Part shown: positions 1-64,000 of the stretch, one piece after another
How positions within the stretch are numbered: the first letter of the stretch is position 1
Layout of the letters: each line of letters begins with the position of its first letter
DNA from: Macrostomum hystrix
Lineage: Eukaryota > Animalia > Platyhelminthes
Length of the DNA stretch: 64,000 nucleotides
Reading direction: 5' to 3'
Assembly (NCBI GenBank): GCA_950097015.1
Contig: CATNEN010000002.1
Coordinates: 1,364,001 to 1,428,000, forward strand
Translations under genes and position numbers: made by a program
The notes under the pieces: model-generated
Seen by the model: the letters and a program-made list of their open reading frames with translations, nothing else
Told to the model about the DNA's origin: nothing
Database searches by the model: none

Positions 1-75
1 AGACTCAAGGGTGGGGTATGGCTGAGTATCCTGAAGACTCAAGGATGGGGTATGGCTGAGTATCACGAAGTCTTT
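1..75. repeat. End of a ~35-bp minisatellite in ADSS intron 2
   Basis: GGTATGGCTGAGTATC and AAGACTCAAGG each occur twice at the window edge. Confidence 0.65.
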
Positions 76-162
76 GGTGAGGAAGTCTGCAAGATTGTGT
101 ATATTTAAGTACTTTGAAAACTGAGGATAAGGGATCAAAATTAGGTCATTTGGTTTATTCAC

Positions 163-1845
163 CTGCAAAGCCATTCCGATGCTGTCAGTGAGCTCAGTGG
201 GAAAACCGCCGGCGCCAACTCGAGTTGTGTAGGCCTTCACAACGCCGTAGACGCTGGTAACCAGGTGGGGCGGTACCCCAAGGCCCGTGCAGAGGCCGCC
301 AACGCTGCAGTTGGAGCTGGTCACGTAGGGATAAGTGCCAACGTCTATGTCCAGCATTGAGCTCTGGGCGCCCTGAAGTAATTGAAGCGGGGAGGTAATG
401 TTAACTTAAAGTGGAGAAGAGAGTGTAAGCATCAGGTAAAGGTTCAGGAAGGGTGGTGTTGAATTCAGGTAGGGTGGTATTGGGTTCAGGTAGGGTGGTA
501 TTGGGTTTAGGTAATATGATATTAGGTTCAGGTGGAACGGCATGGGTTTAGGTGAGATAGGATCGGGTTCAGGTGAGGTGAGATCGGGTTCAGGTGAGGT
601 GAGATCGGGTTCAGATGAGATGGGATCGGGTTCAGGTGAGATGGGATCGGGTTCAGGTGAGGTGAGATCGGGTTCAGGTGAGATGGGATCGGGTTCAGGT
701 GAGATAGGATCAGGTTCAGGTGAGGTGAGATCGGGTTATGGTGAGATGGGATCGGGTTATGGTGAGATGGGATCGGGTTCAGGTGAGATGGGATCGGGTT
801 CAGGTGAGATAGGATCGGGTTCAGGTGAGATGGGATCGGGTTCAGCTGAGATAGGATCGGGTTCAGGTGAGGTGAGGTCGGGTTCAGGTGAGATGGGATC
901 GGGTTCAGGTGAGATCGAATCGGGTTCAGGTGAGATGGGATCGGGTTCAGGTGAGGTGAGATCGGGTTCTGGTGAGATGGGATCGGGTTCAGGTGAGATC
1001 GAATCGGGTTCAGGTGAGATAGGATCGGGTTCAGGTGAGATCGAATCGGGTTCAGGTGAGATGGGATCGGGTTCAGGTGAGGAGGGAACAGGTTTAGGTG
1101 AGATGGGATCAGGTTCAGGTGAGATTATATGTCTAACCTCCACCAGAATGTGACAGTCAGGCTGCTGCATCTGCTGGTTCAGGTAGAGCACGGTGTCTCG
1201 CACCATGGGTTTCAAGCGCTCTCTCAGCAGGCGCAGGGTAGCCAACTCGGAATCTGCCGTATGGGCATCTCTAAGGCGTTGAGCATACCGATCTCTGGTG
1301 TACTCAAGTAGAGCCATGTACTTCTGCTCGAAGGCGGCCCAGTCGCCCATGAGGTCGCAGATTCGAACCCCGTTGCGCTGCATCTTGCTGCTATAGGTCG
1401 GGCCGATGCCCTTCCGGGTGGTGCCGAGACGGTTGCCCGCGCCGCCGGCCACGCCGCCCTCCTGAAGGCCGTCAACAATCTGGTGAAAGTTGAACACCAG
1501 GTGAGCCCGATCGCTGATGATTAGACGCTGCTCAATATCGGTCAGACCCTTAGCCGTGGCCTTCTCAATCTCGCCGAACAGATCCGGTATGTGGACCACC
1601 ACACCGTGGCCGATGACGCCAACAACGCCGGGATGCACGACGCCCGACGGTAGCAGGTGGAAATCGTAGGTAACACCGTCGACAAGGACAGTGTGGCCAG
1701 CGTTGTTGCCGCCCTGACAGCGGCAGACGACGCGCACGGACTCCTTGGCTGCCAGCCAGTCAACCAGCTTGCCTTTGCCTTCGTCGCCCCACTGGCTGCC
1801 CATCACGAAGGTCAACTGGGCTTTCGCGGCTCCGTTAACGGACAT
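163..1845 (-). CDS. ADSS: Adenylosuccinate synthetase, 5' part (exons 1138-1845 and 163-372; continues beyond the left edge)
   Basis: Signature motifs [39 protein letters not shown]. Exon 1 ends ILVE|GTTAGA. Exon 2 begins ttcag|[21 protein letters not shown] and ends |GTGAAT; phases are consistent. ATG at 1845 (the track start at 1866 is GTG). Confidence 0.96.
430..1125. repeat. 21-bp minisatellite filling ADSS intron 1
   Basis: Unit GAGATGGGATCGGGTTCAGGT, ~28 copies, with a degenerate ~20-bp variant at 430-540. Confidence 0.95.
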
Positions 1846-2124
1846 TTCACTGCTATTATTAATCACTTATTGGCTCCTGCCTACAATAGAATTAGCTCTT
1901 AGATTTCACCTGCAGATTTGAACATTGCGAATCGGCGATTAAGCAACTTTTTAAATTCAGATCATGCCTATAATACGACTAATGACGCTTATAAACTGCA
2001 GATATAAATTTGAGGAATATAACAACTGATAGCTACGAGTATAGTATTTACAAAGTAATAAAATACTACAATCAACTTTTTAAATACAATAATCAAACAA
2101 AGGAAATTATAGAAATTTAATTGG

Positions 2125-4190
2125 ACTGAAGAACTCACTGCATCACAAAATCACACCAAAGAACTCACTGAATCACGGAATCACACTAACGAACACACTG
2201 AATCACACCAACGAACTCACTGAATCACACCAACGAACTCACTGAATCACACCAACGAACTCACTGAATCACACCAACGAACTCACTGAATCACACCAAC
2301 GAACTCACTGAATCACACCAACGAACACACTGAATCACGGAATCACACTAACGAACAAACTGAATCACACCAACGAACTCACTGAATCACACCAACGAAC
2401 TCACGGAATCACACCAACGAACTCACGGAATCACACCAACGAACTTACTGAATCACACCAACGAACACACTGAATCACGGAATCACACTAACGAACACAC
2501 TGAATCACACTAAGGAACTCACTAATCACACTAAGGAACTCACTGCATCACAAAATCACACCAAAGAACTCACTGAATCACGGAATCACACTAACGAACA
2601 AACTGAATCACACCAACGAACTCACGGAATCACACCAACGAACTCACTGAATCACACCAACGAACTCACTGAATCACACCAACGAACTTACTGAATCACA
2701 CCAACGAACACACTGAATCACGGAATCACACTAACGAACACACTGAATCACACTAAGGAACTCACTAATCACACTAAGGAACTCACTGAATCACACTAAG
2801 GAACTCACTGAATCACACTAAGGAACTCACTGAATCACACTAAGGAACTCACTGAATCACACTATGGAACTCACTAAATCACACTAAGGAACTCACTAAA
2901 TCACACTAAGGAACTCACTGAATCACACTAAGGAACTCACTGAATCACACTAAGGAACTCACTGAATCACACAAAGGAACTCACTGAATCACACAAAGGA
3001 ACTCACTGAATCACACTAAGGAACTCCCTGAATCACACCAACGAACACACTGAATCACACCAACGAACTCACTGAATCACACCAACGAACTCACTGAATC
3101 ACACCAACGAACACACTGAATCACACTAAGGAACTCACTGAATCACACCAATGAACACACTGAATCACACCAACGAACTCACTGAATCACACCAACGAAC
3201 TCACTGAATCACACCAACGAACTCACTGAATCACACTAAGGAACTCACTGAATCACACCAATGAACACACTGAATCACACCAAAGAACTCACTGAATCAC
3301 AAAATCACACTAAAGAACTCACTGAATCACATAATCACACCAAAGAACTCACTGAATCACAAAATCACACTAAAGAACTCACTGAATCACAAAATCACAC
3401 TAAAGAACTCACTGAATCACAAAATCACACTAAAGAACTCACTGAATCACAAAATCACACCAAAGAACTCACTGAATCACAAAATCACACTAAAGAACTC
3501 ACTGAATCACATAATCACACCAAAGAACTCACTGAATCACAAAAGCACACTAAAGAACTCACTGAATCACATAATCACACTAAAGAACTCACTGAATCAC
3601 ATAATCATATTAAGAACTCACTGAATCACATAATCATAATAAGAACTCACTGAATCACAAAATCACACCAAAGAACTCACTGAATCACAAAATCACACCA
3701 AAGAACTCACTGAATCACTAAAACACACCAAAGAACTCACTGAATCACAAAATCACACCAAAGAACTCACTGAATCACAAAATCACACTAAAGAACTCAC
3801 TGAATCACATAATCACACCAAAGAACTCACTGAATCACAAAATCACACTAAAGAACTCACTGAATCACATAATCACACTAAAGAACTCACTGAATCACAT
3901 AATCATATTAAGAACTCACTGAATCACATAATCATAATAAGAACTCACTGAATCACAAAATCACACCAAAGAACTCACTGAATCACAAAATCACACCAAA
4001 GAACTCACTGAATCACTAAAACACACCAAAGAACTCACTGAATCACAAAATCACACCAAAGAACTCACTGAATCACAAAATCACACTAAAGAACTCACTG
4101 AATCACAAAATCACACCAAAGAACTCACTGAATCACAAAATCACACTAAAAAACTCACTGAATCACTAAAACACACTAAAGAACTCAAAA
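2125..4190. repeat. Compound minisatellite, 22-bp units then 30-bp units
   Basis: ACGAACTCACTGAATCACACCA (22 bp) to ~3260, then AAAGAACTCACTGAATCACAAAATCACACT (30 bp). Confidence 0.95.
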
Positions 4191-4724
4191 AATCACACAC
4201 ACTTATAATAATCTGACATAGTTACATTTCCGATTTAAATAAACAAAATCGAAGTGACACTTTCTGTTCAGTAAATGTTTACACGATGTATAAATGTATA
4301 ACGAGTTGTGTAATAAACAATCGGTAGAACCGAAATCAATTCAAGTACTGATTTTTTGCAGTTTATTTCTGAATTTTAATAAAGAAAAATAAATAAATAC
4401 ACAATAAAGCAAGCAGCTTTTGACTCACTACAAAAAGCGGTTATTCACTGACAAATAAATAAAGAGGAAAGACAGTTGCGAAATTGAATATTTTTTTTTT
4501 TTGTTTATTGAATGGATCAAGAATATTGTACAAAATGATCACAGAACGGTTACTAAAAATAGAAATATATACGTTTTCATTTATGAAGTGTACACAGGCT
4601 CGGTACTATATTACATATCCATCTGACTGATTTTAAATTCTTACTTGTTAATTCTGGGCTTTTCAAACTATACAATTCAGACTGACCATATTACAAATAT
4701 TTCTGATTGTTCAGGACCTGAACA

Positions 4725-5326
4725 ACTTCAGGTGGGGGAGTAGGCAGATTCAGGTGGGGAAGTAGTCAGATTCAGGTGGGGAAGTAGGCAGATTCAGGTG
4801 GGGAAGTAGGCAGATTCAGGTGGGGAAGTAGTCAGCTTCAGGTGGGGAAGTAGTCAGCTTCAGGTGAGGAAGTAGTCAGCTTCAGGTGAGGAAGTAGTCA
4901 GCTTCAGGTGAGGAAGTAGTCAGCTTCAGGTGGGGAATTAGTCAGATTCAGGTGGGAAATTAGTCAGCTTCAGGTGAGGAAGTAGTCAGCTTCAGGTGGG
5001 GAAGTAGTCAGCTTAAGGTGGGGAATTAGTCAGATTCAGGTGGGGAAGTAGTCAGCTTCAGGTGGGGAAGTAGTCAGCTTAAGGTGGGGAATTAGTCAGC
5101 TTCAGGTGAGGAAGTAGTCAGCTTCAGGTGGGGAAGTAGTCAGCTTAAGGTGGGTAATTAGTCAGCTTCAGGTGGGGAAGTAGTCAGCTTCAGGTGGGGA
5201 AGTAGTCAGCTTCAGGTGGGGAAGTAGACAGCTTAAGGTGGGGAATTAGTCAGCTTCAGGTGAGGAAGTAGTCAGCTTCAGGTGAGGAAGTAGTCAGCTT
5301 CAGGTGAGGAAGTAGTCAGCTTCAGG
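4725..5326. repeat. 22-bp minisatellite beginning immediately after the stop codon of the tail-anchored protein gene
   Basis: Unit CAGGTGGGGAAGTAGTCAGCTT, ~27 copies. Confidence 0.95.
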
Positions 5327-5328
5327 TG

Positions 5329-6574
5329 CTACTTGGACACAAACTTCAGCACGTAGAACAAGCCAGCAGCCACGCCGCCAACAGCCAAGGAGGTGTACAC
5401 CACCTTGGAGGCGCTGTAGCTATCAGCATCAGCGCCTACAGGAGAACCTGCCGAACCGACAGCTGCAGCTTCGCTCAGAGCAACCAGAACGTCTGGACAT
5501 TCAATGCACAGCAGGGCCACTGTTCTGTGCAGAGAGCGCCGTCCAATGAAAGCCGCGTAAGCTGAGCACAGCCTGTCCAGGCGGTCATCGTTGAGACTGT
5601 CTAGACAGTTGCCAACCTCTTGAAGGCGAACAAGGATTTGAACAAACGCCCGATCGGCAGTCAGCACGTCGTCGAATATGGCGGCGTCGATGTCGGACTG
5701 AAGAGCGTCGGCCCATGCGGACTCCGACACGGCCTCCAGGTGCTCGAGGGCGTGCTCGAGTAGGCGGGCTCGGCTATAAGGTCAAAGTCCAATTCAAAAT
5801 CTCACCCCTAAAACAGTGGAATTCAAAATCTCACCCCTAAAAACTGTGGAACTCAAAATCTCACCCCTAAAAACAGTGGAATTCAAAATCTCACACCTAA
5901 AAACAGTGGAATTCAAAATCTCACCCCTAAAAACAGTGGAACTCAAAATCTCACCCCTAAAAACAGTGGAATTCAAAATCTCACCCCTAAAAACAGTGGA
6001 ACTCAAAATCTCACCCCTAAAAACAGTGGAATTCAAAATCCTACCCCTAAAAACCGTGGAATTCAAAATCTAACCGCTAAAAACTGTTAAATTCAAAATC
6101 TCACCCTCAGAAACCGTCGAATTCAAAATATCATCCCCAGAAACAGTCAAATTGAAAATCTGACCCTTTAAAAACAATCTCACCCTTAGAAGCCCTAGAA
6201 ACTGTCCGTGGTAAAATAGTAACAGTATTGAAAGAATTGATAAAACTGACAACCGAAGCTCACCTGCCGCCTTCTCCAGTTTCAGCCTGCAGGCACCGAG
6301 ACAACGCGGAACTCAACGGCAGTGGAGCTCTGGCAGCGAGCTGTTTAGCCCTGCGGCACAGTTTAGTCTCTAGACTCTTCCAAGCTCGAGTTGGGCAAGC
6401 TGTGGGAATTCTCAACAGGCCTAGACGTAGAGCGATGCAGGCGTCGACTGACTGCAGACATCGGTCTGGAAGGCGACCTGCCAGCACCTCCAGGCGCAGC
6501 TGGTACTGCAGCAAGCTATGGATGAGGCGCACAGCTTCACGCTCGAGGGCAGTCAACTCGCGCCAGTGACGCAT
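5329..6574 (-). CDS. Unknown ~251-aa helical protein with a C-terminal tail anchor (exons 6264-6574 and 5329-5773); BH3/BH1-like motifs
   Basis: Two GC-rich ORFs are joined in frame by donor CAG|GTGAG (6263) and acceptor ttatag| (5774). The protein ends in VVYTSLAVGGVAAGLFYVL followed by KFVSK. A polypyrimidine acceptor ttctctcag lies 24 nt upstream of the ATG. Confidence 0.8.
5790..6200. repeat. 30-bp intronic minisatellite
   Basis: Unit AATTCAAAATCTCACCCCTAAAAACAGTGG, ~10 clean copies decaying toward 6200. Confidence 0.93.
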
Positions 6575-6664
6575 ATCGCTTAATACCAATGCGGTCGACT
6601 GAGAGAAGTAATGATTGATTGATATATCAAATCAATCATATAATCCTATGCAATCTTCCCTAAT

Positions 6665-7145
6665 CCCTAACTACTGTAATCCCTACTGACATTCTATAAT
6701 CCCATCTGCTCTAATCCCTATCGTCATTCTATAATCCTATCTGCTCTAATCCCTACCGTCATTCTATAATCCCATCTGCTCTAATCCTACTGTCATTCTA
6801 TAATCCCATCTGCTCTAATCCCTACTGGCATTCTATAATCCCATCTGCTCTAATCCTACTGTCATTCTATAATCCCATCTGCTCTAACCCCTACTGTCAT
6901 TCTATAATCCCATCTGCTCTAATCCCGACTGTCATTCTATAATCCCATCTGCTCTAATCCCTACTGACATTCTATAATCCCATCTGCTCTAATCCCTACT
7001 GACATTCTATAATCCTATCTGCTCTAATCCCTACTGTCATTCTATAATCCCATCTGCTCTAATCCCTACTGACATTCTATAATCCTATCTGGTCTAATCC
7101 CTACTGACATTCTATAATCCCATTTGCTTTAATCTCAACTTTCAT
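6665..7145. repeat. 35-bp intergenic minisatellite
   Basis: Unit TAATCCCATCTGCTCTAATCCCTACTGTCATTCTA, ~13 copies. Confidence 0.93.
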
Positions 7146-7514
7146 TCTATAGTCCATCAGTTCTATTCATTGTGACGACTGAAAATATGTAAGAAAATAA
7201 ATAAATCCTATTTAGAATCGAAGACTTAAGCATCAAGTTAAAACTAGCTTAATCTTGTCTTCTTCGCAAAATATTTTTGTTAGAAAACGAAAAACGTAAC
7301 AGAAAGAATTAAAATTTAGTGCAAAAGCTGAGATTTTTTTAACAAAGCAAGTTGGCATTACGACTTCTTAGCAATTAAATTACTGCACAAAAGTGTAACT
7401 AGGACCAATGTTTTAAAAGCTTGTCTAACTTGTAAAGCTTGATAATTAAATGCTCTGACTTAAAGTTTTTTCATACTTTTAAAATTAGTTTTTTAGAGCT
7501 GAATTGTTAGCCTG

Positions 7515-9217
7515 CTAAAATGATGAAGACAGCAAACTCTGTGCTAGCAGATGCACTTTATTCTGTAGTTGAAACAGACCCACAGAGCCGCGGCTAGATA
7601 GGGAGGCTGTCAAAATACTTCTTTCAATAAGTCGCCTCGGATTAGAACAGATCAGAACGCACCAACCGCCGTGAAGTCTGGCATCAGGCGAAAGTCTAAT
7701 GCTACTAGAATCCTTCATGCCTTTAACGCTTTGAATACTGCTGTCTGCAGTAGCATCAGCAGTGTTGTTGCTGGCAGACTGGTCGAAACATTGCCGTTTA
7801 TGCTCGTCCAGAGATAGAACATCTTCTAGTTGAACGCAGCCTAGAATTAGCAGCGGCTGCGACGGTTCAGCTGATTTGGATGGCCTTGGAGGCAGGCTGG
7901 CTTGCTGGCAAGGGTAGAAATAGAAAGCGATTGTTCACGGTTGATAATGGAAGAGGATACTCATGCGATGTGAGGCGATTCTTGTAAGGATGGGAGACGA
8001 TACTCATGTGATGTGAGGTGATTCTGATGTGGATGGGAGACGATACTCATGCCATGTGAGATTGTGAGGCGATTGTCATGTGACGATTGGCACCAGGCGT
8101 GAATTATTAATGCGAATGAACATTAATGGTAGTAAACACTAACATTGCGGTCAGACGGCACAGCGATCCAGAGGCAGCCGCGGTGTGTTGGCCAGACCCT
8201 GCTGGGCAGTTCACCAAGATGGCCAGTAGAACAGGTGGAAGCCAATGAAAAAGATGCCACAGTGGGCATTTTGTCAGCAGGCAGCAGAAGCATGGAGGCC
8301 CAGGGCTCCCAGGCTTGAAGGCAGAGCCCATCGTCGCGCAAACGAAGCAGATGGCCGTCCTGCAGTCGCAGGCTGAGTCGGCGAAGTTCCTTTGTGCTGC
8401 AAGTCACCGATGTAGATGCCGAAGAATTAGTTGGGCAAGCCGATGGCGATGGTGGGCAAGGTGAAGAAAATATTAATCTAGGCGAGGCGCCAACGAATTG
8501 ACGAAGACCGCGACCTCGACCATTGGATATGGGTGGTGCGAGGCCTGGCGGAGCGGAACAGTACAGACAGGGTCCCGCGCCCTCTTGAGCGCATTGAATG
8601 CGACCGCAGGCCGCACAAGAACTAACAAAGCTGTGCCTGTTTGCGGCACAGTTGCATTCAATGCGACCAGGAATCAGCAATCTAGCAAAGCCACAATTTT
8701 CGAAGTTGCTGAACAATCGTTTAGTGTCACTAGGCAAGGAAATCGAGCATTGCTCATAGCGATGCTGTACAGAATAGGATGATGGCTGCTTAGGTTTATA
8801 AGTTGCATTTAGGTGAGCAAGCTGAGGAGTTTTCTCTTTAATGCAAGAATAAATTTCCTGATAGCTTTCAAACAATTGTTTCTTAGACTGACTTTTGTCT
8901 AGTATAACTTCAAATTCTTTCAGTTTAGCATGCTGTTTCCATTGGCTCTGTTGCTTCTGGTGGTACTGCTGCTGGTGATTTTGTGGCTTATGATGGTGCT
9001 GCTGCCAAACATTATGTGGCTTCTGATTCTGCAGCTTCTGCTGACACTGCCAGATAATCTGTGGCTTCTGCTGATACTGCTGCTGGCTCTCTGGCATCTC
9101 TTGTGGACTTTTGTGTTTTTCTTCAATTGGTGGCTTATAATGCAGTGCTTGTTGACTAATTATCATTTCTCTAGGATACTTGCATTGACTCTTTGGCTTT
9201 AGCTTATGTTGATACAT
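7515..9217 (-). CDS. TRIP4: TRIP4/ASC-1-like protein with C2HC5 zinc finger and ASCH domain (exons 8144-9217 and 7515-7904, ~487 aa)
   Basis: CNCAANRHSFVSSCAACGRIQCAQEGAGPCLYC matches the zf-C2HC5 pattern. ASCH pieces: GLCLQAWEPWASMLL, HRGCLWIA, LILGCVQLEDVLS, VLICSNPR, GSVGLFQLQNKVH. Phase-0 intron GTTAGT...ccttgccag. The N-terminal extent is uncertain. Confidence 0.85.
7955..8090. repeat. Degenerate ~43-bp triplet repeat in the TRIP4-like intron
   Basis: GATACTCATG..ATGTGAG..GATTCT recurs three times. Confidence 0.7.
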
Positions 9218-10899
9218 TGGCTTATAGTGCCAGAATTAGGATAAAGCTTGTTGTTGAAAAAAGTAAATTATTGTTTTCCTAGCAACACTTCAGTTACTCA
9301 ACTTAAAAACTAGATATTTACCAGTACTGCTGAAAAAAATAGTATTATATATTCAATTATATAAATCAATTATATTATATATTATATTATATATTATATA
9401 TTAAACAAATTAACACTAGATTAAACATTCAACAACATCACAACAACTATTGGTTATTAGTAAAGAAAATATATTTTCTGTTCTTCATGAGCTCATGACC
9501 ATACTAAACTGTGGTTGGATAGCTTTGATGAATGGTTAAAGTTCACTAAAGGAGAACTAAGGCAACAGTATTAAAGTATTTTAATTCATACTATCTATGG
9601 CTTAAAGAGCTTTGCAAAATTTTAGCTAATATTTGTTTTACTTAATCATTATTTCAAAAATGTAAACATAAAACTAATTTGTATGATTTCAAAAGGACAT
9701 TAAAAAACAGCTCAAGCCTTTTTATAAAAAACTGTTTTTAACTTATGTAAAACTCTGGCAGTTATTATTCATGTGTAACTTAATCATCTTACTGACAAGA
9801 CCTTTTTCCTTTTTCATCCCTTTTTGTGAAATCATTTTAAATCAAAAACACCTGAATTCACACAAATTATACAGTTAAATCTAAATGCAACACAGAGTTT
9901 TAAAAAGTCCCCATTGAGATTCATTTGCATGCCAATGCACTCCAAAAAGTGCTTTTGCACACCGATGTAAAGAATTTTTTTAGTTCAAATTTTGCTCTTG
10001 TTCAATGCACTATATTTTATATTGAAAGGAAACTATTGTTTAATATTTTTTAGACAATTGGGCTCTTAGAAGCTCATGAAAAAAGATATTTCGAAAAAAA
10101 TGCTGAACTTTGTTTGAATGTTTGTTTGGAGTTTGTTTAAAGATGCAATTTTTTTTAAAGTTTTGAATCACTTTTTGATGAAAATGGGAAATTTCTGCTT
10201 TAGCGCTTAGAACAGCTTAGTTAGACTTTAGCCAACAAGTTTATAAAATTTAATTTATTGTCCATATATTTTTGCCACTGACATTCTCCCATATGCTACT
10301 GCAGGTGGATGTGGACTTGAGGCGAACATATATGCTAAGCACCTTTTTGCATGTGGAATATGCCAATTGGAAGCCTGTGCTCGCAAAGTGCACACCGATA
10401 TATATACCAACTGCACAAATGTATGCTGGAAATTTCCTATGTAAAGTACATAATCCGAACTATGGCATGCATAGTTGTGGATTCTAACCTTGTATAGTAA
10501 ACTGTAATTATTTAAGCTTTATGTCCATGACATAATTTATCTTAATCAACATGTAACCATCTAACAACTTTTAACCATGAACCACCATGTTTTGGTAATG
10601 TGTACCCAATTGAAATTATGGTAATTTGAATGTGGTTCTAAAGAAGGACTTCTTCTAAAGGTATTTATGCAATTTTTGTGAAGGGCAAAGTCTATGAAGC
10701 CTATAGTTTGTTAGGCAAATTGAAAGCAACTTGCTGGTTTAAATTCCAGATTTGTTTCATGGACAGTTAGAGAGATTAATTAAGAAGTTTGATGGTCATT
10801 TCATCTGCCACTTTTGGTCTACAAATATATATTATAGTTGTTTTGACTGCCAATATTTGATATAGTCAATTTATTTGCTTGCTAACATAAATGATTAGG

Positions 10900-11172
10900 A
10901 CACAGTGGCAGAAAGAAGGCTCAGGACTAGTGTAATTTATGCCCTTGGGGGCCAACCTCCAAGATCACAGTGAAATGTACACTGCCTGACAATAAGACAG
11001 TCAGGGCAGATGTACACACTTGTGTGAGGTATGGCTATATACAGTACCTATGTGTGTGTACTCAGGAGTCAGCAAAATGGGCAGAATTCCTTTGCTATGT
11101 ATGGGTCTAGAACCTTAGTGTCACTAAATTATATGCCATTGCCAACAGCCCTCCCTCAATTATTATTATTAA
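10900..11172 (+). mobile_element. SINE family A copy
   Basis: Clearly similar to 31703-31915 (GGGCCAACCTCCAAG, GTACACTGCCTGACAAT, CAGATGTACACAC, AAATGGGCAGAATT) and ends in an (ATT)n tail. Confidence 0.7.
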
Positions 11173-11661
11173 TACTATTTTATATACAAAAATAATTTAC
11201 TACTTTTGATAACTACTGGACACTTTGTTAAATCATATAGAAAATGTTTATATTACATAAAACAATTTTTTTCTAAAAATGTTCTATTTCTATTTCTAAA
11301 TTTTGATTTTCTATAAAAAGTTTATAACTGCAATGCACACAAAAATTGATTGAATATATAAACAGCTGCTTTGCACAAAAGCTCTCTATTAAAAAATATA
11401 AAAAACTAGGGCCTACTGCCTATCCCACTGTAGACTGTTGCAGTGTTGGTCTATTCCTGTTTCCTGTCCATTTTTGTGTTTACACAGACCCAAGTCAATG
11501 GGACCTATTGTTTTTTAAAAGATAGGCCTAAGCCTAAATAGGGGTACCCAGCAATTCTATAGTTTCCAATCCATATCCAAGATCCACTTTTTCATAATCA
11601 AAGTGTCCAGTAAAAAGCAGTAAATGGAAAAATCAGGAGTTTTGAAAAAGAAGAATTTTTT

Positions 11662-13284
11662 GCAACATAACTTTACTAGCCAGTTTAGGTCTTCTGCTAG
11701 CAACCGAAAACCAAACGCTGTTTTTTAATTGATTTCAATAAAGTTCAGTTAAGTTTATAAAGTATAAAAAAATTAACATGCAACATACATTGAGATTCCA
11801 TAATAATGATAATCTTAGCCCAGTTCTTAATTACTCTTTCTAATTGCCCACGACACAAAAGCTTAATTAAGTTAAACCAGCGAGTTGCTTCTGATATGCT
11901 GACAAACCAAAGTGTTTAACCTTCACGGAAGAACTGCACAAGAACCACTAGATAGTATGCGCTCTTACTCTTACTTAATATCCCTAACCAGAATTAGTGT
12001 AATGAAATAATTAGTCTATTTTAAATTGTTAGTAAAATCAAAATATTTCTTGTGTACTGTTATTACAACTAAATTTATGCTAATCATCTTCTCATATAAC
12101 CGGTATTTTCATACAGATGTTTGTATTAATTATGTATTTAGTATTTGTTTAATCTACGCTTGACAAGTTAAATAAAAAGTGACACCAGTTGCAACCGGTT
12201 TTCTGACACACGCGCGCGCATCGGAACTAGCCACTAAGTTTAGATAACTAGAATATTCGAACATTAGATTATAATTAATATAACCACCTTTAACTAATCT
12301 TGCTCTATATTGTAAGCGCGTGCGTCAGCAAAGCGGCGTAATTTATATAACAGAGAAGTAGGCCCTATCACTAATTATATTACATTAAGCTGCAGCCCTT
12401 CAAAACAACTTACAATTCATTTCAAATGGCGACCACTGACCAATAATTTCATTACATTAGCCGGATTCAAATTACGATAACTTAATTTGAGAACACACTA
12501 AAACAAACTCCGTCACAATCAGATAACAGTGTCTAATTAATTGTTAGACAATGCCGTCTTAATTGTGCTGCGAACAAATATTTTATGCAATTTAAAAGTG
12601 ACCTGTATTCTTTTTATTAACAAATATTTTTTACGAGTCACGACAGACATAAGCTTTTTAAAGCTGTGAATCAAACTAAGCCTAATACAGTTCATATTAT
12701 ATGCTATTACATGTAGCTATGCTGGATCATAGCATTGTCCTGCTCTTTGTCTATTCTAACTATCGATAAAAAAGCATGTTTTAATGATTATGATTATGAC
12801 ACTGGTATTTCTTTCATTTCACGTTTTAAAACTTACAAATTACTTCGAGTATATAATTAATTGGACACTATTATTTTAAAGTGACGTAGTTTAATTTAGT
12901 GTGTACTCAATTCAAGTTATGGTATTTTGATTGCGCAATCATTTAATTCGGTTAATTCTGGTTAGAGAAGACGGGGCACTTTCTGTTGGTCCTTGTGCGA
13001 TCATTCTGTAAAGGTTATTAATTGTTGGGACATCGGAACATGCAACTCGTTGGTTGAAATTTGTTAATTACTTTTGTGTCGTGGGCAATTAAAACGATAC
13101 TTATAAAGAACTAGGCTACGATTAATTAACATGATTTTTGATTTTGCACAATAATCGATCGGTGATTATTAATTAAATATTTTTTAACTTAATCAACTAG
13201 GAAATTACTTAACAATAAATGAGAAATCAGCGTTTGTTTCTCGGTTTCTAGCAGAAGACCCAAGCTGGCCAGTTAAATTATATC
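11662..13284. mobile_element. Foldback/MITE-like element with long degenerate inverted arms
   Basis: 11668-11888 is the reverse complement of 13042-13279 (for example GGTCTTCTGCTAG / CTAGCAGAAGACC and AATTGCCCACGACACAAAAG / CTTTTGTGTCGTGGGCAATT). An inner match TAACCAGAATTA / TAATTCTGGTTA extends the arms. Confidence 0.65.
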
Positions 13285-13478
13285 GCTATTAAGAAATTAA
13301 ATTAAGAAATTGATGGACAAAATCAAATATACGTTACTTCGTAACATCATTTCATAAAATCTATTTTAATTACTGGAATCATGCGACGTATCACGAGGAC
13401 ACAAAATTTCAAATTACATTTTAAACATCAGAGTTATAACATCCCTACCTTCCGTGCATGCAATTAGAACACTGGATG

Positions 13479-13553
13479 AACGGCTGCAGTGCAGCAATGA
13501 AAACACTGGGTAAACGGCTGCCGCGCACGTAGCAACAACATATGAACGGCTGC
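13479..13553. promoter_or_regulatory. Three copies of AACGGCTGC in a CpG-rich patch (possible promoter motif cluster)
   Basis: Exact copies at 13479, 13513 and 13545 in an otherwise AT-rich spacer; function is inferred only. Confidence 0.3.
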
Positions 13554-16500
13554 CGTGCACGCACGCGAGTTCGAAAGCACGAAAATACTTTTTGACGAAA
13601 AGACCTGGAATCCCAGAATGAGTATTAAAAGTATTAATAAAAAGTTATCAAATGACCTGCACTCTTTTATGTCAATCTGTAATCTATACTGCAATCCGCA
13701 CACTGTAGTTTCCATTTCTTTCTCGTTCACGTTCCCGCCGCTGCCACGACGTTTGTTTATTTCGTGCAAATCAGATTTAGAACTTTGAGTAAAAACAATA
13801 TTTAGTGCGTATTTTTGTTTATGTTTCTTAAAAGCACATTTTTATGTTTAGTTGGATAAAAACTAATAGTTAAAAAGTAAAAATATATTTCTTTAAATTA
13901 CAATTTTTTGTCCAGTTATTTTTGTCTTTATTCAAACTCTTACAACTTGGTGTAGGGACGTCCCTCGAGCACCGTGGTTTTAGCATCCGTTAACGCTAAC
14001 TAATTTTCGCCTCAATGACCAATTTTTGAGATGTTCGTGCGTTGTGTCAGCTTCGTGGTTAATTGCTACGTGGTATCTCATAGAATTATTTCTAGTTTCT
14101 AGTTTCTTTCCAAAAGAAAAGTCAAAGTTCAATACTTTTTGCTTATACGAGCTTATTGTGCCGTTTTGGAGTAATGTGTTTTTTATAATTGTTTTTTAGT
14201 CCTTGACTCCGCTTCATAGCTCCCTAGCCAGGCTAGCCTGACTTGCTTAGTTGTGTATTAATATTATTATTTTCTTTTATTATATTTTTGTACTGTTTTG
14301 CATTGAAAACATCAGGACCAGATGGCAAATACTTTTCTGAATTCGTAATAAAAAACTTCTTTTATCCCTATTAAAAAAATTCCTTTAATTTTTCTCTACT
14401 CCATACTAGAATAGAATTTAAAATTAGATAGGCTTTGTGTTAAGTAGTAGACCTAAGTGTATAAAAAAGTTGTGCATATTGTTTAAAAGAAATAAGTAAG
14501 TATGAGTAAGTGGCCTAGTTAAAAGTAAAAACATTGACTAGACTATGTTGTTGGATGAGAATATTAATAATATAAATTATATATCAGATTATATTATTTT
14601 TCATGTTTCATTTTTTAGCTGTCTTCATGAATTATTATGTGAGAATATTGAGTCCTGATTCTTTTTCCCTTGCTATTGTAACAGGGCTTCTCACTCTACT
14701 TTTCTCTCTCTTGGTAGCATATCTCTTGGCACAAGTGGCTTATCTTTCTAAGGCACTGGTCTCTTGTTCTCCAGTCTTTGCTGGGCGTTTTCTGTGGATC
14801 AGAGGGTCACAGCCTTGAATAACCAACACTTGAACACCTTCTTACTCAGTTATTGCCTATTTGCTTTTTGCCACACTGGCACGTTGCTTTGTCTCACAAG
14901 AATTGCACTCATTTATGTACACAAAAAGGTTTGTTTAAATGAATGAATTTGACAGAATATTTATAATACTTTACATATAAAAATATTTAGCACATTTAAA
15001 CTAAGAGCATAGGTACAAATTTGACTTTAAAAATGATTAAAAGCATCCTACTGTACTATGTGCTATGTATGACTCCATGAGTATATTGTGACGATATACG
15101 TGTAAATTGTAAAGCTTACTGTTTAAGTAGATAAGGTTTTTGCCAACTGTTATCTTATGTATTTCTTTTTTTATATTAATTCCTTGTTATATTATTCTAT
15201 TCATAATTATTATTGTACATAATATAATCTTTTATTTATAGGCCTATTATTATTTATTCTTATATTTTTTCCGGTATTACTATAACTATTGTATTTAAAT
15301 AGCATTCAAATATGTATTTTCTATCGGACCTAGGCCTCGTGGTACCTATATTAGTCTTCTTTGTCACAATATTATACTCTAATTATAGGTATCGTGATTT
15401 TAAATAGTCTCCATCATGCAGTTTTTGTTGGAAATTTCTAGCCTAAAATTTAGATACCAAAATGATTTTGGCATCCTTGGTGTAAAATGTCAAAGCAGAA
15501 AAAGTGCATATTTTTGGCATAAAATTTAAGATGGTTGTTATTTGTCTGGTTAATTAGATAACTTACAATTTTGTATATTCATCCATTTATCCAGATAAAT
15601 AGCTGTATTTTTAGTCATATTAAAAAGGCAGAAAATGTACGAGTATATCAATAATACATGGATTACCATAGAATTTTTTTATTGATTTTCTTTGGACTAT
15701 CATGTTATTGTATCCAGAAAAAAAGTCTAATCATTTTTATTAAAAGTACTTTTTTGCATCAAACTGCACTTCAATCTCAAGAACAACTAGAAATATAAAG
15801 ATGCACTACTTGCTTTGTTAAAAAAACTTTAATGACATATTTTTGCAAAAAATATATATACTACAGACTTACTAAGTACAAAATTGTACTATGATAAAAC
15901 TAGTGACAGCATGTTTTTATTGAAGGCTTGTCAAACTCTTTATAAAAAAGTGTCCACTTTTGCTTCTTTGGATTTCAAAAACATTTTTTCAAATGCCAAA
16001 AATCATTTTAGAATTTTAAAAAGCAATTTAAACAAAATGCCATAATTTTTTCTTGACTCAATATATCCAAAAGTAGAAAAAATGCTTCTGTTCAATAGAA
16101 ATGGCATATACATGTAAATGAATAATGAAATGAATAATAATGAATTTAGGGAATTAAATTACACTTGCCAACTGTTAAGCTACTAGATATTATCCACCAG
16201 AATGTGGCAGTTTTTTGCTGATTTTTTTTTGATTCAATTGTCTAGAAAGTATACTTTTCAACAAATAAGTCAAATTACTTTCATCACAATTTTATAGTTC
16301 TTATCAAATATTTTTAATTCTAGTGGTTCTTATGATTGATGCGTGAAAGGCAATGAGATTCAATTATTTCTGATGAAAAAATGAATTGAAATTTACATAT
16401 TCAAAATGCTTGGTATATTTTTAAGTAACTAACAACTAACAAGTAAGTAACTAATTTTCAAGTAAATAACAGCAAAAAATAAATTTAGTAATCTATACAT

Positions 16501-16732
16501 TACTGATATTTGTACGTCTGCTCTTTTAACCAGACAAGTAAAAAGAAAGCAAATTGTCCTGTTAACCAGACAAATAAAAAGTGCCTAAATTTTGTCACAA
16601 AAATTTTGATAGAGAAAGAATTGTAAGCACATCTTTGGTTTTAACTTGTGCAATATTCTTGCACACTTGAATAAATTCATGAACTTTCAGTAACTTTTTG
16701 TTGTTTCTAATCAACTTTCTTACATATATATT

Positions 16733-17591
16733 TGTTGTACCGGTCGTCCTGCTAACAATGAGGATCCGGCGGACTCCAATATGAAGTCCAAGAATATCAG
16801 GTAGTGTAGTAGTAGCGCTGCCACCAGGGCGTCAGGACTTCTGCCTTCGGTGAGGTGAAGGATCCTTGGCCCGAAAGAAACGAAGTCACAAAGTCTCGAG
16901 AAGCACACAGTGCAGAGTTCCAGTTGCAATTACAGGCTGTCAGTGTCCTGCGTAGCTCGGATGGTGGGGTGGAAGGCTAAGTTAGTTTCAGGGCTTAGCC
17001 AGAACAGAGCTTACGAGCAGTCACATGCAGAGACTGAAGTAGGAAACTTAGACACTGATGGCACAGAGAACAAGTTAAGAACGACGGTTATCAAGAGAAG
17101 GTTTAAACAAGGGATGCACAAGGGATAGAGAACCAGAGGAGCGGGGCCTTTCTTTTATAGGCAGGGGCCTCCCATAGGGTCAGTGCTACGTTAGAAAGCA
17201 CGTGATGGGCTCACGTGGTTTCTAAAAATAGCAACTGACGTCAGTGGCGCCAAAACGTCACTCCTACGTAGGCTCCTGTCCCATAATCAAAGCCCCAAGT
17301 GCAGTAAACATGTTTACGTGCACTTTAGGAGACAAAGAGAGAGGCCAGTCACATGAGGAGAATCATGCGCTGACTGAGTGCAGACAAACGCGCACACAAA
17401 GAAAGGGACTGGCCAGCGCGAGACAAAGAGGTGATGACTCATCCCTGGGGGAGAGACAACACACTCTAAGTGCAAGCGCTGCCGTGGGAAAGGGAGGACA
17501 AAGAGGGCAGACCGGACAGCGCCAGAGAGGGCGGGCCGGACAGCCACTCAGTGCCGGGAAAAGGGAGCCACCTAAGCTACGGCTCACTACA
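16733..17591 (-). repeat. 3' LTR (859 bp)
   Basis: Direct repeat of 25231-26089 at offset 8498. One difference was seen by eye (17015 G vs 25513 A). Confidence 0.97.
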
Positions 17592-17599
17592 CTCTCCCT
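17592..17599 (-). promoter_or_regulatory. Polypurine tract
   Basis: AGGGAGAG directly abuts the TGTAG start of the 3' LTR on the minus strand. Confidence 0.75.
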
Positions 17600-17959
17600 G
17601 TCCAAATAAATAGTCGGAGAGACAACGGAGAAAATTTATTGAACAAAATGGGAAAATGTATTGAACAAAAAGATGTAATTTAGGCGCACAATCGAAAACT
17701 TAAAAATAGGGCAGACTGCCCAGCAAAATGCTTACTGAAAATTTAGGGTCATGAACAGAAAAGATTTTGGGTCAGCAGAGCAAAGAAACTGTCACAAAAC
17801 GGGGTCAAAATAGGGTTATGTCATAGCGAGGAGCACGAGAGTCATGGCATAAAAGCACAAAATAGGCGTCCTAGCACGCATAGCGTCACACTGCGCATTA
17901 AAAGTAGGGGCAGAGCTCCCAGATGACTATAGAGATGCCCCCTTTTTCACAATAGTCCT

Positions 17960-18853
17960 CTAGTGCCAGAGGGTGGATTCAATGCCATTTAAAAAATAAT
18001 GGGCGTCCGGCACTCTCGGGCGACTAGCTACAGCCTTAGCGAAGGCTTCAGAGGCTGCCCAGGTGGCGACGGGGTGACGAGCGGGCCGCAAATAAGGGCA
18101 AGCTAGGACTAAGGCGGCGTCCAGAATGGCCTGGTGTTCGCTTACATGCAACACCTGGATGGCCCGGAGAAGCGGCCAGCTGTGGTAGTCGATGTCCACA
18201 TTGAATCAGGCCGCGTCCGTTATTAGTCTCGCGAGCTCTTGTGTGGCAGTGTCCCGCAGCTCAGCCGTGCCGTCGCCCGCCTCCGTTATTGTGCTCGCGT
18301 CCACTTGCCTGGGCGACGCCGTTGGCAATAACATGCCCGGCGCAGGCGAAGGTGGTGTGCACGGTGGCGTAACCGGCTCCAGTTTGATCTGTGGGCTAGC
18401 AGAAAGGAGGAGCTGTGCCGGGGGCCAGTCGTCTCGATTCAATGGCGTCAAGGGTTGACGCGCCATTGTTGGTGTCTCGGCCGCTGCTCTCTGGGTCATC
18501 CGGATCCTGCGGATTCCTTGCAGGATTGGGTCGACAGTCTCCACCGGCAGCGTAGGCCGGGAGGTAGCGCTGGTCAGCTGTCGGTTGGGCATGCGGCTCG
18601 GTGGGTGTCGGCCTGGGTCCGGCACATTCTCTCGAGCAGCGCGACTCGCCGCCGGATGGCCAATCCGAAGGTGGACGGGGACGCTCGGCGCGTCACGAGG
18701 GCCGCCAAAGGGCTCAAATTGCCCTGCTGCCGCGCCAATGGCTCGCACCCTAACTGGTGGTGCCTCCGGGCGAGTCGGCCGGCGCCTCCTTGTGGGTCTA
18801 TCCTCATCCGAGGAGTCAGAGCGCGGTTCATGTTGCCGCTTGGCTGGGAACAT
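17960..18853 (-). CDS. Putative accessory ORF of the Gypsy element (215 aa from ATG 18853 to TGA 18206, then ~81 further in-frame codons to 17960)
   Basis: MFPAKRQHEPRSDSSDEDRPTRRRR begins after the typical end of integrase. It is preceded by the acceptor tttgtcatcttttaccccgttgcag and is also in frame with pol. Confidence 0.5.
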
Positions 18854-21800
18854 GGCTGGGCTGCAACGGGGTAAAAGATGACAAACTCTGCGGGCTACGC
18901 CGCTAACATAGGTTTTCGCCCTAGGATCTAAAACTAGCCGATCAGGCTGCCTACGATCCCTAATGGGCCTATGAAAACCCAGAGGTTCAAGTTCGTCAGG
19001 AGCAATTGGCAAAGAAACATCCCCTTTCTGAGCACCAAGAGAGGGAGGCTCAGGAGGTGGAAGAGAAACAGAGGGAGAAAGAGCAGGGACAGACACACTC
19101 ATTTCAGACAGAGAAACCTGGTGATCACCATACGGCAGTGGATCACACCGAGGACTACTCGCCTGATTAGTCGATGCTGTCGTAGGGCCTTCTCCGGGCG
19201 GGATCTCCATGGTCGATGGTTGTCGGAAGTACCACCGCCGGAGGGGTCGCTCATCTTCCTCGTCGTCGGAGTCATCCGGGCCTTCACAGACAGTCGGCAG
19301 GGTCGCGGGTCCTGGGCCGTCTGCTGAGCCTCGGCGTCGTTGTCGCGGTCTAGCGTCGAGTTCCGGATCTGAGAGAGCGTAGTCGGCGCTTGGGACCAAC
19401 AGCAGGTTTCGTCTATGAACAACCTGCTCATCGCGTCGGGCCGGGTTGGGTAATTTACGTTTGATCTTGTAAACTACCTCACCCTTTTGCTCAACGACTT
19501 CGTACAAGGCTTTCCGAGGCCGGTGAAATTTAGCCGCCTCGTCAGGTTGTAGCGTCGGATTGTTGATGAAAACTAGATCGCCAGGCTTGAGCGTCTTCGC
19601 TGCTGGTAGGCTTGAGTAGTGCTCGTCTCGTAGCTGTTGATGTAGGGCCAGTCGGTTCTTGGCTAGCTCGGTCGCTTCGTCGAGTCGATGTTGGAAGTCT
19701 TTCACATACTCAGGCAGGTTGGCGTACTCTGGCAGCTTCTTCAGACTGTTGTCAATCGGTAGACGGAACTCTCGGCCGTAGACTAAGAAGTGCGGCGTAT
19801 AGCCCGTCACCGGATGCACAGCAGAGCGTAGCGCCATCAGACAGGCTGGGAGAAAGGTGTCCCAGTCGCGGTGGTCTCGCTCTAGGAGGCAAGTCAGCAC
19901 ACTCTTCAGCTGTTTGTTGAGGTTCTCGACTTGTCCATTGGAAGCTGGGTTGTACGGCGTGGTGGTAGTGTGCCGGATTCCGTACAAGTCACAGAACTTC
20001 TTGAAGGCGGATCCGGTAAAGTTGGTCCCTTGGTCCGTGTGGATCCAACAGGGAACTCCGTACTCAGCGATGAGGCGCTCTTGTAGTAGTTTTATTACTG
20101 TTTTGGCTTTCTGGTTTCTCATCGGAAAGGCGAATGGATACTTGGAAGTAGCGTCACAGAGCGTCAGGATGTAGCGGTGACCGCCTTTGCTTGGCTGAGC
20201 GATCGGGCCGACTACATCACAATGGATTCGTCCAAAGACTTCACAGACTGGGAAGCTTTGGACCGGTACTCGCTCCTTTCTTCGTGACTTACTCTCCAAA
20301 CAGGTGCGACACTTGCTGATGAAGGTCTCGGTGGCTCGAGTCAGGCCTGGCCGCCAGAACCGTTCACGCAGTCGCGCTATTGTCTTTGTCTGTCCAAGGT
20401 GTCCACACAGTGGCGAACTGTGGAGCTCCTGGAGCACCTGAACGTCGAGAGCTTCGGGCAGGACGATCCTTGATGACTGTCGGTCGTTATCCGGGTTGAT
20501 CACCAGTAGGCCGTCTTCTACACGGAGACTCTCGTAGTAGCCAAGTAGGTTTCGTTGATCTCGAGTCAGGCGCAACCGGTCGTCGAACTTCGGCTTCGGG
20601 GCTTTGTTCTCGACAAGGTTGAGCACAAAATTAATGGCCGGATCGGCCCGCTGGGCTGCGATGAGTTGCTCACGGGTCACCGGTGGTTTCAGAAAATCAG
20701 TCAGAACGACACGGCAAGGCTGGGACTTCAGGTTGTCCACACCTGTCGTAGTCTCAACAGTTAACTGCACAGTCGGCGGCGATGACTGATTGACAGCGTC
20801 CAGTTGCTCAGAGGAACCTTGGCTGCAAGCTTCAGCATACGAACGTCGAACAGGCGATGAAGTTCTTGAAGTTGCTCTCGAATTAATAAAATCCGCAGAT
20901 GGGGCAGTGCACACGCCTCTACTGCAACGCCAAGGCGACTCTTGATGACCAGCTGCAAAGCACCTCGGTGGGTCTCCACTCGCTTGAGTAATCGTAGTCG
21001 TCGGCCAATTCAAGGACGTAGTACACGGTTGTTTGGCGATGGGCAGCGTCTTAGTGGGGGAAGTAGACTTGCTGACCAGGCCGGAAGCAGCTGTCTGTCG
21101 GCTCCGGGGATCGAGCGGCGACCATGCAGCTGTCGCGAGATGCTGGCCTCTATACCAAGGGCATGACATCTCCGCGAAGGATCGATTGGTAGACATAAGC
21201 TTACATTGTTGTCCGAACATAGCAGTTTGGCTTCGGTCCGGGAGGGCTGCAGAAGCGGTGGCCTCCGGGTCTTCGTCCAGGTGCTTCGTCGGACTGATAG
21301 GCTTGACATGTTGAGCAGTCGGCTGAAGGGCTGCGGGAGCGGTGGCCTTCAGGTTCGTGTTCAGGTCAGCCTTGCGTACATTAGTGAGGTGGGCGCTGCG
21401 CGGGAGGGCTGCTGTCGCGGTGGCCTCCAGGTTGTCGTCCAACTCTGGGTTGAGGCGTCGGATGGCGCGGTGGATGTCGGGCTGGAGGGCTGCTGATGCG
21501 GTGGCCTCCGGATCTTCATCCAGGTCCGTTGATGCCTCGGAGTAGCGAGCTAGGTCCTTGAGCGGGAGGGCTGCTGTTGCGGTGGCCTCCGGCTCTGGGG
21601 CCCTTTCAGTCTCTGTTTGAGGTTGGTGGCCTAGGCGTCGATTACACAAGTCGGCGGCTGGGCCTTGCAGTAGGTCTGGATGGTCGTTCAACTGTCCGAA
21701 CTCGAAGTCGACTGGCGGGGTGTCCGGGCGTCGAGACAGGGCGTCGGCGTTGCAATGGTCCAAACCTTTGCGGTGAGAGATCTGAAATTGGAACTCGCTA

Positions 21801-24202
21801 AGTCTTTCAATCCAGCGGCCCAGAATGCCTGTGGACTGCGTCTGCTTGAGCAGCCAGAGTAGGGCCTTATGGTCGGATCGAACTTCGAATTTCTTTCCAA
21901 TTAGATAATGACGGAAGTGTCGCATAGCGTCTACAATTGCAAGTAGCTCCTTCTTCGTGACGGTGTAGCGTTTCTCCGGTTCACGAAGTTTTCGGCTGAA
22001 GAATGCAATAGGACGTTCGACTCCGTCGGACTGCAGCTGTCCTAAGCAAGCCCCGATACGCACGTCGGAGGCGTCACAATCCAGGACAAACTTCACTGCA
22101 GGGTTACTAGTAAATTCAGGTAGAGCAAGAACTTCAGTTGAGCTTAGCTTCAGTTTCAAATTATCGAAAGCACGTTGATGCTCCGGCATCCATAGCTGAC
22201 GAAATCCTGCAATGTCCTTCTTAGTTAGGGCATGGAGGGGCGCAGCGATGCCGGCGTAGCCGTCAACGAATTTGTGATAGTAGTTTGCCAGTCCGAGAAA
22301 CTGCCGCAATTGCGTAACAGAACGCGGCGTCGGCCAGTCTCGAATCTGAGCAATCTTGTCCTCACAGGTCCTGAGGCCGTCGGGAGTCACGACGTGTCCT
22401 AGGTAGCGTAGCTCCTTGAGGAACAAATGACATTTCTTCGGCTTCACTTTGAGGTTGGCGTCGATGATGCGATTGAGCACAACTCGCAGGTTCTTCAGCT
22501 GGTCCTCAAAAGTGACAGAGTGCACTACGATGTCATCCATGTAGCCTAGCGCAATCTGAGGCGTCAGTCCGTCCAAGAGCTGGTTGATGCATCGTTGGAA
22601 ACTTCCTGGACTATCATGGAGACCCATAGGCAAAACGTTAAAACAAAATTGACCGCGATCGATGACAGAGAACGCTGTGAGGTATTGGTCGCTCTGGCGC
22701 AGTGGAATCTGCCAGAATCCTTGAGCGAGGTCGAGGCTGGAATACCACTGTGCGCCACGAAGCTTGGCGAACGTCTCCTGGATGTGCGGAAGTGGGTACG
22801 AGTGATACACGCACCGGTCATTGAGAGCTCGGAAGTCGTGCACCAGTCGGATGTTGCCGTCCTTCTTCGGGACGATGAGCATCGGCGAGTTGTAAGATGA
22901 GTACGTCGGCCGGATGATGTGTTTGGCCAACATCTCGTCAAGCAGTGCGTCGAGTTTGTCCTTGAGATGAGGCGGGATCCTTCGCGGCGGGAGCGCAACT
23001 GGTGTGGTGTCCTTCAGGATGATCTCGTGAGTCACCAGATGCGTTAGTCCTGCGTCGAGTTGATGTTTAGAGAACGCAGCTTGGCAGTCTCGGAGCAGAT
23101 CTCGCACTTGTCGATGTTGTTCCTCGGACAGTTGGGTGTTGATCTCGACGTCGTCCATCCAATTGCGGTTATTTGTTTCCGGCTTCACAGGTAGATGTCG
23201 CACTTCGCTCTCAGGCGTCTCAGAAAAGTACATCAGATCGGATGTTTTTAACGGCGTTGCGATGCCGATTCGGATGTTGATAGGCAGCACCAAGTCTTTA
23301 TCTGCTGTGTTGACAACTTCGATGAAGCCACATCCTTCTGGCATTGTCACCAGGGCCGGTGCCGCTTCTAGAGCCTTGCAACCAGGATGCAGCCTAGATT
23401 TGACGAGCTCGACGACTGATGGCGTGCCTCGGTTCTCTGGATGTCCTTCATCGAGTTTTACAGCAACGAGAGCGGAGCTTCTGGCTGGCAGGGTGCACTT
23501 CTCAGAGGTGTACACTCGGCAGGTTTGGAGCTCACGCCGGGAGTAGCGAACAGGGACACAAGTGCCGTTGTTGAACTTCAACATTCCTTGAGCGAAGTCC
23601 AACGTCTGGCAGTTGGCCCTAAGAAAACCTACTCCTAACAAATTTTCGCAATCAGCATAAGTAACGAGGAATTCGGTGTCCGCGACGAAATCGCCGAACT
23701 CCACAGGTAAAATAACTTTACAAGCAATCGGGAGCGTAGTCCCATCATACATGGTAACATGCTCAGGATACGCAGAAGATATAATACAACGCGGCCTTTT
23801 ACATTTAATTTTGGCCCAAGTAGACGCTCCGAGAAAGTTCCTCCTAGATCCACTGTCGATCAGGAAAGCAACTTCTCTTCTCGCTACTTTGCCAGTTACA
23901 TAAGGATCCGCGTCACGCGCATGGACTTGCTGTACAAAGGAGGTGTCCACGAAACCCCCATCAACATTGTCACTTACAGTTGAGGAGCTGTCGGACTGGG
24001 CAGCAGAGTCTGCACAGCCGGCTTGCTCTTCCTGAATTGGTGACTCTTCGGCGTCTGCCAAGTAGCCTGGGCTTGGACCTCGCGGAGGGCGGTGCCGTTG
24101 GCGCTCTCCGTCTGGCCGTTTCCCGAGTACTGATCTTGACGCTGCTGCTGGCGAAGCGGACATTTCGGACGCAGGTGGCCTGGTTGTCCACATTCGTAGC
24201 AA
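18206..24202 (-). CDS. pol: Gypsy Pol polyprotein (protease, RT, RNase H, long linker, integrase, C-terminal extension)
   Basis: Protease FLIDSGS; RT LDLAQGFWQ and YMDD; RNase H DASD, ELLAIV, DHKAL, NADALSR; integrase HHCC, DVVGP, TDQG, NGQVE. The order PR-RT-RH-IN defines Ty3/Gypsy. Confidence 0.97.
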   Translation of the reverse strand: MLRMWTTRPPASEMSASPAAASRSVLGKRPDGERQRHRPPRGPSPGYLADAEESPIQEEQAGCADSAAQSDSSSTVSDNVDGGFVDTSFVQQVHARDADPYVTGKVARREVAFLIDSGSRRNFLGASTWAKIKCKRPRCIISSAYPEHVTMYDGTTLPIACKVILPVEFGDFVADTEFLVTYADCENLLGVGFLRANCQTLDFAQGMLKFNNGTCVPVRYSRRELQTCRVYTSEKCTLPARSSALVAVKLDEGHPENRGTPSVVELVKSRLHPGCKALEAAPALVTMPEGCGFIEVVNTADKDLVLPINIRIGIATPLKTSDLMYFSETPESEVRHLPVKPETNNRNWMDDVEINTQLSEEQHRQVRDLLRDCQAAFSKHQLDAGLTHLVTHEIILKDTTPVALPPRRIPPHLKDKLDALLDEMLAKHIIRPTYSSYNSPMLIVPKKDGNIRLVHDFRALNDRCVYHSYPLPHIQETFAKLRGAQWYSSLDLAQGFWQIPLRQSDQYLTAFSVIDRGQFCFNVLPMGLHDSPGSFQRCINQLLDGLTPQIALGYMDDIVVHSVTFEDQLKNLRVVLNRIIDANLKVKPKKCHLFLKELRYLGHVVTPDGLRTCEDKIAQIRDWPTPRSVTQLRQFLGLANYYHKFVDGYAGIAAPLHALTKKDIAGFRQLWMPEHQRAFDNLKLKLSSTEVLALPEFTSNPAVKFVLDCDASDVRIGACLGQLQSDGVERPIAFFSRKLREPEKRYTVTKKELLAIVDAMRHFRHYLIGKKFEVRSDHKALLWLLKQTQSTGILGRWIERLSEFQFQISHRKGLDHCNADALSRRPDTPPVDFEFGQLNDHPDLLQGPAADLCNRRLGHQPQTETERAPEPEATATAALPLKDLARYSEASTDLDEDPEATASAALQPDIHRAIRRLNPELDDNLEATATAALPRSAHLTNVRKADLNTNLKATAPAALQPTAQHVKPISPTKHLDEDPEATASAALPDRSQTAMFGQQCKLMSTNRSFAEMSCPWYRGQHLATAAWSPLDPRSRQTAASGLVSKSTSPTKTLPIAKQPCTTSLNWPTTTITQASGDPPRCFAAGHQESPWRCSRGVCTAPSADFINSRATSRTSSPVRRSYAEACSQGSSEQLDAVNQSSPPTVQLTVETTTGVDNLKSQPCRVVLTDFLKPPVTREQLIAAQRADPAINFVLNLVENKAPKPKFDDRLRLTRDQRNLLGYYESLRVEDGLLVINPDNDRQSSRIVLPEALDVQVLQELHSSPLCGHLGQTKTIARLRERFWRPGLTRATETFISKCRTCLESKSRRKERVPVQSFPVCEVFGRIHCDVVGPIAQPSKGGHRYILTLCDATSKYPFAFPMRNQKAKTVIKLLQERLIAEYGVPCWIHTDQGTNFTGSAFKKFCDLYGIRHTTTTPYNPASNGQVENLNKQLKSVLTCLLERDHRDWDTFLPACLMALRSAVHPVTGYTPHFLVYGREFRLPIDNSLKKLPEYANLPEYVKDFQHRLDEATELAKNRLALHQQLRDEHYSSLPAAKTLKPGDLVFINNPTLQPDEAAKFHRPRKALYEVVEQKGEVVYKIKRKLPNPARRDEQVVHRRNLLLVPSADYALSDPELDARPRQRRRGSADGPGPATLPTVCEGPDDSDDEEDERPLRRWYFRQPSTMEIPPGEGPTTASTNQASSPRCDPLPYGDHQVSLSEMSVSVPALSPSVSLPPPEPPSLGAQKGDVSLPIAPDELEPLGFHRPIRDRRQPDRLVLDPRAKTYVSGVARRVCHLLPRCSPAMFPAKRQHEPRSDSSDEDRPTRRRRPTRPEAPPVRVRAIGAAAGQFEPFGGPRDAPSVPVHLRIGHPAASRAARENVPDPGRHPPSRMPNRQLTSATSRPTLPVETVDPILQGIRRIRMTQRAAAETPTMARQPLTPLNRDDWPPAQLLLSASPQIKLEPVTPPCTPPSPAPGMLLPTASPRQVDASTITEAGDGTAELRDTATQELARLITDAA

Positions 24203-25143
24203 ATGGTGACCTTTTGCGGCGGGCTCTGCGGTTGCGGTGGCTGCATGGCCTGCTGCATTGTCATCGAAAGAAACTGCTGCTGCCTTTCCATAGCCGTGAT
24301 GAGTTTGTTGATGGCGTCATTGATGTCTGGCTGAGGCTTGGAGTTACTGTCCTCCCCGTCCAACATCCTGACCGGGGGTTGGGCAGTACGGTTCGCCAGG
24401 TCTTTGGCGCTCTCCAGGCGATACAACTCCCGCACTGCAGCTAGGAGGTTGTTCGGTCGCTGCCAGTACAGTCGTTCTCTCAGGTCGGGTGTCGTGCGGA
24501 CGCCAGCTAGGAACTGATCAGCCAGCTCCTTCTCACGGTCTTCTGGATGCATTCTTGGGTAAGCTCGTTCTCCCAAGAGGCGCAGCGAATCAGCAAATTC
24601 ATCAGGCGACTCATTTTTACCTTGAGTTCGTCGACGAAATTGTTCACGATATTCGTCAGTTCCGGTGTGCCGAGAAAATCGCTCGATCAGACGGTCTTTG
24701 ACTTCCTGATAGCTTGCATAGCGCGGAAGATTCATGCTGAGCAACGCCGGATAAGCAGAGGCAAGGTCCAGACTGGCGATCATGTGTTGCTTCATCTCGA
24801 ACGGGTCGGTGATGCGCTCCATCTCACAGCGTTGTTCGAAGGCTGCGAGCCAGGTCTGGATGTCCTGTTGTGGCGTGTACTTATTGATCTTGACCTGCTT
24901 GGCTGGTTGTGGTTCAGCTTGCAGTTTCAGAGCCGTCATGATCGTCTGTAGGTCTCGGAGGTTGATTCTTTGGCTGAGACGGTCCAGATCTTCGAGCATT
25001 TCGTCGGGTGGGTCTTCTGATGATTCACTTCGTGCCTGGTGTCGGTTTCCAACAGTGTCAACTGCTGCTGCTGCTGCTGAACTGCTGACATAGCCTCGCT
25101 GGCCACTCTGAATACGGTCTTCTCGATCGGAATCTCGTGACAT
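23974..25143 (-). CDS. gag: Gypsy Gag
   Basis: First ATG at 25143 (MSRDSDRED). Capsid-like RRRTQGKNESPDEFADSLRLLGERAYP and zinc knuckle CYECGQPGHLRPKC. Confidence 0.93.
   Translation of the reverse strand: MSRDSDREDRIQSGQRGYVSSSAAAAAVDTVGNRHQARSESSEDPPDEMLEDLDRLSQRINLRDLQTIMTALKLQAEPQPAKQVKINKYTPQQDIQTWLAAFEQRCEMERITDPFEMKQHMIASLDLASAYPALLSMNLPRYASYQEVKDRLIERFSRHTGTDEYREQFRRRTQGKNESPDEFADSLRLLGERAYPRMHPEDREKELADQFLAGVRTTPDLRERLYWQRPNNLLAAVRELYRLESAKDLANRTAQPPVRMLDGEDSNSKPQPDINDAINKLITAMERQQQFLSMTMQQAMQPPQPQSPPQKVTICYECGQPGHLRPKCPLRQQQRQDQYSGNGQTESANGTALREVQAQATWQTPKSHQFRKSKPAVQTLLPSPTAPQL
24083..24124 (-). promoter_or_regulatory. -1 ribosomal frameshift signal (G GGA AAC plus downstream hairpin)
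   Basis: Heptamer at 24118-24124 in the gag frame, 7-nt spacer, stem CGGAGAGCG/CGCCCTCCG (24083-24110). pol is in the -1 frame. Confidence 0.8.
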
Positions 25144-25207
25144 TCTAGAACAATTGGTCTGTAGCCGATGTTGTCGAAAGGGCGGTTGGTTTGGGTGTTG
25201 TCTGTAG

Positions 25208-25229
25208 TCGAATCCCACCGCTGCCACCA
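25208..25229 (-). promoter_or_regulatory. Primer-binding site for tRNA-Leu
   Basis: The plus strand reads TCGAATCCCACCGCTGCCACCA, the 3' end of metazoan tRNA-Leu (AAG/UAG type) including CCA, 1 nt from the 5' LTR. Confidence 0.9.
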
Positions 25230-25230
25230 A

Positions 25231-26089
25231 TGTTGTACCGGTCGTCCTGCTAACAATGAGGATCCGGCGGACTCCAATATGAAGTCCAAGAATATCAGGT
25301 AGTGTAGTAGTAGCGCTGCCACCAGGGCGTCAGGACTTCTGCCTTCGGTGAGGTGAAGGATCCTTGGCCCGAAAGAAACGAAGTCACAAAGTCTCGAGAA
25401 GCACACAGTGCAGAGTTCCAGTTGCAATTACAGGCTGTCAGTGTCCTGCGTAGCTCGGATGGTGGGGTGGAAGGCTAAGTTAGTTTCAGGGCTTAGCCAG
25501 AACAGAGCTTACAAGCAGTCACATGCAGAGACTGAAGTAGGAAACTTAGACACTGATGGCACAGAGAACAAGTTAAGAACGACGGTTATCAAGAGAAGGT
25601 TTAAACAAGGGATGCACAAGGGATAGAGAACCAGAGGAGCGGGGCCTTTCTTTTATAGGCAGGGGCCTCCCATAGGGTCAGTGCTACGTTAGAAAGCACG
25701 TGATGGGCTCACGTGGTTTCTAAAAATAGCAACTGACGTCAGTGGCGCCAAAACGTCACTCCTACGTAGGCTCCTGTCCCATAATCAAAGCCCCAAGTGC
25801 AGTAAACATGTTTACGTGCACTTTAGGAGACAAAGAGAGAGGCCAGTCACATGAGGAGAATCATGCGCTGACTGAGTGCAGACAAACGCGCACACAAAGA
25901 AAGGGACTGGCCAGCGCGAGACAAAGAGGTGATGACTCATCCCTGGGGGAGAGACAACACACTCTAAGTGCAAGCGCTGCCGTGGGAAAGGGAGGACAAA
26001 GAGGGCAGACCGGACAGCGCCAGAGAGGGCGGGCCGGACAGCCACTCAGTGCCGGGAAAAGGGAGCCACCTAAGCTACGGCTCACTACA
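25231..26089 (-). repeat. 5' LTR (859 bp) with TATA box and enhancer-like motifs
   Basis: Minus-strand TATAAAA at 25651-25657; CACGTG at 25697 and 25710; TGACGTCA at 25734; TGACTCA at 25933. Confidence 0.97.
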
Positions 26090-26561
26090 TATTATATATT
26101 TTATGTTTTTGCTCTTTGTTAATGTTCATAAATTTTTTAAGTAATGAATATAATGCATTACAAGTTTATGTTTTTTTTTCATTTTTTATACAACCTTATG
26201 CTTAAAACAATGTTCAATACTAACCAAATTTTTAGTCTTTTTTGATTGGCTTAATTTGGCATAATTGGCTGAATGAAGAAAGCATGTCTAATTTCTTCTG
26301 GTGTATGGCCTGCATGATCTAGACCAAGGCATGACTTTGACAATCTAGTTTTTCATGGCTTTTAGACTAATTATTAGGAAATATATAAACATGTGCACAA
26401 TTATATATTTATAATTTGTGCAGATTTTATATGTCAAAGTACATATATAAATTGAGCTACTAATTGAAGATAAAAACTCCTAAAATATGGTAACATTTTG
26501 AGTTATCATAAAACTATTTTCTCACTCTGTAAAGTCTAAAGCCTAAATATTTAGAATTTAA

Positions 26562-29500
26562 ATGATTGCAGTTGCTCAACCAATGCATCGGACAGCCCAG
26601 CACCAGCCTACACACAGAGAGCTACAGTCAAGGAACAATAAACTACAAATTGCAACCAATAGCAGCTCAAAGAAGTGCACATTGGATTCTAAAGTATTTT
26701 GCGAGCCTAGCAGACAAGAATTGTTATTAGCTCGACAGGCTAGCGATTATTACTGTAAGAATCGTTTAGAAAAATGTCAAGCAGCTTTGAATTGGTTAGC
26801 AGTCTGCAATGGTAATCAGCCGGCATTGTTGATTAATAAAGCACTATTAGTATTTGTCATCAATGGCGGTGCCAGTTTGGATGCCTTTCATCGCAGCTTG
26901 AAACTGGCTGCTGCGGCAACATCTAGTAAATCTATTGAGAAACTGTTGCTACATGAGTTTGATGCGCAGGTAAATACCAAATTAGGCAATTGATTTAGGA
27001 CACAGCAGTGTTCTGTAGTTTTGTTGAATCAATAAAATTGTCTCCTCGCTGGCTGCAGATCTTATGTCACCAAATGATGCTTTATTGCCCATACCATCCT
27101 GTTTGTAATGTTACTTAATTAATTATATTAATTTCCTAATATTAACACTAGGCACTAACTATGAACGTGAATTCCACTTATACAGTACAGCAAGTACAGT
27201 TATTTGCCACCCAAAACTCTTTTGATTAGCAGGCATCCAGCCATGACGCAGATGAAGTATTCGATCCGGTGTTCTCTGCTCTCATCTACAATTGCGCCCT
27301 AGTCGAGCACTATCAGCGAAGACACTACAAAGCCAGACGCTTGCTAGAAGTGGCTCTATCGTTAACTTCGCCAGATAATCGCCTAGGTCGAGCTGTTCGC
27401 CTACTACTTCTAGACAATCTGCTCAATCAGCTTTGCCGTCCAGAAGCTGCTATGGAACTATTAGACGATTCGGAGAGGAGTGCTAATTGGTGCATTATGG
27501 CTAAACTGCCTAAGCAGGCTGCCATATTGAAGGCCATGGTTGAATTCGCCTGTTTAAAGAATAACAATTTGTCATCGAAAATCGCAACAGATGCCGATGT
27601 TGATTCAATTGATGCTGGATCAGCTGGTGATGAAGGGGAACTGAATTTGTACAGATTGGCATTAGCTGATGCCAGGATTGAAGCTGCTTTGCAGTTGAAC
27701 GACTTCGACAATGCTGCTAGCCTTATGGATGCTATGGAAAAAGATGTACGTTGTTTATATTCTACTTTAAGTAGTTAATCAGGGTCTAAGGTTTTTAACC
27801 AATTGCTATTGCTAAAATCGACCCAATTAACAGTAGAACTACCAGGGCGGGTAATTTCCCCCCCTGACAATTTTTTTGCTGCACCCGAACGGAACAATGC
27901 AAGCACACGAAACTCAAGAACACGGGCCAACTTTTTGTTGCGCATCTTCTGAAACAAGAAACAAGTTGCCAGCTCTTCAGACCGTCGAGATATTCAATGT
28001 TTCTGGCCGAAGGTCCGATTTTTCCCATAAGAGCTAGTGTATTTCATACACCCCTATACACGAATTTGCACTGCGCCTCAGTGCGGCCTTGCCAGACCTT
28101 CAAACTTTATCAGCATGTCAACCGAATGTGCTTGCATCATCTCCGACTTCGGCGGTCACCGACCTTTATCTAGATCTATCTCTCTTATCTATCTAGACCT
28201 TCAAGAGCTACAACAGGTGGAACTAGGCCACTATGGACACCCTGACGCGAATTTCTCCAATTTCACTGTTCAAGCCTAACTATTAGGCGCAGCTCAACCA
28301 CAGGACACCCTCGACTAGTCTGTCAACCAATCAGTCACCCCTAAAGCGTTCAGGCGCTCGCAAAAACATTTTCAGGGGGGGGAATTCCCCCCCCCCCTTG
28401 GTATAAAAACGGGCGGCAAAATGGCTTGGTAGTCCTACTGTTGATCAATTTACAGTAGGGGATGAGTGGCAAAGCGGTCTAACGCGTTTACCACTCGCAC
28501 CGAGGTCCCTGTGCTCGATATCGCGGCGAGGCCACAAAAATTACGCCATTGAGGGCCAGCACGATAAAAGTGTACACTGCTTGACAATGAGAAAGTGTGT
28601 GTCTGCCTACAGTGTGCGTGTGTGCTCAGGAGTATGCGGAATCTGAATGAGCAAGAGTTGCCTGTTCGCTGGCTGTGTGTCTTCTATCGCCAAATATGAC
28701 TTATGAGCAATCTCGTATCATTATCATTATCATTTTGAACAGGTGAAACTCATTGGGCTCAATGGAACTTCAATGCTTTCTCATCTTCAACGCTTGCTCG
28801 AACGCCGTGCTCAGCTGTACTATTTAACTAACGATAACGCTAAATCTGCCAGTCACCTGCGTGATGTCCTCGTTGAAGTTCCCGACTGTCTGACCGCCCG
28901 TAACAACTTGGCCTGCGTCTGTATGCGTCTTGGCAAATATAATCTAGCGAATCAGTATCTGAGGTCAGCTCTGCTAGCTAATTCCAAAAATTGCTCCGAG
29001 TTAATCCGACTAGCTGAGCAAGAACAGCTGCCGCAACAGGCTGATAAGCTAGTTATTGCCTCAGCTTCTACTGCTGCGAATAAGGAACTATTGGTAACTG
29101 GTAGGCACCATGAGCTTATGCTCAATCTTGGCTTGGCTCTGCTGTTTAGGTAAGTTATAGGGCTAAGGATTGCAAGGTTTCAAACGTATCGGAATTAGTA
29201 TAGCTGCGTCCTTCAAATGTTTAGCGGGTTAAAACGGCCCATTTTAGGGTGCCTACGTATTAAGAAGTTTCGTTTTTTGTGAGCTTTAAATAAATGCATT
29301 TCTCATTCAAGCCATCTCAAATATATCTAAGGAAGTTGGGTTATTCAATAATTATATGAACATTACACGCAACAATTCACCGAGACTACAAATTTAGTAA
29401 ATTAGTATGCATTTTCAATACAAGTTCTCTATACAGCCAGTAGCTCCCAAATACTCGGTAGGTCGCCCCACCCGCCCAACTGTTTTCCCCAGCTAATGTT

Positions 29501-32500
29501 AGTTACCATTTTACGACTGGGTAAACTGAAGCAACTTGATATTGGGTCTTGCACTCAAAGAAACAGTTGGTTGGGATTCGAACTCAGGACCTCAAGGTTA
29601 GGAGTCTATAACCTCCTAAACTAAGTTCGCTATATCCTGCTATTTTCAATAAGTATTTAAAATTAGTCTAATGATACAGCTGCACTACTCGTGTTCCACA
29701 CACTAAGTAGTCTAACTGAGTTTCTACAACATTTTTTCAAAACACAGCGGCAAGCCGGCGCAGGCGTTCGACTGCATTTTGGAGCTGGCTAACGCAAATC
29801 CTGGCAATCCCCGACTTTGGCTTCGCCTAGCCGAGTGCTGCGTTCAGCACAATCTGCACCTGGACGCTGGCACTGCTAACTCGAATTCGAAGCTTCAATC
29901 AATTGGCTCTGGCAGGCATAGGAAATTAATCCTGGGATCGTTTGAGCCGGCTTCTCGCGGCCTCTTTAATTCGGCATCCTCTGCTATGCCTGCACCAACT
30001 ATTGAATTTGCCTGGCTTTGCGCTGAAAATGCCCTGACTCTGCTGCCCAATGAGCCAGCTGATCTTGCCGCCAATGCAGACTATGCCACTTGTTTGACCG
30101 CTTGGGCCGAGTCTGTGAGTACCACTCGTGGTCTAAGTCTTTAGTCATATGTTCCTAATGTTCCTTTACTCATTCACAACTTTTGTTTAGTTTAGTTTTG
30201 AGAAGAAGAAGAAGATGGGGGGTGTGAAAATTAGACCGAAGGAATTTCGTAAAAAAACAAGTCGTAATCAAACCCATTGTTTTATCTTTTCTTCTTCTCT
30301 TCTTCTATCTTCTCTTTCTCTGTGTTTCTTTCTCTTGTTTGTTTGTCTTATTTTCCTCTTTGCGCATGTATGTTTGGGTCGGATTTTATTTATCATTAGG
30401 GACATAGATTGGGTTCATTCATAATTAGGATCATAAGAAGATTGAGTTCATTTATCATTAGGGACATAGATTGGGTTCATTCATTATTGGGATCATAAGA
30501 AGATTGAGTTCATTTATCATTAGGGACATAGATTGGGTTCATTGATTATTGGGATCATAAGAAGATTGAGTTCATTTATCATTAGGGACATAGATTGGGT
30601 TCATTCATTATTGGGATCATAAGAAGATTGAGTTCATTTATCATTAGGGACATAGATTGGGTTCATTCATTATTGGGATCACAAGAAGATTGAGTTCATT
30701 TATCATTAGGGACATAGATTGGGTTCATTCATTATTGGGATCATAAGAAGATTGAGTTCATTTATCATTAGGGACATAGATTGGGTTCATTCATTATTGG
30801 GATCATAAGAAGATTGAGTTCATTTATCATTAGGGACATAGATTGGGTTCATTGATTATTAGGATCATAAGAAGATTGAGTTCATTTATCATTAGGGACA
30901 TAGATTGGGTTCATTCATAATTAGGATCATAAGAAGATTGAGTTCATTTATCATTAGGGACATAGATTGGGTTCATTCATTATTAGGATCATAAGAAGAT
31001 TGAGTTCATTTATCATTAGGGACATAGATTGGGTTCATTCATTATTGGGATCACAAGAAGATTGAGTTCATTTATCATTAGGGACATAGATTGGGTTCAT
31101 TCATTATTAGGATCATAAGAAGATTGAGTTCATTTATCATTAGGGACATAGATTGGGTTCATTCATTATTGGGATCATAAGAAGATTGAGTTCATTTATC
31201 ATTAGGGACATAGATTGGGTTCATTCATTATTAGGATCATAAGAAGATTGAGTTCATTTATCATTAGGGACATAGATTGGGTTCATTCATAATTAGGATC
31301 ATAAGAAGATTGAGTTCATTTATCATTAGGGACATAGATTGGGTTCATTGATTATTAGGATCATAAGAAGATTGAGTTCATTTATCATTAGGGACATAGA
31401 TTGGGTTCATTCATTATTGGGATCACAAGAAGATTGAGTTCATTTATCATTAGGGACATAGATTGGGTTCATTCATTATTAGGATCATAAGAAGATTGAG
31501 TTCATTTATCATTAGGGACATAGATTGGGTTCATTCATTATTGGGATCATAAGAAGATTGAGTTCATTTATCATTAGGGACATAGATTGGGTTCATTCAT
31601 TATTGGGATCATAAGAAGATTAAGTTCAGTTATCATTAGGAACATAGATTGGGTTCATTCATTATTGGGATCATAAGAAGATTGAGTTCATTTATCATTA
31701 GGGCCAACCTCCAAGGCACAGTTAGAGTGTACACTGCCTGACAATGCGAATGTCAGGCCAGATGTACACACCTGTGTGAGCGTACGCCTGCGCACGGTAT
31801 CTGTGTGCTTGTGTGCTCAGGAATCAGCGAAATGGGCAGAATTGCTGGCTGCGGGTCTAGTGTCACCAAATTATGTGCCATTGACCGCAGCCCTCCTGCA
31901 AATATTATTATTACTAGTAGGATGATAGAGAAGATTAGGTTAACTAATCGTTCGGATCTTAGATTAGGATCATTATTATGAACCCAATCATCATATTACA
32001 GATAAAGCTAGCAAATGCAATGACGCCAATCCTTTATCGCAGGTGAGTTTGCCCCTTAGTCCTGGGCGCGGCACATTGCGCGGCCGTGCCCTATTGGAGT
32101 TCCGCTGCTCAGCTATGACCATAGCCGCCTACTCTGCTCTGCGACTGTGCGACTTTGTCCAAGCTGCGGCCATTTGTCGTCAGTTGTTGAAGCAGCCGTG
32201 CCTGTCGGACTCACAAGCCAGTCTTTGTCGGAGCTATCTGGCCCAGGCCTTGGCTAATTTGCAGGTATGAAGTATATTATGGAGGCTATTAGCATCTAGT
32301 CTACTTGTAGATAATTGTCGTCTCTAATTCCATTTTATAAATTGATCTGAATACTAGCTTGGGTAGAAACTCAGGGGGGGTGTGGCGCCGCTCTCCACCA
32401 GTCCATGGACTAAAAAGTTGTACGCAACCTTTAGAATAGATTTTTAATTACAGCGGCTGCGCCACTGGCTGTATGTGTCCCGATCGGGTATCGAGTAAAC

Positions 32501-33241
32501 TCTTAGCCGACAGATTCTAGTAGATGTGTTTTTTTATCAAGGTGTTGTAGCTTAGGAGTTAGAGCGTCGGACTCACAACTTCAAGGTCAGGGGTTCGATT
32601 CCCAAGTCTATTATGACAGCAAAAAGTACGATATAAAGCTAAAAATGGTGATCGATTAATAATAATAATATGTACGAATAAAAAAAAGCTTGACCAAAAT
32701 CTAGGAAGCAAAGACACAGAGAGACTGCGAATTACATCAACAGATAAGCACTTAATCCACCACCAATCACAGTCACTAAATTTGTGCATATAAAAAGAAA
32801 ACGTTCTATATCTAGCAAAAAACGAGTCTCCTAAACTTTTTCTAAGAAAAGAAATTTAAATTTTTAAGTTTTAATTTAATTTTAAGGGAAATCGAATTTC
32901 TTTATTTCGTCAAGCAAAAATTATCGCTTGTTTCGTTTTTCATTTTTCTTTAGATTTCCAACGATGCCCAAACGGCCGGCCATCTGAGCGAAGCCATCAG
33001 CCTTCTAAAGTCCAACTGTGCTCAAACTGTAGTTGAGAACAGTCACCGCTACAACCTGGCGTTGGTGTACACACTAGATGGAAACTTGAGCTCTGCTTGG
33101 CACTTTCTCAAACTGGCCTCAGCTGGAGTAGCAAAACAAATGCCAGATCGACTAAGGTTGCTGCGAGCCTACTTAGTCTTTGCTCAGAAACGCCAGGATT
33201 TTGTTGCTAGGGCGTTGCGATGCGCCGAACCGATCAAATAG
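26562..33241 (+). CDS. CNOT10: CCR4-NOT complex subunit 10 (exons 26562-26969, 27233-27745, 28743-29149, 29748-30114, 32043-32264, 32954-33241; ~734 aa)
   Basis: TPR-like helices with ARNNLACVCMRLGKYNLANQY, HELMLNLGLALL, AFDCILE..NPRLWLRLAECC, AAYSALRLCD, SYLAQAL and YNLALVY. All six exons join in phase through GT-AG sites. Confidence 0.92.
27829..28442. mobile_element. MITE-like element with degenerate terminal inverted repeats in CNOT10 intron 2
   Basis: AACAGTAGAACTACCA...CCCCCCCTGACAATTTTTTTGC on the left mirrors GCAAAAACATTTTCAGGGGGGG...TGGTAGTCCTACTGTT on the right. Confidence 0.6.
28472..28735 (+). mobile_element. tRNA-derived SINE related to family A
   Basis: A-box-like TGGCAAAGCGG, B-box-like GCTCGATATC, shared core GTACACTGCTTGACAAT (28572-28588), and an (ATCATT)n tail. 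Confidence 0.65.
29420..29630 (-). mobile_element. CORE-type SINE remnant
   Basis: The minus strand has a tRNA-like head with GAGTTCGAATCCC, then CTTTGAGTGCAAGAC...GCTTCAGTTTACCCAGTCGTAAAATGG, resembling the MIR/CORE consensus (CCTTGGGCAAGTC...GCCTCAGTTTCCTCATCTGTAAAATGG). Confidence 0.6.
30392..31702. repeat. 62-bp minisatellite in CNOT10 intron 4
   Basis: Unit TTCATTTATCATTAGGGACATAGATTGGGTTCATTCATTATTGGGATCATAAGAAGATTGAG, ~21 copies. Confidence 0.96.
31703..31915 (+). mobile_element. 5'-truncated SINE family A copy
   Basis: Homologous to 10945-11172 with an (ATT)n tail; fused directly to the 62-bp array at GGG. Confidence 0.7.
32541..32605 (+). pseudogene. tRNA-like fragment or SINE head
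   Basis: A-box-like TAGCTTAGGAGTT and B box GGTTCGATTCC, but no pairing acceptor or anticodon stem. Confidence 0.5.
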
Positions 33242-33924
33242 GCTTCGAGGTCGCAGTTTTTCTTCTACGGGTTTTTTCTGTGAAGAAGTGATGCCAATAA
33301 GTGTGAAACTTTTCCCAACCAGTTCCTTTGTTCTCTTTGTCTTGTTTATTTAGTTTTTTTAACTTTTCGATCATCTTTTTTAAATACCACCGGCCTCTTC
33401 TAGCAGATAAGTTATTGCCTGACAGAAGTCAGTAGGTATAGAGTAAGATATTGCGATTTAGTTGATAAAAATACTGTTGGCATTGCGGGATTTTGTTGCT
33501 AAAAATGGAACAATAGTAATTTCGGAATTCCGATGCTGAAAATAGAACAAAGGACTGTCTGGATTCTGTTGCTAAAAGTATTTAAAGCTTCAAGTGTTTT
33601 GCCATTGCTGCAACTAGAAGCAACAATGGTTCTTTACTGCCCATTCTTAGCCCGTCATTTTTAGCAAAATATATATTTGCTCACTTGTACTTCTATTTTG
33701 CTTTCCTTTCATTGTTTGTTCAAGCCCGTTTACTAGCATTTTTTCTTGCAGTGTACTTTTTTATAACTGTCGGAAACGAGTTCAGTGTTGTATTTTATTT
33801 CTTGTTTTATTGGCTGCGGTCGGGTGTGGGCTCAGATATAATACTATAATACTATAATCATAGTTTTATTTATTTGATCATGATTTAATTTTCACCCAAA
33901 AACTTAGCTACACTACACCCCACC

Positions 33925-34555
33925 GCAACCTCAAACCCTCAATGTATATTTCTTGTTCCTCACCCTCAGAACCTCCAACCCTCAATGTACATTTCTTGTT
34001 CCTCACCCCCAGAACCTCAAACCCTCAATGTACATTCCTTGTTCCTCACCCTCAGAACCTCAAACCCTCAATGTACATTTCTTGTTCCTCACCCTCAGAA
34101 CCTCAAACCCTCAATGTACATTCCTTGTTCCTCACCCTCAGAACCTCAAACCCTCAATGTACATTCCTTGTTCCTCACCCTCAGAACCTCCAACCCTCAA
34201 TGTACATTCCTTGTTCCTCACCCTCAGAACCTCCAACCCTCAATGTACATTCCTTGTTCCTCACCCTCAGAACCTCAAACCCTCAATGTACATTCCTTGT
34301 TCCTCACCCTCAGAACCTCCAACCCTCAATGTACATTCCTTGTTCCTCACCCTCAGAACCTCCAACCCTCAATGTACATTCCTTGTTCCTCACCCTCAGA
34401 ACCTCAAACCCTCAATGTACATTCCTTGTTCCTCACCCTCAGAACCTCAAACCCTCAATGTACATTCCTTGTTCCTCACCCTCAGAACCTCCAACCCTCA
34501 ATGTACATTCCTTGTTCCTCACCCTCAGAACCTCAAACCCTCAATGTACATTACC
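33925..34555. repeat. 43-bp minisatellite
   Basis: Unit AACCCTCAATGTACATTCCTTGTTCCTCACCCTCAGAACCTCA, ~14 copies. Confidence 0.95.
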
Positions 34556-34914
34556 CACCTTTAGAATATTAGGGCCTAATATGAGATGATACTGTACATA
34601 GCTGTTGGATGGTTTCGTCAACAATAAGTCAAAGATTTGCTGCATGATCACACAGTTTAGGCAATTTTTCTATTAAAAACGGGACAATTTTCTTGTTATC
34701 GTGCATTTTGTCTACAGTCACTTTTTTATTATTTGCCTTTTTGTTTTTTGTTATAAGTTTTGTGTTTTCTGCCAACCAACTAAATAAAATTCTATAAAAA
34801 ACAGTTTTCCTGTTTTTTTCTAGTTTCGTTACTTGATCAATTTAATTTGATGCCCTGTAGCACTGCTAAACTCATGACATACGATGCCCAATTTTTCATC
34901 CCATCAGTAACAAC

Positions 34915-35345
34915 TATGTCCTGAATGTACCATCGCCCATACTTATCGCATCAGGCCTCCCCAATCCCCTGAATATACACACGTTCATACTTATCCCTAA
35001 ATGTACACTCGTTCATACTTATCCCATATGGCATCCCCAATCCCCTGAATGTACGCTCGCCCATAATTAACGCATCAGGCCTTCCCAATCCCCTGAATGT
35101 ACGCTCGCCCATAATTAACGCATCAGGCCTTCCCAATCCCCTGAATGTACACTCGCCCATACTTATCGCATCAGGCCTCCCCAATCCCCTGAATGTACGC
35201 TCGCCCATAATTAACGCATCAGGCCTTCCCAATCCCCTGAATGTACGCTCGCCCATAATTATCGCATCAGGCCTTCCCAATCCCCTGAATGTACACTCGC
35301 CCATACTTATCCCATCAGGCCTCCCTAATCCCCTGACTGTACATT
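34915..35345. repeat. 48-bp minisatellite
   Basis: Unit TCCCCTGAATGTACGCTCGCCCATAATTAACGCATCAGGCCTTCCCAA, ~8 copies. Confidence 0.92.
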
Positions 35346-35467
35346 GTAAACAAATAGACAGCATTTTTATATTATCAAATCAAATAGAGTTTAATATTAT
35401 AACATTGAATATATATATTTAATATTAATCATATACTTTTTTCAGCACGCAAGATCGTTGCTCTGCA

Positions 35468-36664
35468 ATGAATAGTTGGTGCAAGTCTGATGCACTCTTC
35501 GATATTGTTGATTCCTCGGCCTGCTTAGAGCAGCAGAAACTGGAGACATCAGAAGACCTTGCTGCTATTGCTTCTATAGAGGTTTGTGGCGTTGTACTTC
35601 GCCATTTTCAAAGCTGGGGTACTTCAGATGTAGGTTAGATAGTATCCATGAGTACATAGTATATTTGGAGTTGAATATTGCATCTAGATTTAATCAAATG
35701 AGGATACATCAGTGGGTAGGTGTAATAAGGTGAGATTATATCAATACGTAGATGTAATCAGGTGAGGATAGATCATTGATTATATTAATTAGACGTAATC
35801 AGGCGAGAATTTATTAATGAGTATATTGAGTAGGTGTAATCAAGTGAGGATTTACCGGAGAGTAGATTGAGTAGATGTAATCAGGTGAGAATAGATTAAT
35901 ACGTAGATTAAGTAGATGTAATCAGGTGAGAATAGATGAGTTGACTTGCATTGCAGGCTCCAGAGGCTGCCAGTGCAGCTACAGAGCCTCGTTCTCTCTC
36001 TCGTCCAGCCAATCAGCGAGAGGAACTGGCATCGAGAGCTTCGTCGGCTAGACGACCGCGTAACGCCAACAGGAGCCGTAAAAGCTCAGACTCGATCGAC
36101 GTCGTCTACCTGTGCCTGGCTAAGAATGATAACGTCGAGGAAGACGTGGAAACTGCGGATCAGGTCCAGCTGATGATCTCTCTGCATTGCCGTTCAGGCA
36201 GCCTACACCAGTTATCGTTTAGTCTGTCCAACTTGTTTGACATCAGCGCCAAAGGCAGCCAACTGGAGCTGCAGCTACCGCAGGCGAAATCATCCGCTAT
36301 CGCTGATTTCAGCGTGGCCTGCGTCGAATGTCGCCTAGAATTCAATCGCGCCGATGCGGCTGTTGCTCATTTTCGCCGGCCAAACCTCTCTGGCAGTTCT
36401 CATCAACGCTACAAAGTGTTACTACTGTGCGGCTATGCCAATTGTAGGCTACTGTTTACTAACTATTCAGCTAGGACTTTGCACAGGCTGCGAGTGCACG
36501 GCTCAGCGACTGGCCTAGCTACCCAGTCTAGAGGATTGACCACTTTCTTAGCTGGACCAAATGATCGACTCTATCATCTCTATGATAGGCAGCTGGTTGA
36601 CTGCGGCCCGTTCGTTGTGACTGGCAAACGAATTTACGAATTGCCCGAACCTGTTGTTGTCTAA
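35468..36664 (+). CDS. Uncharacterised protein with two C2H2-like zinc fingers (exon 1 35468-35581 or -35629; exon 2 35957-36664)
   Basis: Acceptor ttttttcag 22 nt before the ATG; two phase-0 donor options; acceptor cattgcag at 35956. Motifs CVECRLEF..AAVAHF and CGYANCRLLF....RTLHRLRVH. Confidence 0.6.
35690..35940. repeat. Degenerate ~41-bp repeat in the zinc-finger gene intron
   Basis: Recurrent GATGTAATCAGGTGAG..TAGATT. Confidence 0.7.
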
Positions 36665-37248
36665 ACCAGCGGAGTGTGCCACATTATGTAGTGAATTTGT
36701 TGACTTTGCACTACTTATAGACTCGGGTCTAGTAGGATAGTATGAGTTTTTATGCTTGCGTTGTTTTTTTAATAACGATTTAATAGAAGATTAACGTTCC
36801 TGTTTTACAAATTATATTCGCAGCATTTCTTTCCTAAAAAGTTGTGGTAATAGATGGCATTTTAAAAGACTTATTTTATGCTTCATAACCCTTTTCGAAA
36901 AACCTTTCTTTTCGTCAAGATAATAGCCGCCGATTGTGTGCGTGCATTTTCATATTCCTGCTGTACTACTTGCTTAGGTTTTCTAGTAAGTACTCAGTAG
37001 GAGTTTTGAGTTCTTTTTATCGTTTTAGCTTGAAATGTTTAGAGATCGCTAACCAGAGAGAACCTACTATTTTTTTAAGAAATATATTTGATATAATCTA
37101 ATAAGTTAATATAAAATGTGTCACTTGTTGGTTTTTTAGCTTTGACTGATCCTAATATTCTAGAATTCCTGGAACAAACTAGGAATATAGGACAACATAG
37201 TACTCTTGAGACTTGAAATTTATAGACTGCACACACTACTCACCTCAG

Positions 37249-40200
37249 CAACTCAAGCGGACCATAGACACTGTCCTGGAGGCTGACAGTGTTGAGTACC
37301 GGCCTTCTAAGGGCAATGACCCAAGTCTGCTGGTGTGCGCCTGCTACAAGTTTGACGAGTCTGTAAGACATCTATTATCTTCACGTGTAGGATATTGTGT
37401 CGCGTACGGATACAGGGAAATAGCATTGGGATAAAGCAAAATGACATTGGAATGAAGGGTATGACATTGCAATGAGGGGTATGACATTAGAATGAGGGGT
37501 ATGACATTAGAATGAGGGGTATGACATTGCAATGAAGGGTATGACATTGCAATGAAGGGTATGACATTAGAATGAGGGGTATGACATTGCAATGAAGGGT
37601 ATGACATTGCAATGAGGGGTATGACATTAGAATGAGGGGTATGACATTGCAATGAAGGGTATGACATTGCAATGAGGGGTATGACATTAGAATGAGGGGT
37701 ATGACATTGCAATGAAGGGTGTGACATTGCAATGAGGGGTATGACATTAGAATGAGGGGTATGACATTGCAATGAAGGGTATGACATTAGAATGAAGGGT
37801 ATGACATTAGAATGAGGTGTATGACATTGCAATGAAGGGTATGACATTGCAATGAAGGGTATGACATTAGAATGAGGGGTATGGCATTAGAATGAAGGGT
37901 ATGACATAGCAATGAAGGGTATGACATTAGAATGAGGGGTATGACATTGCAATGAAGGGTATGACATTAGAATGAAGGGTATGACATTGCAATGAAGGGT
38001 ATGACATTGCAATGAAGGGTATGACATTGCAATGAAGGGTATGACATTGCAATGAAGGGTATGACATTGCAATGAAGGGTATGACATTTCAATGAAGGGT
38101 ATGACATTAGAATGAAGGGTATGACATTGCAATGAAAGGTATGACATTGCAATGAAGGGTATGACATTGCAATGAAGGGTATGACATTGGAATGAAGGGT
38201 ATGACATTGCAATGAAGGGTATGACATTGCAATGAAGGGTATGACATTAGAATGAGGGGTATGGCATTAGAATGAAGGGTATGACATTGCAATGAAGGGT
38301 ATGACATTGCAATGAGGGGTATGACATTGCAATGAAGGGTATGACATTAGAATGAAGGGTATGACATTGCAATGAAGGGTATGACATTGCAATGAAGGGT
38401 ATGACATTGCAATGAAGGGTATGACATTAGAATGAAGGGTATGACATTGCAATGAAGGGTATGACATTGCAATGAAGGGTATGACATTGCAATGAAGGGT
38501 ATGACATTGCAATGAAGGGTATGACATTGGAATGAAGGGTATGACATTGCAATGAAGGGTATGACATTGCAATGAAGGGTATGACATTAGAATCAAGGGT
38601 ATGACATTGCAATGAAGGGTATGACATTGCAATGAAGGGTATGACATTAGAATGAAGGGTATGACATTGCAATGAAAGGTATGACATTGCAATGAAGGGT
38701 ATGACATTGCAATGAAGGGTATGACATTGGAATGAAGGGTATGACATTGCAATGAAGGGTATGACATTGCAATGAAGGGTATGACATTAGAATGAGGGGT
38801 ATGGCATTAGAATGAAGGGTATGACATTGCAATGAAGGGTATGACATTGCAATGAGGGGTATGACATTGCAATGAAGGGTATGACATTAGAATGAAGGGT
38901 ATGACATTGCAATGAAGGGTATGACATTGCAATGAAGGGTATGACATTGCAATGAAGGGTATGACATTAGAATGAAGGGTATGACATTGCAATGAAGGGT
39001 ATGACATTGCAATGAAGGGTATGACATTGCAATGAAGGGTATGACATTGCAATGAAGGGTATGACATTGGAATGAAGGGTATGACATTGCAATGAAGGGT
39101 ATGACATTGCAATGAAGGGTATGACATTAGAATCAAGGGTATGACATTGCAATGAAGGGTATGACATCGCAATAAAGGGTATGACATTAGAATGAAGGGT
39201 ATGACATTGCAATGAAGGGTATGACATTGCAATGAAGGGTATGGCATTAGAATGAAGGGTATGACATTGCAATGAAGGGTATGGCATTAGAATGAAGGGT
39301 ATGACATTGCAATGAGGGGTATGACATTGCAATGAAGGGTATGAAATCGCACGCGCTTGAATCAGAAATTATTCGCTAAAGTGCGCAGCGTGAAAATGGT
39401 GTTTCTATTGTTAGCCAGCCAATCGTTCGATTTGAAAAAATTTTTAGTCCAAAACTCGAATCGGCCGGCTGCACCTCGTGGTGGACGGTGAGAACCAGCC
39501 TGAGGTCACAAGCTGCGAAAGCTTTTTTGGTGGCGTTTTGGACCTCAGCTGGTCTGGAAAGTCTAGCCAGCTGTGGACAGCGAACTCCGATGGCAGCCTA
39601 GCCCAGTACGATGTCGAAAAAGATAAACTCAAGCTAAACACTTTAGTTCCATCGCCTGTTGCACCTTCAGCACAAACTAACACAAGCGCAGGCTGCGTTG
39701 CTCTGTCAGTCAACTGCTTTGCGGACAGGTGAGTCCGAGAGCTGAGTACACTGAATCTTCAACTGTAATCCCTGAATCTTCAACTGTAATCCCTGAATCT
39801 TCAACTGTAATCCCTGAATCTTCAACTGTAATCCCTGAATCTTCAACTGTAATCCCTGAATCTTCAACTGTAATCCCTGAATCTTCAACTGTAATCCCTG
39901 AATCTTCAACTGTAATCCCTGAATCTTCAACTGTAATCCCTGAATCTTCAACTGTAATCCCTGAATCTTCAACTGTAATGCCTGAATCTTCAACTGTAAT
40001 GCCTGAATCTTCAACTGTAATCCCTTAATCTTCAACTGTAATACCTTAATCTTCAACTGTAATCCCTGAATCTTCAACTGTAATCCCTGAATCTTCAACT
40101 GTAATCCCTGAATCTTCACATGTGATCCCTGAATCTTCCAGTGTGAGCCCTGAATCTCCAGTGTGATCCCTGAATCTTCAGTGTGAGCCCTGAATCTTCA

Positions 40201-41445
40201 GTGTGAGCCCTGAATCTTCAGTGTGACAGTCTTCTAAATACCTAATATCCTTGCCTTTTACGTTTACCTATGGCAGACTGGCTGCAAGCTACTCCAACGG
40301 TATGTGCGCTCTGGTCGACTCAGCTGTGTTGCAGAAGATGAAGAAGAAGAATTTGCATAAGTTCTTAAGCGGTAGATTCTGGTGCGCACACGCAATAGAA
40401 GCCTGGGTCTGCCAGCCTAGTCGATGGTCCGATCAAATGGCGCTTAGCGGCGGCGATGACTGCCTTTTGAAGCTGTGGGATCGGCGGAGGCAACATGCCA
40501 GCCACTCTCTAAGGTGAGCTTTTGCCGAGCCAGTCACGTGACTCGAATGCAGCGTTAATGAGCTGTTTACAATGTGCCTGTGTTTTTTTCATAACTAACT
40601 ATTCTAAAACTATTCCAGGCACGACGCGGGTGTTACCATAGTTACTGAACATCCTAAAATGTGTAATATATTTCTGTCCGGAAGGTAAATTAAAATATCT
40701 ACCTGACCAGCCCTAACCTACCCAATCTACCCTAACCTACCCTATCCAACAGAACCTACCCAATTTACCCTAACCTACCCAATCTACCCTAACCTACCAA
40801 ATCTACCCTAACCTACCAAATCTACCCTAACCTACCCAATCTACCCTAACCTACCCAATCTACCCTAACCTACCCAATCTACCCTAACCTACCAAATCTA
40901 CCATAACCGCAGCTACGACGAACTCATCCGTGTGTGGGACACTCGCCGCCTGTCCCATCCTATCCATTCGATGAACATCGGCGGCGGTGTTTGGCGTCTT
41001 AAATGGTCGGCCTGCTGCAAGCGACTGCTCTGCGCCGCTATGTACAACGGCTTCAAGGTGCTAGATTTCACGGAATGTGAGTCTCGTTTGCTGTATTTGC
41101 TATATTCTACTCATTAATCTTCACCCTACTCATCAATCTGCACCCTACTCATCAGTCAGTCACGTGGGTTTATGTCTCCGCCTTCCAGTCAGCGGCCTGA
41201 CCTTACTAGAAGAGTTCTGGGCCCCACACAACAGCATCGCTTATGGCGCAGACTGGATCCCGATTCCTGTGGAAACCGTAACCGAAGTCAAAACCGAAGT
41301 CAAAACCGAATGCGAAGCCGAAGCCGAACATGAACCCGAACCCGAAATCGAACCCGAAACCGATGTTGATTATCTGGTTGCCACCTGCTCGTTTTACGAT
41401 CACAAGCTGTGCACGTGGCGTACTGATCTTAACTATAACCCTTGA
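37249..41445 (+). CDS. DPH7: WD40 diphthamide biosynthesis protein DPH7/WDR85 (exons 37249-37362, 39448-39728, 40277-40513, 40619-40684, 40913-41076, 41189-41445; ~372 aa, no genomic ATG)
   Basis: DTVLEADSVEY, LLVCACY, RIGRLHL, GGVLDLSW, AHAIEAW, LSGGDDCLLKLWD, HDAGVT, SGSYDELIRVWDTR, GGGVWRLKW, AAMYNGF, HNSIAYGADW, LVATCSFYDH. Exon phases are consistent (1119 nt in total). Confidence 0.92.
37440..39345. repeat. 20-bp minisatellite in DPH7 intron 1
   Basis: Unit ATGACATTGCAATGAAGGGT, ~95 copies, with the internal palindrome CATTGCAATG. Confidence 0.97.
39750..40226. repeat. 21-bp minisatellite (20-bp variant at the 3' end) in DPH7 intron 2
   Basis: CTGAATCTTCAACTGTAATCC, then CTGAATCTTCAGTGTGAGCC. 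Confidence 0.96.
40710..40905. repeat. 19-bp minisatellite in DPH7 intron 4
   Basis: Unit TAACCTACCCAATCTACCC. Confidence 0.9.
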
Positions 41446-41992
41446 GTTGACTGTAGCTACTTTTACATAAAAAGTAGATCGAGTAGTGTTGAGATAAGAT
41501 TGGGTAGCTGGTCTCCTTCTTGATTTTCAGTACCTTCCCAAGAAAATGTTTTCTTCTAGCCAGGGTGAGATTTAGCATTCGTAACTTGTATTTGATCTTT
41601 AAAAAGTATAACAAATCAAAAATAAAAAACACTTTTACTTAACAACAGAATTTCATTTCGCAGTATTTGTTTTTACTAGTAAAATAAAAATAAAAATTGA
41701 AATAAACTTAGCTGACAATCTACTTATGAATTGGCGAAATAAGTAGTATCCAGAGAAATTGCTTATAAAAATATATCTCTCTGTTATCCTGTCAGCGTTT
41801 TTATTATTCATGAAAAATAAATTCTGAAATTCTTGAATATCAGTTTGTACAAAAAATATTTTCGTGACAACTTGGCAAATAGTTCTTTATTAGATTCAGT
41901 GACATGCTGTCAGTCTAAAGAAAAATATTCATTAGCGATCAGTAAGTCTTGCTCATCTGCTCATGAACATGTACTAAATCAAACATGCCTCA

Positions 41993-44900
41993 CTAGTTCT
42001 CCCGTCTTGACCTCTCGAAGTACATGAAATCCTGCGTGGGGATTGAAAAAAAAGACAAACGTACTTTTAGAATAAAATATTTAAGCTTTAGCTGTATTCC
42101 AAAGGGCTAGGAAATCTCATCACATTAGCCTTCGAGATAATCGTTAGGAAATCCCTAAAATGAATTATCTCAATAGTCTTTGGGAAATCCCTAAAAATGT
42201 ATCACCAGGACAATCTTTGAAAAATCCCTGAAAATGAATCATCAGGACAATCTTTAGGAAATCCCTAAAAGTGAATCATCAGGACAATCTTTAGGAAATC
42301 AGTAAAAGTGAATCATCACGACAATCTTTAGGAAATCCCTAAAAATAAATCATCAGGACAATCTTTAGGAAATCCCTAAAAGTGAATCATCAGGACAATC
42401 TTTAGGAAATCAGTAAAAGTGAATCATCACGACAATCTTTAGGAAATCCCTAAAAATAAATCATCAGGACAATCTTTAGGAAATCCCTAAAAGTGAATCA
42501 TCAGGACAATCTTTAGGAAATCAGTAAAAATGAATCATCACGACAATCTTTAGGAAATCCCTAAAAATGTATCATCAGGACAATCATTAGGAAATCCCTA
42601 AAAGTGAATCATCAGGACAATCTTTAGGAAATCCCTAAAAGTGAATCATCAGGACAATCTTTAGGAAATCCCTAAAAATGTATCATCAGGACAATCTTTA
42701 GGAAATCGCTAAAAATGAATCATCAGGACAATCTTTAGGAAATCCCTAAAAATGAATCATCAGGACAATCTTTAGGAAATCCCTAAAAATGTATCATCAG
42801 GACAATCTTTAGGAAATGCCTAAAAATGAATCATCAGGACAATCTTTAGGAAATCCCTAAAAATGTATCATCAGGACAATCTTTAGGAAATCCGTAAAAA
42901 TGAATCATCAGGACAATCTTTAGGAAATCCCTAAAAATGTAACGTCAGGATAATCCTTGGAAAATCCCTAAAAGTGAATCATCTGGATAATATTTGGGAA
43001 ATCCTCAAAAATGAATCATCTGGATAATTTTAAGGAAATCCCTTACCATGGGAAAATTGTGTGAAAAATCATTAAAAATTGCCATCAGGAAAATGTTGGG
43101 GAATTCCCAGCGCTCTTTCAAACAGGGATTGACTTTCGGAGCTCCGGTCGCTTTATCCAACGTGGATATTCTCAAATAATTCCCATTTCTCTAGCAGAGC
43201 AATCAGTTTCATGGTGCGAGCGTACTTATAGTAAAAATGCATTTTTACTCACAATCAGGAAGCAGGCTCCAATGACGGTTGCCTTGATGTCCACGTGCAG
43301 ATCCATCGGAAATGTGATGCCGAAATTGTCAGCGTCCGTGAAATACTCCTGCAAGAGGTTGGACCACTTCTTGGACACCCGACCAATCTCGTGGTCTCCG
43401 TCCTTCGTGAACAGCTGCAGTGAGCGATTCGAGTTGAGTGAGGATTACACTGTATTCTATTATGATTCAGGCAGCTGGACGTCGAGGATTATTGTAAATT
43501 GGGGTCAAAAAGTACGTGCGATATCTGATTTAGCTATAAGATATCATCTCGATCAGATAGTTGGGATCTTATTGGGGATCAGATGGGTGTTATTTCGGAT
43601 GGGGATTAGATTTGTAGGATCTTGGATGGGATTTAGTTGACTGGGATCTCGGTTGGGGATCAGATGGGTCGGATTTTATTGGGGATCAGATGGGTATTTC
43701 GCATGGGGATTAGATGGGTGGGATCTCGGATGGGATTTAGTTGACTGGGATCTCAGATGGGGATCAGATGGGTGGGATCTCGGTTGGGGATCAGATGGGT
43801 GGGATCTCAGATGGGGATCAGATGGGTGAGATCTCATCTCAGATGCCTCACCACAAACGGGATGTCGTCTCCAGGGCAGTAGCAGCGGCAGTAGCACGGA
43901 CCCCTTATGAGCAGAACAGTGTTGCCCTGGCTATCCTTAATTAAGTATTTAGCCGAGCAGCCGTCGTACACCTGCTTCACCTGACCGACCACTCGACCTG
44001 GCGGAGCCTCCACCGTGACCTTGTCCAGGCAGCACTTTGAGCAGGAGAAGCACTGGCCGTAGCACATGCACTTGTAGGGCCGGCTGATGTGGATGACCTC
44101 TCGGTTTGTGTTGTCCAACAACGACATCTCGAATTTCCGCTGGGCGCCGCAACACTGACGCTGGAATGTACTGGAGTCTGCGATGTGGGGGAGTGAGGAT
44201 GAGACAGGGTGAGACTGAGACTTGGTGAGATTAACACACGGTGAAACTGAGACTGGGTGAGATTGACACAGGGTGAGACTGAGACAGGGTGAGACTGAGA
44301 CTGGGTGTAATTGACACAGGGTGAGACTGTGAGACTGAGTCAAGGTGAGATTGAGTCAAGGTGAGACTGAGTCAAGCTGAGATTGAGTCAAGGTGAGACT
44401 GAGTCAAGCTGAGATTGAGTCAAGGTGAGACTGAGTCAAGCTGCGACTGAGTCAAGCTGAGATTGAGTCAAGGTGAGACTGAGTCAAGCTGAGATTGAGT
44501 CAGGGTGAGACTGAGTCAAGCTGAGATTGAGTCAAGGTGAGACTGAGTCAAGCTGAGATTGAGTCAAGGTGAGACTGAGTCAAGCTGCGACTGAGTCAAG
44601 CTGAGATTGAGTCAAGGTGAGACTGAGTCAAGCTGAGATTGAGTCAAGGTGAGACTGAGACGGGGTGATACTGAGACGGTGCGATACAAACGGGGAGAGA
44701 CGCAGTTAAGGTGGGACTGACACCATTTAGGCGCCAAGTGGGCGCGCGATCATTTAGTCGTGTTAGCTGTAGGCCCTGAGTTATATCGTAGTGTGCGTGG
44801 AGTTGCGAGCGATTAATGTACATCTGCACCCATCGGCCGCACGTTGCATGTTCATCACCAAATATCAAATATAATCGATTGCTCAGAGCCTACTTCGCTT

Positions 44901-47900
44901 TAGGCTTTTTCGTCTACACAAATCATCTCTCGGCTCAGCACTCCTTACAGTGGCGTCGCAAGCCGCCTACCGCGCGGTAAAAAAAATGATAGCCAACTTT
45001 CTCTCACTGCCCCCGCCTGAGCCATTCGCAATATCAGCAGACCCACACAAAGCGGGCAAGCGCTGGAGTCAATGGGCGTCTCGTTTCGAAGACTTCATTG
45101 ATGCATCAGGCATCACCAACGAGAAGCAAAGATGCAAGCTACTGAGCTACACAGCTGGCAAGGAAATCGCCGACATCATCCGTGAAAACGCCGACCTGAC
45201 AGCGAAAGCACAGGCCGGCGAACTCACCCTCTCGCATACGCTTGACGCTCTAAAGTTTCACTTTAATGCTCGAAAAAACGTAGTCTTCGCTAGATACCTA
45301 GATACCTAGATACCAGTTCCGCCTCTGCACACAGGCAGCTGGAGAATCTATTGACACATGGTACGCCAGATTGCGCACAGCTGCAGAGCCGTGTGAGTTC
45401 GAGAATCTCAAAGACTCCCTCATCAGGGACCATCTTGTGGCAACTTGCTCATCCGACAAGCTGCGCAGGCGGCTGCTCCAGGAAGCGAACATCAGCCTTG
45501 ACGAGGCGCTATGGAAGGCTAGGGCGTTTGAGGCAGCCGATGAACAGGCCACCGAGATGGAGAAGTCGGAGACGCATGTGGCGAGCGTTGCCCACAGCGA
45601 TAAGGTGAAACCTGACAGAAGAGGCGCGACTCTGACGAGCAGCAGGTCCGGCGATCAGAAGCAGCTCACGTGTTACCGCTGCAGCGAGAAAGGCCACGCC
45701 ACCTGTGACGCAGCCAAAGGTAAAATCTGCCGCAACTGCGGCAAACCCAACCATCTCGCTTTGGCCTGCCGCCAGCCTTGACAGATGCACTACAACCGGA
45801 CCCAGCAGCAGAGAATCAGCACTAATGCAGTCTTCAGTTCTGCTGACGGCTCCACGGAGGAAGATGTGTTTGCTCTGTACGACGGCGGCGACTACCCAGC
45901 CGACGTCTCGCTGTCCGTACAGGTGGCAAATCAACAACTGCCCATGATGGTCGATAGCGGAGCCAGCTGTAGTATCATGAGTCTCAAAACCTTCAGGACT
46001 CTTAATCTACCGGACCTTCGTCCCACAAGAACAGAAGTCCGCGCCTACGAGGTACCGACACCTCTAAAGATTGCAGGGGTCGCCGAACTCCACATCAAAG
46101 TTGGAGCAGCCAAGACTACCGCGACATTTCACATCATGGACGGCGACGGCCTGACAATTCTGGGACGCCAGCCTGCATTCAAACTTGGAGTGCTGAAGAT
46201 CCAGAGGCCACAGATCTCCGACGCGCAGGAAATTAGCGCAGTCTCTGACACGCCGTCATCGCAGTCAAACGATCCTCAACTCGACGCAATTCTTCACCGG
46301 CACAAAAGGGCATTCAACGGCATCGGCTGCATCAAGGGCGTAGAGGTCAAAGTCCAGCTATCCGAAAATGCCATTCCGGTATGCCAGGCGCCTTCCCGGG
46401 TAGCTGCTCACCTCAAAGAAGCCGTAGTTAACGAACTCCGGGCACTAGAGAAGCAGGACATTATTGAGGCCGTCAAAGGACCAAGCGCCTGGGTATCCCG
46501 TATGGTAGTAGTGCCCAAGACCGATGGGGGCGTCAGAATCTGCCAGGATCTCCGCGACCTCAACGCTATCGTTATACCGGAGAAACAACAGATCACCACG
46601 CTAGAAGAGATCACGGAGGAGATGGCCAACGCTAAAATTTTCAGTGAACTAGACATCCGCAAGGCGTTCTACCAGATTCCAGTTCACGAAGACAGCCGCC
46701 ATTACTTCACCTTTAGCACGCCTCTCGGACTAATGCGACTTAAAAGACTTAGCATGGGGTTCACGAATGCCTCGGAGATTTTGCAACGGATCATGCTGGG
46801 CATCCTCAGCGATATTGAAGGCGTCCGGTGGGCGCACGATGACGTGGTGATCTACGCATCTGATTTAAAGCAACACCATAAGAGACTGGACGCGTGCCTT
46901 CAGCGCCTGCGTGAGTACGGCATCACCCTCAACAGGGACAAGTGCAGGTTCTCCCGACCGTCATTCGAGTTTCTCGGCATGCGCCTGACTGCTCGGTGCA
47001 TGGAGCCAGCTGCTGAGAAAATTGAGGCCATGCAGAGCTTTCGGCAACCTGCAAACGTTTCCGACGTCCGCTCATTCCTCGGCACCGCGAACTTCTTGTC
47101 AAAATTCGTCCCAAACTTCGCTCACTTCGCCGGGCCCCTCCGTCAATTGACAAAGAAGGGCCAGGTCTGGGAGTGGACGGATAAGCACACTGCGGCATTC
47201 GAAAGCATTAAAAAAGCAATAGGCGCCGCGGAAACGCTCGCCTTCTTCGACCGCAGGCGGCAAACCGAGCTCATAGTAGACGCCTCCCCGGTCGGCCTGG
47301 GCGCCATCCTCACGCAGAGGCAGCCGGACGGCAGCAGCAGACCCGTGGCTTACGCCAGCAGAGCCCTTTCAGCAGTGGAACAGCGGTACGCGCAGATAGA
47401 GCGAGAAGCTCTGGCCATCAAATTCGGGTGCTTGAAGTTTGAACACTACCTACCCGGAGACCCAGGCTTCACTGTAGTAAGAGACCACCGACCACTCGTG
47501 CCGCTGTTCAAGCCTGGCTTTCGTCCACCGCCACGAATCGAACGGATGGCATTGCGCATCCAGCAACTTCGCTTCGATCTGATTTACCGACCCGGGCCGA
47601 CCAATCCAGCCGACCTGCTAAGCCGGCAGCCACTGCCAGAACCAAGGAGGAACGTTGGTGAAGAACTTGACACCGCCTTCATCAACGCCGTGTCGGCCGG
47701 AGCTGTGCCAAAGGGCTTCAGCCCCGCTCAAGTGCGGGAAGCGTCGCGCACCGAAAGCGGCATCCAGGCGGCGCTAAGCGCCATCCGAACCGGTTAATGG
47801 AATATCCGCGACCCGGCCCAGCGCTCCTGCAAGACCGTCAGCAACGAGCTCTCAGAGAGTGATGGCGTCCTGCTAAGGGGCGACCTCATCGTCATCCCGA

Positions 47901-49710
47901 AGACACTGCGCAGGCCTGTCCTCCAACTAGCGCACACCGGCCATCTAGGCGCTGACCGAACCCTGAAGCGGCTGCAAACGAAAGTCTGGTGGCCTCGCAT
48001 GCGCAGCGACTGCGAGAGCTTTGTTCAGTGCTGCACGCTCTGCCAGGCCGCCTCCACTGGAGCATGTCAACGCAGATCCCAGACGGTGCCTGGCTCACTC
48101 TAGGCATGGACTTCTACGGACCAGTACAGGGCCAGATGCTGCTAGTCATCACAGACCTCTACTCAAAATATCCAGAAGTCAGCTTCCTGAACTCATCGAC
48201 AGCGGAGAGCGTGTGCCCGCCATTCAATTCAGCTGCTTTCCGCAGCTTCCTCACCACCTATGGCATTCGAAATCGCCTTATCTGCCCGCTCCACCCTGAA
48301 TCCAATGGAGCGACAGAGCGAGTCAACCGGAGCATCGGAAAAGTCATCCAGACGGCTGTGGCCGAAGGGCGTAAGTGGAAGGAGGCCATCGAGGACTGGC
48401 TGCTGGCTTTCCGCACAACACCGCACCGAGCAACCGGCCGCGCACCCGCTGAACTCCTCATGGGCAGGAAGATGAACGATGGCATCCCGACCACTAAGCC
48501 GTCTCAGCCGGTCGAGATGAATCAGGAAGAAGTTCAAGACTGGCACCGGAATTACGTGCAAGATATGAAATCAAGATTCGATGACCGCAAGGCTGCCCAG
48601 GAGCACGGCATCATTGACGGCAGCAAAGTTCTACGAAAGCAGCAACCGCGCAACAAGCTTCAACTGCCTTTTGAGCCTTCTCCGTGGACTGTCAAGCTGG
48701 TCCAGGGAGACACGTGCGTCCTTCAACGCGGCGAACAATCGTGCATGCGACACGTCACTCAACTGCGGCCCCTGATAGAGTCCGCCGGTCAGTCCGCCGG
48801 TCAGTCCGCCGGCCAGTCCGCCGGCCAGTCCGCCGGCCACTTTGCTGGTCAGTCCGCCGGCCAGTCTGCCAGCCAGCCAACCGCTAACCCTAGCGATTGT
48901 GTCGCCACACGACAGCATCCCAGGGCTGCGCGTAGCAAAATGCTTAGCTACAAACAATAACTCATTTTGCGTGCGGCCGTATTTTTTCAAATGAGTTGCT
49001 ATGTAAGATTGTGAGACTGACACCATGTCAGATTGAGACTGACACCATGAGATTGAGACTGACACCATATGAGATTGAGACTGACACCATGTCAGATTGA
49101 GACTGACACCATGTCAGATTGAGACTGACACCATAAGATTGAGACTGACACCATTTCAGATTGAGACTGACACCATGTCAGATTGAGTCTGACACCATGT
49201 CAGATTGAGACTGACACCATGAGATTGAGACTGACACCATGTCAGATTGAGACTGACACAGTGTGAGATGTTAAGCTAGAACGAGCTTGTGTTCATGTCG
49301 TATTCTTTTTATACATTTTGAGACTGATCGACAGTGTGAGATCGGATGTAAGAATAGATTGTGTGAGAGACTGAGAGAGGGAATAAATTTAGTTGGAATG
49401 CTTCGAAGCGTTTTCGCTTCATTTCTAAATTCTTACCCTCTTTAGCAAAGAAGATCTTTTGGCCGACATTGTTGAGCACTACATACTTGTTGGCAGTCTC
49501 CCATCCTATGAGAACTATAAATCGGAGGGGATGTTAGTACGGGACACTGTTCCAGTATGGCCGGAATGATAGGCTACTAAAACACTATGCAAATTGAGTT
49601 CGTTTCAACTCACTTTCCAGCACCTCCTTCTGCTGCTTGATTAGTATCTGATCCAGTGAGGCCAAGTACTGCAAACTCGGCGGCAGCTGCAGCTGCTGCA
49701 TCTGAAGATG

Positions 49711-49758
<48 letters not shown>

Positions 49759-49800
49759 AGCATTATAGGCGTAAGCATTTGGAACAGCTTCTCGTTGCAT
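41993..49800 (-). CDS. PLSCR: Phospholipid scramblase copy A (exons 49614-49800, 49437-49514, 43852-44177, 43253-43414, 41993-42031; ~263 aa)
   Basis: LQYLASLDQILIKQQKEVLE, GWETANKYVVLNNVGQKIFFAKE, Cys-rich RPYKC...CC, VTVEAPPG, IGRVSKKWS, FTDADNFGITFPMDL, KATVIGACFLIDFMYFE. Poly-Q N-terminus; all splice phases fit. Confidence 0.94.
42140..43060. repeat. 37-bp minisatellite in scramblase A intron 4
   Basis: Unit GGAAATCCCTAAAAATGAATCATCAGGACAATCTTTA. Confidence 0.93.
43555..43835. repeat. ~27-bp G-rich minisatellite in scramblase A intron 3
   Basis: Unit GGGATCTCGGTTGGGGATCAGATGGGT. Confidence 0.88.
44200..44665. repeat. 16/32-bp GAGACTGA-core minisatellite left of the Mag-like element
   Basis: GAGACTGAGTCAAGCT and GAGATTGAGTCAAGGT alternate. 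Confidence 0.92.
44768..49007 (+). mobile_element. Decayed Mag-like Ty3/Gypsy element, copy A, in scramblase intron 2 (antisense to the gene)
   Basis: gag (GKRWSQWASRF..., two zinc knuckles), protease DSGA, RT ELDIRKAFYQ and AHDD, RNase H DASPVGLGA, integrase remnants. Lesions: a 16-nt insertion at 45290-45313, stops at 45779 and 47795, a frameshift near 48060, and loss of the SDNG segment. No paired LTRs are visible. Clade assignment is from remembered gag/pol style. Confidence 0.9.
49010..49262. repeat. 20/22-bp minisatellite right of the Mag-like element
   Basis: GAGACTGACACCATGTCAGATT and GAGACTGACACCATGAGATT. Confidence 0.92.
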
Positions 49801-50117
49801 GATGCTTGTCTACTGTTGTATATTGTGAAAAGTTATCTAATTTTGAGCTACAAAAATAAGTCGGACTCTCAAAAGGTGCAGACTTCGAATGTGTCTCAGA
49901 GACTCGAATTTGTGTGCTCAATGCTGTACAAAAGGCGTAAGGAAATGTTTGCTTATGAGCTCTGCTCGAAAACTATCGCACGCGGCACAACGGAATTGCT
50001 TGACAAACTTCCATATCGTCTGTTTCTTAGTACTTTAGGGTAGAATTTTATGTTCTACTGAGGCACCATCGATCTTATTGTCTATGGAAAATCTTCTCTC
50101 TGGCTTTTCAGATAAGG

Positions 50118-50290
50118 CAGAATCTTAGCAAATCTTTGGCGAGGATGCACCTTCGAAACAAACTGTGTCAAAGTGGTTGCGGCGCTTTGAGGACGGCTGG
50201 GAGACAGTTGATGATGCTCCCCGCCCAGGTGCACCGCGGTCATCCACTTCCAGTGATCGACAACATCCAGCGTGTGCAGTTACGCTCTGG
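50118..50290 (+). mobile_element. mariner transposase N-terminal (HTH) fragment
   Basis: Frame from 50132 reads IFGEDAPSKQTVSKWLRRFEDGWETVDDAPRPGAP, the typical mariner pattern YG...S..TV..W..RF..G...L.D.PR.GRP. Confidence 0.8.
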
Positions 50291-50306
50291 ACATCACTTG
50301 AGTCCT

Positions 50307-50450
50307 CGCAATAGAAGCCTGGGTCTGCCAGCCTAGTCGATGGTCCGATCAAATGGCGATTAGCGGCGGCGATGACTGCCTTTTGAAGCTGTGGGATCGG
50401 CGGAGGCAACATGCCAGCCACTCTCTAAGGTGAGCTTTTGCCGAGCCAGT
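50307..50450 (+). pseudogene. DPH7: Displaced 3' half of DPH7 exon 3 with its donor (junction J1)
   Basis: Near-identical to 40391-40532. Confidence 0.93.
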
Positions 50451-50454
50451 AAAT

Positions 50455-52586
50455 CCCTTATAAATCCCTGAATCTTCAACTGTAATCCCTGAATCTTCAA
50501 CTGTAATCCCTGAATCTTCAACTGTAATGCCTGAATCTTCAACTGTAATCCCTGAATCTTCAACTGTAATCCCTGAATCTTCAACTGTAATCCTTGAATA
50601 TTCAACTGTAATCCCTGAATATTCAACTGTAATTCCTGAATCTTCAACTGTAATGCCTGAATCTTCAACTGTAATCCCTGAATCTTCAACTGTAATCCCT
50701 GAATCTTCAACTGTAATGCCTGAATCTTCAACTGTAATCCCTGAATCTTCAACTGTAATCCCTGAATCTTCAACTGTAATCCCTGAATCTTCCAGTGTAA
50801 ATCCCTGAATCTTCAACTGTAATCCCTGAATCTTCAACTGTAATGCCTGAATCTTCAACTGTAATCCCTGAATCTTCAACTGTAATCCCTGAATCTTCAA
50901 CTGTAATCCCTGAATCTTCAACTGTAATGCCTGAATCTTCAACTGTAATGCCTGAATATTCAACTGTAATGCCTGAATCTTCAACTGTAATCCCTGAATC
51001 TTCAACTGTAATCCCTGAATCTTCAACTGTAATCCCTGAATCTTCAACTGTAATCCCTGAATCTTCAACTGTAATCCCTGAATCTTCAACTGTAATCCCT
51101 GAATCTTCAACTGTAATCCCTGAATCTTCAACTGTAATCCCTGAATCTTCAACTGTAATCCCTGAATCTTCAACTGTAATCCCTGAATCTTCAACTGTAA
51201 TGCCTGAATCTTCAACTGTAATCCCTGAATCTTCAACTGTAATCCCTGAATCTTCAACTGTAATCCCTGAATCTTCAACTGTAATCCCTGAATCTTCAAC
51301 TGTAATCCCTGAATCTTCAACTGTAATGCCTGAATCTTCAACTGTAATCCCTGAATCTTCAACTGTAATCCCTGAATCTTCAACTGTAATCCCTGAATCT
51401 TCAACTGTAATGCCTGAATCTTCAACTGTAATCCCTGAATCTTCAACTGTAATCCCTGAATCTTCAACTGTAATTCCTGAATCTCCAACTGCAATCCCTG
51501 AATCTTCAACTGTAATCCCTGAATCTTCAACTGTAATCCCTGAATCTTCAACTGCAATCCCTGAATCTTCATTGTGAGCCCTGAATCTTCAGTGTTATTC
51601 TTGAATCTGTTGATCCCTGAATCTTCAGTGTGATCCCTGAATCTTCAGTGTGAGCCCTGAATCTTCAGTGTGAGCCCTGAATCTTCAACTGCAATCCCTG
51701 AATCTTCAGTGTGAGCCCTGAATCTTCAGTGTGAGCCCTGAATCTTCAACTGCAATCCCTGAATCTTCATTGTGAGCCCTGAATCTTCAGTGTTATTCTT
51801 GAATCTGTTGATCCCTGAATCTTCAGTGTGAGCCCTGAATCTTCAGTGTGAGCCCTGAATCTTCAGTGTTATTCTTGAATCTGTTGATCCCTGAATCTTC
51901 AGTGTGAGCCCTGAATCTTCAGTGTGAGCCCTGAATCTTCAGTGTTATTCTTGAATCTGTTGATCCCTGAATCTTCAGTGTGAGCCCTGAATCTTCAGTG
52001 TGAGCCCTGAATCTTCAGTGTTATTCTTGAATCTGTTGATCCCTGAATCTTCAGTGTGAGCCCTGAATCTTCAGTGTTATTCTTGAATCTGTTGATCCCT
52101 GAATCTTCAGTGTGAGCCCTGAATCTTCAGTGTGAGCCCTGAATCTTCAGTGTGAGCCCTGAATCTTCAGTGTGAGCCCTGAATCTTCAGTGTGAGCCCT
52201 GAATCTTCAGTGTGAGCCCTGAATCTTCAGTGTGAGCCCTGAATCTTCAGTGTTATTCTTGAATCTGTTGATCCCTGAATCTTCAGTGTTAGCCCTGAAT
52301 CTTCCAGTGTGATCCCTGAATCTTCCGTGTGAGCCCTGAATCTTCAGTGTGAGCCCTGAATCTTCAGTGTGAGCCCTGAATCTTCAACTGTAATCCCTGA
52401 ATCTTAAGTGTTATTCTTGAATCTGTTTATCCCCGAATCTTTTGATCCCTGAATCTTCAGTGTGAGCCCTGAATCTTCAGTGTGAGCCCTGAATCTTCAG
52501 TGTGAGCCCTGAATCTTCAGTGTGAGCCCTGAATCTTCAGTGTGAGCCCTGAATCTTCAGTGTGAGCCCTGAATCTTCAGTGTGAC
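50455..52586. repeat. Expanded 21/20-bp minisatellite (same family as 39750-40226)
   Basis: About 2.1 kb versus ~0.5 kb in the original intron; new higher-order units contain TTATTCTTGAATCTGTTGATC. Confidence 0.96.
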
Positions 52587-52635
52587 AGTCTTCTAAATAA
52601 CTAATATCCTTGCCTTCTACGTTTACCTATGGCAG

Positions 52636-53043
52636 ACTGGCTGCAAGCTACTCCAACGGTATGTGCGCTCTGATCGACTCAGCTGTGTTGCAGAAGATGA
52701 AGAAGAAGAATTTGCATAAGTTCTTAAGCGGTAGATTCTGGTGCGCACACGCAATAGAAGCCTGGGTCTGCCAGCCTAGTCGATGGTCCGATCAAATGTC
52801 GCTTAGCGGCGGAGATGACTGCCTTTTGAAGCTGTGGGATCGGCGGAGGCAACATGCCAGCCACTCTCTAAGGTGAGCTTTTGCCGAGCCAGTCACGTGA
52901 CTCGAATACAGCGTTAATGAGCTGTTTACAATGTGCCTGTGTTTTTTTCATAACTAACTATTCTAAAACTATTCCAGGCACGACGCGGGTGTTACCATAG
53001 TTACTGAACATCCTAAAATGTGTAATATATTTCTGTCCGGAAG
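52636..53043 (+). pseudogene. DPH7: DPH7 duplicate fragment (exons 3 and 4 only)
   Basis: Copies of exons 3-4. At 53126/53127 the sequence jumps from the equivalent of 40767 to 41452, deleting exons 5-6. Exons 1-2 are absent. Confidence 0.93.
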
Positions 53044-53694
53044 GTAAATTAAAATATCTACCTGACCAGCCCTAACCTACCCAATCTACCCTAACTTACC
53101 CTATCCAACAGAACCTACCCAATTTATGTAGCTACTTTTACATAAAAAGTAGATCGAGTAGTGTTGAGATAAGATTGGGTAGCTGGTCTCCTTCTTGATT
53201 TTCAGTACCTTCCCAAGAAAATGTTTTCTTCTAGCCAGGGTGAGATTTAGCATTCGTAACTTGTATTTGATCTTTAAAGTATAACAAAACTAACATAAAA
53301 ACACTTTTAGTTAACAATTCTGGTCTCACTGAATATGACAATATGTTTTGTAAAACAGCTTTTCATTTCGCAGTATTTGTTTTTTACTAGTAATAAAAAA
53401 TAAAAATTGAAATAAACTTAGCTGACAATCTACTTATGAATTGGCGAAATAAGTAGTATCGAGAGAAATTGCTTATAAAAATATATCTCTCTGTTAGCGT
53501 TTTTATTATACATGAATAATAAATTCTGAAATTCTTGAATATCAGTTTGTACAAAAAATATTTTCGTGACAACTTGGCAAATAGTTCTTTATTAGATTCA
53601 GTGACATGCTGTCAGTCTAAAGAAAAATATTCATTAGCGATCAGTAAGTCTTGCTCATCTGCTCATGAACATGTACTAAATCAAACATGCCTCA

Positions 53695-56600
53695 CTAGTT
53701 CTCCCGTCTTGACCTCTCGAAGTACATGAAATCCTGCGTGAGGATTGAAAAAAAAGACAAACGTACTTTTAGAATAAAATATTTAAGCTTTAGCTGTATT
53801 CCAAAGGGCTAGGAAATCTCATCACATTAGCCTTCGAGATAATCGTTGGGAAATCCCTAAAAATGAATCATCTCAATAGTCTTTGGGAAATCCCTAAAAA
53901 TGTATCGTCAGGATAATCTTTAGGAAATCCCTAAAAATGAATCATAGGGATAATCTTTGGAAAATCCCTAAAAATAAATAATCAGGACAATCTTTAGGAA
54001 ATCACTAAAAGTGAATCATCAGGACAATCTTTAGGAAATCGCTAAAAATGAATCATCACGACAATCTTTAGGAAATCACTAAAAGTGAATCATCAGGACA
54101 GTCTTTAGGAAATCCCTAAAAATGAATCATCAGGATAATCTTTAGGAAATCCCTAAAATGTATCATCAGGACAATCATTAGGAAATCCCTAAAAATGTAT
54201 CATCAGGACAATCTTTAGGAAATCTCTAAAAATAAATCATCAGGATAATATTTAGGAAATGCCTAAAAATGAATCATCGGGATAATCTTTAAGAAATCCC
54301 TGCGAATGTAACGTCAGGATAATCCTTGGAAAATCCCTAAAAGTGAATCATCAGGATAATATTTGGGAAATCCTCAAAAATTAATCATCTGGATAATTTT
54401 AAGGAAATCCCTTACCATGGGAAAATTGTGTGAAAAATCAATAAAAATTGCCATCAGGAAAATGTTGGGGAATTCCCATTGCTCTTTCAAACAGGGATTG
54501 ACTTTCGGAGCTCCGGTCGCTTTATCCAACGTGGATATTCTCAAATAATTCCCATTTCTCTAGCAGAGCAATCAGTTTCATGGTGCGAGCGTACTTATAG
54601 TAAAAATGCATTTTAACTCACAATCAGGAAGCAGGCTCCAATGACGGTTGCCTTGATGTCCACGTGCAGATCCATCGGAAATGTGATGCCGAAATTGTCA
54701 GCGTCCGTGAAATACTCCTGCAAGAGGTTGGACCACTTCTTGGACACCCGACCAATCTCGTGGTCTCCGTCCTTCGTGAACAGCTGCAGTGAGCGATTCG
54801 AGTTGAGTGAGGATTACACTGTATTCTATTATGATTCAGGCAGCTGGACGTCGAGGATTATTGTAAATTGGGGTCAAAAAGTACGTGCGATATCTGATTT
54901 AGCTATAAGATATCATCTCGATCAGATAGTTGGGATCTTATTGGGGATCAGATGGGTGTTATTTCGGATGGGGATTAGATTTGTAGGATCTCGGATGGGA
55001 TTTAGTTGACTGGGATCTCGGTTGGGGATCAGATGGGTCGGATTTTATTGGGGATCAGATGGGTGTTATTTCGCATGGGGATTAGATGGGTGGGATCTCG
55101 GATGGGATTTAGTTGACTGGGATCTCAGATGGGGATCCGATGGGTGGGATCTCGGTTGGGGATCAGATGGGTGGGATCTCGGTAGGGGATCAGATGGGTG
55201 GGACCTTATTGGGGATCAGATGAGTGGGATCTCGGATGGGATTTAGTTGACGGGGATCTCAGATGGGGATCAGATGGGTGGGATCCTGTTTGGGGTTCCG
55301 ATGGGTGGGATCTCGGATGGGATTTAGTTGACTGGGATCTCAGATGGGGATCCGATGGGTGGGATCTCGGTTGGGGATCAGATGGGTGGGATCTGGGTTG
55401 GGGATCAGATGGGTGGGATCTCAGATGGGGATCAGATGGGTGAGATCTCATCTCAGATGCCTCACCACAAACGGGATGTCGTCTCCAGGGCAGTAGCAGC
55501 GGCAGTAGCACGGACCCCTTATGAGCAGAACAGTGTTGCCCTGGCTATCCTTAATTAAGTATTTAGCCGAGCAGCCGTCGTACACCTGCTTCACCTGACC
55601 GACCACTCGACCTGGCGGAGCCTCCACCGTGACCTTGTCCAGGCAGCACTTTGAGCAGGAGAAGCACTGGCCGTAGCACATGCACTTGTAGGGCCGGCTG
55701 ATGTGGATGACCTCTCGGTTTGTGTTGTCCAACAACGACATCTCGAATTTCCGCTGGGCGCCGCAACACTGACGCTGGAATGTACTGGAGTCTGCGATGT
55801 GGGGGAGTGAGGATGAGACAGGGTGAGACTGAGACTTGGTGAGATTAACACACGGTGAAACTGAGACTGGGTGAGATTGACACAGGGTGAGACTGAGACA
55901 GGGTGAGACTGAGACTGGGTGGAATTGACACAGGGTGAGACTGTGAGACTGAGTCAAGGTGAGATTGAGTCAAGGTGAGACTGAGTCAAGCTGAGATTGA
56001 GTCAAGGTGAGACTGAGTCAAGCTGAGATTGAGTCAAGGTGAGACTGAGTCAAGCTGCGACTGAGTCAAGGTGAGACTGAGTCAAGCTGAGATTGAGTCA
56101 GGGTGAGACTGAGTCAAGCTGAGATTGAGTCAAGGTGAGACTGAGTCAAGCTGAGATTGAGTCAAGGTGAGACTGAGTCAAGCTGCGACTGAGTCAAGCT
56201 GAGATTGAGTCAAGGTGAGACTGAGTCAAGCTGAGATTGAGTCAAGGTGAGACTGAGACGGGGTGATACTGAGACGGTGCGATACAAACGGGGAGAGACG
56301 CAGTTAAGGTGGGACTGACACCATTTAGGCGCCAAGTGGGCGCGCGATCATTTAGTCGTGTTAGCTGTAGGCCCTGAGTTATATCGTAGTGTGCGTGGAG
56401 TTGCGAGCGATTAATGTACATCTGCACCCATCGGCCGCACGTTGCATGTTCATCACCAAATATCAAATATAATCGATTGCTCAGAGCCTACTTCGCTTTA
56501 GGCTTTTTCGTCTACACAAATCATCTCTCGGCTCAGCACTCCTTACAGTGGCGTCGCAAGCCGCCTACCGCGCGGTAAAAAAAATGATAGCCAACTTTCT

Positions 56601-59600
56601 CTCACTGCCCCCGCCTGAGCCATTCGCAATATCAGCAGACCCACACAAAGCGGGCAAGCGCTGGAGTCAATGGGCGTCTCGTTTCGAAGACTTCATTGAT
56701 GCATCAGGCATCACCAACGAGAAGCAAAGATGCAAGCTACTGAGCTACACAGCTGGCAAGGAAATCGCCGACATCATCCGTGAAAACGCCGACCTGACAG
56801 CGAAAGCACAGGCCGGCGAACTCACCCTCTCGCATACGCTTGACGCTCTAAAGTTTCACTTTAATGCTCGAAAAAACGTAGTCTTCGCTAGATACCTAGA
56901 TACCTAGATACCAGTTCCGCCTCTGCACACAGGCAGCTGGAGAATCTATTGACACATGGTACGCCAGATTGCGCACAGCTGCAGAGCCGTGTGAGTTCGA
57001 GAATCTCAAAGACTCCCTCATCAGGGACCATCTTGTGGCAACTTGCTCATCCGACAAGCTGCGCAGGCGGCTGCTCCAGGAAGCGAACATCAGCCTTGAC
57101 GAGGCGCTATGGAAGGCTAGGGCGTTTGAGGCAGCCGATGAACAGGCCACCGAGATGGAGAAGTCGGAGACGCATGTGGCGAGCGTTGCCCACAGCGATA
57201 AGGTGAAACCTGACAGAAGAGGCGCGACTCTGACGAGCAGCAGGTCCGGCGATCAGAAGCAGCTCACGTGTTACCGCTGCAGCGAGAAAGGCCACGCCAC
57301 CTGTGACGCAGCCAAAGGTAAAATCTGCCGCAACTGCGGCAAACCCAACCATCTCGCTTTGGCCTGCCGCCAGCCTTGACAGATGCACAACAACCGAACC
57401 CAGTAGCAAAGAATCAGCACTAATGCAGTCTTCAGTTCTGCTGACGGCTCCACGGAGGAAGATGTGTTTGCTCTGTACGACGGCGGCGACTACCCAGCCG
57501 ACGTCTCGCTGTCCGTACAGGTGGCAAATCAACAACTGCCCATGATGGTCGATAGCGGAGCCAGCTGTAGTATCATGAGTCTCAAAACCTTCAGGACTCT
57601 TAATCTACCGGACCTTCGTCCCACAAGAACAGAAGTCCGCGCCTACGAGGTACCGACACCTCTAAAGATTGCAGGGGTCGCCGAACTCCACATCAAAGTT
57701 GGAGCAGCCAAGACTACCGCGACATTTCACATCATGGACGGCGACGGCCTGACAATTCTGGGACGCCAGCCTGCATTCAAACTTGGAGTGCTGAAGATCC
57801 AGAGGCCACAGATCTCCGACGCGCAGGAAATTAGCGCAGTCTCTGACACGCCGTCATCGCAGTCAAACGATCCTCAACTCGACGCAATTCTTCACCGGCA
57901 CAAAAGGGCATTCAACGGCATCGGCTGCATCAAGGGCGTAGAGGTCAAAGTCCAGCTATCCGAAAATGCCATTCCGGTATGCCAGGCGCCTTCCCGGGTA
58001 GCTGCTCACCTCAAAGAAGCCGTAGTTAACGAACTCCGGGCACTAGAGAAGCAGGACATTATTGAGGCCGTCAAAGGACCAAGCGCCTGGGTATCCCGTA
58101 TGGTAGTAGTGCCCAAGACCGATGGGGGCGTCAGAATCTGCCAGGATCTCCGCGACCTCAACGCTATCGTTATACCGGAGAAACAACAGATCACCACGCT
58201 AGAAGAGATCACGGAGGAGATGGCCAACGCTAAAATTTTCAGTGAACTAGACATCCGAAAGGCGTTCTACCAGATTCCAGTTCACGAAGACAGCCGCCAT
58301 TACTTCACCTTTAGCACGCCTCTCGGACTAATGCGACTTAAAAGACTTAGCATGGGGTTCACGAATGCCTCGGAGATTTTGCAACGGATCATGCTGGGCA
58401 TCCTCAGCGATATTGAAGGCGTCCGGTGGGCGCACGATGACGTGGTGATCTACGCATCTGATTTAAAGCAACACCATAAGAGACTGGACGCGTGCCTTCA
58501 GCGCCTGCGTGAGTACGGCATCACCCTCAACAGGGACAAGTGCAGGTTCTCCCGACCGTCATTCGAGTTTCTCGGCATGCGCCTGACTGCTCGGGGCATG
58601 GAGCCAGCTGCTGAGAAAATTGAGGCCATGCAGAGCTTTCGGCAACCTGCAAACGTTTCCGACGTCCGCTCATTCCTCGGCACCGCGAACTTCTTGTCAA
58701 AATTCGTCCCAAACTTCGCTCACTTCGCCGGGCCCCTCCGTCAATTGACAAAGAAGGGCCAGGTCTGGGAGTGGACGGATAAGCACACTGCGGCATTCGA
58801 AAGCATTAAAAAAGCAATCGGCGCCGCGGAAACGCTCGCCTTCTTCGACCGCAGGCGGCAAACCGAGCTCATAGTAGACGCCTCCCCGGTCGGCCTGGGC
58901 GCCATCCTCACGCAGAGGCAGCCGGACGGCAGCAGCAGACCCGTGGCTTACGCCAGCAGAGCCCTTTCAGCAGTGGAACAGCGGTACGCGCAGATAGAGC
59001 GAGAAGCTCTGGCCATCAAATTCGGGTGCTTGAAGTTTGAACACTACCTACCCGGAGACCCAGGCTTCACTGTAGTAAGAGACCACCGACCACTCGTGCC
59101 GCTGTTCAAGCCTGGCTTTCGTCCACCGCCACGAATCGAACGGATGGCATTGCGCATCCAGCAACTTCGCTTCGATCTGATTTACCGACCCGGGCCGACC
59201 AATCCAGCCGACCTGCTAAGCCGGCAGCCACTGCCAGAACCAAGGAGGAACGTTGGTGAAGAACTTGACACCGCCTTCATCAACGCCGTGTCGGCCGGAG
59301 CTGTGCCAAAGGGCTTCAGCCCCGCTCAAGTGCGGGAAGCGTCGCGCACCGAAAGCGGCATCCAGGCGGCGCTAAGCGCCATCCGAACCGGTTAATGGAA
59401 TATCCGCGACCCGGCCCAGCGCTCCTGCAAGACCGTCAGCAACGAGCTCTCAGAGAGTGATGGCGTCCTGCTAAGGGGCGACCTCATCGTCATCCCGAAG
59501 ACACTGCGCAGGCCTGTCCTCCAACTAGCGCACACCGGCCATCTAGGCGCTGACCGAACCCTGAAGCGGCTGCAAACGAAAGTCTGGTGGCCTCGCATGC

Positions 59601-61709
59601 GCAGCGACTGCGAGAGCTTTGTTCAGTGCTGCACGCTCTGCCAGGCCGCCTCCACTGGAGCATGTCAACGCAGATCCCAGACGGTGCCTGGCTCACTCTA
59701 GGCATGGACTTCTACGGACCAGTACAGGGCCAGATGCTGCTAGTCATCACAGACCTCTACTCAAAATATCCAGAAGTCAGCTTCCTGAACTCATCGACAG
59801 CGGAGAGCGTGTGCCCGCCATTCAATTCAGCTGCTTTCCGCAGCTTCCTCACCACCTATGGCATTCGAAATCGCCTTATCTGCCCGCTCCACCCTGAATC
59901 CAATGGAGCGACAGAGCGAGTCAACCGGAGCATCGGAAAAGTCATCCAGACGGCTGTGGCCGAAGGGCGTAAGTGGAAGGAGGCCATCGAGGACTGGCTG
60001 CTGGCTTTCCGCACAACACCGCACCGAGCAACCGGCCGCGCACCCGCTGAACTCCTCATGGGCAGGAAGATGAACGATGGCATCCCGACCACTAAGCCGT
60101 CTCAGCCGGTCGAGGTGAATCATGAAGAAGTTCAAGACTGGCACCGGAATTACGTGCAAGATATGAAATCAAGATTCGATGACCGCAAGGCTGCCCAGGA
60201 GCACGGCATCATTGACGGCAGCAAAGTTCTACGAAAGCAGCAACCGCGCAACAAGCTTCAACTGCCTTTTGAGTCTTCTCCGTGGACTGTCAAGCTGGTC
60301 CAGGGAGACACGTGCGTCCTTCAACGCGGCGAACAATCGTGCATGCGACACGTCACTCAACTGCGGCCCCTGATAGAGTCCGCCGGTCAGTCTGCCGGCC
60401 ACTCTGCTGGCCAGTCCGCCGGTCAGTCCGCCGGCCAGTCCGCCGGCCAGTCTGCCGGCCACTTTGCTGGTCAGTCCGCCGGCCAGTCCGCCGGCCAGCC
60501 AACCACTAACCCTAGCGATTGTGTCGCCACACGACAGCATCCCAGGGCTGCGCGTAGCAAAATGCTTAGCTACAAACAAAAACTCATTTTGCGTGCGGCC
60601 GTATTTTCTCAAATGAGTTGCTATGTAAGATTGTGAGACTGACACCATGTAGGATTGAGACTGACACCATGAGATTGAGACTGACACCATATGAGATTGA
60701 GACTGACACCATGTCAGATTGAGACTGACACCATGTCAGATTGAGACTGACACCATGTCAGATTGAGACTGACACCATGTCAGATTGAGACTGACACCAT
60801 GAGATTGAGACTGACACCATGAGATTAAGACTGACACCATGAGATTGAGACTGACACCATGTCAGATTGAGACTGACACCATGTCAGATTGAGACTGACA
60901 CCATGTCAGATTGAGACTGACACCATGAGATTGAGAATGACACCATGAGATTAAGACTGACACCATGAGATTGAGACTGACACCATGAGATTGAGACTGA
61001 CACCATGTCAGATTGAGACTGACACCATGTCAGATTGAGACTGACACCATGTCAGATTGAGACTGACACCATGTCAGATTGAGACTGACACCATGTCAGA
61101 TTGAGACTGACACCATGTCAGATTGAGACTGACACCATGTCAGATTGAGACTGACACCATGTCAGATTGAGACTGACACCATGAGATTGAGACTGACACC
61201 ATGAGATTGAGACTGACACCATGAGATTGAGACTGACACCATGAGATTGAGACTGACACAGTGTGAGATGTTAAGCTAGAACGAGCTTGTGTTCATGTCG
61301 TATTCTTTTTATATATTTTGAGACTGAGACAGTGTGAGATCGGATGTAAGAATAGATTGTGTGAGAGACTGAGAGAGGGAATAAATTTAGTTGGAATGCT
61401 TCGAAGCGTTTTCGCTTCATTTCTAAATTCTTACCCTCTTTAGCAAAGAAGATCTTTTGGCCGACATTGTTGAGCACTACATACTTGTTGGCAGTCTCCC
61501 ATCCTATGAGAACTATAAATCGGAGGGGATGGTAGTACGGGACACTGTTCCAGTATGGCTGGAGTGATAAGCTACTAAAACACTATGCAAATTGAGTTCG
61601 TTTCAACTCACTTTCCAGCATCTCCTTCTGCTGCTTGATTAGTATCTGATTCAGTGAGGCCAAGTACTGCAAACTCGGCGGCAGCTGCAGCTGCTGCATC
61701 TGAAGATGC

Positions 61710-61765
<56 letters not shown>

Positions 61766-61807
61766 AGCATTATAGGCGTAAGCATTTGGAACAGCTTCTT
61801 GTTGCAT
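53695..61807 (-). CDS. PLSCR: Phospholipid scramblase copy B (exons 61612-61807, 61435-61512, 55466-55791, 54622-54783, 53695-53733; ~266 aa)
   Basis: Same five exons with intact splice sites and frame; three extra Gln and three amino-acid changes in exon 1. Confidence 0.92.
53840..54430. repeat. 37-bp minisatellite, copy B (shorter, different variants)
   Basis: Homologous to 42140-43060. Confidence 0.9.
54925..55450. repeat. G-rich ~27-bp minisatellite, copy B (longer)
   Basis: Homologous to 43555-43835 with roughly 245 bp more repeat. Confidence 0.88.
55815..56262. repeat. 16/32-bp minisatellite, copy B
   Basis: Homologous to 44200-44665. Confidence 0.9.
56366..60629 (+). mobile_element. 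Decayed Mag-like Gypsy element, copy B
   Basis: Near-identical to copy A at offset 11598 with the same lesions, plus an extra TAG just after the gag stop and more 12-bp SAGQ repeats. Confidence 0.9.
60632..61262. repeat. 20/22-bp minisatellite, copy B (expanded)
   Basis: About 630 bp versus ~250 bp in copy A. Confidence 0.92.
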
Positions 61808-62124
61808 GATGCTGGTATACTGTTGTATATTGTGAAAAGTTATCTAAGTTTGAGCTACAAAAATAGGTCAGACTCTCAAAAGGTGCAGACTTCGAATGTG
61901 TCTCAGAGACTCGAATTTGTGTGCTCAATGCTGTACAAAAGGCGTAAGGAAATGTTTGCTTATGAGCTCTGCTCGAAAACTATCGCACGCGGCACAACGG
62001 AATTGCTTGACAAACTTCCATATCGTCTGTTTCTTAGTACTTTAGGGTAGAATTTTATGTTCTACTGAGGCACCATCGATCTTATTGTCTATGGAAAATC
62101 TTCTCTCTGGCTTTTCAGATAAGG

Positions 62125-62297
62125 CAGAATCTTAGCAAATCTTTGGCGAGGATGCACCTTCGAAACAAACTGTGTCAAAGTGGTTGCGGCGCTTTGAGGA
62201 CGGCTGGGAGACAGTTGATGATGCTCCCCGCCCAGGTGCACCGCGGTCATCCACTTCCAGTGATCGACAACATCCAGCGTGTGCAGTTACGCTCTGG
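62125..62297 (+). mobile_element. mariner fragment, second copy
   Basis: Matches 50118-50290 at offset 12007. Confidence 0.8.
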
Positions 62298-62313
62298 ACA
62301 TCACTTGAGTCCT

Positions 62314-62457
62314 CGCAATAGAAGCCTGGGTCTGCCAGCCTAGTCGATGGTCCGATCAAATGGCGATTAGCGGCGGCGATGACTGCCTTTTGAAGCTGTG
62401 GGATCGGCGGAGGCAACATGCCAGCCACTCTCTAAGGTGAGCTTTTGCCGAGCCAGT
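62314..62457 (+). pseudogene. DPH7: Displaced 3' half of DPH7 exon 3 (junction J2)
   Basis: Same junction sequence as J1 at offset 12007. Confidence 0.93.
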
Positions 62458-62461
62458 AAAT

Positions 62462-64000
62462 CCCTTATAAATCCCTGAATCTTCAACTGTAATCCCTGAA
62501 TCTTCAACTGTAATCCCTGAATCTTCAACTGTAATGCCTGAATCTTCAACTGTAATCCCTGAATCTTCAACTGTAATCCCTGAATCTTCAACTGTAATCC
62601 TTGAATATTCAACTGTAATCCCTGAATATTCAACTGTAATTCCTGAATCTTCAACTGTAATGCCTGAATCTTCAACTGTAATCCCTGAATCTTCAACTGT
62701 AATCCCTGAATCTTCAACTGTAATGCCTGAATCTTCAACTGTAATCCCTGAATCTTCAACTGTAATCCCTGAATCTTCAACTGTAATCCCTGAATCTTCC
62801 AGTGTAAATCCCTGAATCTTCAACTGTAATCCCTGAATCTTCAACTGTAATGCCTGAATCTTCAACTGTAATCCCTGAATCTTCAACTGTAATCCCTGAA
62901 TCTTCAACTGTAATCCCTGAATCTTCAACTGTAATCCCTGAATCTTCAACTGTAATCCCTGAATCTTCAACTGTAATCCCTGAATCTTCAACTGTAATCC
63001 CTGAATCTTCAACTGTAATCCCTGAATCTTCAACTGTAATGCCTGAATCTTCAACTGTAATCCCTGAATCTTCAACTGTAATCCCTGAATCTTCAACTGT
63101 AATCCCTGAATCTTCAACTGTAATCCCTGAATCTTCAACTGTAATCCCTGAATCTTCAACTGTAATGCCTGAATCTTCAACTGTAATCCCTGAATCTTCA
63201 ACTGTAATGCCTGAATCTTCAACTGTAATCCCTGAATCTTCAACTGTAATCCCTGAATCTTCAACTGTAATGCCTGAATCTTCAACTGTAATCCCTGAAT
63301 CTTCAACTGTAATCCCTGAATCTTCAACTGTAATCCCTGAATCTTCAACTGTAATCCCTGAATCTTCAACTGTAATCCCTGAATCTTCAACTGTAATCCC
63401 TGAATCTTCAACTGTAATCCCTGAATCTTCAACTGTAATGCCTGAATCTTCAACTGTAACCCCTGAATCTTCAACTGTAATCCCTGAATCTTCAACTGTA
63501 ATCCCTGAATCTTCAACTGTAATCCCTGAATCTTCAACTGTAATGCCTGAATCTTCAACTGTAATCCCTGAATATTCAACTGTAATCCCTGAATATTCAA
63601 CTGCAATCCCTGAATCTTCATTGTGAGCCCTGAATCTTCAGTGTGAGCCCTGAATCTTCAGTGTTATTCTTGAATCTGTTGATCCCTGAATCTTCAGTGT
63701 GAGCCCTGAATCTTCAGTGTGAGCCCTGAATCTTCAGTGTGAGCCCTGAATCTTCAGTGTTATTCTTGAATCTGTTGATCCCTGAATCTTCAGTGTGAGC
63801 CCTGAATCTTCAGTGTGAGCCCTGAATCTTCAGTGTTATTCTTGAATCTGTTGATCCCTGAATCTTCAGTGTTAGCCCTGAATCTTCCAGTGTGATCCCT
63901 GAATCTTCCGTGTGAGCCCTGAATCTTCAGTGTGAGCCCTGAATCTTCAGTGTGAGCCCTGAATCTTCAACTGTAATCCCTGAATCTTAAGTGTTATTCT
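62462..64000. repeat. 21/20-bp minisatellite starting a third duplication unit
   Basis: The first ~350 bp share the variant string of 50455-50810; runs off the window. Confidence 0.95.

Follow-up and report, generated by a model that had tools for sequence, protein, structure and literature searches.

The DPH7 gene of Macrostomum hystrix has no genomic start codon, and it very probably takes one from a spliced leader that ends in AUG and is joined at position 37249 of the window (the whole 64,000-nucleotide stretch of DNA that we analyzed, whose coordinates are used below unless another locus is named). We put the probability that DPH7 needs the leader to obtain its initiator codon at about 0.87.

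Exon 1 of DPH7 opens at 37249 in phase 0 with the letters QLKRTIDTVLEADSVEY..., directly behind an acceptor reading ...ctcacctcAG (AG at 37247-48), and GTAAGA follows directly 3' of its end at 37362. Sequence and translation place a TGA at 37207-37209 in the same frame as exon 1; this stop lies 42 nt 5' of 37249 and closes the frame upstream of the exon. The 13 sense codons between the TGA and the acceptor (DLKFIDCTHYSPQ) include no ATG, and there is no in-frame ATG between the TGA and the conserved DT...ADSVE N-terminus. The sole in-frame ATG of the intergenic stretch, at 36742, is on the far side of the TGA. Exons 1 and 2 contain no Met codon, and it is only in exon 3, around residue 142 of the 373, that the genome offers a first in-frame ATG. 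Given the TGA at 37207 and the Met-free exons 1 and 2, no genomic AUG is able to yield the conserved N-terminus. The initial annotation had claimed that DPH7 lacks a genomic start codon and has the TGA at 37207 in frame, which sequence and translation bear out; its phase-0 acceptor at 37247-37248, opening an exon at 37249, is seen both in the sequence and in a transcript contig junction. The coding sequence totals 1119 nt over six exons, or 372 codons and a stop, where the junctions of exons 2-6 rest on GT-AG sites, the reading frame, and a contiguous match to the Macrostomum lignano protein (Table 1).

Table 1. Features of the DPH7 locus and the gene upstream of it, in window coordinates.
Feature	Position	Strand	Evidence or description
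AG trans-splice acceptor of the upstream zinc-finger-like gene	35444..35445	+	Loose end GCGAAGACTCAATTTATTGCAT before 35445 in X4
Upstream zinc-finger-like gene	35446..37083	+	GT..AG joint in X2 and X4; X4 contig to 37083; weak C2H2 match
Tandem array, intron of the zinc-finger-like gene	35748-35937		41 bp x4.6
Stretch missing from mature RNA: outron, or intercistronic spacer if operon	37084..37248	+	Depth 0 over 37100-37239 in X4 and X5
In-frame TGA closing the upstream frame	37207..37209	+	Sequence, translation
AG trans-splice acceptor of DPH7 (ctcacctcAG)	37247..37248	+	Leader letters directly before 37248 in X4 and X5
First coding exon of DPH7 (38 codons; begins and ends in phase 0), DT...ADSVE motif, no ATG	37249..37362	+	Translation; contigs; sequence behind 37362 equals 39448-39477
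Tandem array, DPH7 intron 1	37441-39344		20 bp x95
DPH7 exon 2	39448..39728	+	Contig junction with exon 1; 47% identity to M. lignano residues 41-147
Tandem array, DPH7 intron	39751-40220		21 bp x22.5
DPH7 exon 3, first genomic in-frame ATG	40277..40513	+	57% identity to M. lignano residues 149-211; boundaries inferred from GT-AG sites and reading frame
DPH7 exon 4	40619..40684	+	62% identity to M. lignano residues 222-242
Tandem array, DPH7 intron	40711-40908		19 bp x10
DPH7 exon 5 (YDE..WDTR, GGGVWRLKW)	40913..41076	+	875 relatives; 77% identity to M. lignano residues 244-296
Tandem array, DPH7 intron	41107-41154		19 bp x2.5
DPH7 exon 6, TGA stop at 41443-45, acidic insert from hexanucleotide repeat	41189..41445	+	Matches M. 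lignano residues 299-345

DPH7, also known as WDR85 and in yeast as RRT2/YBR246W, is the methylated diphthine methylhydrolase; the activity of the family is the demethylation of methylated diphthine on eEF2. Judged by its sequence, the gene described here is DPH7. An exhaustive search with 54 aa of exon 5 returned 875 relatives at E<=1e-3, many of which also match the other five exons. Those with names, from snail, wasp, fungus, and M. lignano, are called methylated diphthine methylhydrolase, diphthine methyltransferase or diphthamide biosynthesis protein 7, and these names confirm the identity assigned in the initial annotation; named DPH7 homologues match all six exons. Pfam searches with the separate exons gave propeller matches, all sub-threshold, and exon pieces compared with the PDB matched WD40 repeats. 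Naming the family through exon 3, by PDB sequence search and the ESM Atlas, yielded generic WD40 matches only and was dropped.

Features of the DPH7 family that recur in this gene are the DT...ADSVE motif at the N-terminus, the blocks YDE..WD.R / GGGVWR.KW and ATCSFYDH, and putative WD40 propeller pieces; unlike the family, the gene is without a genomic start codon. Its exon 6 also has a species-specific acidic repeat insert that is missing from the M. lignano protein. A hexanucleotide coding repeat at 41272-41363 (GAAACC/GAAGCC-like) gives rise to this insert of roughly 30 or more residues, which is rich in Glu, Pro, and Thr and sits between the YGADW and ATCSFYDH blocks, where M. lignano DPH7 has a short linker only.

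Our RNA evidence consists of assembled transcript contigs from public runs, placed on 35350-37440; this stretch adjoins the 1.9-kb tandem array of intron 1, and the array was kept out. In runs X4 and X5, which are two samples of one 2020 study, contigs at least 99% identical to the window cover 37248-37362, and 21 letters, CGAAGACTCAATTTATTGCAT, stand immediately 5' of 37248 in them. Adding the G at 37248 reproduces the 3' end of the Macrostomum spliced leader as published (35 nt, ending TTGCATG; compared with PMC8629364). A search of the window for the leader letters found no match, and the spliced-leader RNA gene is not in the window. Behind 37362, the X4 and X5 contigs continue with letters equal to 39448-39477 in exon 2, and they therefore represent spliced mRNA; contig depth in both runs is zero across 37100-37239, with both flanks covered.

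Since the G at 37248 fits both the last G of the leader and the G of the acceptor, the leader is in truth joined in frame at 37249, as leader-AUG|CAA. The mRNA accordingly reads AUG CAA CUC AAG CGG ACC AUA GAC ACU, or MQLKRTIDT, and the leader AUG is in frame with the conserved DPH7 open reading frame with no stop between. Because the published leader has no other AUG, this is also the first AUG of the DPH7 mRNA. The contigs uphold the proposal, made from the letters of the genome, that an AUG-ended spliced leader completes DPH7 in frame at 37249, as well as the supposition that the leader of this organism ends in AUG (the contig ends read ...TTGCAT, then the G at 37248).

Only 21-22 leader letters are visible, as would be expected of a de Bruijn contig for a sequence common to thousands of transcripts. 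As a consistency check only, the 1358 nt of the X5 contig can be accounted for by 22 letters of leader, a coding sequence of 1119 nt, and a 3' UTR of ~217 nt, which implies an end ~36 nt after the AATAAA at 41621-26. On the same 35350-37440 stretch, X2 contigs cover the upstream gene only, and X1 contigs cover nothing, though ~22% of the words sampled from the wider stretch occurred in X1. The DPH7 acceptor, CCTCAG, is an incomplete match to the enriched trans-splice motif [T/C]TNCAG.

The contigs speak as well to the alternative raised in the initial annotation, in which a cis-spliced upstream exon gives the ATG; exon 1 of the zinc-finger-like gene (ATG at 35468, donor at 35581) could for instance be joined to 37249, creating a fusion N-terminus. 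Donor 35581 and acceptor 37248 are both in phase 0, such that a cis joint would keep the frame, and flatworm acceptors are reportedly common to cis- and trans-splicing (PMC12582326). In the contigs, however, donor 35581 is joined only to 35957 (X2 and X4), no contig runs from 35581 to 37249, and the leader is present on both of the contigs extending to 37248. The contigs on 35350-37440, which as assemblies may drop rare isoforms and cannot give the share of molecules that bear the leader, showed no cis junction of any kind into 37249. The fusion would also put 38 unrelated residues ahead of a motif found at residues 5-58 (median 11) in orthologues, and exon 1 of M. lignano is equally ATG-less. 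The splice from 35581 to 37249 is thus not borne out, and we regard a start codon from a cis-spliced exon as highly unlikely. The initial annotation had suggested looking for the leader at 37249 versus a junction from 35581 or use of the AG at 37225; of these, the contigs show only the leader at 37249. At the alternative AG (37224-25), the leader would be out of frame and meet a stop after 13 codons, and no contig uses it.

The nearest relative of this DPH7 is that of M. lignano, with 41-77% identity per exon. The shared 3' end of the leader and the synteny of three genes with M. lignano mark the animal as a macrostomid, and an identity of no more than 77% in the best-conserved exon sets it apart from M. 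lignano itself. The GenBank protein, PAA87540.1, is annotated as partial and starts RLIDKFDTGLEADS (RLIDKFDT) without a Met, and the UniProt fragment of M. lignano DPH7 reads through the acceptor into the non-coding stretch. At the M. lignano locus, NIVC01000226.1 (L001), an AG at 3999-4000 precedes exon 1, which begins at 4001 in phase 0; an in-frame TAA lies at 3971, 30 nt upstream of the exon, and there is no ATG between. An orthologue with the same missing ATG, which the initial annotation had proposed as a check, is therefore at hand, and because the layout is the same in both species, the dependence of DPH7 on the leader would be conserved in the genus. The sequences 5' of the two acceptors have little in common beyond ACTG...CTCAG. 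Once the leader Met is counted, residue 8 is the first of the DT...ADSVE motif in M. hystrix and M. lignano alike; across 53 full-length orthologues with an initial Met, the motif begins between residues 5 and 58 (median 11), in agreement with the expectation that the leader AUG would give DPH7 its usual N-terminal length. Synteny with M. lignano extends over all six exons and the zinc-finger-like gene that precedes them.

These data argue that the ribosome would start at the leader AUG, for it is the first AUG and the only one yielding the conserved DPH7 N-terminus, conservation extends over the 141 residues that precede the first genomic AUG, and there is published flatworm precedent for a leader AUG as initiator. 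The context of this AUG, with U at -3 and C at +4, is not a strong Kozak context, and some leaky scanning is consequently possible. The weak context would also suit a model in which the leader is added and translation starts elsewhere, at a near-cognate codon or at the genomic AUG at about residue 142 (giving a truncated protein), with the match in frame arising by chance. Chance alone puts one acceptor in three in frame, and ~28% of S. mansoni trans-spliced mRNAs are in frame (PMC9851317). Against this model, the 141 residues before Met142 are 47-48% identical to M. lignano and conserved in orthologues across eukaryotes as well, which indicates that they are translated. In addition, both the phase and the position of the motif at residue 8 are equal in two divergent species despite differing sequence upstream of the acceptor, and the leader AUG comes first in the mRNA. 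We judge a start at another codon to be unlikely, and favor initiation at the leader AUG.

A further explanation is an artefact of assembly or annotation, such that the true ATG exon is missing or misplaced, or the gene is a decaying pseudogene. The region is full of tandem arrays and hard to assemble. Nevertheless, the mRNA contigs run from the leader straight into 37249 with no letters between, all six DPH7 exons are open and conserved, and the independent M. lignano assembly has the same structure; an artefact of either kind seems to us extremely improbable.

A tandem array is present in four out of five DPH7 introns and in the intron of the zinc-finger-like gene, a different, unrelated one in each (Table 1). 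Further arrays flank the two genes, at 34000-34552, 34995-35342, and 42139-43043. In M. lignano, intron 1 of DPH7 is ~10.4 kb long, and an array is found in the intergenic stretch too. Downstream of DPH7, L001 has a scramblase gene on the other strand; a scramblase-like gene or open reading frame, recognized by eye, occupies the - strand at 43200-44350 of the window and is syntenic with it. Beyond it, on the + strand at 44950-47800, lies a retrotransposon-like gag/pol open reading frame with protease and reverse-transcriptase motifs.

The zinc-finger-like gene upstream of DPH7 is composed of exon 1 (35446-35581), an intron (35582-35956), and exon 2, which begins at 35957 and contains the stop at 36662-64; its 3' UTR is seen up to at least 37083. 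Its identity with the gene that precedes DPH7 in M. lignano is 42%. This gene has an ATG of its own at 35468, and when the leader is joined to it, the leader AUG is followed by HARSLLCNE and a stop, making a 9-codon upstream open reading frame. Within 35444-35476, this short frame overlaps the ATG at 35468 out of frame. A single leader AUG may therefore play opposite roles in two neighboring genes, opening an upstream open reading frame in the zinc-finger-like gene and serving as the initiator in DPH7.

Operons in M. lignano have been defined as adjacent same-strand trans-spliced genes with a repeat-adjusted distance under 1 kb (PMC8629364). Here, the zinc-finger-like gene and DPH7 are on the same strand, both carry the leader, and the distance from stop to acceptor is 584 nt (<1 kb). 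The order and strand of the two genes are kept between the species (window 37084-37248 and L001 2910-4000). Order and strand kept in two species, with both genes trans-spliced here, fit a conserved two-gene operon, and DPH7 is probably the second gene of such a unit, behind the zinc-finger-like gene. Contigs follow the upstream transcript to 37083, compared with the DPH7 acceptor at 37248; no assembled contig spans 37084-37247, and precursor RNA was not seen among the contigs. A scan of the intergenic stretch for bacterial-type promoters and terminators was disregarded, as it is not meaningful for a eukaryote.

In the mechanism that we propose, the DPH7 pre-mRNA would present its first coding exon, 37249-37362, with an AG acceptor and without a start codon. 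At 37249 the spliceosome would attach the spliced leader, ~35 nt long with AUG at its 3' end, and this trans-splicing would remove the upstream stretch containing the in-frame TGA. The leader AUG, first and in frame, would then direct synthesis of M-QLKR-TIDTVLEADSVEY..., a putative WD40 protein of 373 residues with the predicted N-terminal peptide (M)QLKRTIDTVLEADSVEYRPSK. Without trans-splicing, no full-length DPH7 would be made.

Provision of the initiator by a leader AUG has been known in flatworms since 2006, and DPH7 is a well-supported new example. In the schistosome work of that year, Cheng and colleagues are said to have tested translation from the leader AUG by transfection. More than 40 S. 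mansoni cDNAs need the leader AUG (Cheng, Cohen, Ndegwa and Davis 2006, J Biol Chem 281:733, as described in PMC9851317), and open reading frames that take their initiator from it are termed slORFs (PMC9851317). A leader AUG has been reported as initiator for Echinococcus too (PMC3510090), and all reported flatworm leaders end in ATG (PMC12582326). The DPH7 mRNA resembles these flatworm mRNAs in having an AUG-ended leader at an AG acceptor directly before a conserved ATG-less open reading frame, in frame. It differs from the schistosome and tapeworm cases in that the host is a free-living macrostomid, the gene is DPH7, and the start at the AUG is one that we infer.

The M. lignano spliced leader is 35 nt long and ends ...GCGAAGACTCAATTTATTGCATG (PMC8629364); M. 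cliftonense and M. hystrix have it in highly conserved form, and a role as start codon is considered likely for its final ATG (PMC10468722). Over its last 22 letters, the leader on DPH7 is identical to the published Macrostomum leader. Macrostomum trans-splicing favors conserved genes and has been described genome-wide, as set out in the available parts of three papers (PMC8629364, PMC5730564, PMC10468722); these parts include the remark on the final ATG and no list of leader-dependent genes.

Gene finders that require an ATG call such genes partial, as in the GenBank entry for the M. lignano orthologue, or invent a wrong start. As a consequence, the model of a conserved single-copy gene comes out wrong, which can be remedied by adding the leader AUG at mapped trans-splice sites. 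What the DPH7 case contributes to the known mechanism is a second species in which the arrangement is conserved, together with two contrasting neighbors inside one probable operon. It offers a clean two-species case of an enzyme of an essential pathway whose translation could not start without trans-splicing. More tentatively, the dependence of DPH7 on the leader AUG may have become fixed in the genus long ago, with phase and N-terminal length unchanged between proteins that are only ~50% identical. It would be set in a conserved two-gene operon with the zinc-finger-like gene, where the leader AUG would be the initiator of DPH7 and would open the 9-codon upstream open reading frame of its neighbor. 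Were this broader and rather doubtful picture correct, trans-splicing would be an obligatory, and possibly regulatory, gate for an enzyme of the diphthamide pathway.
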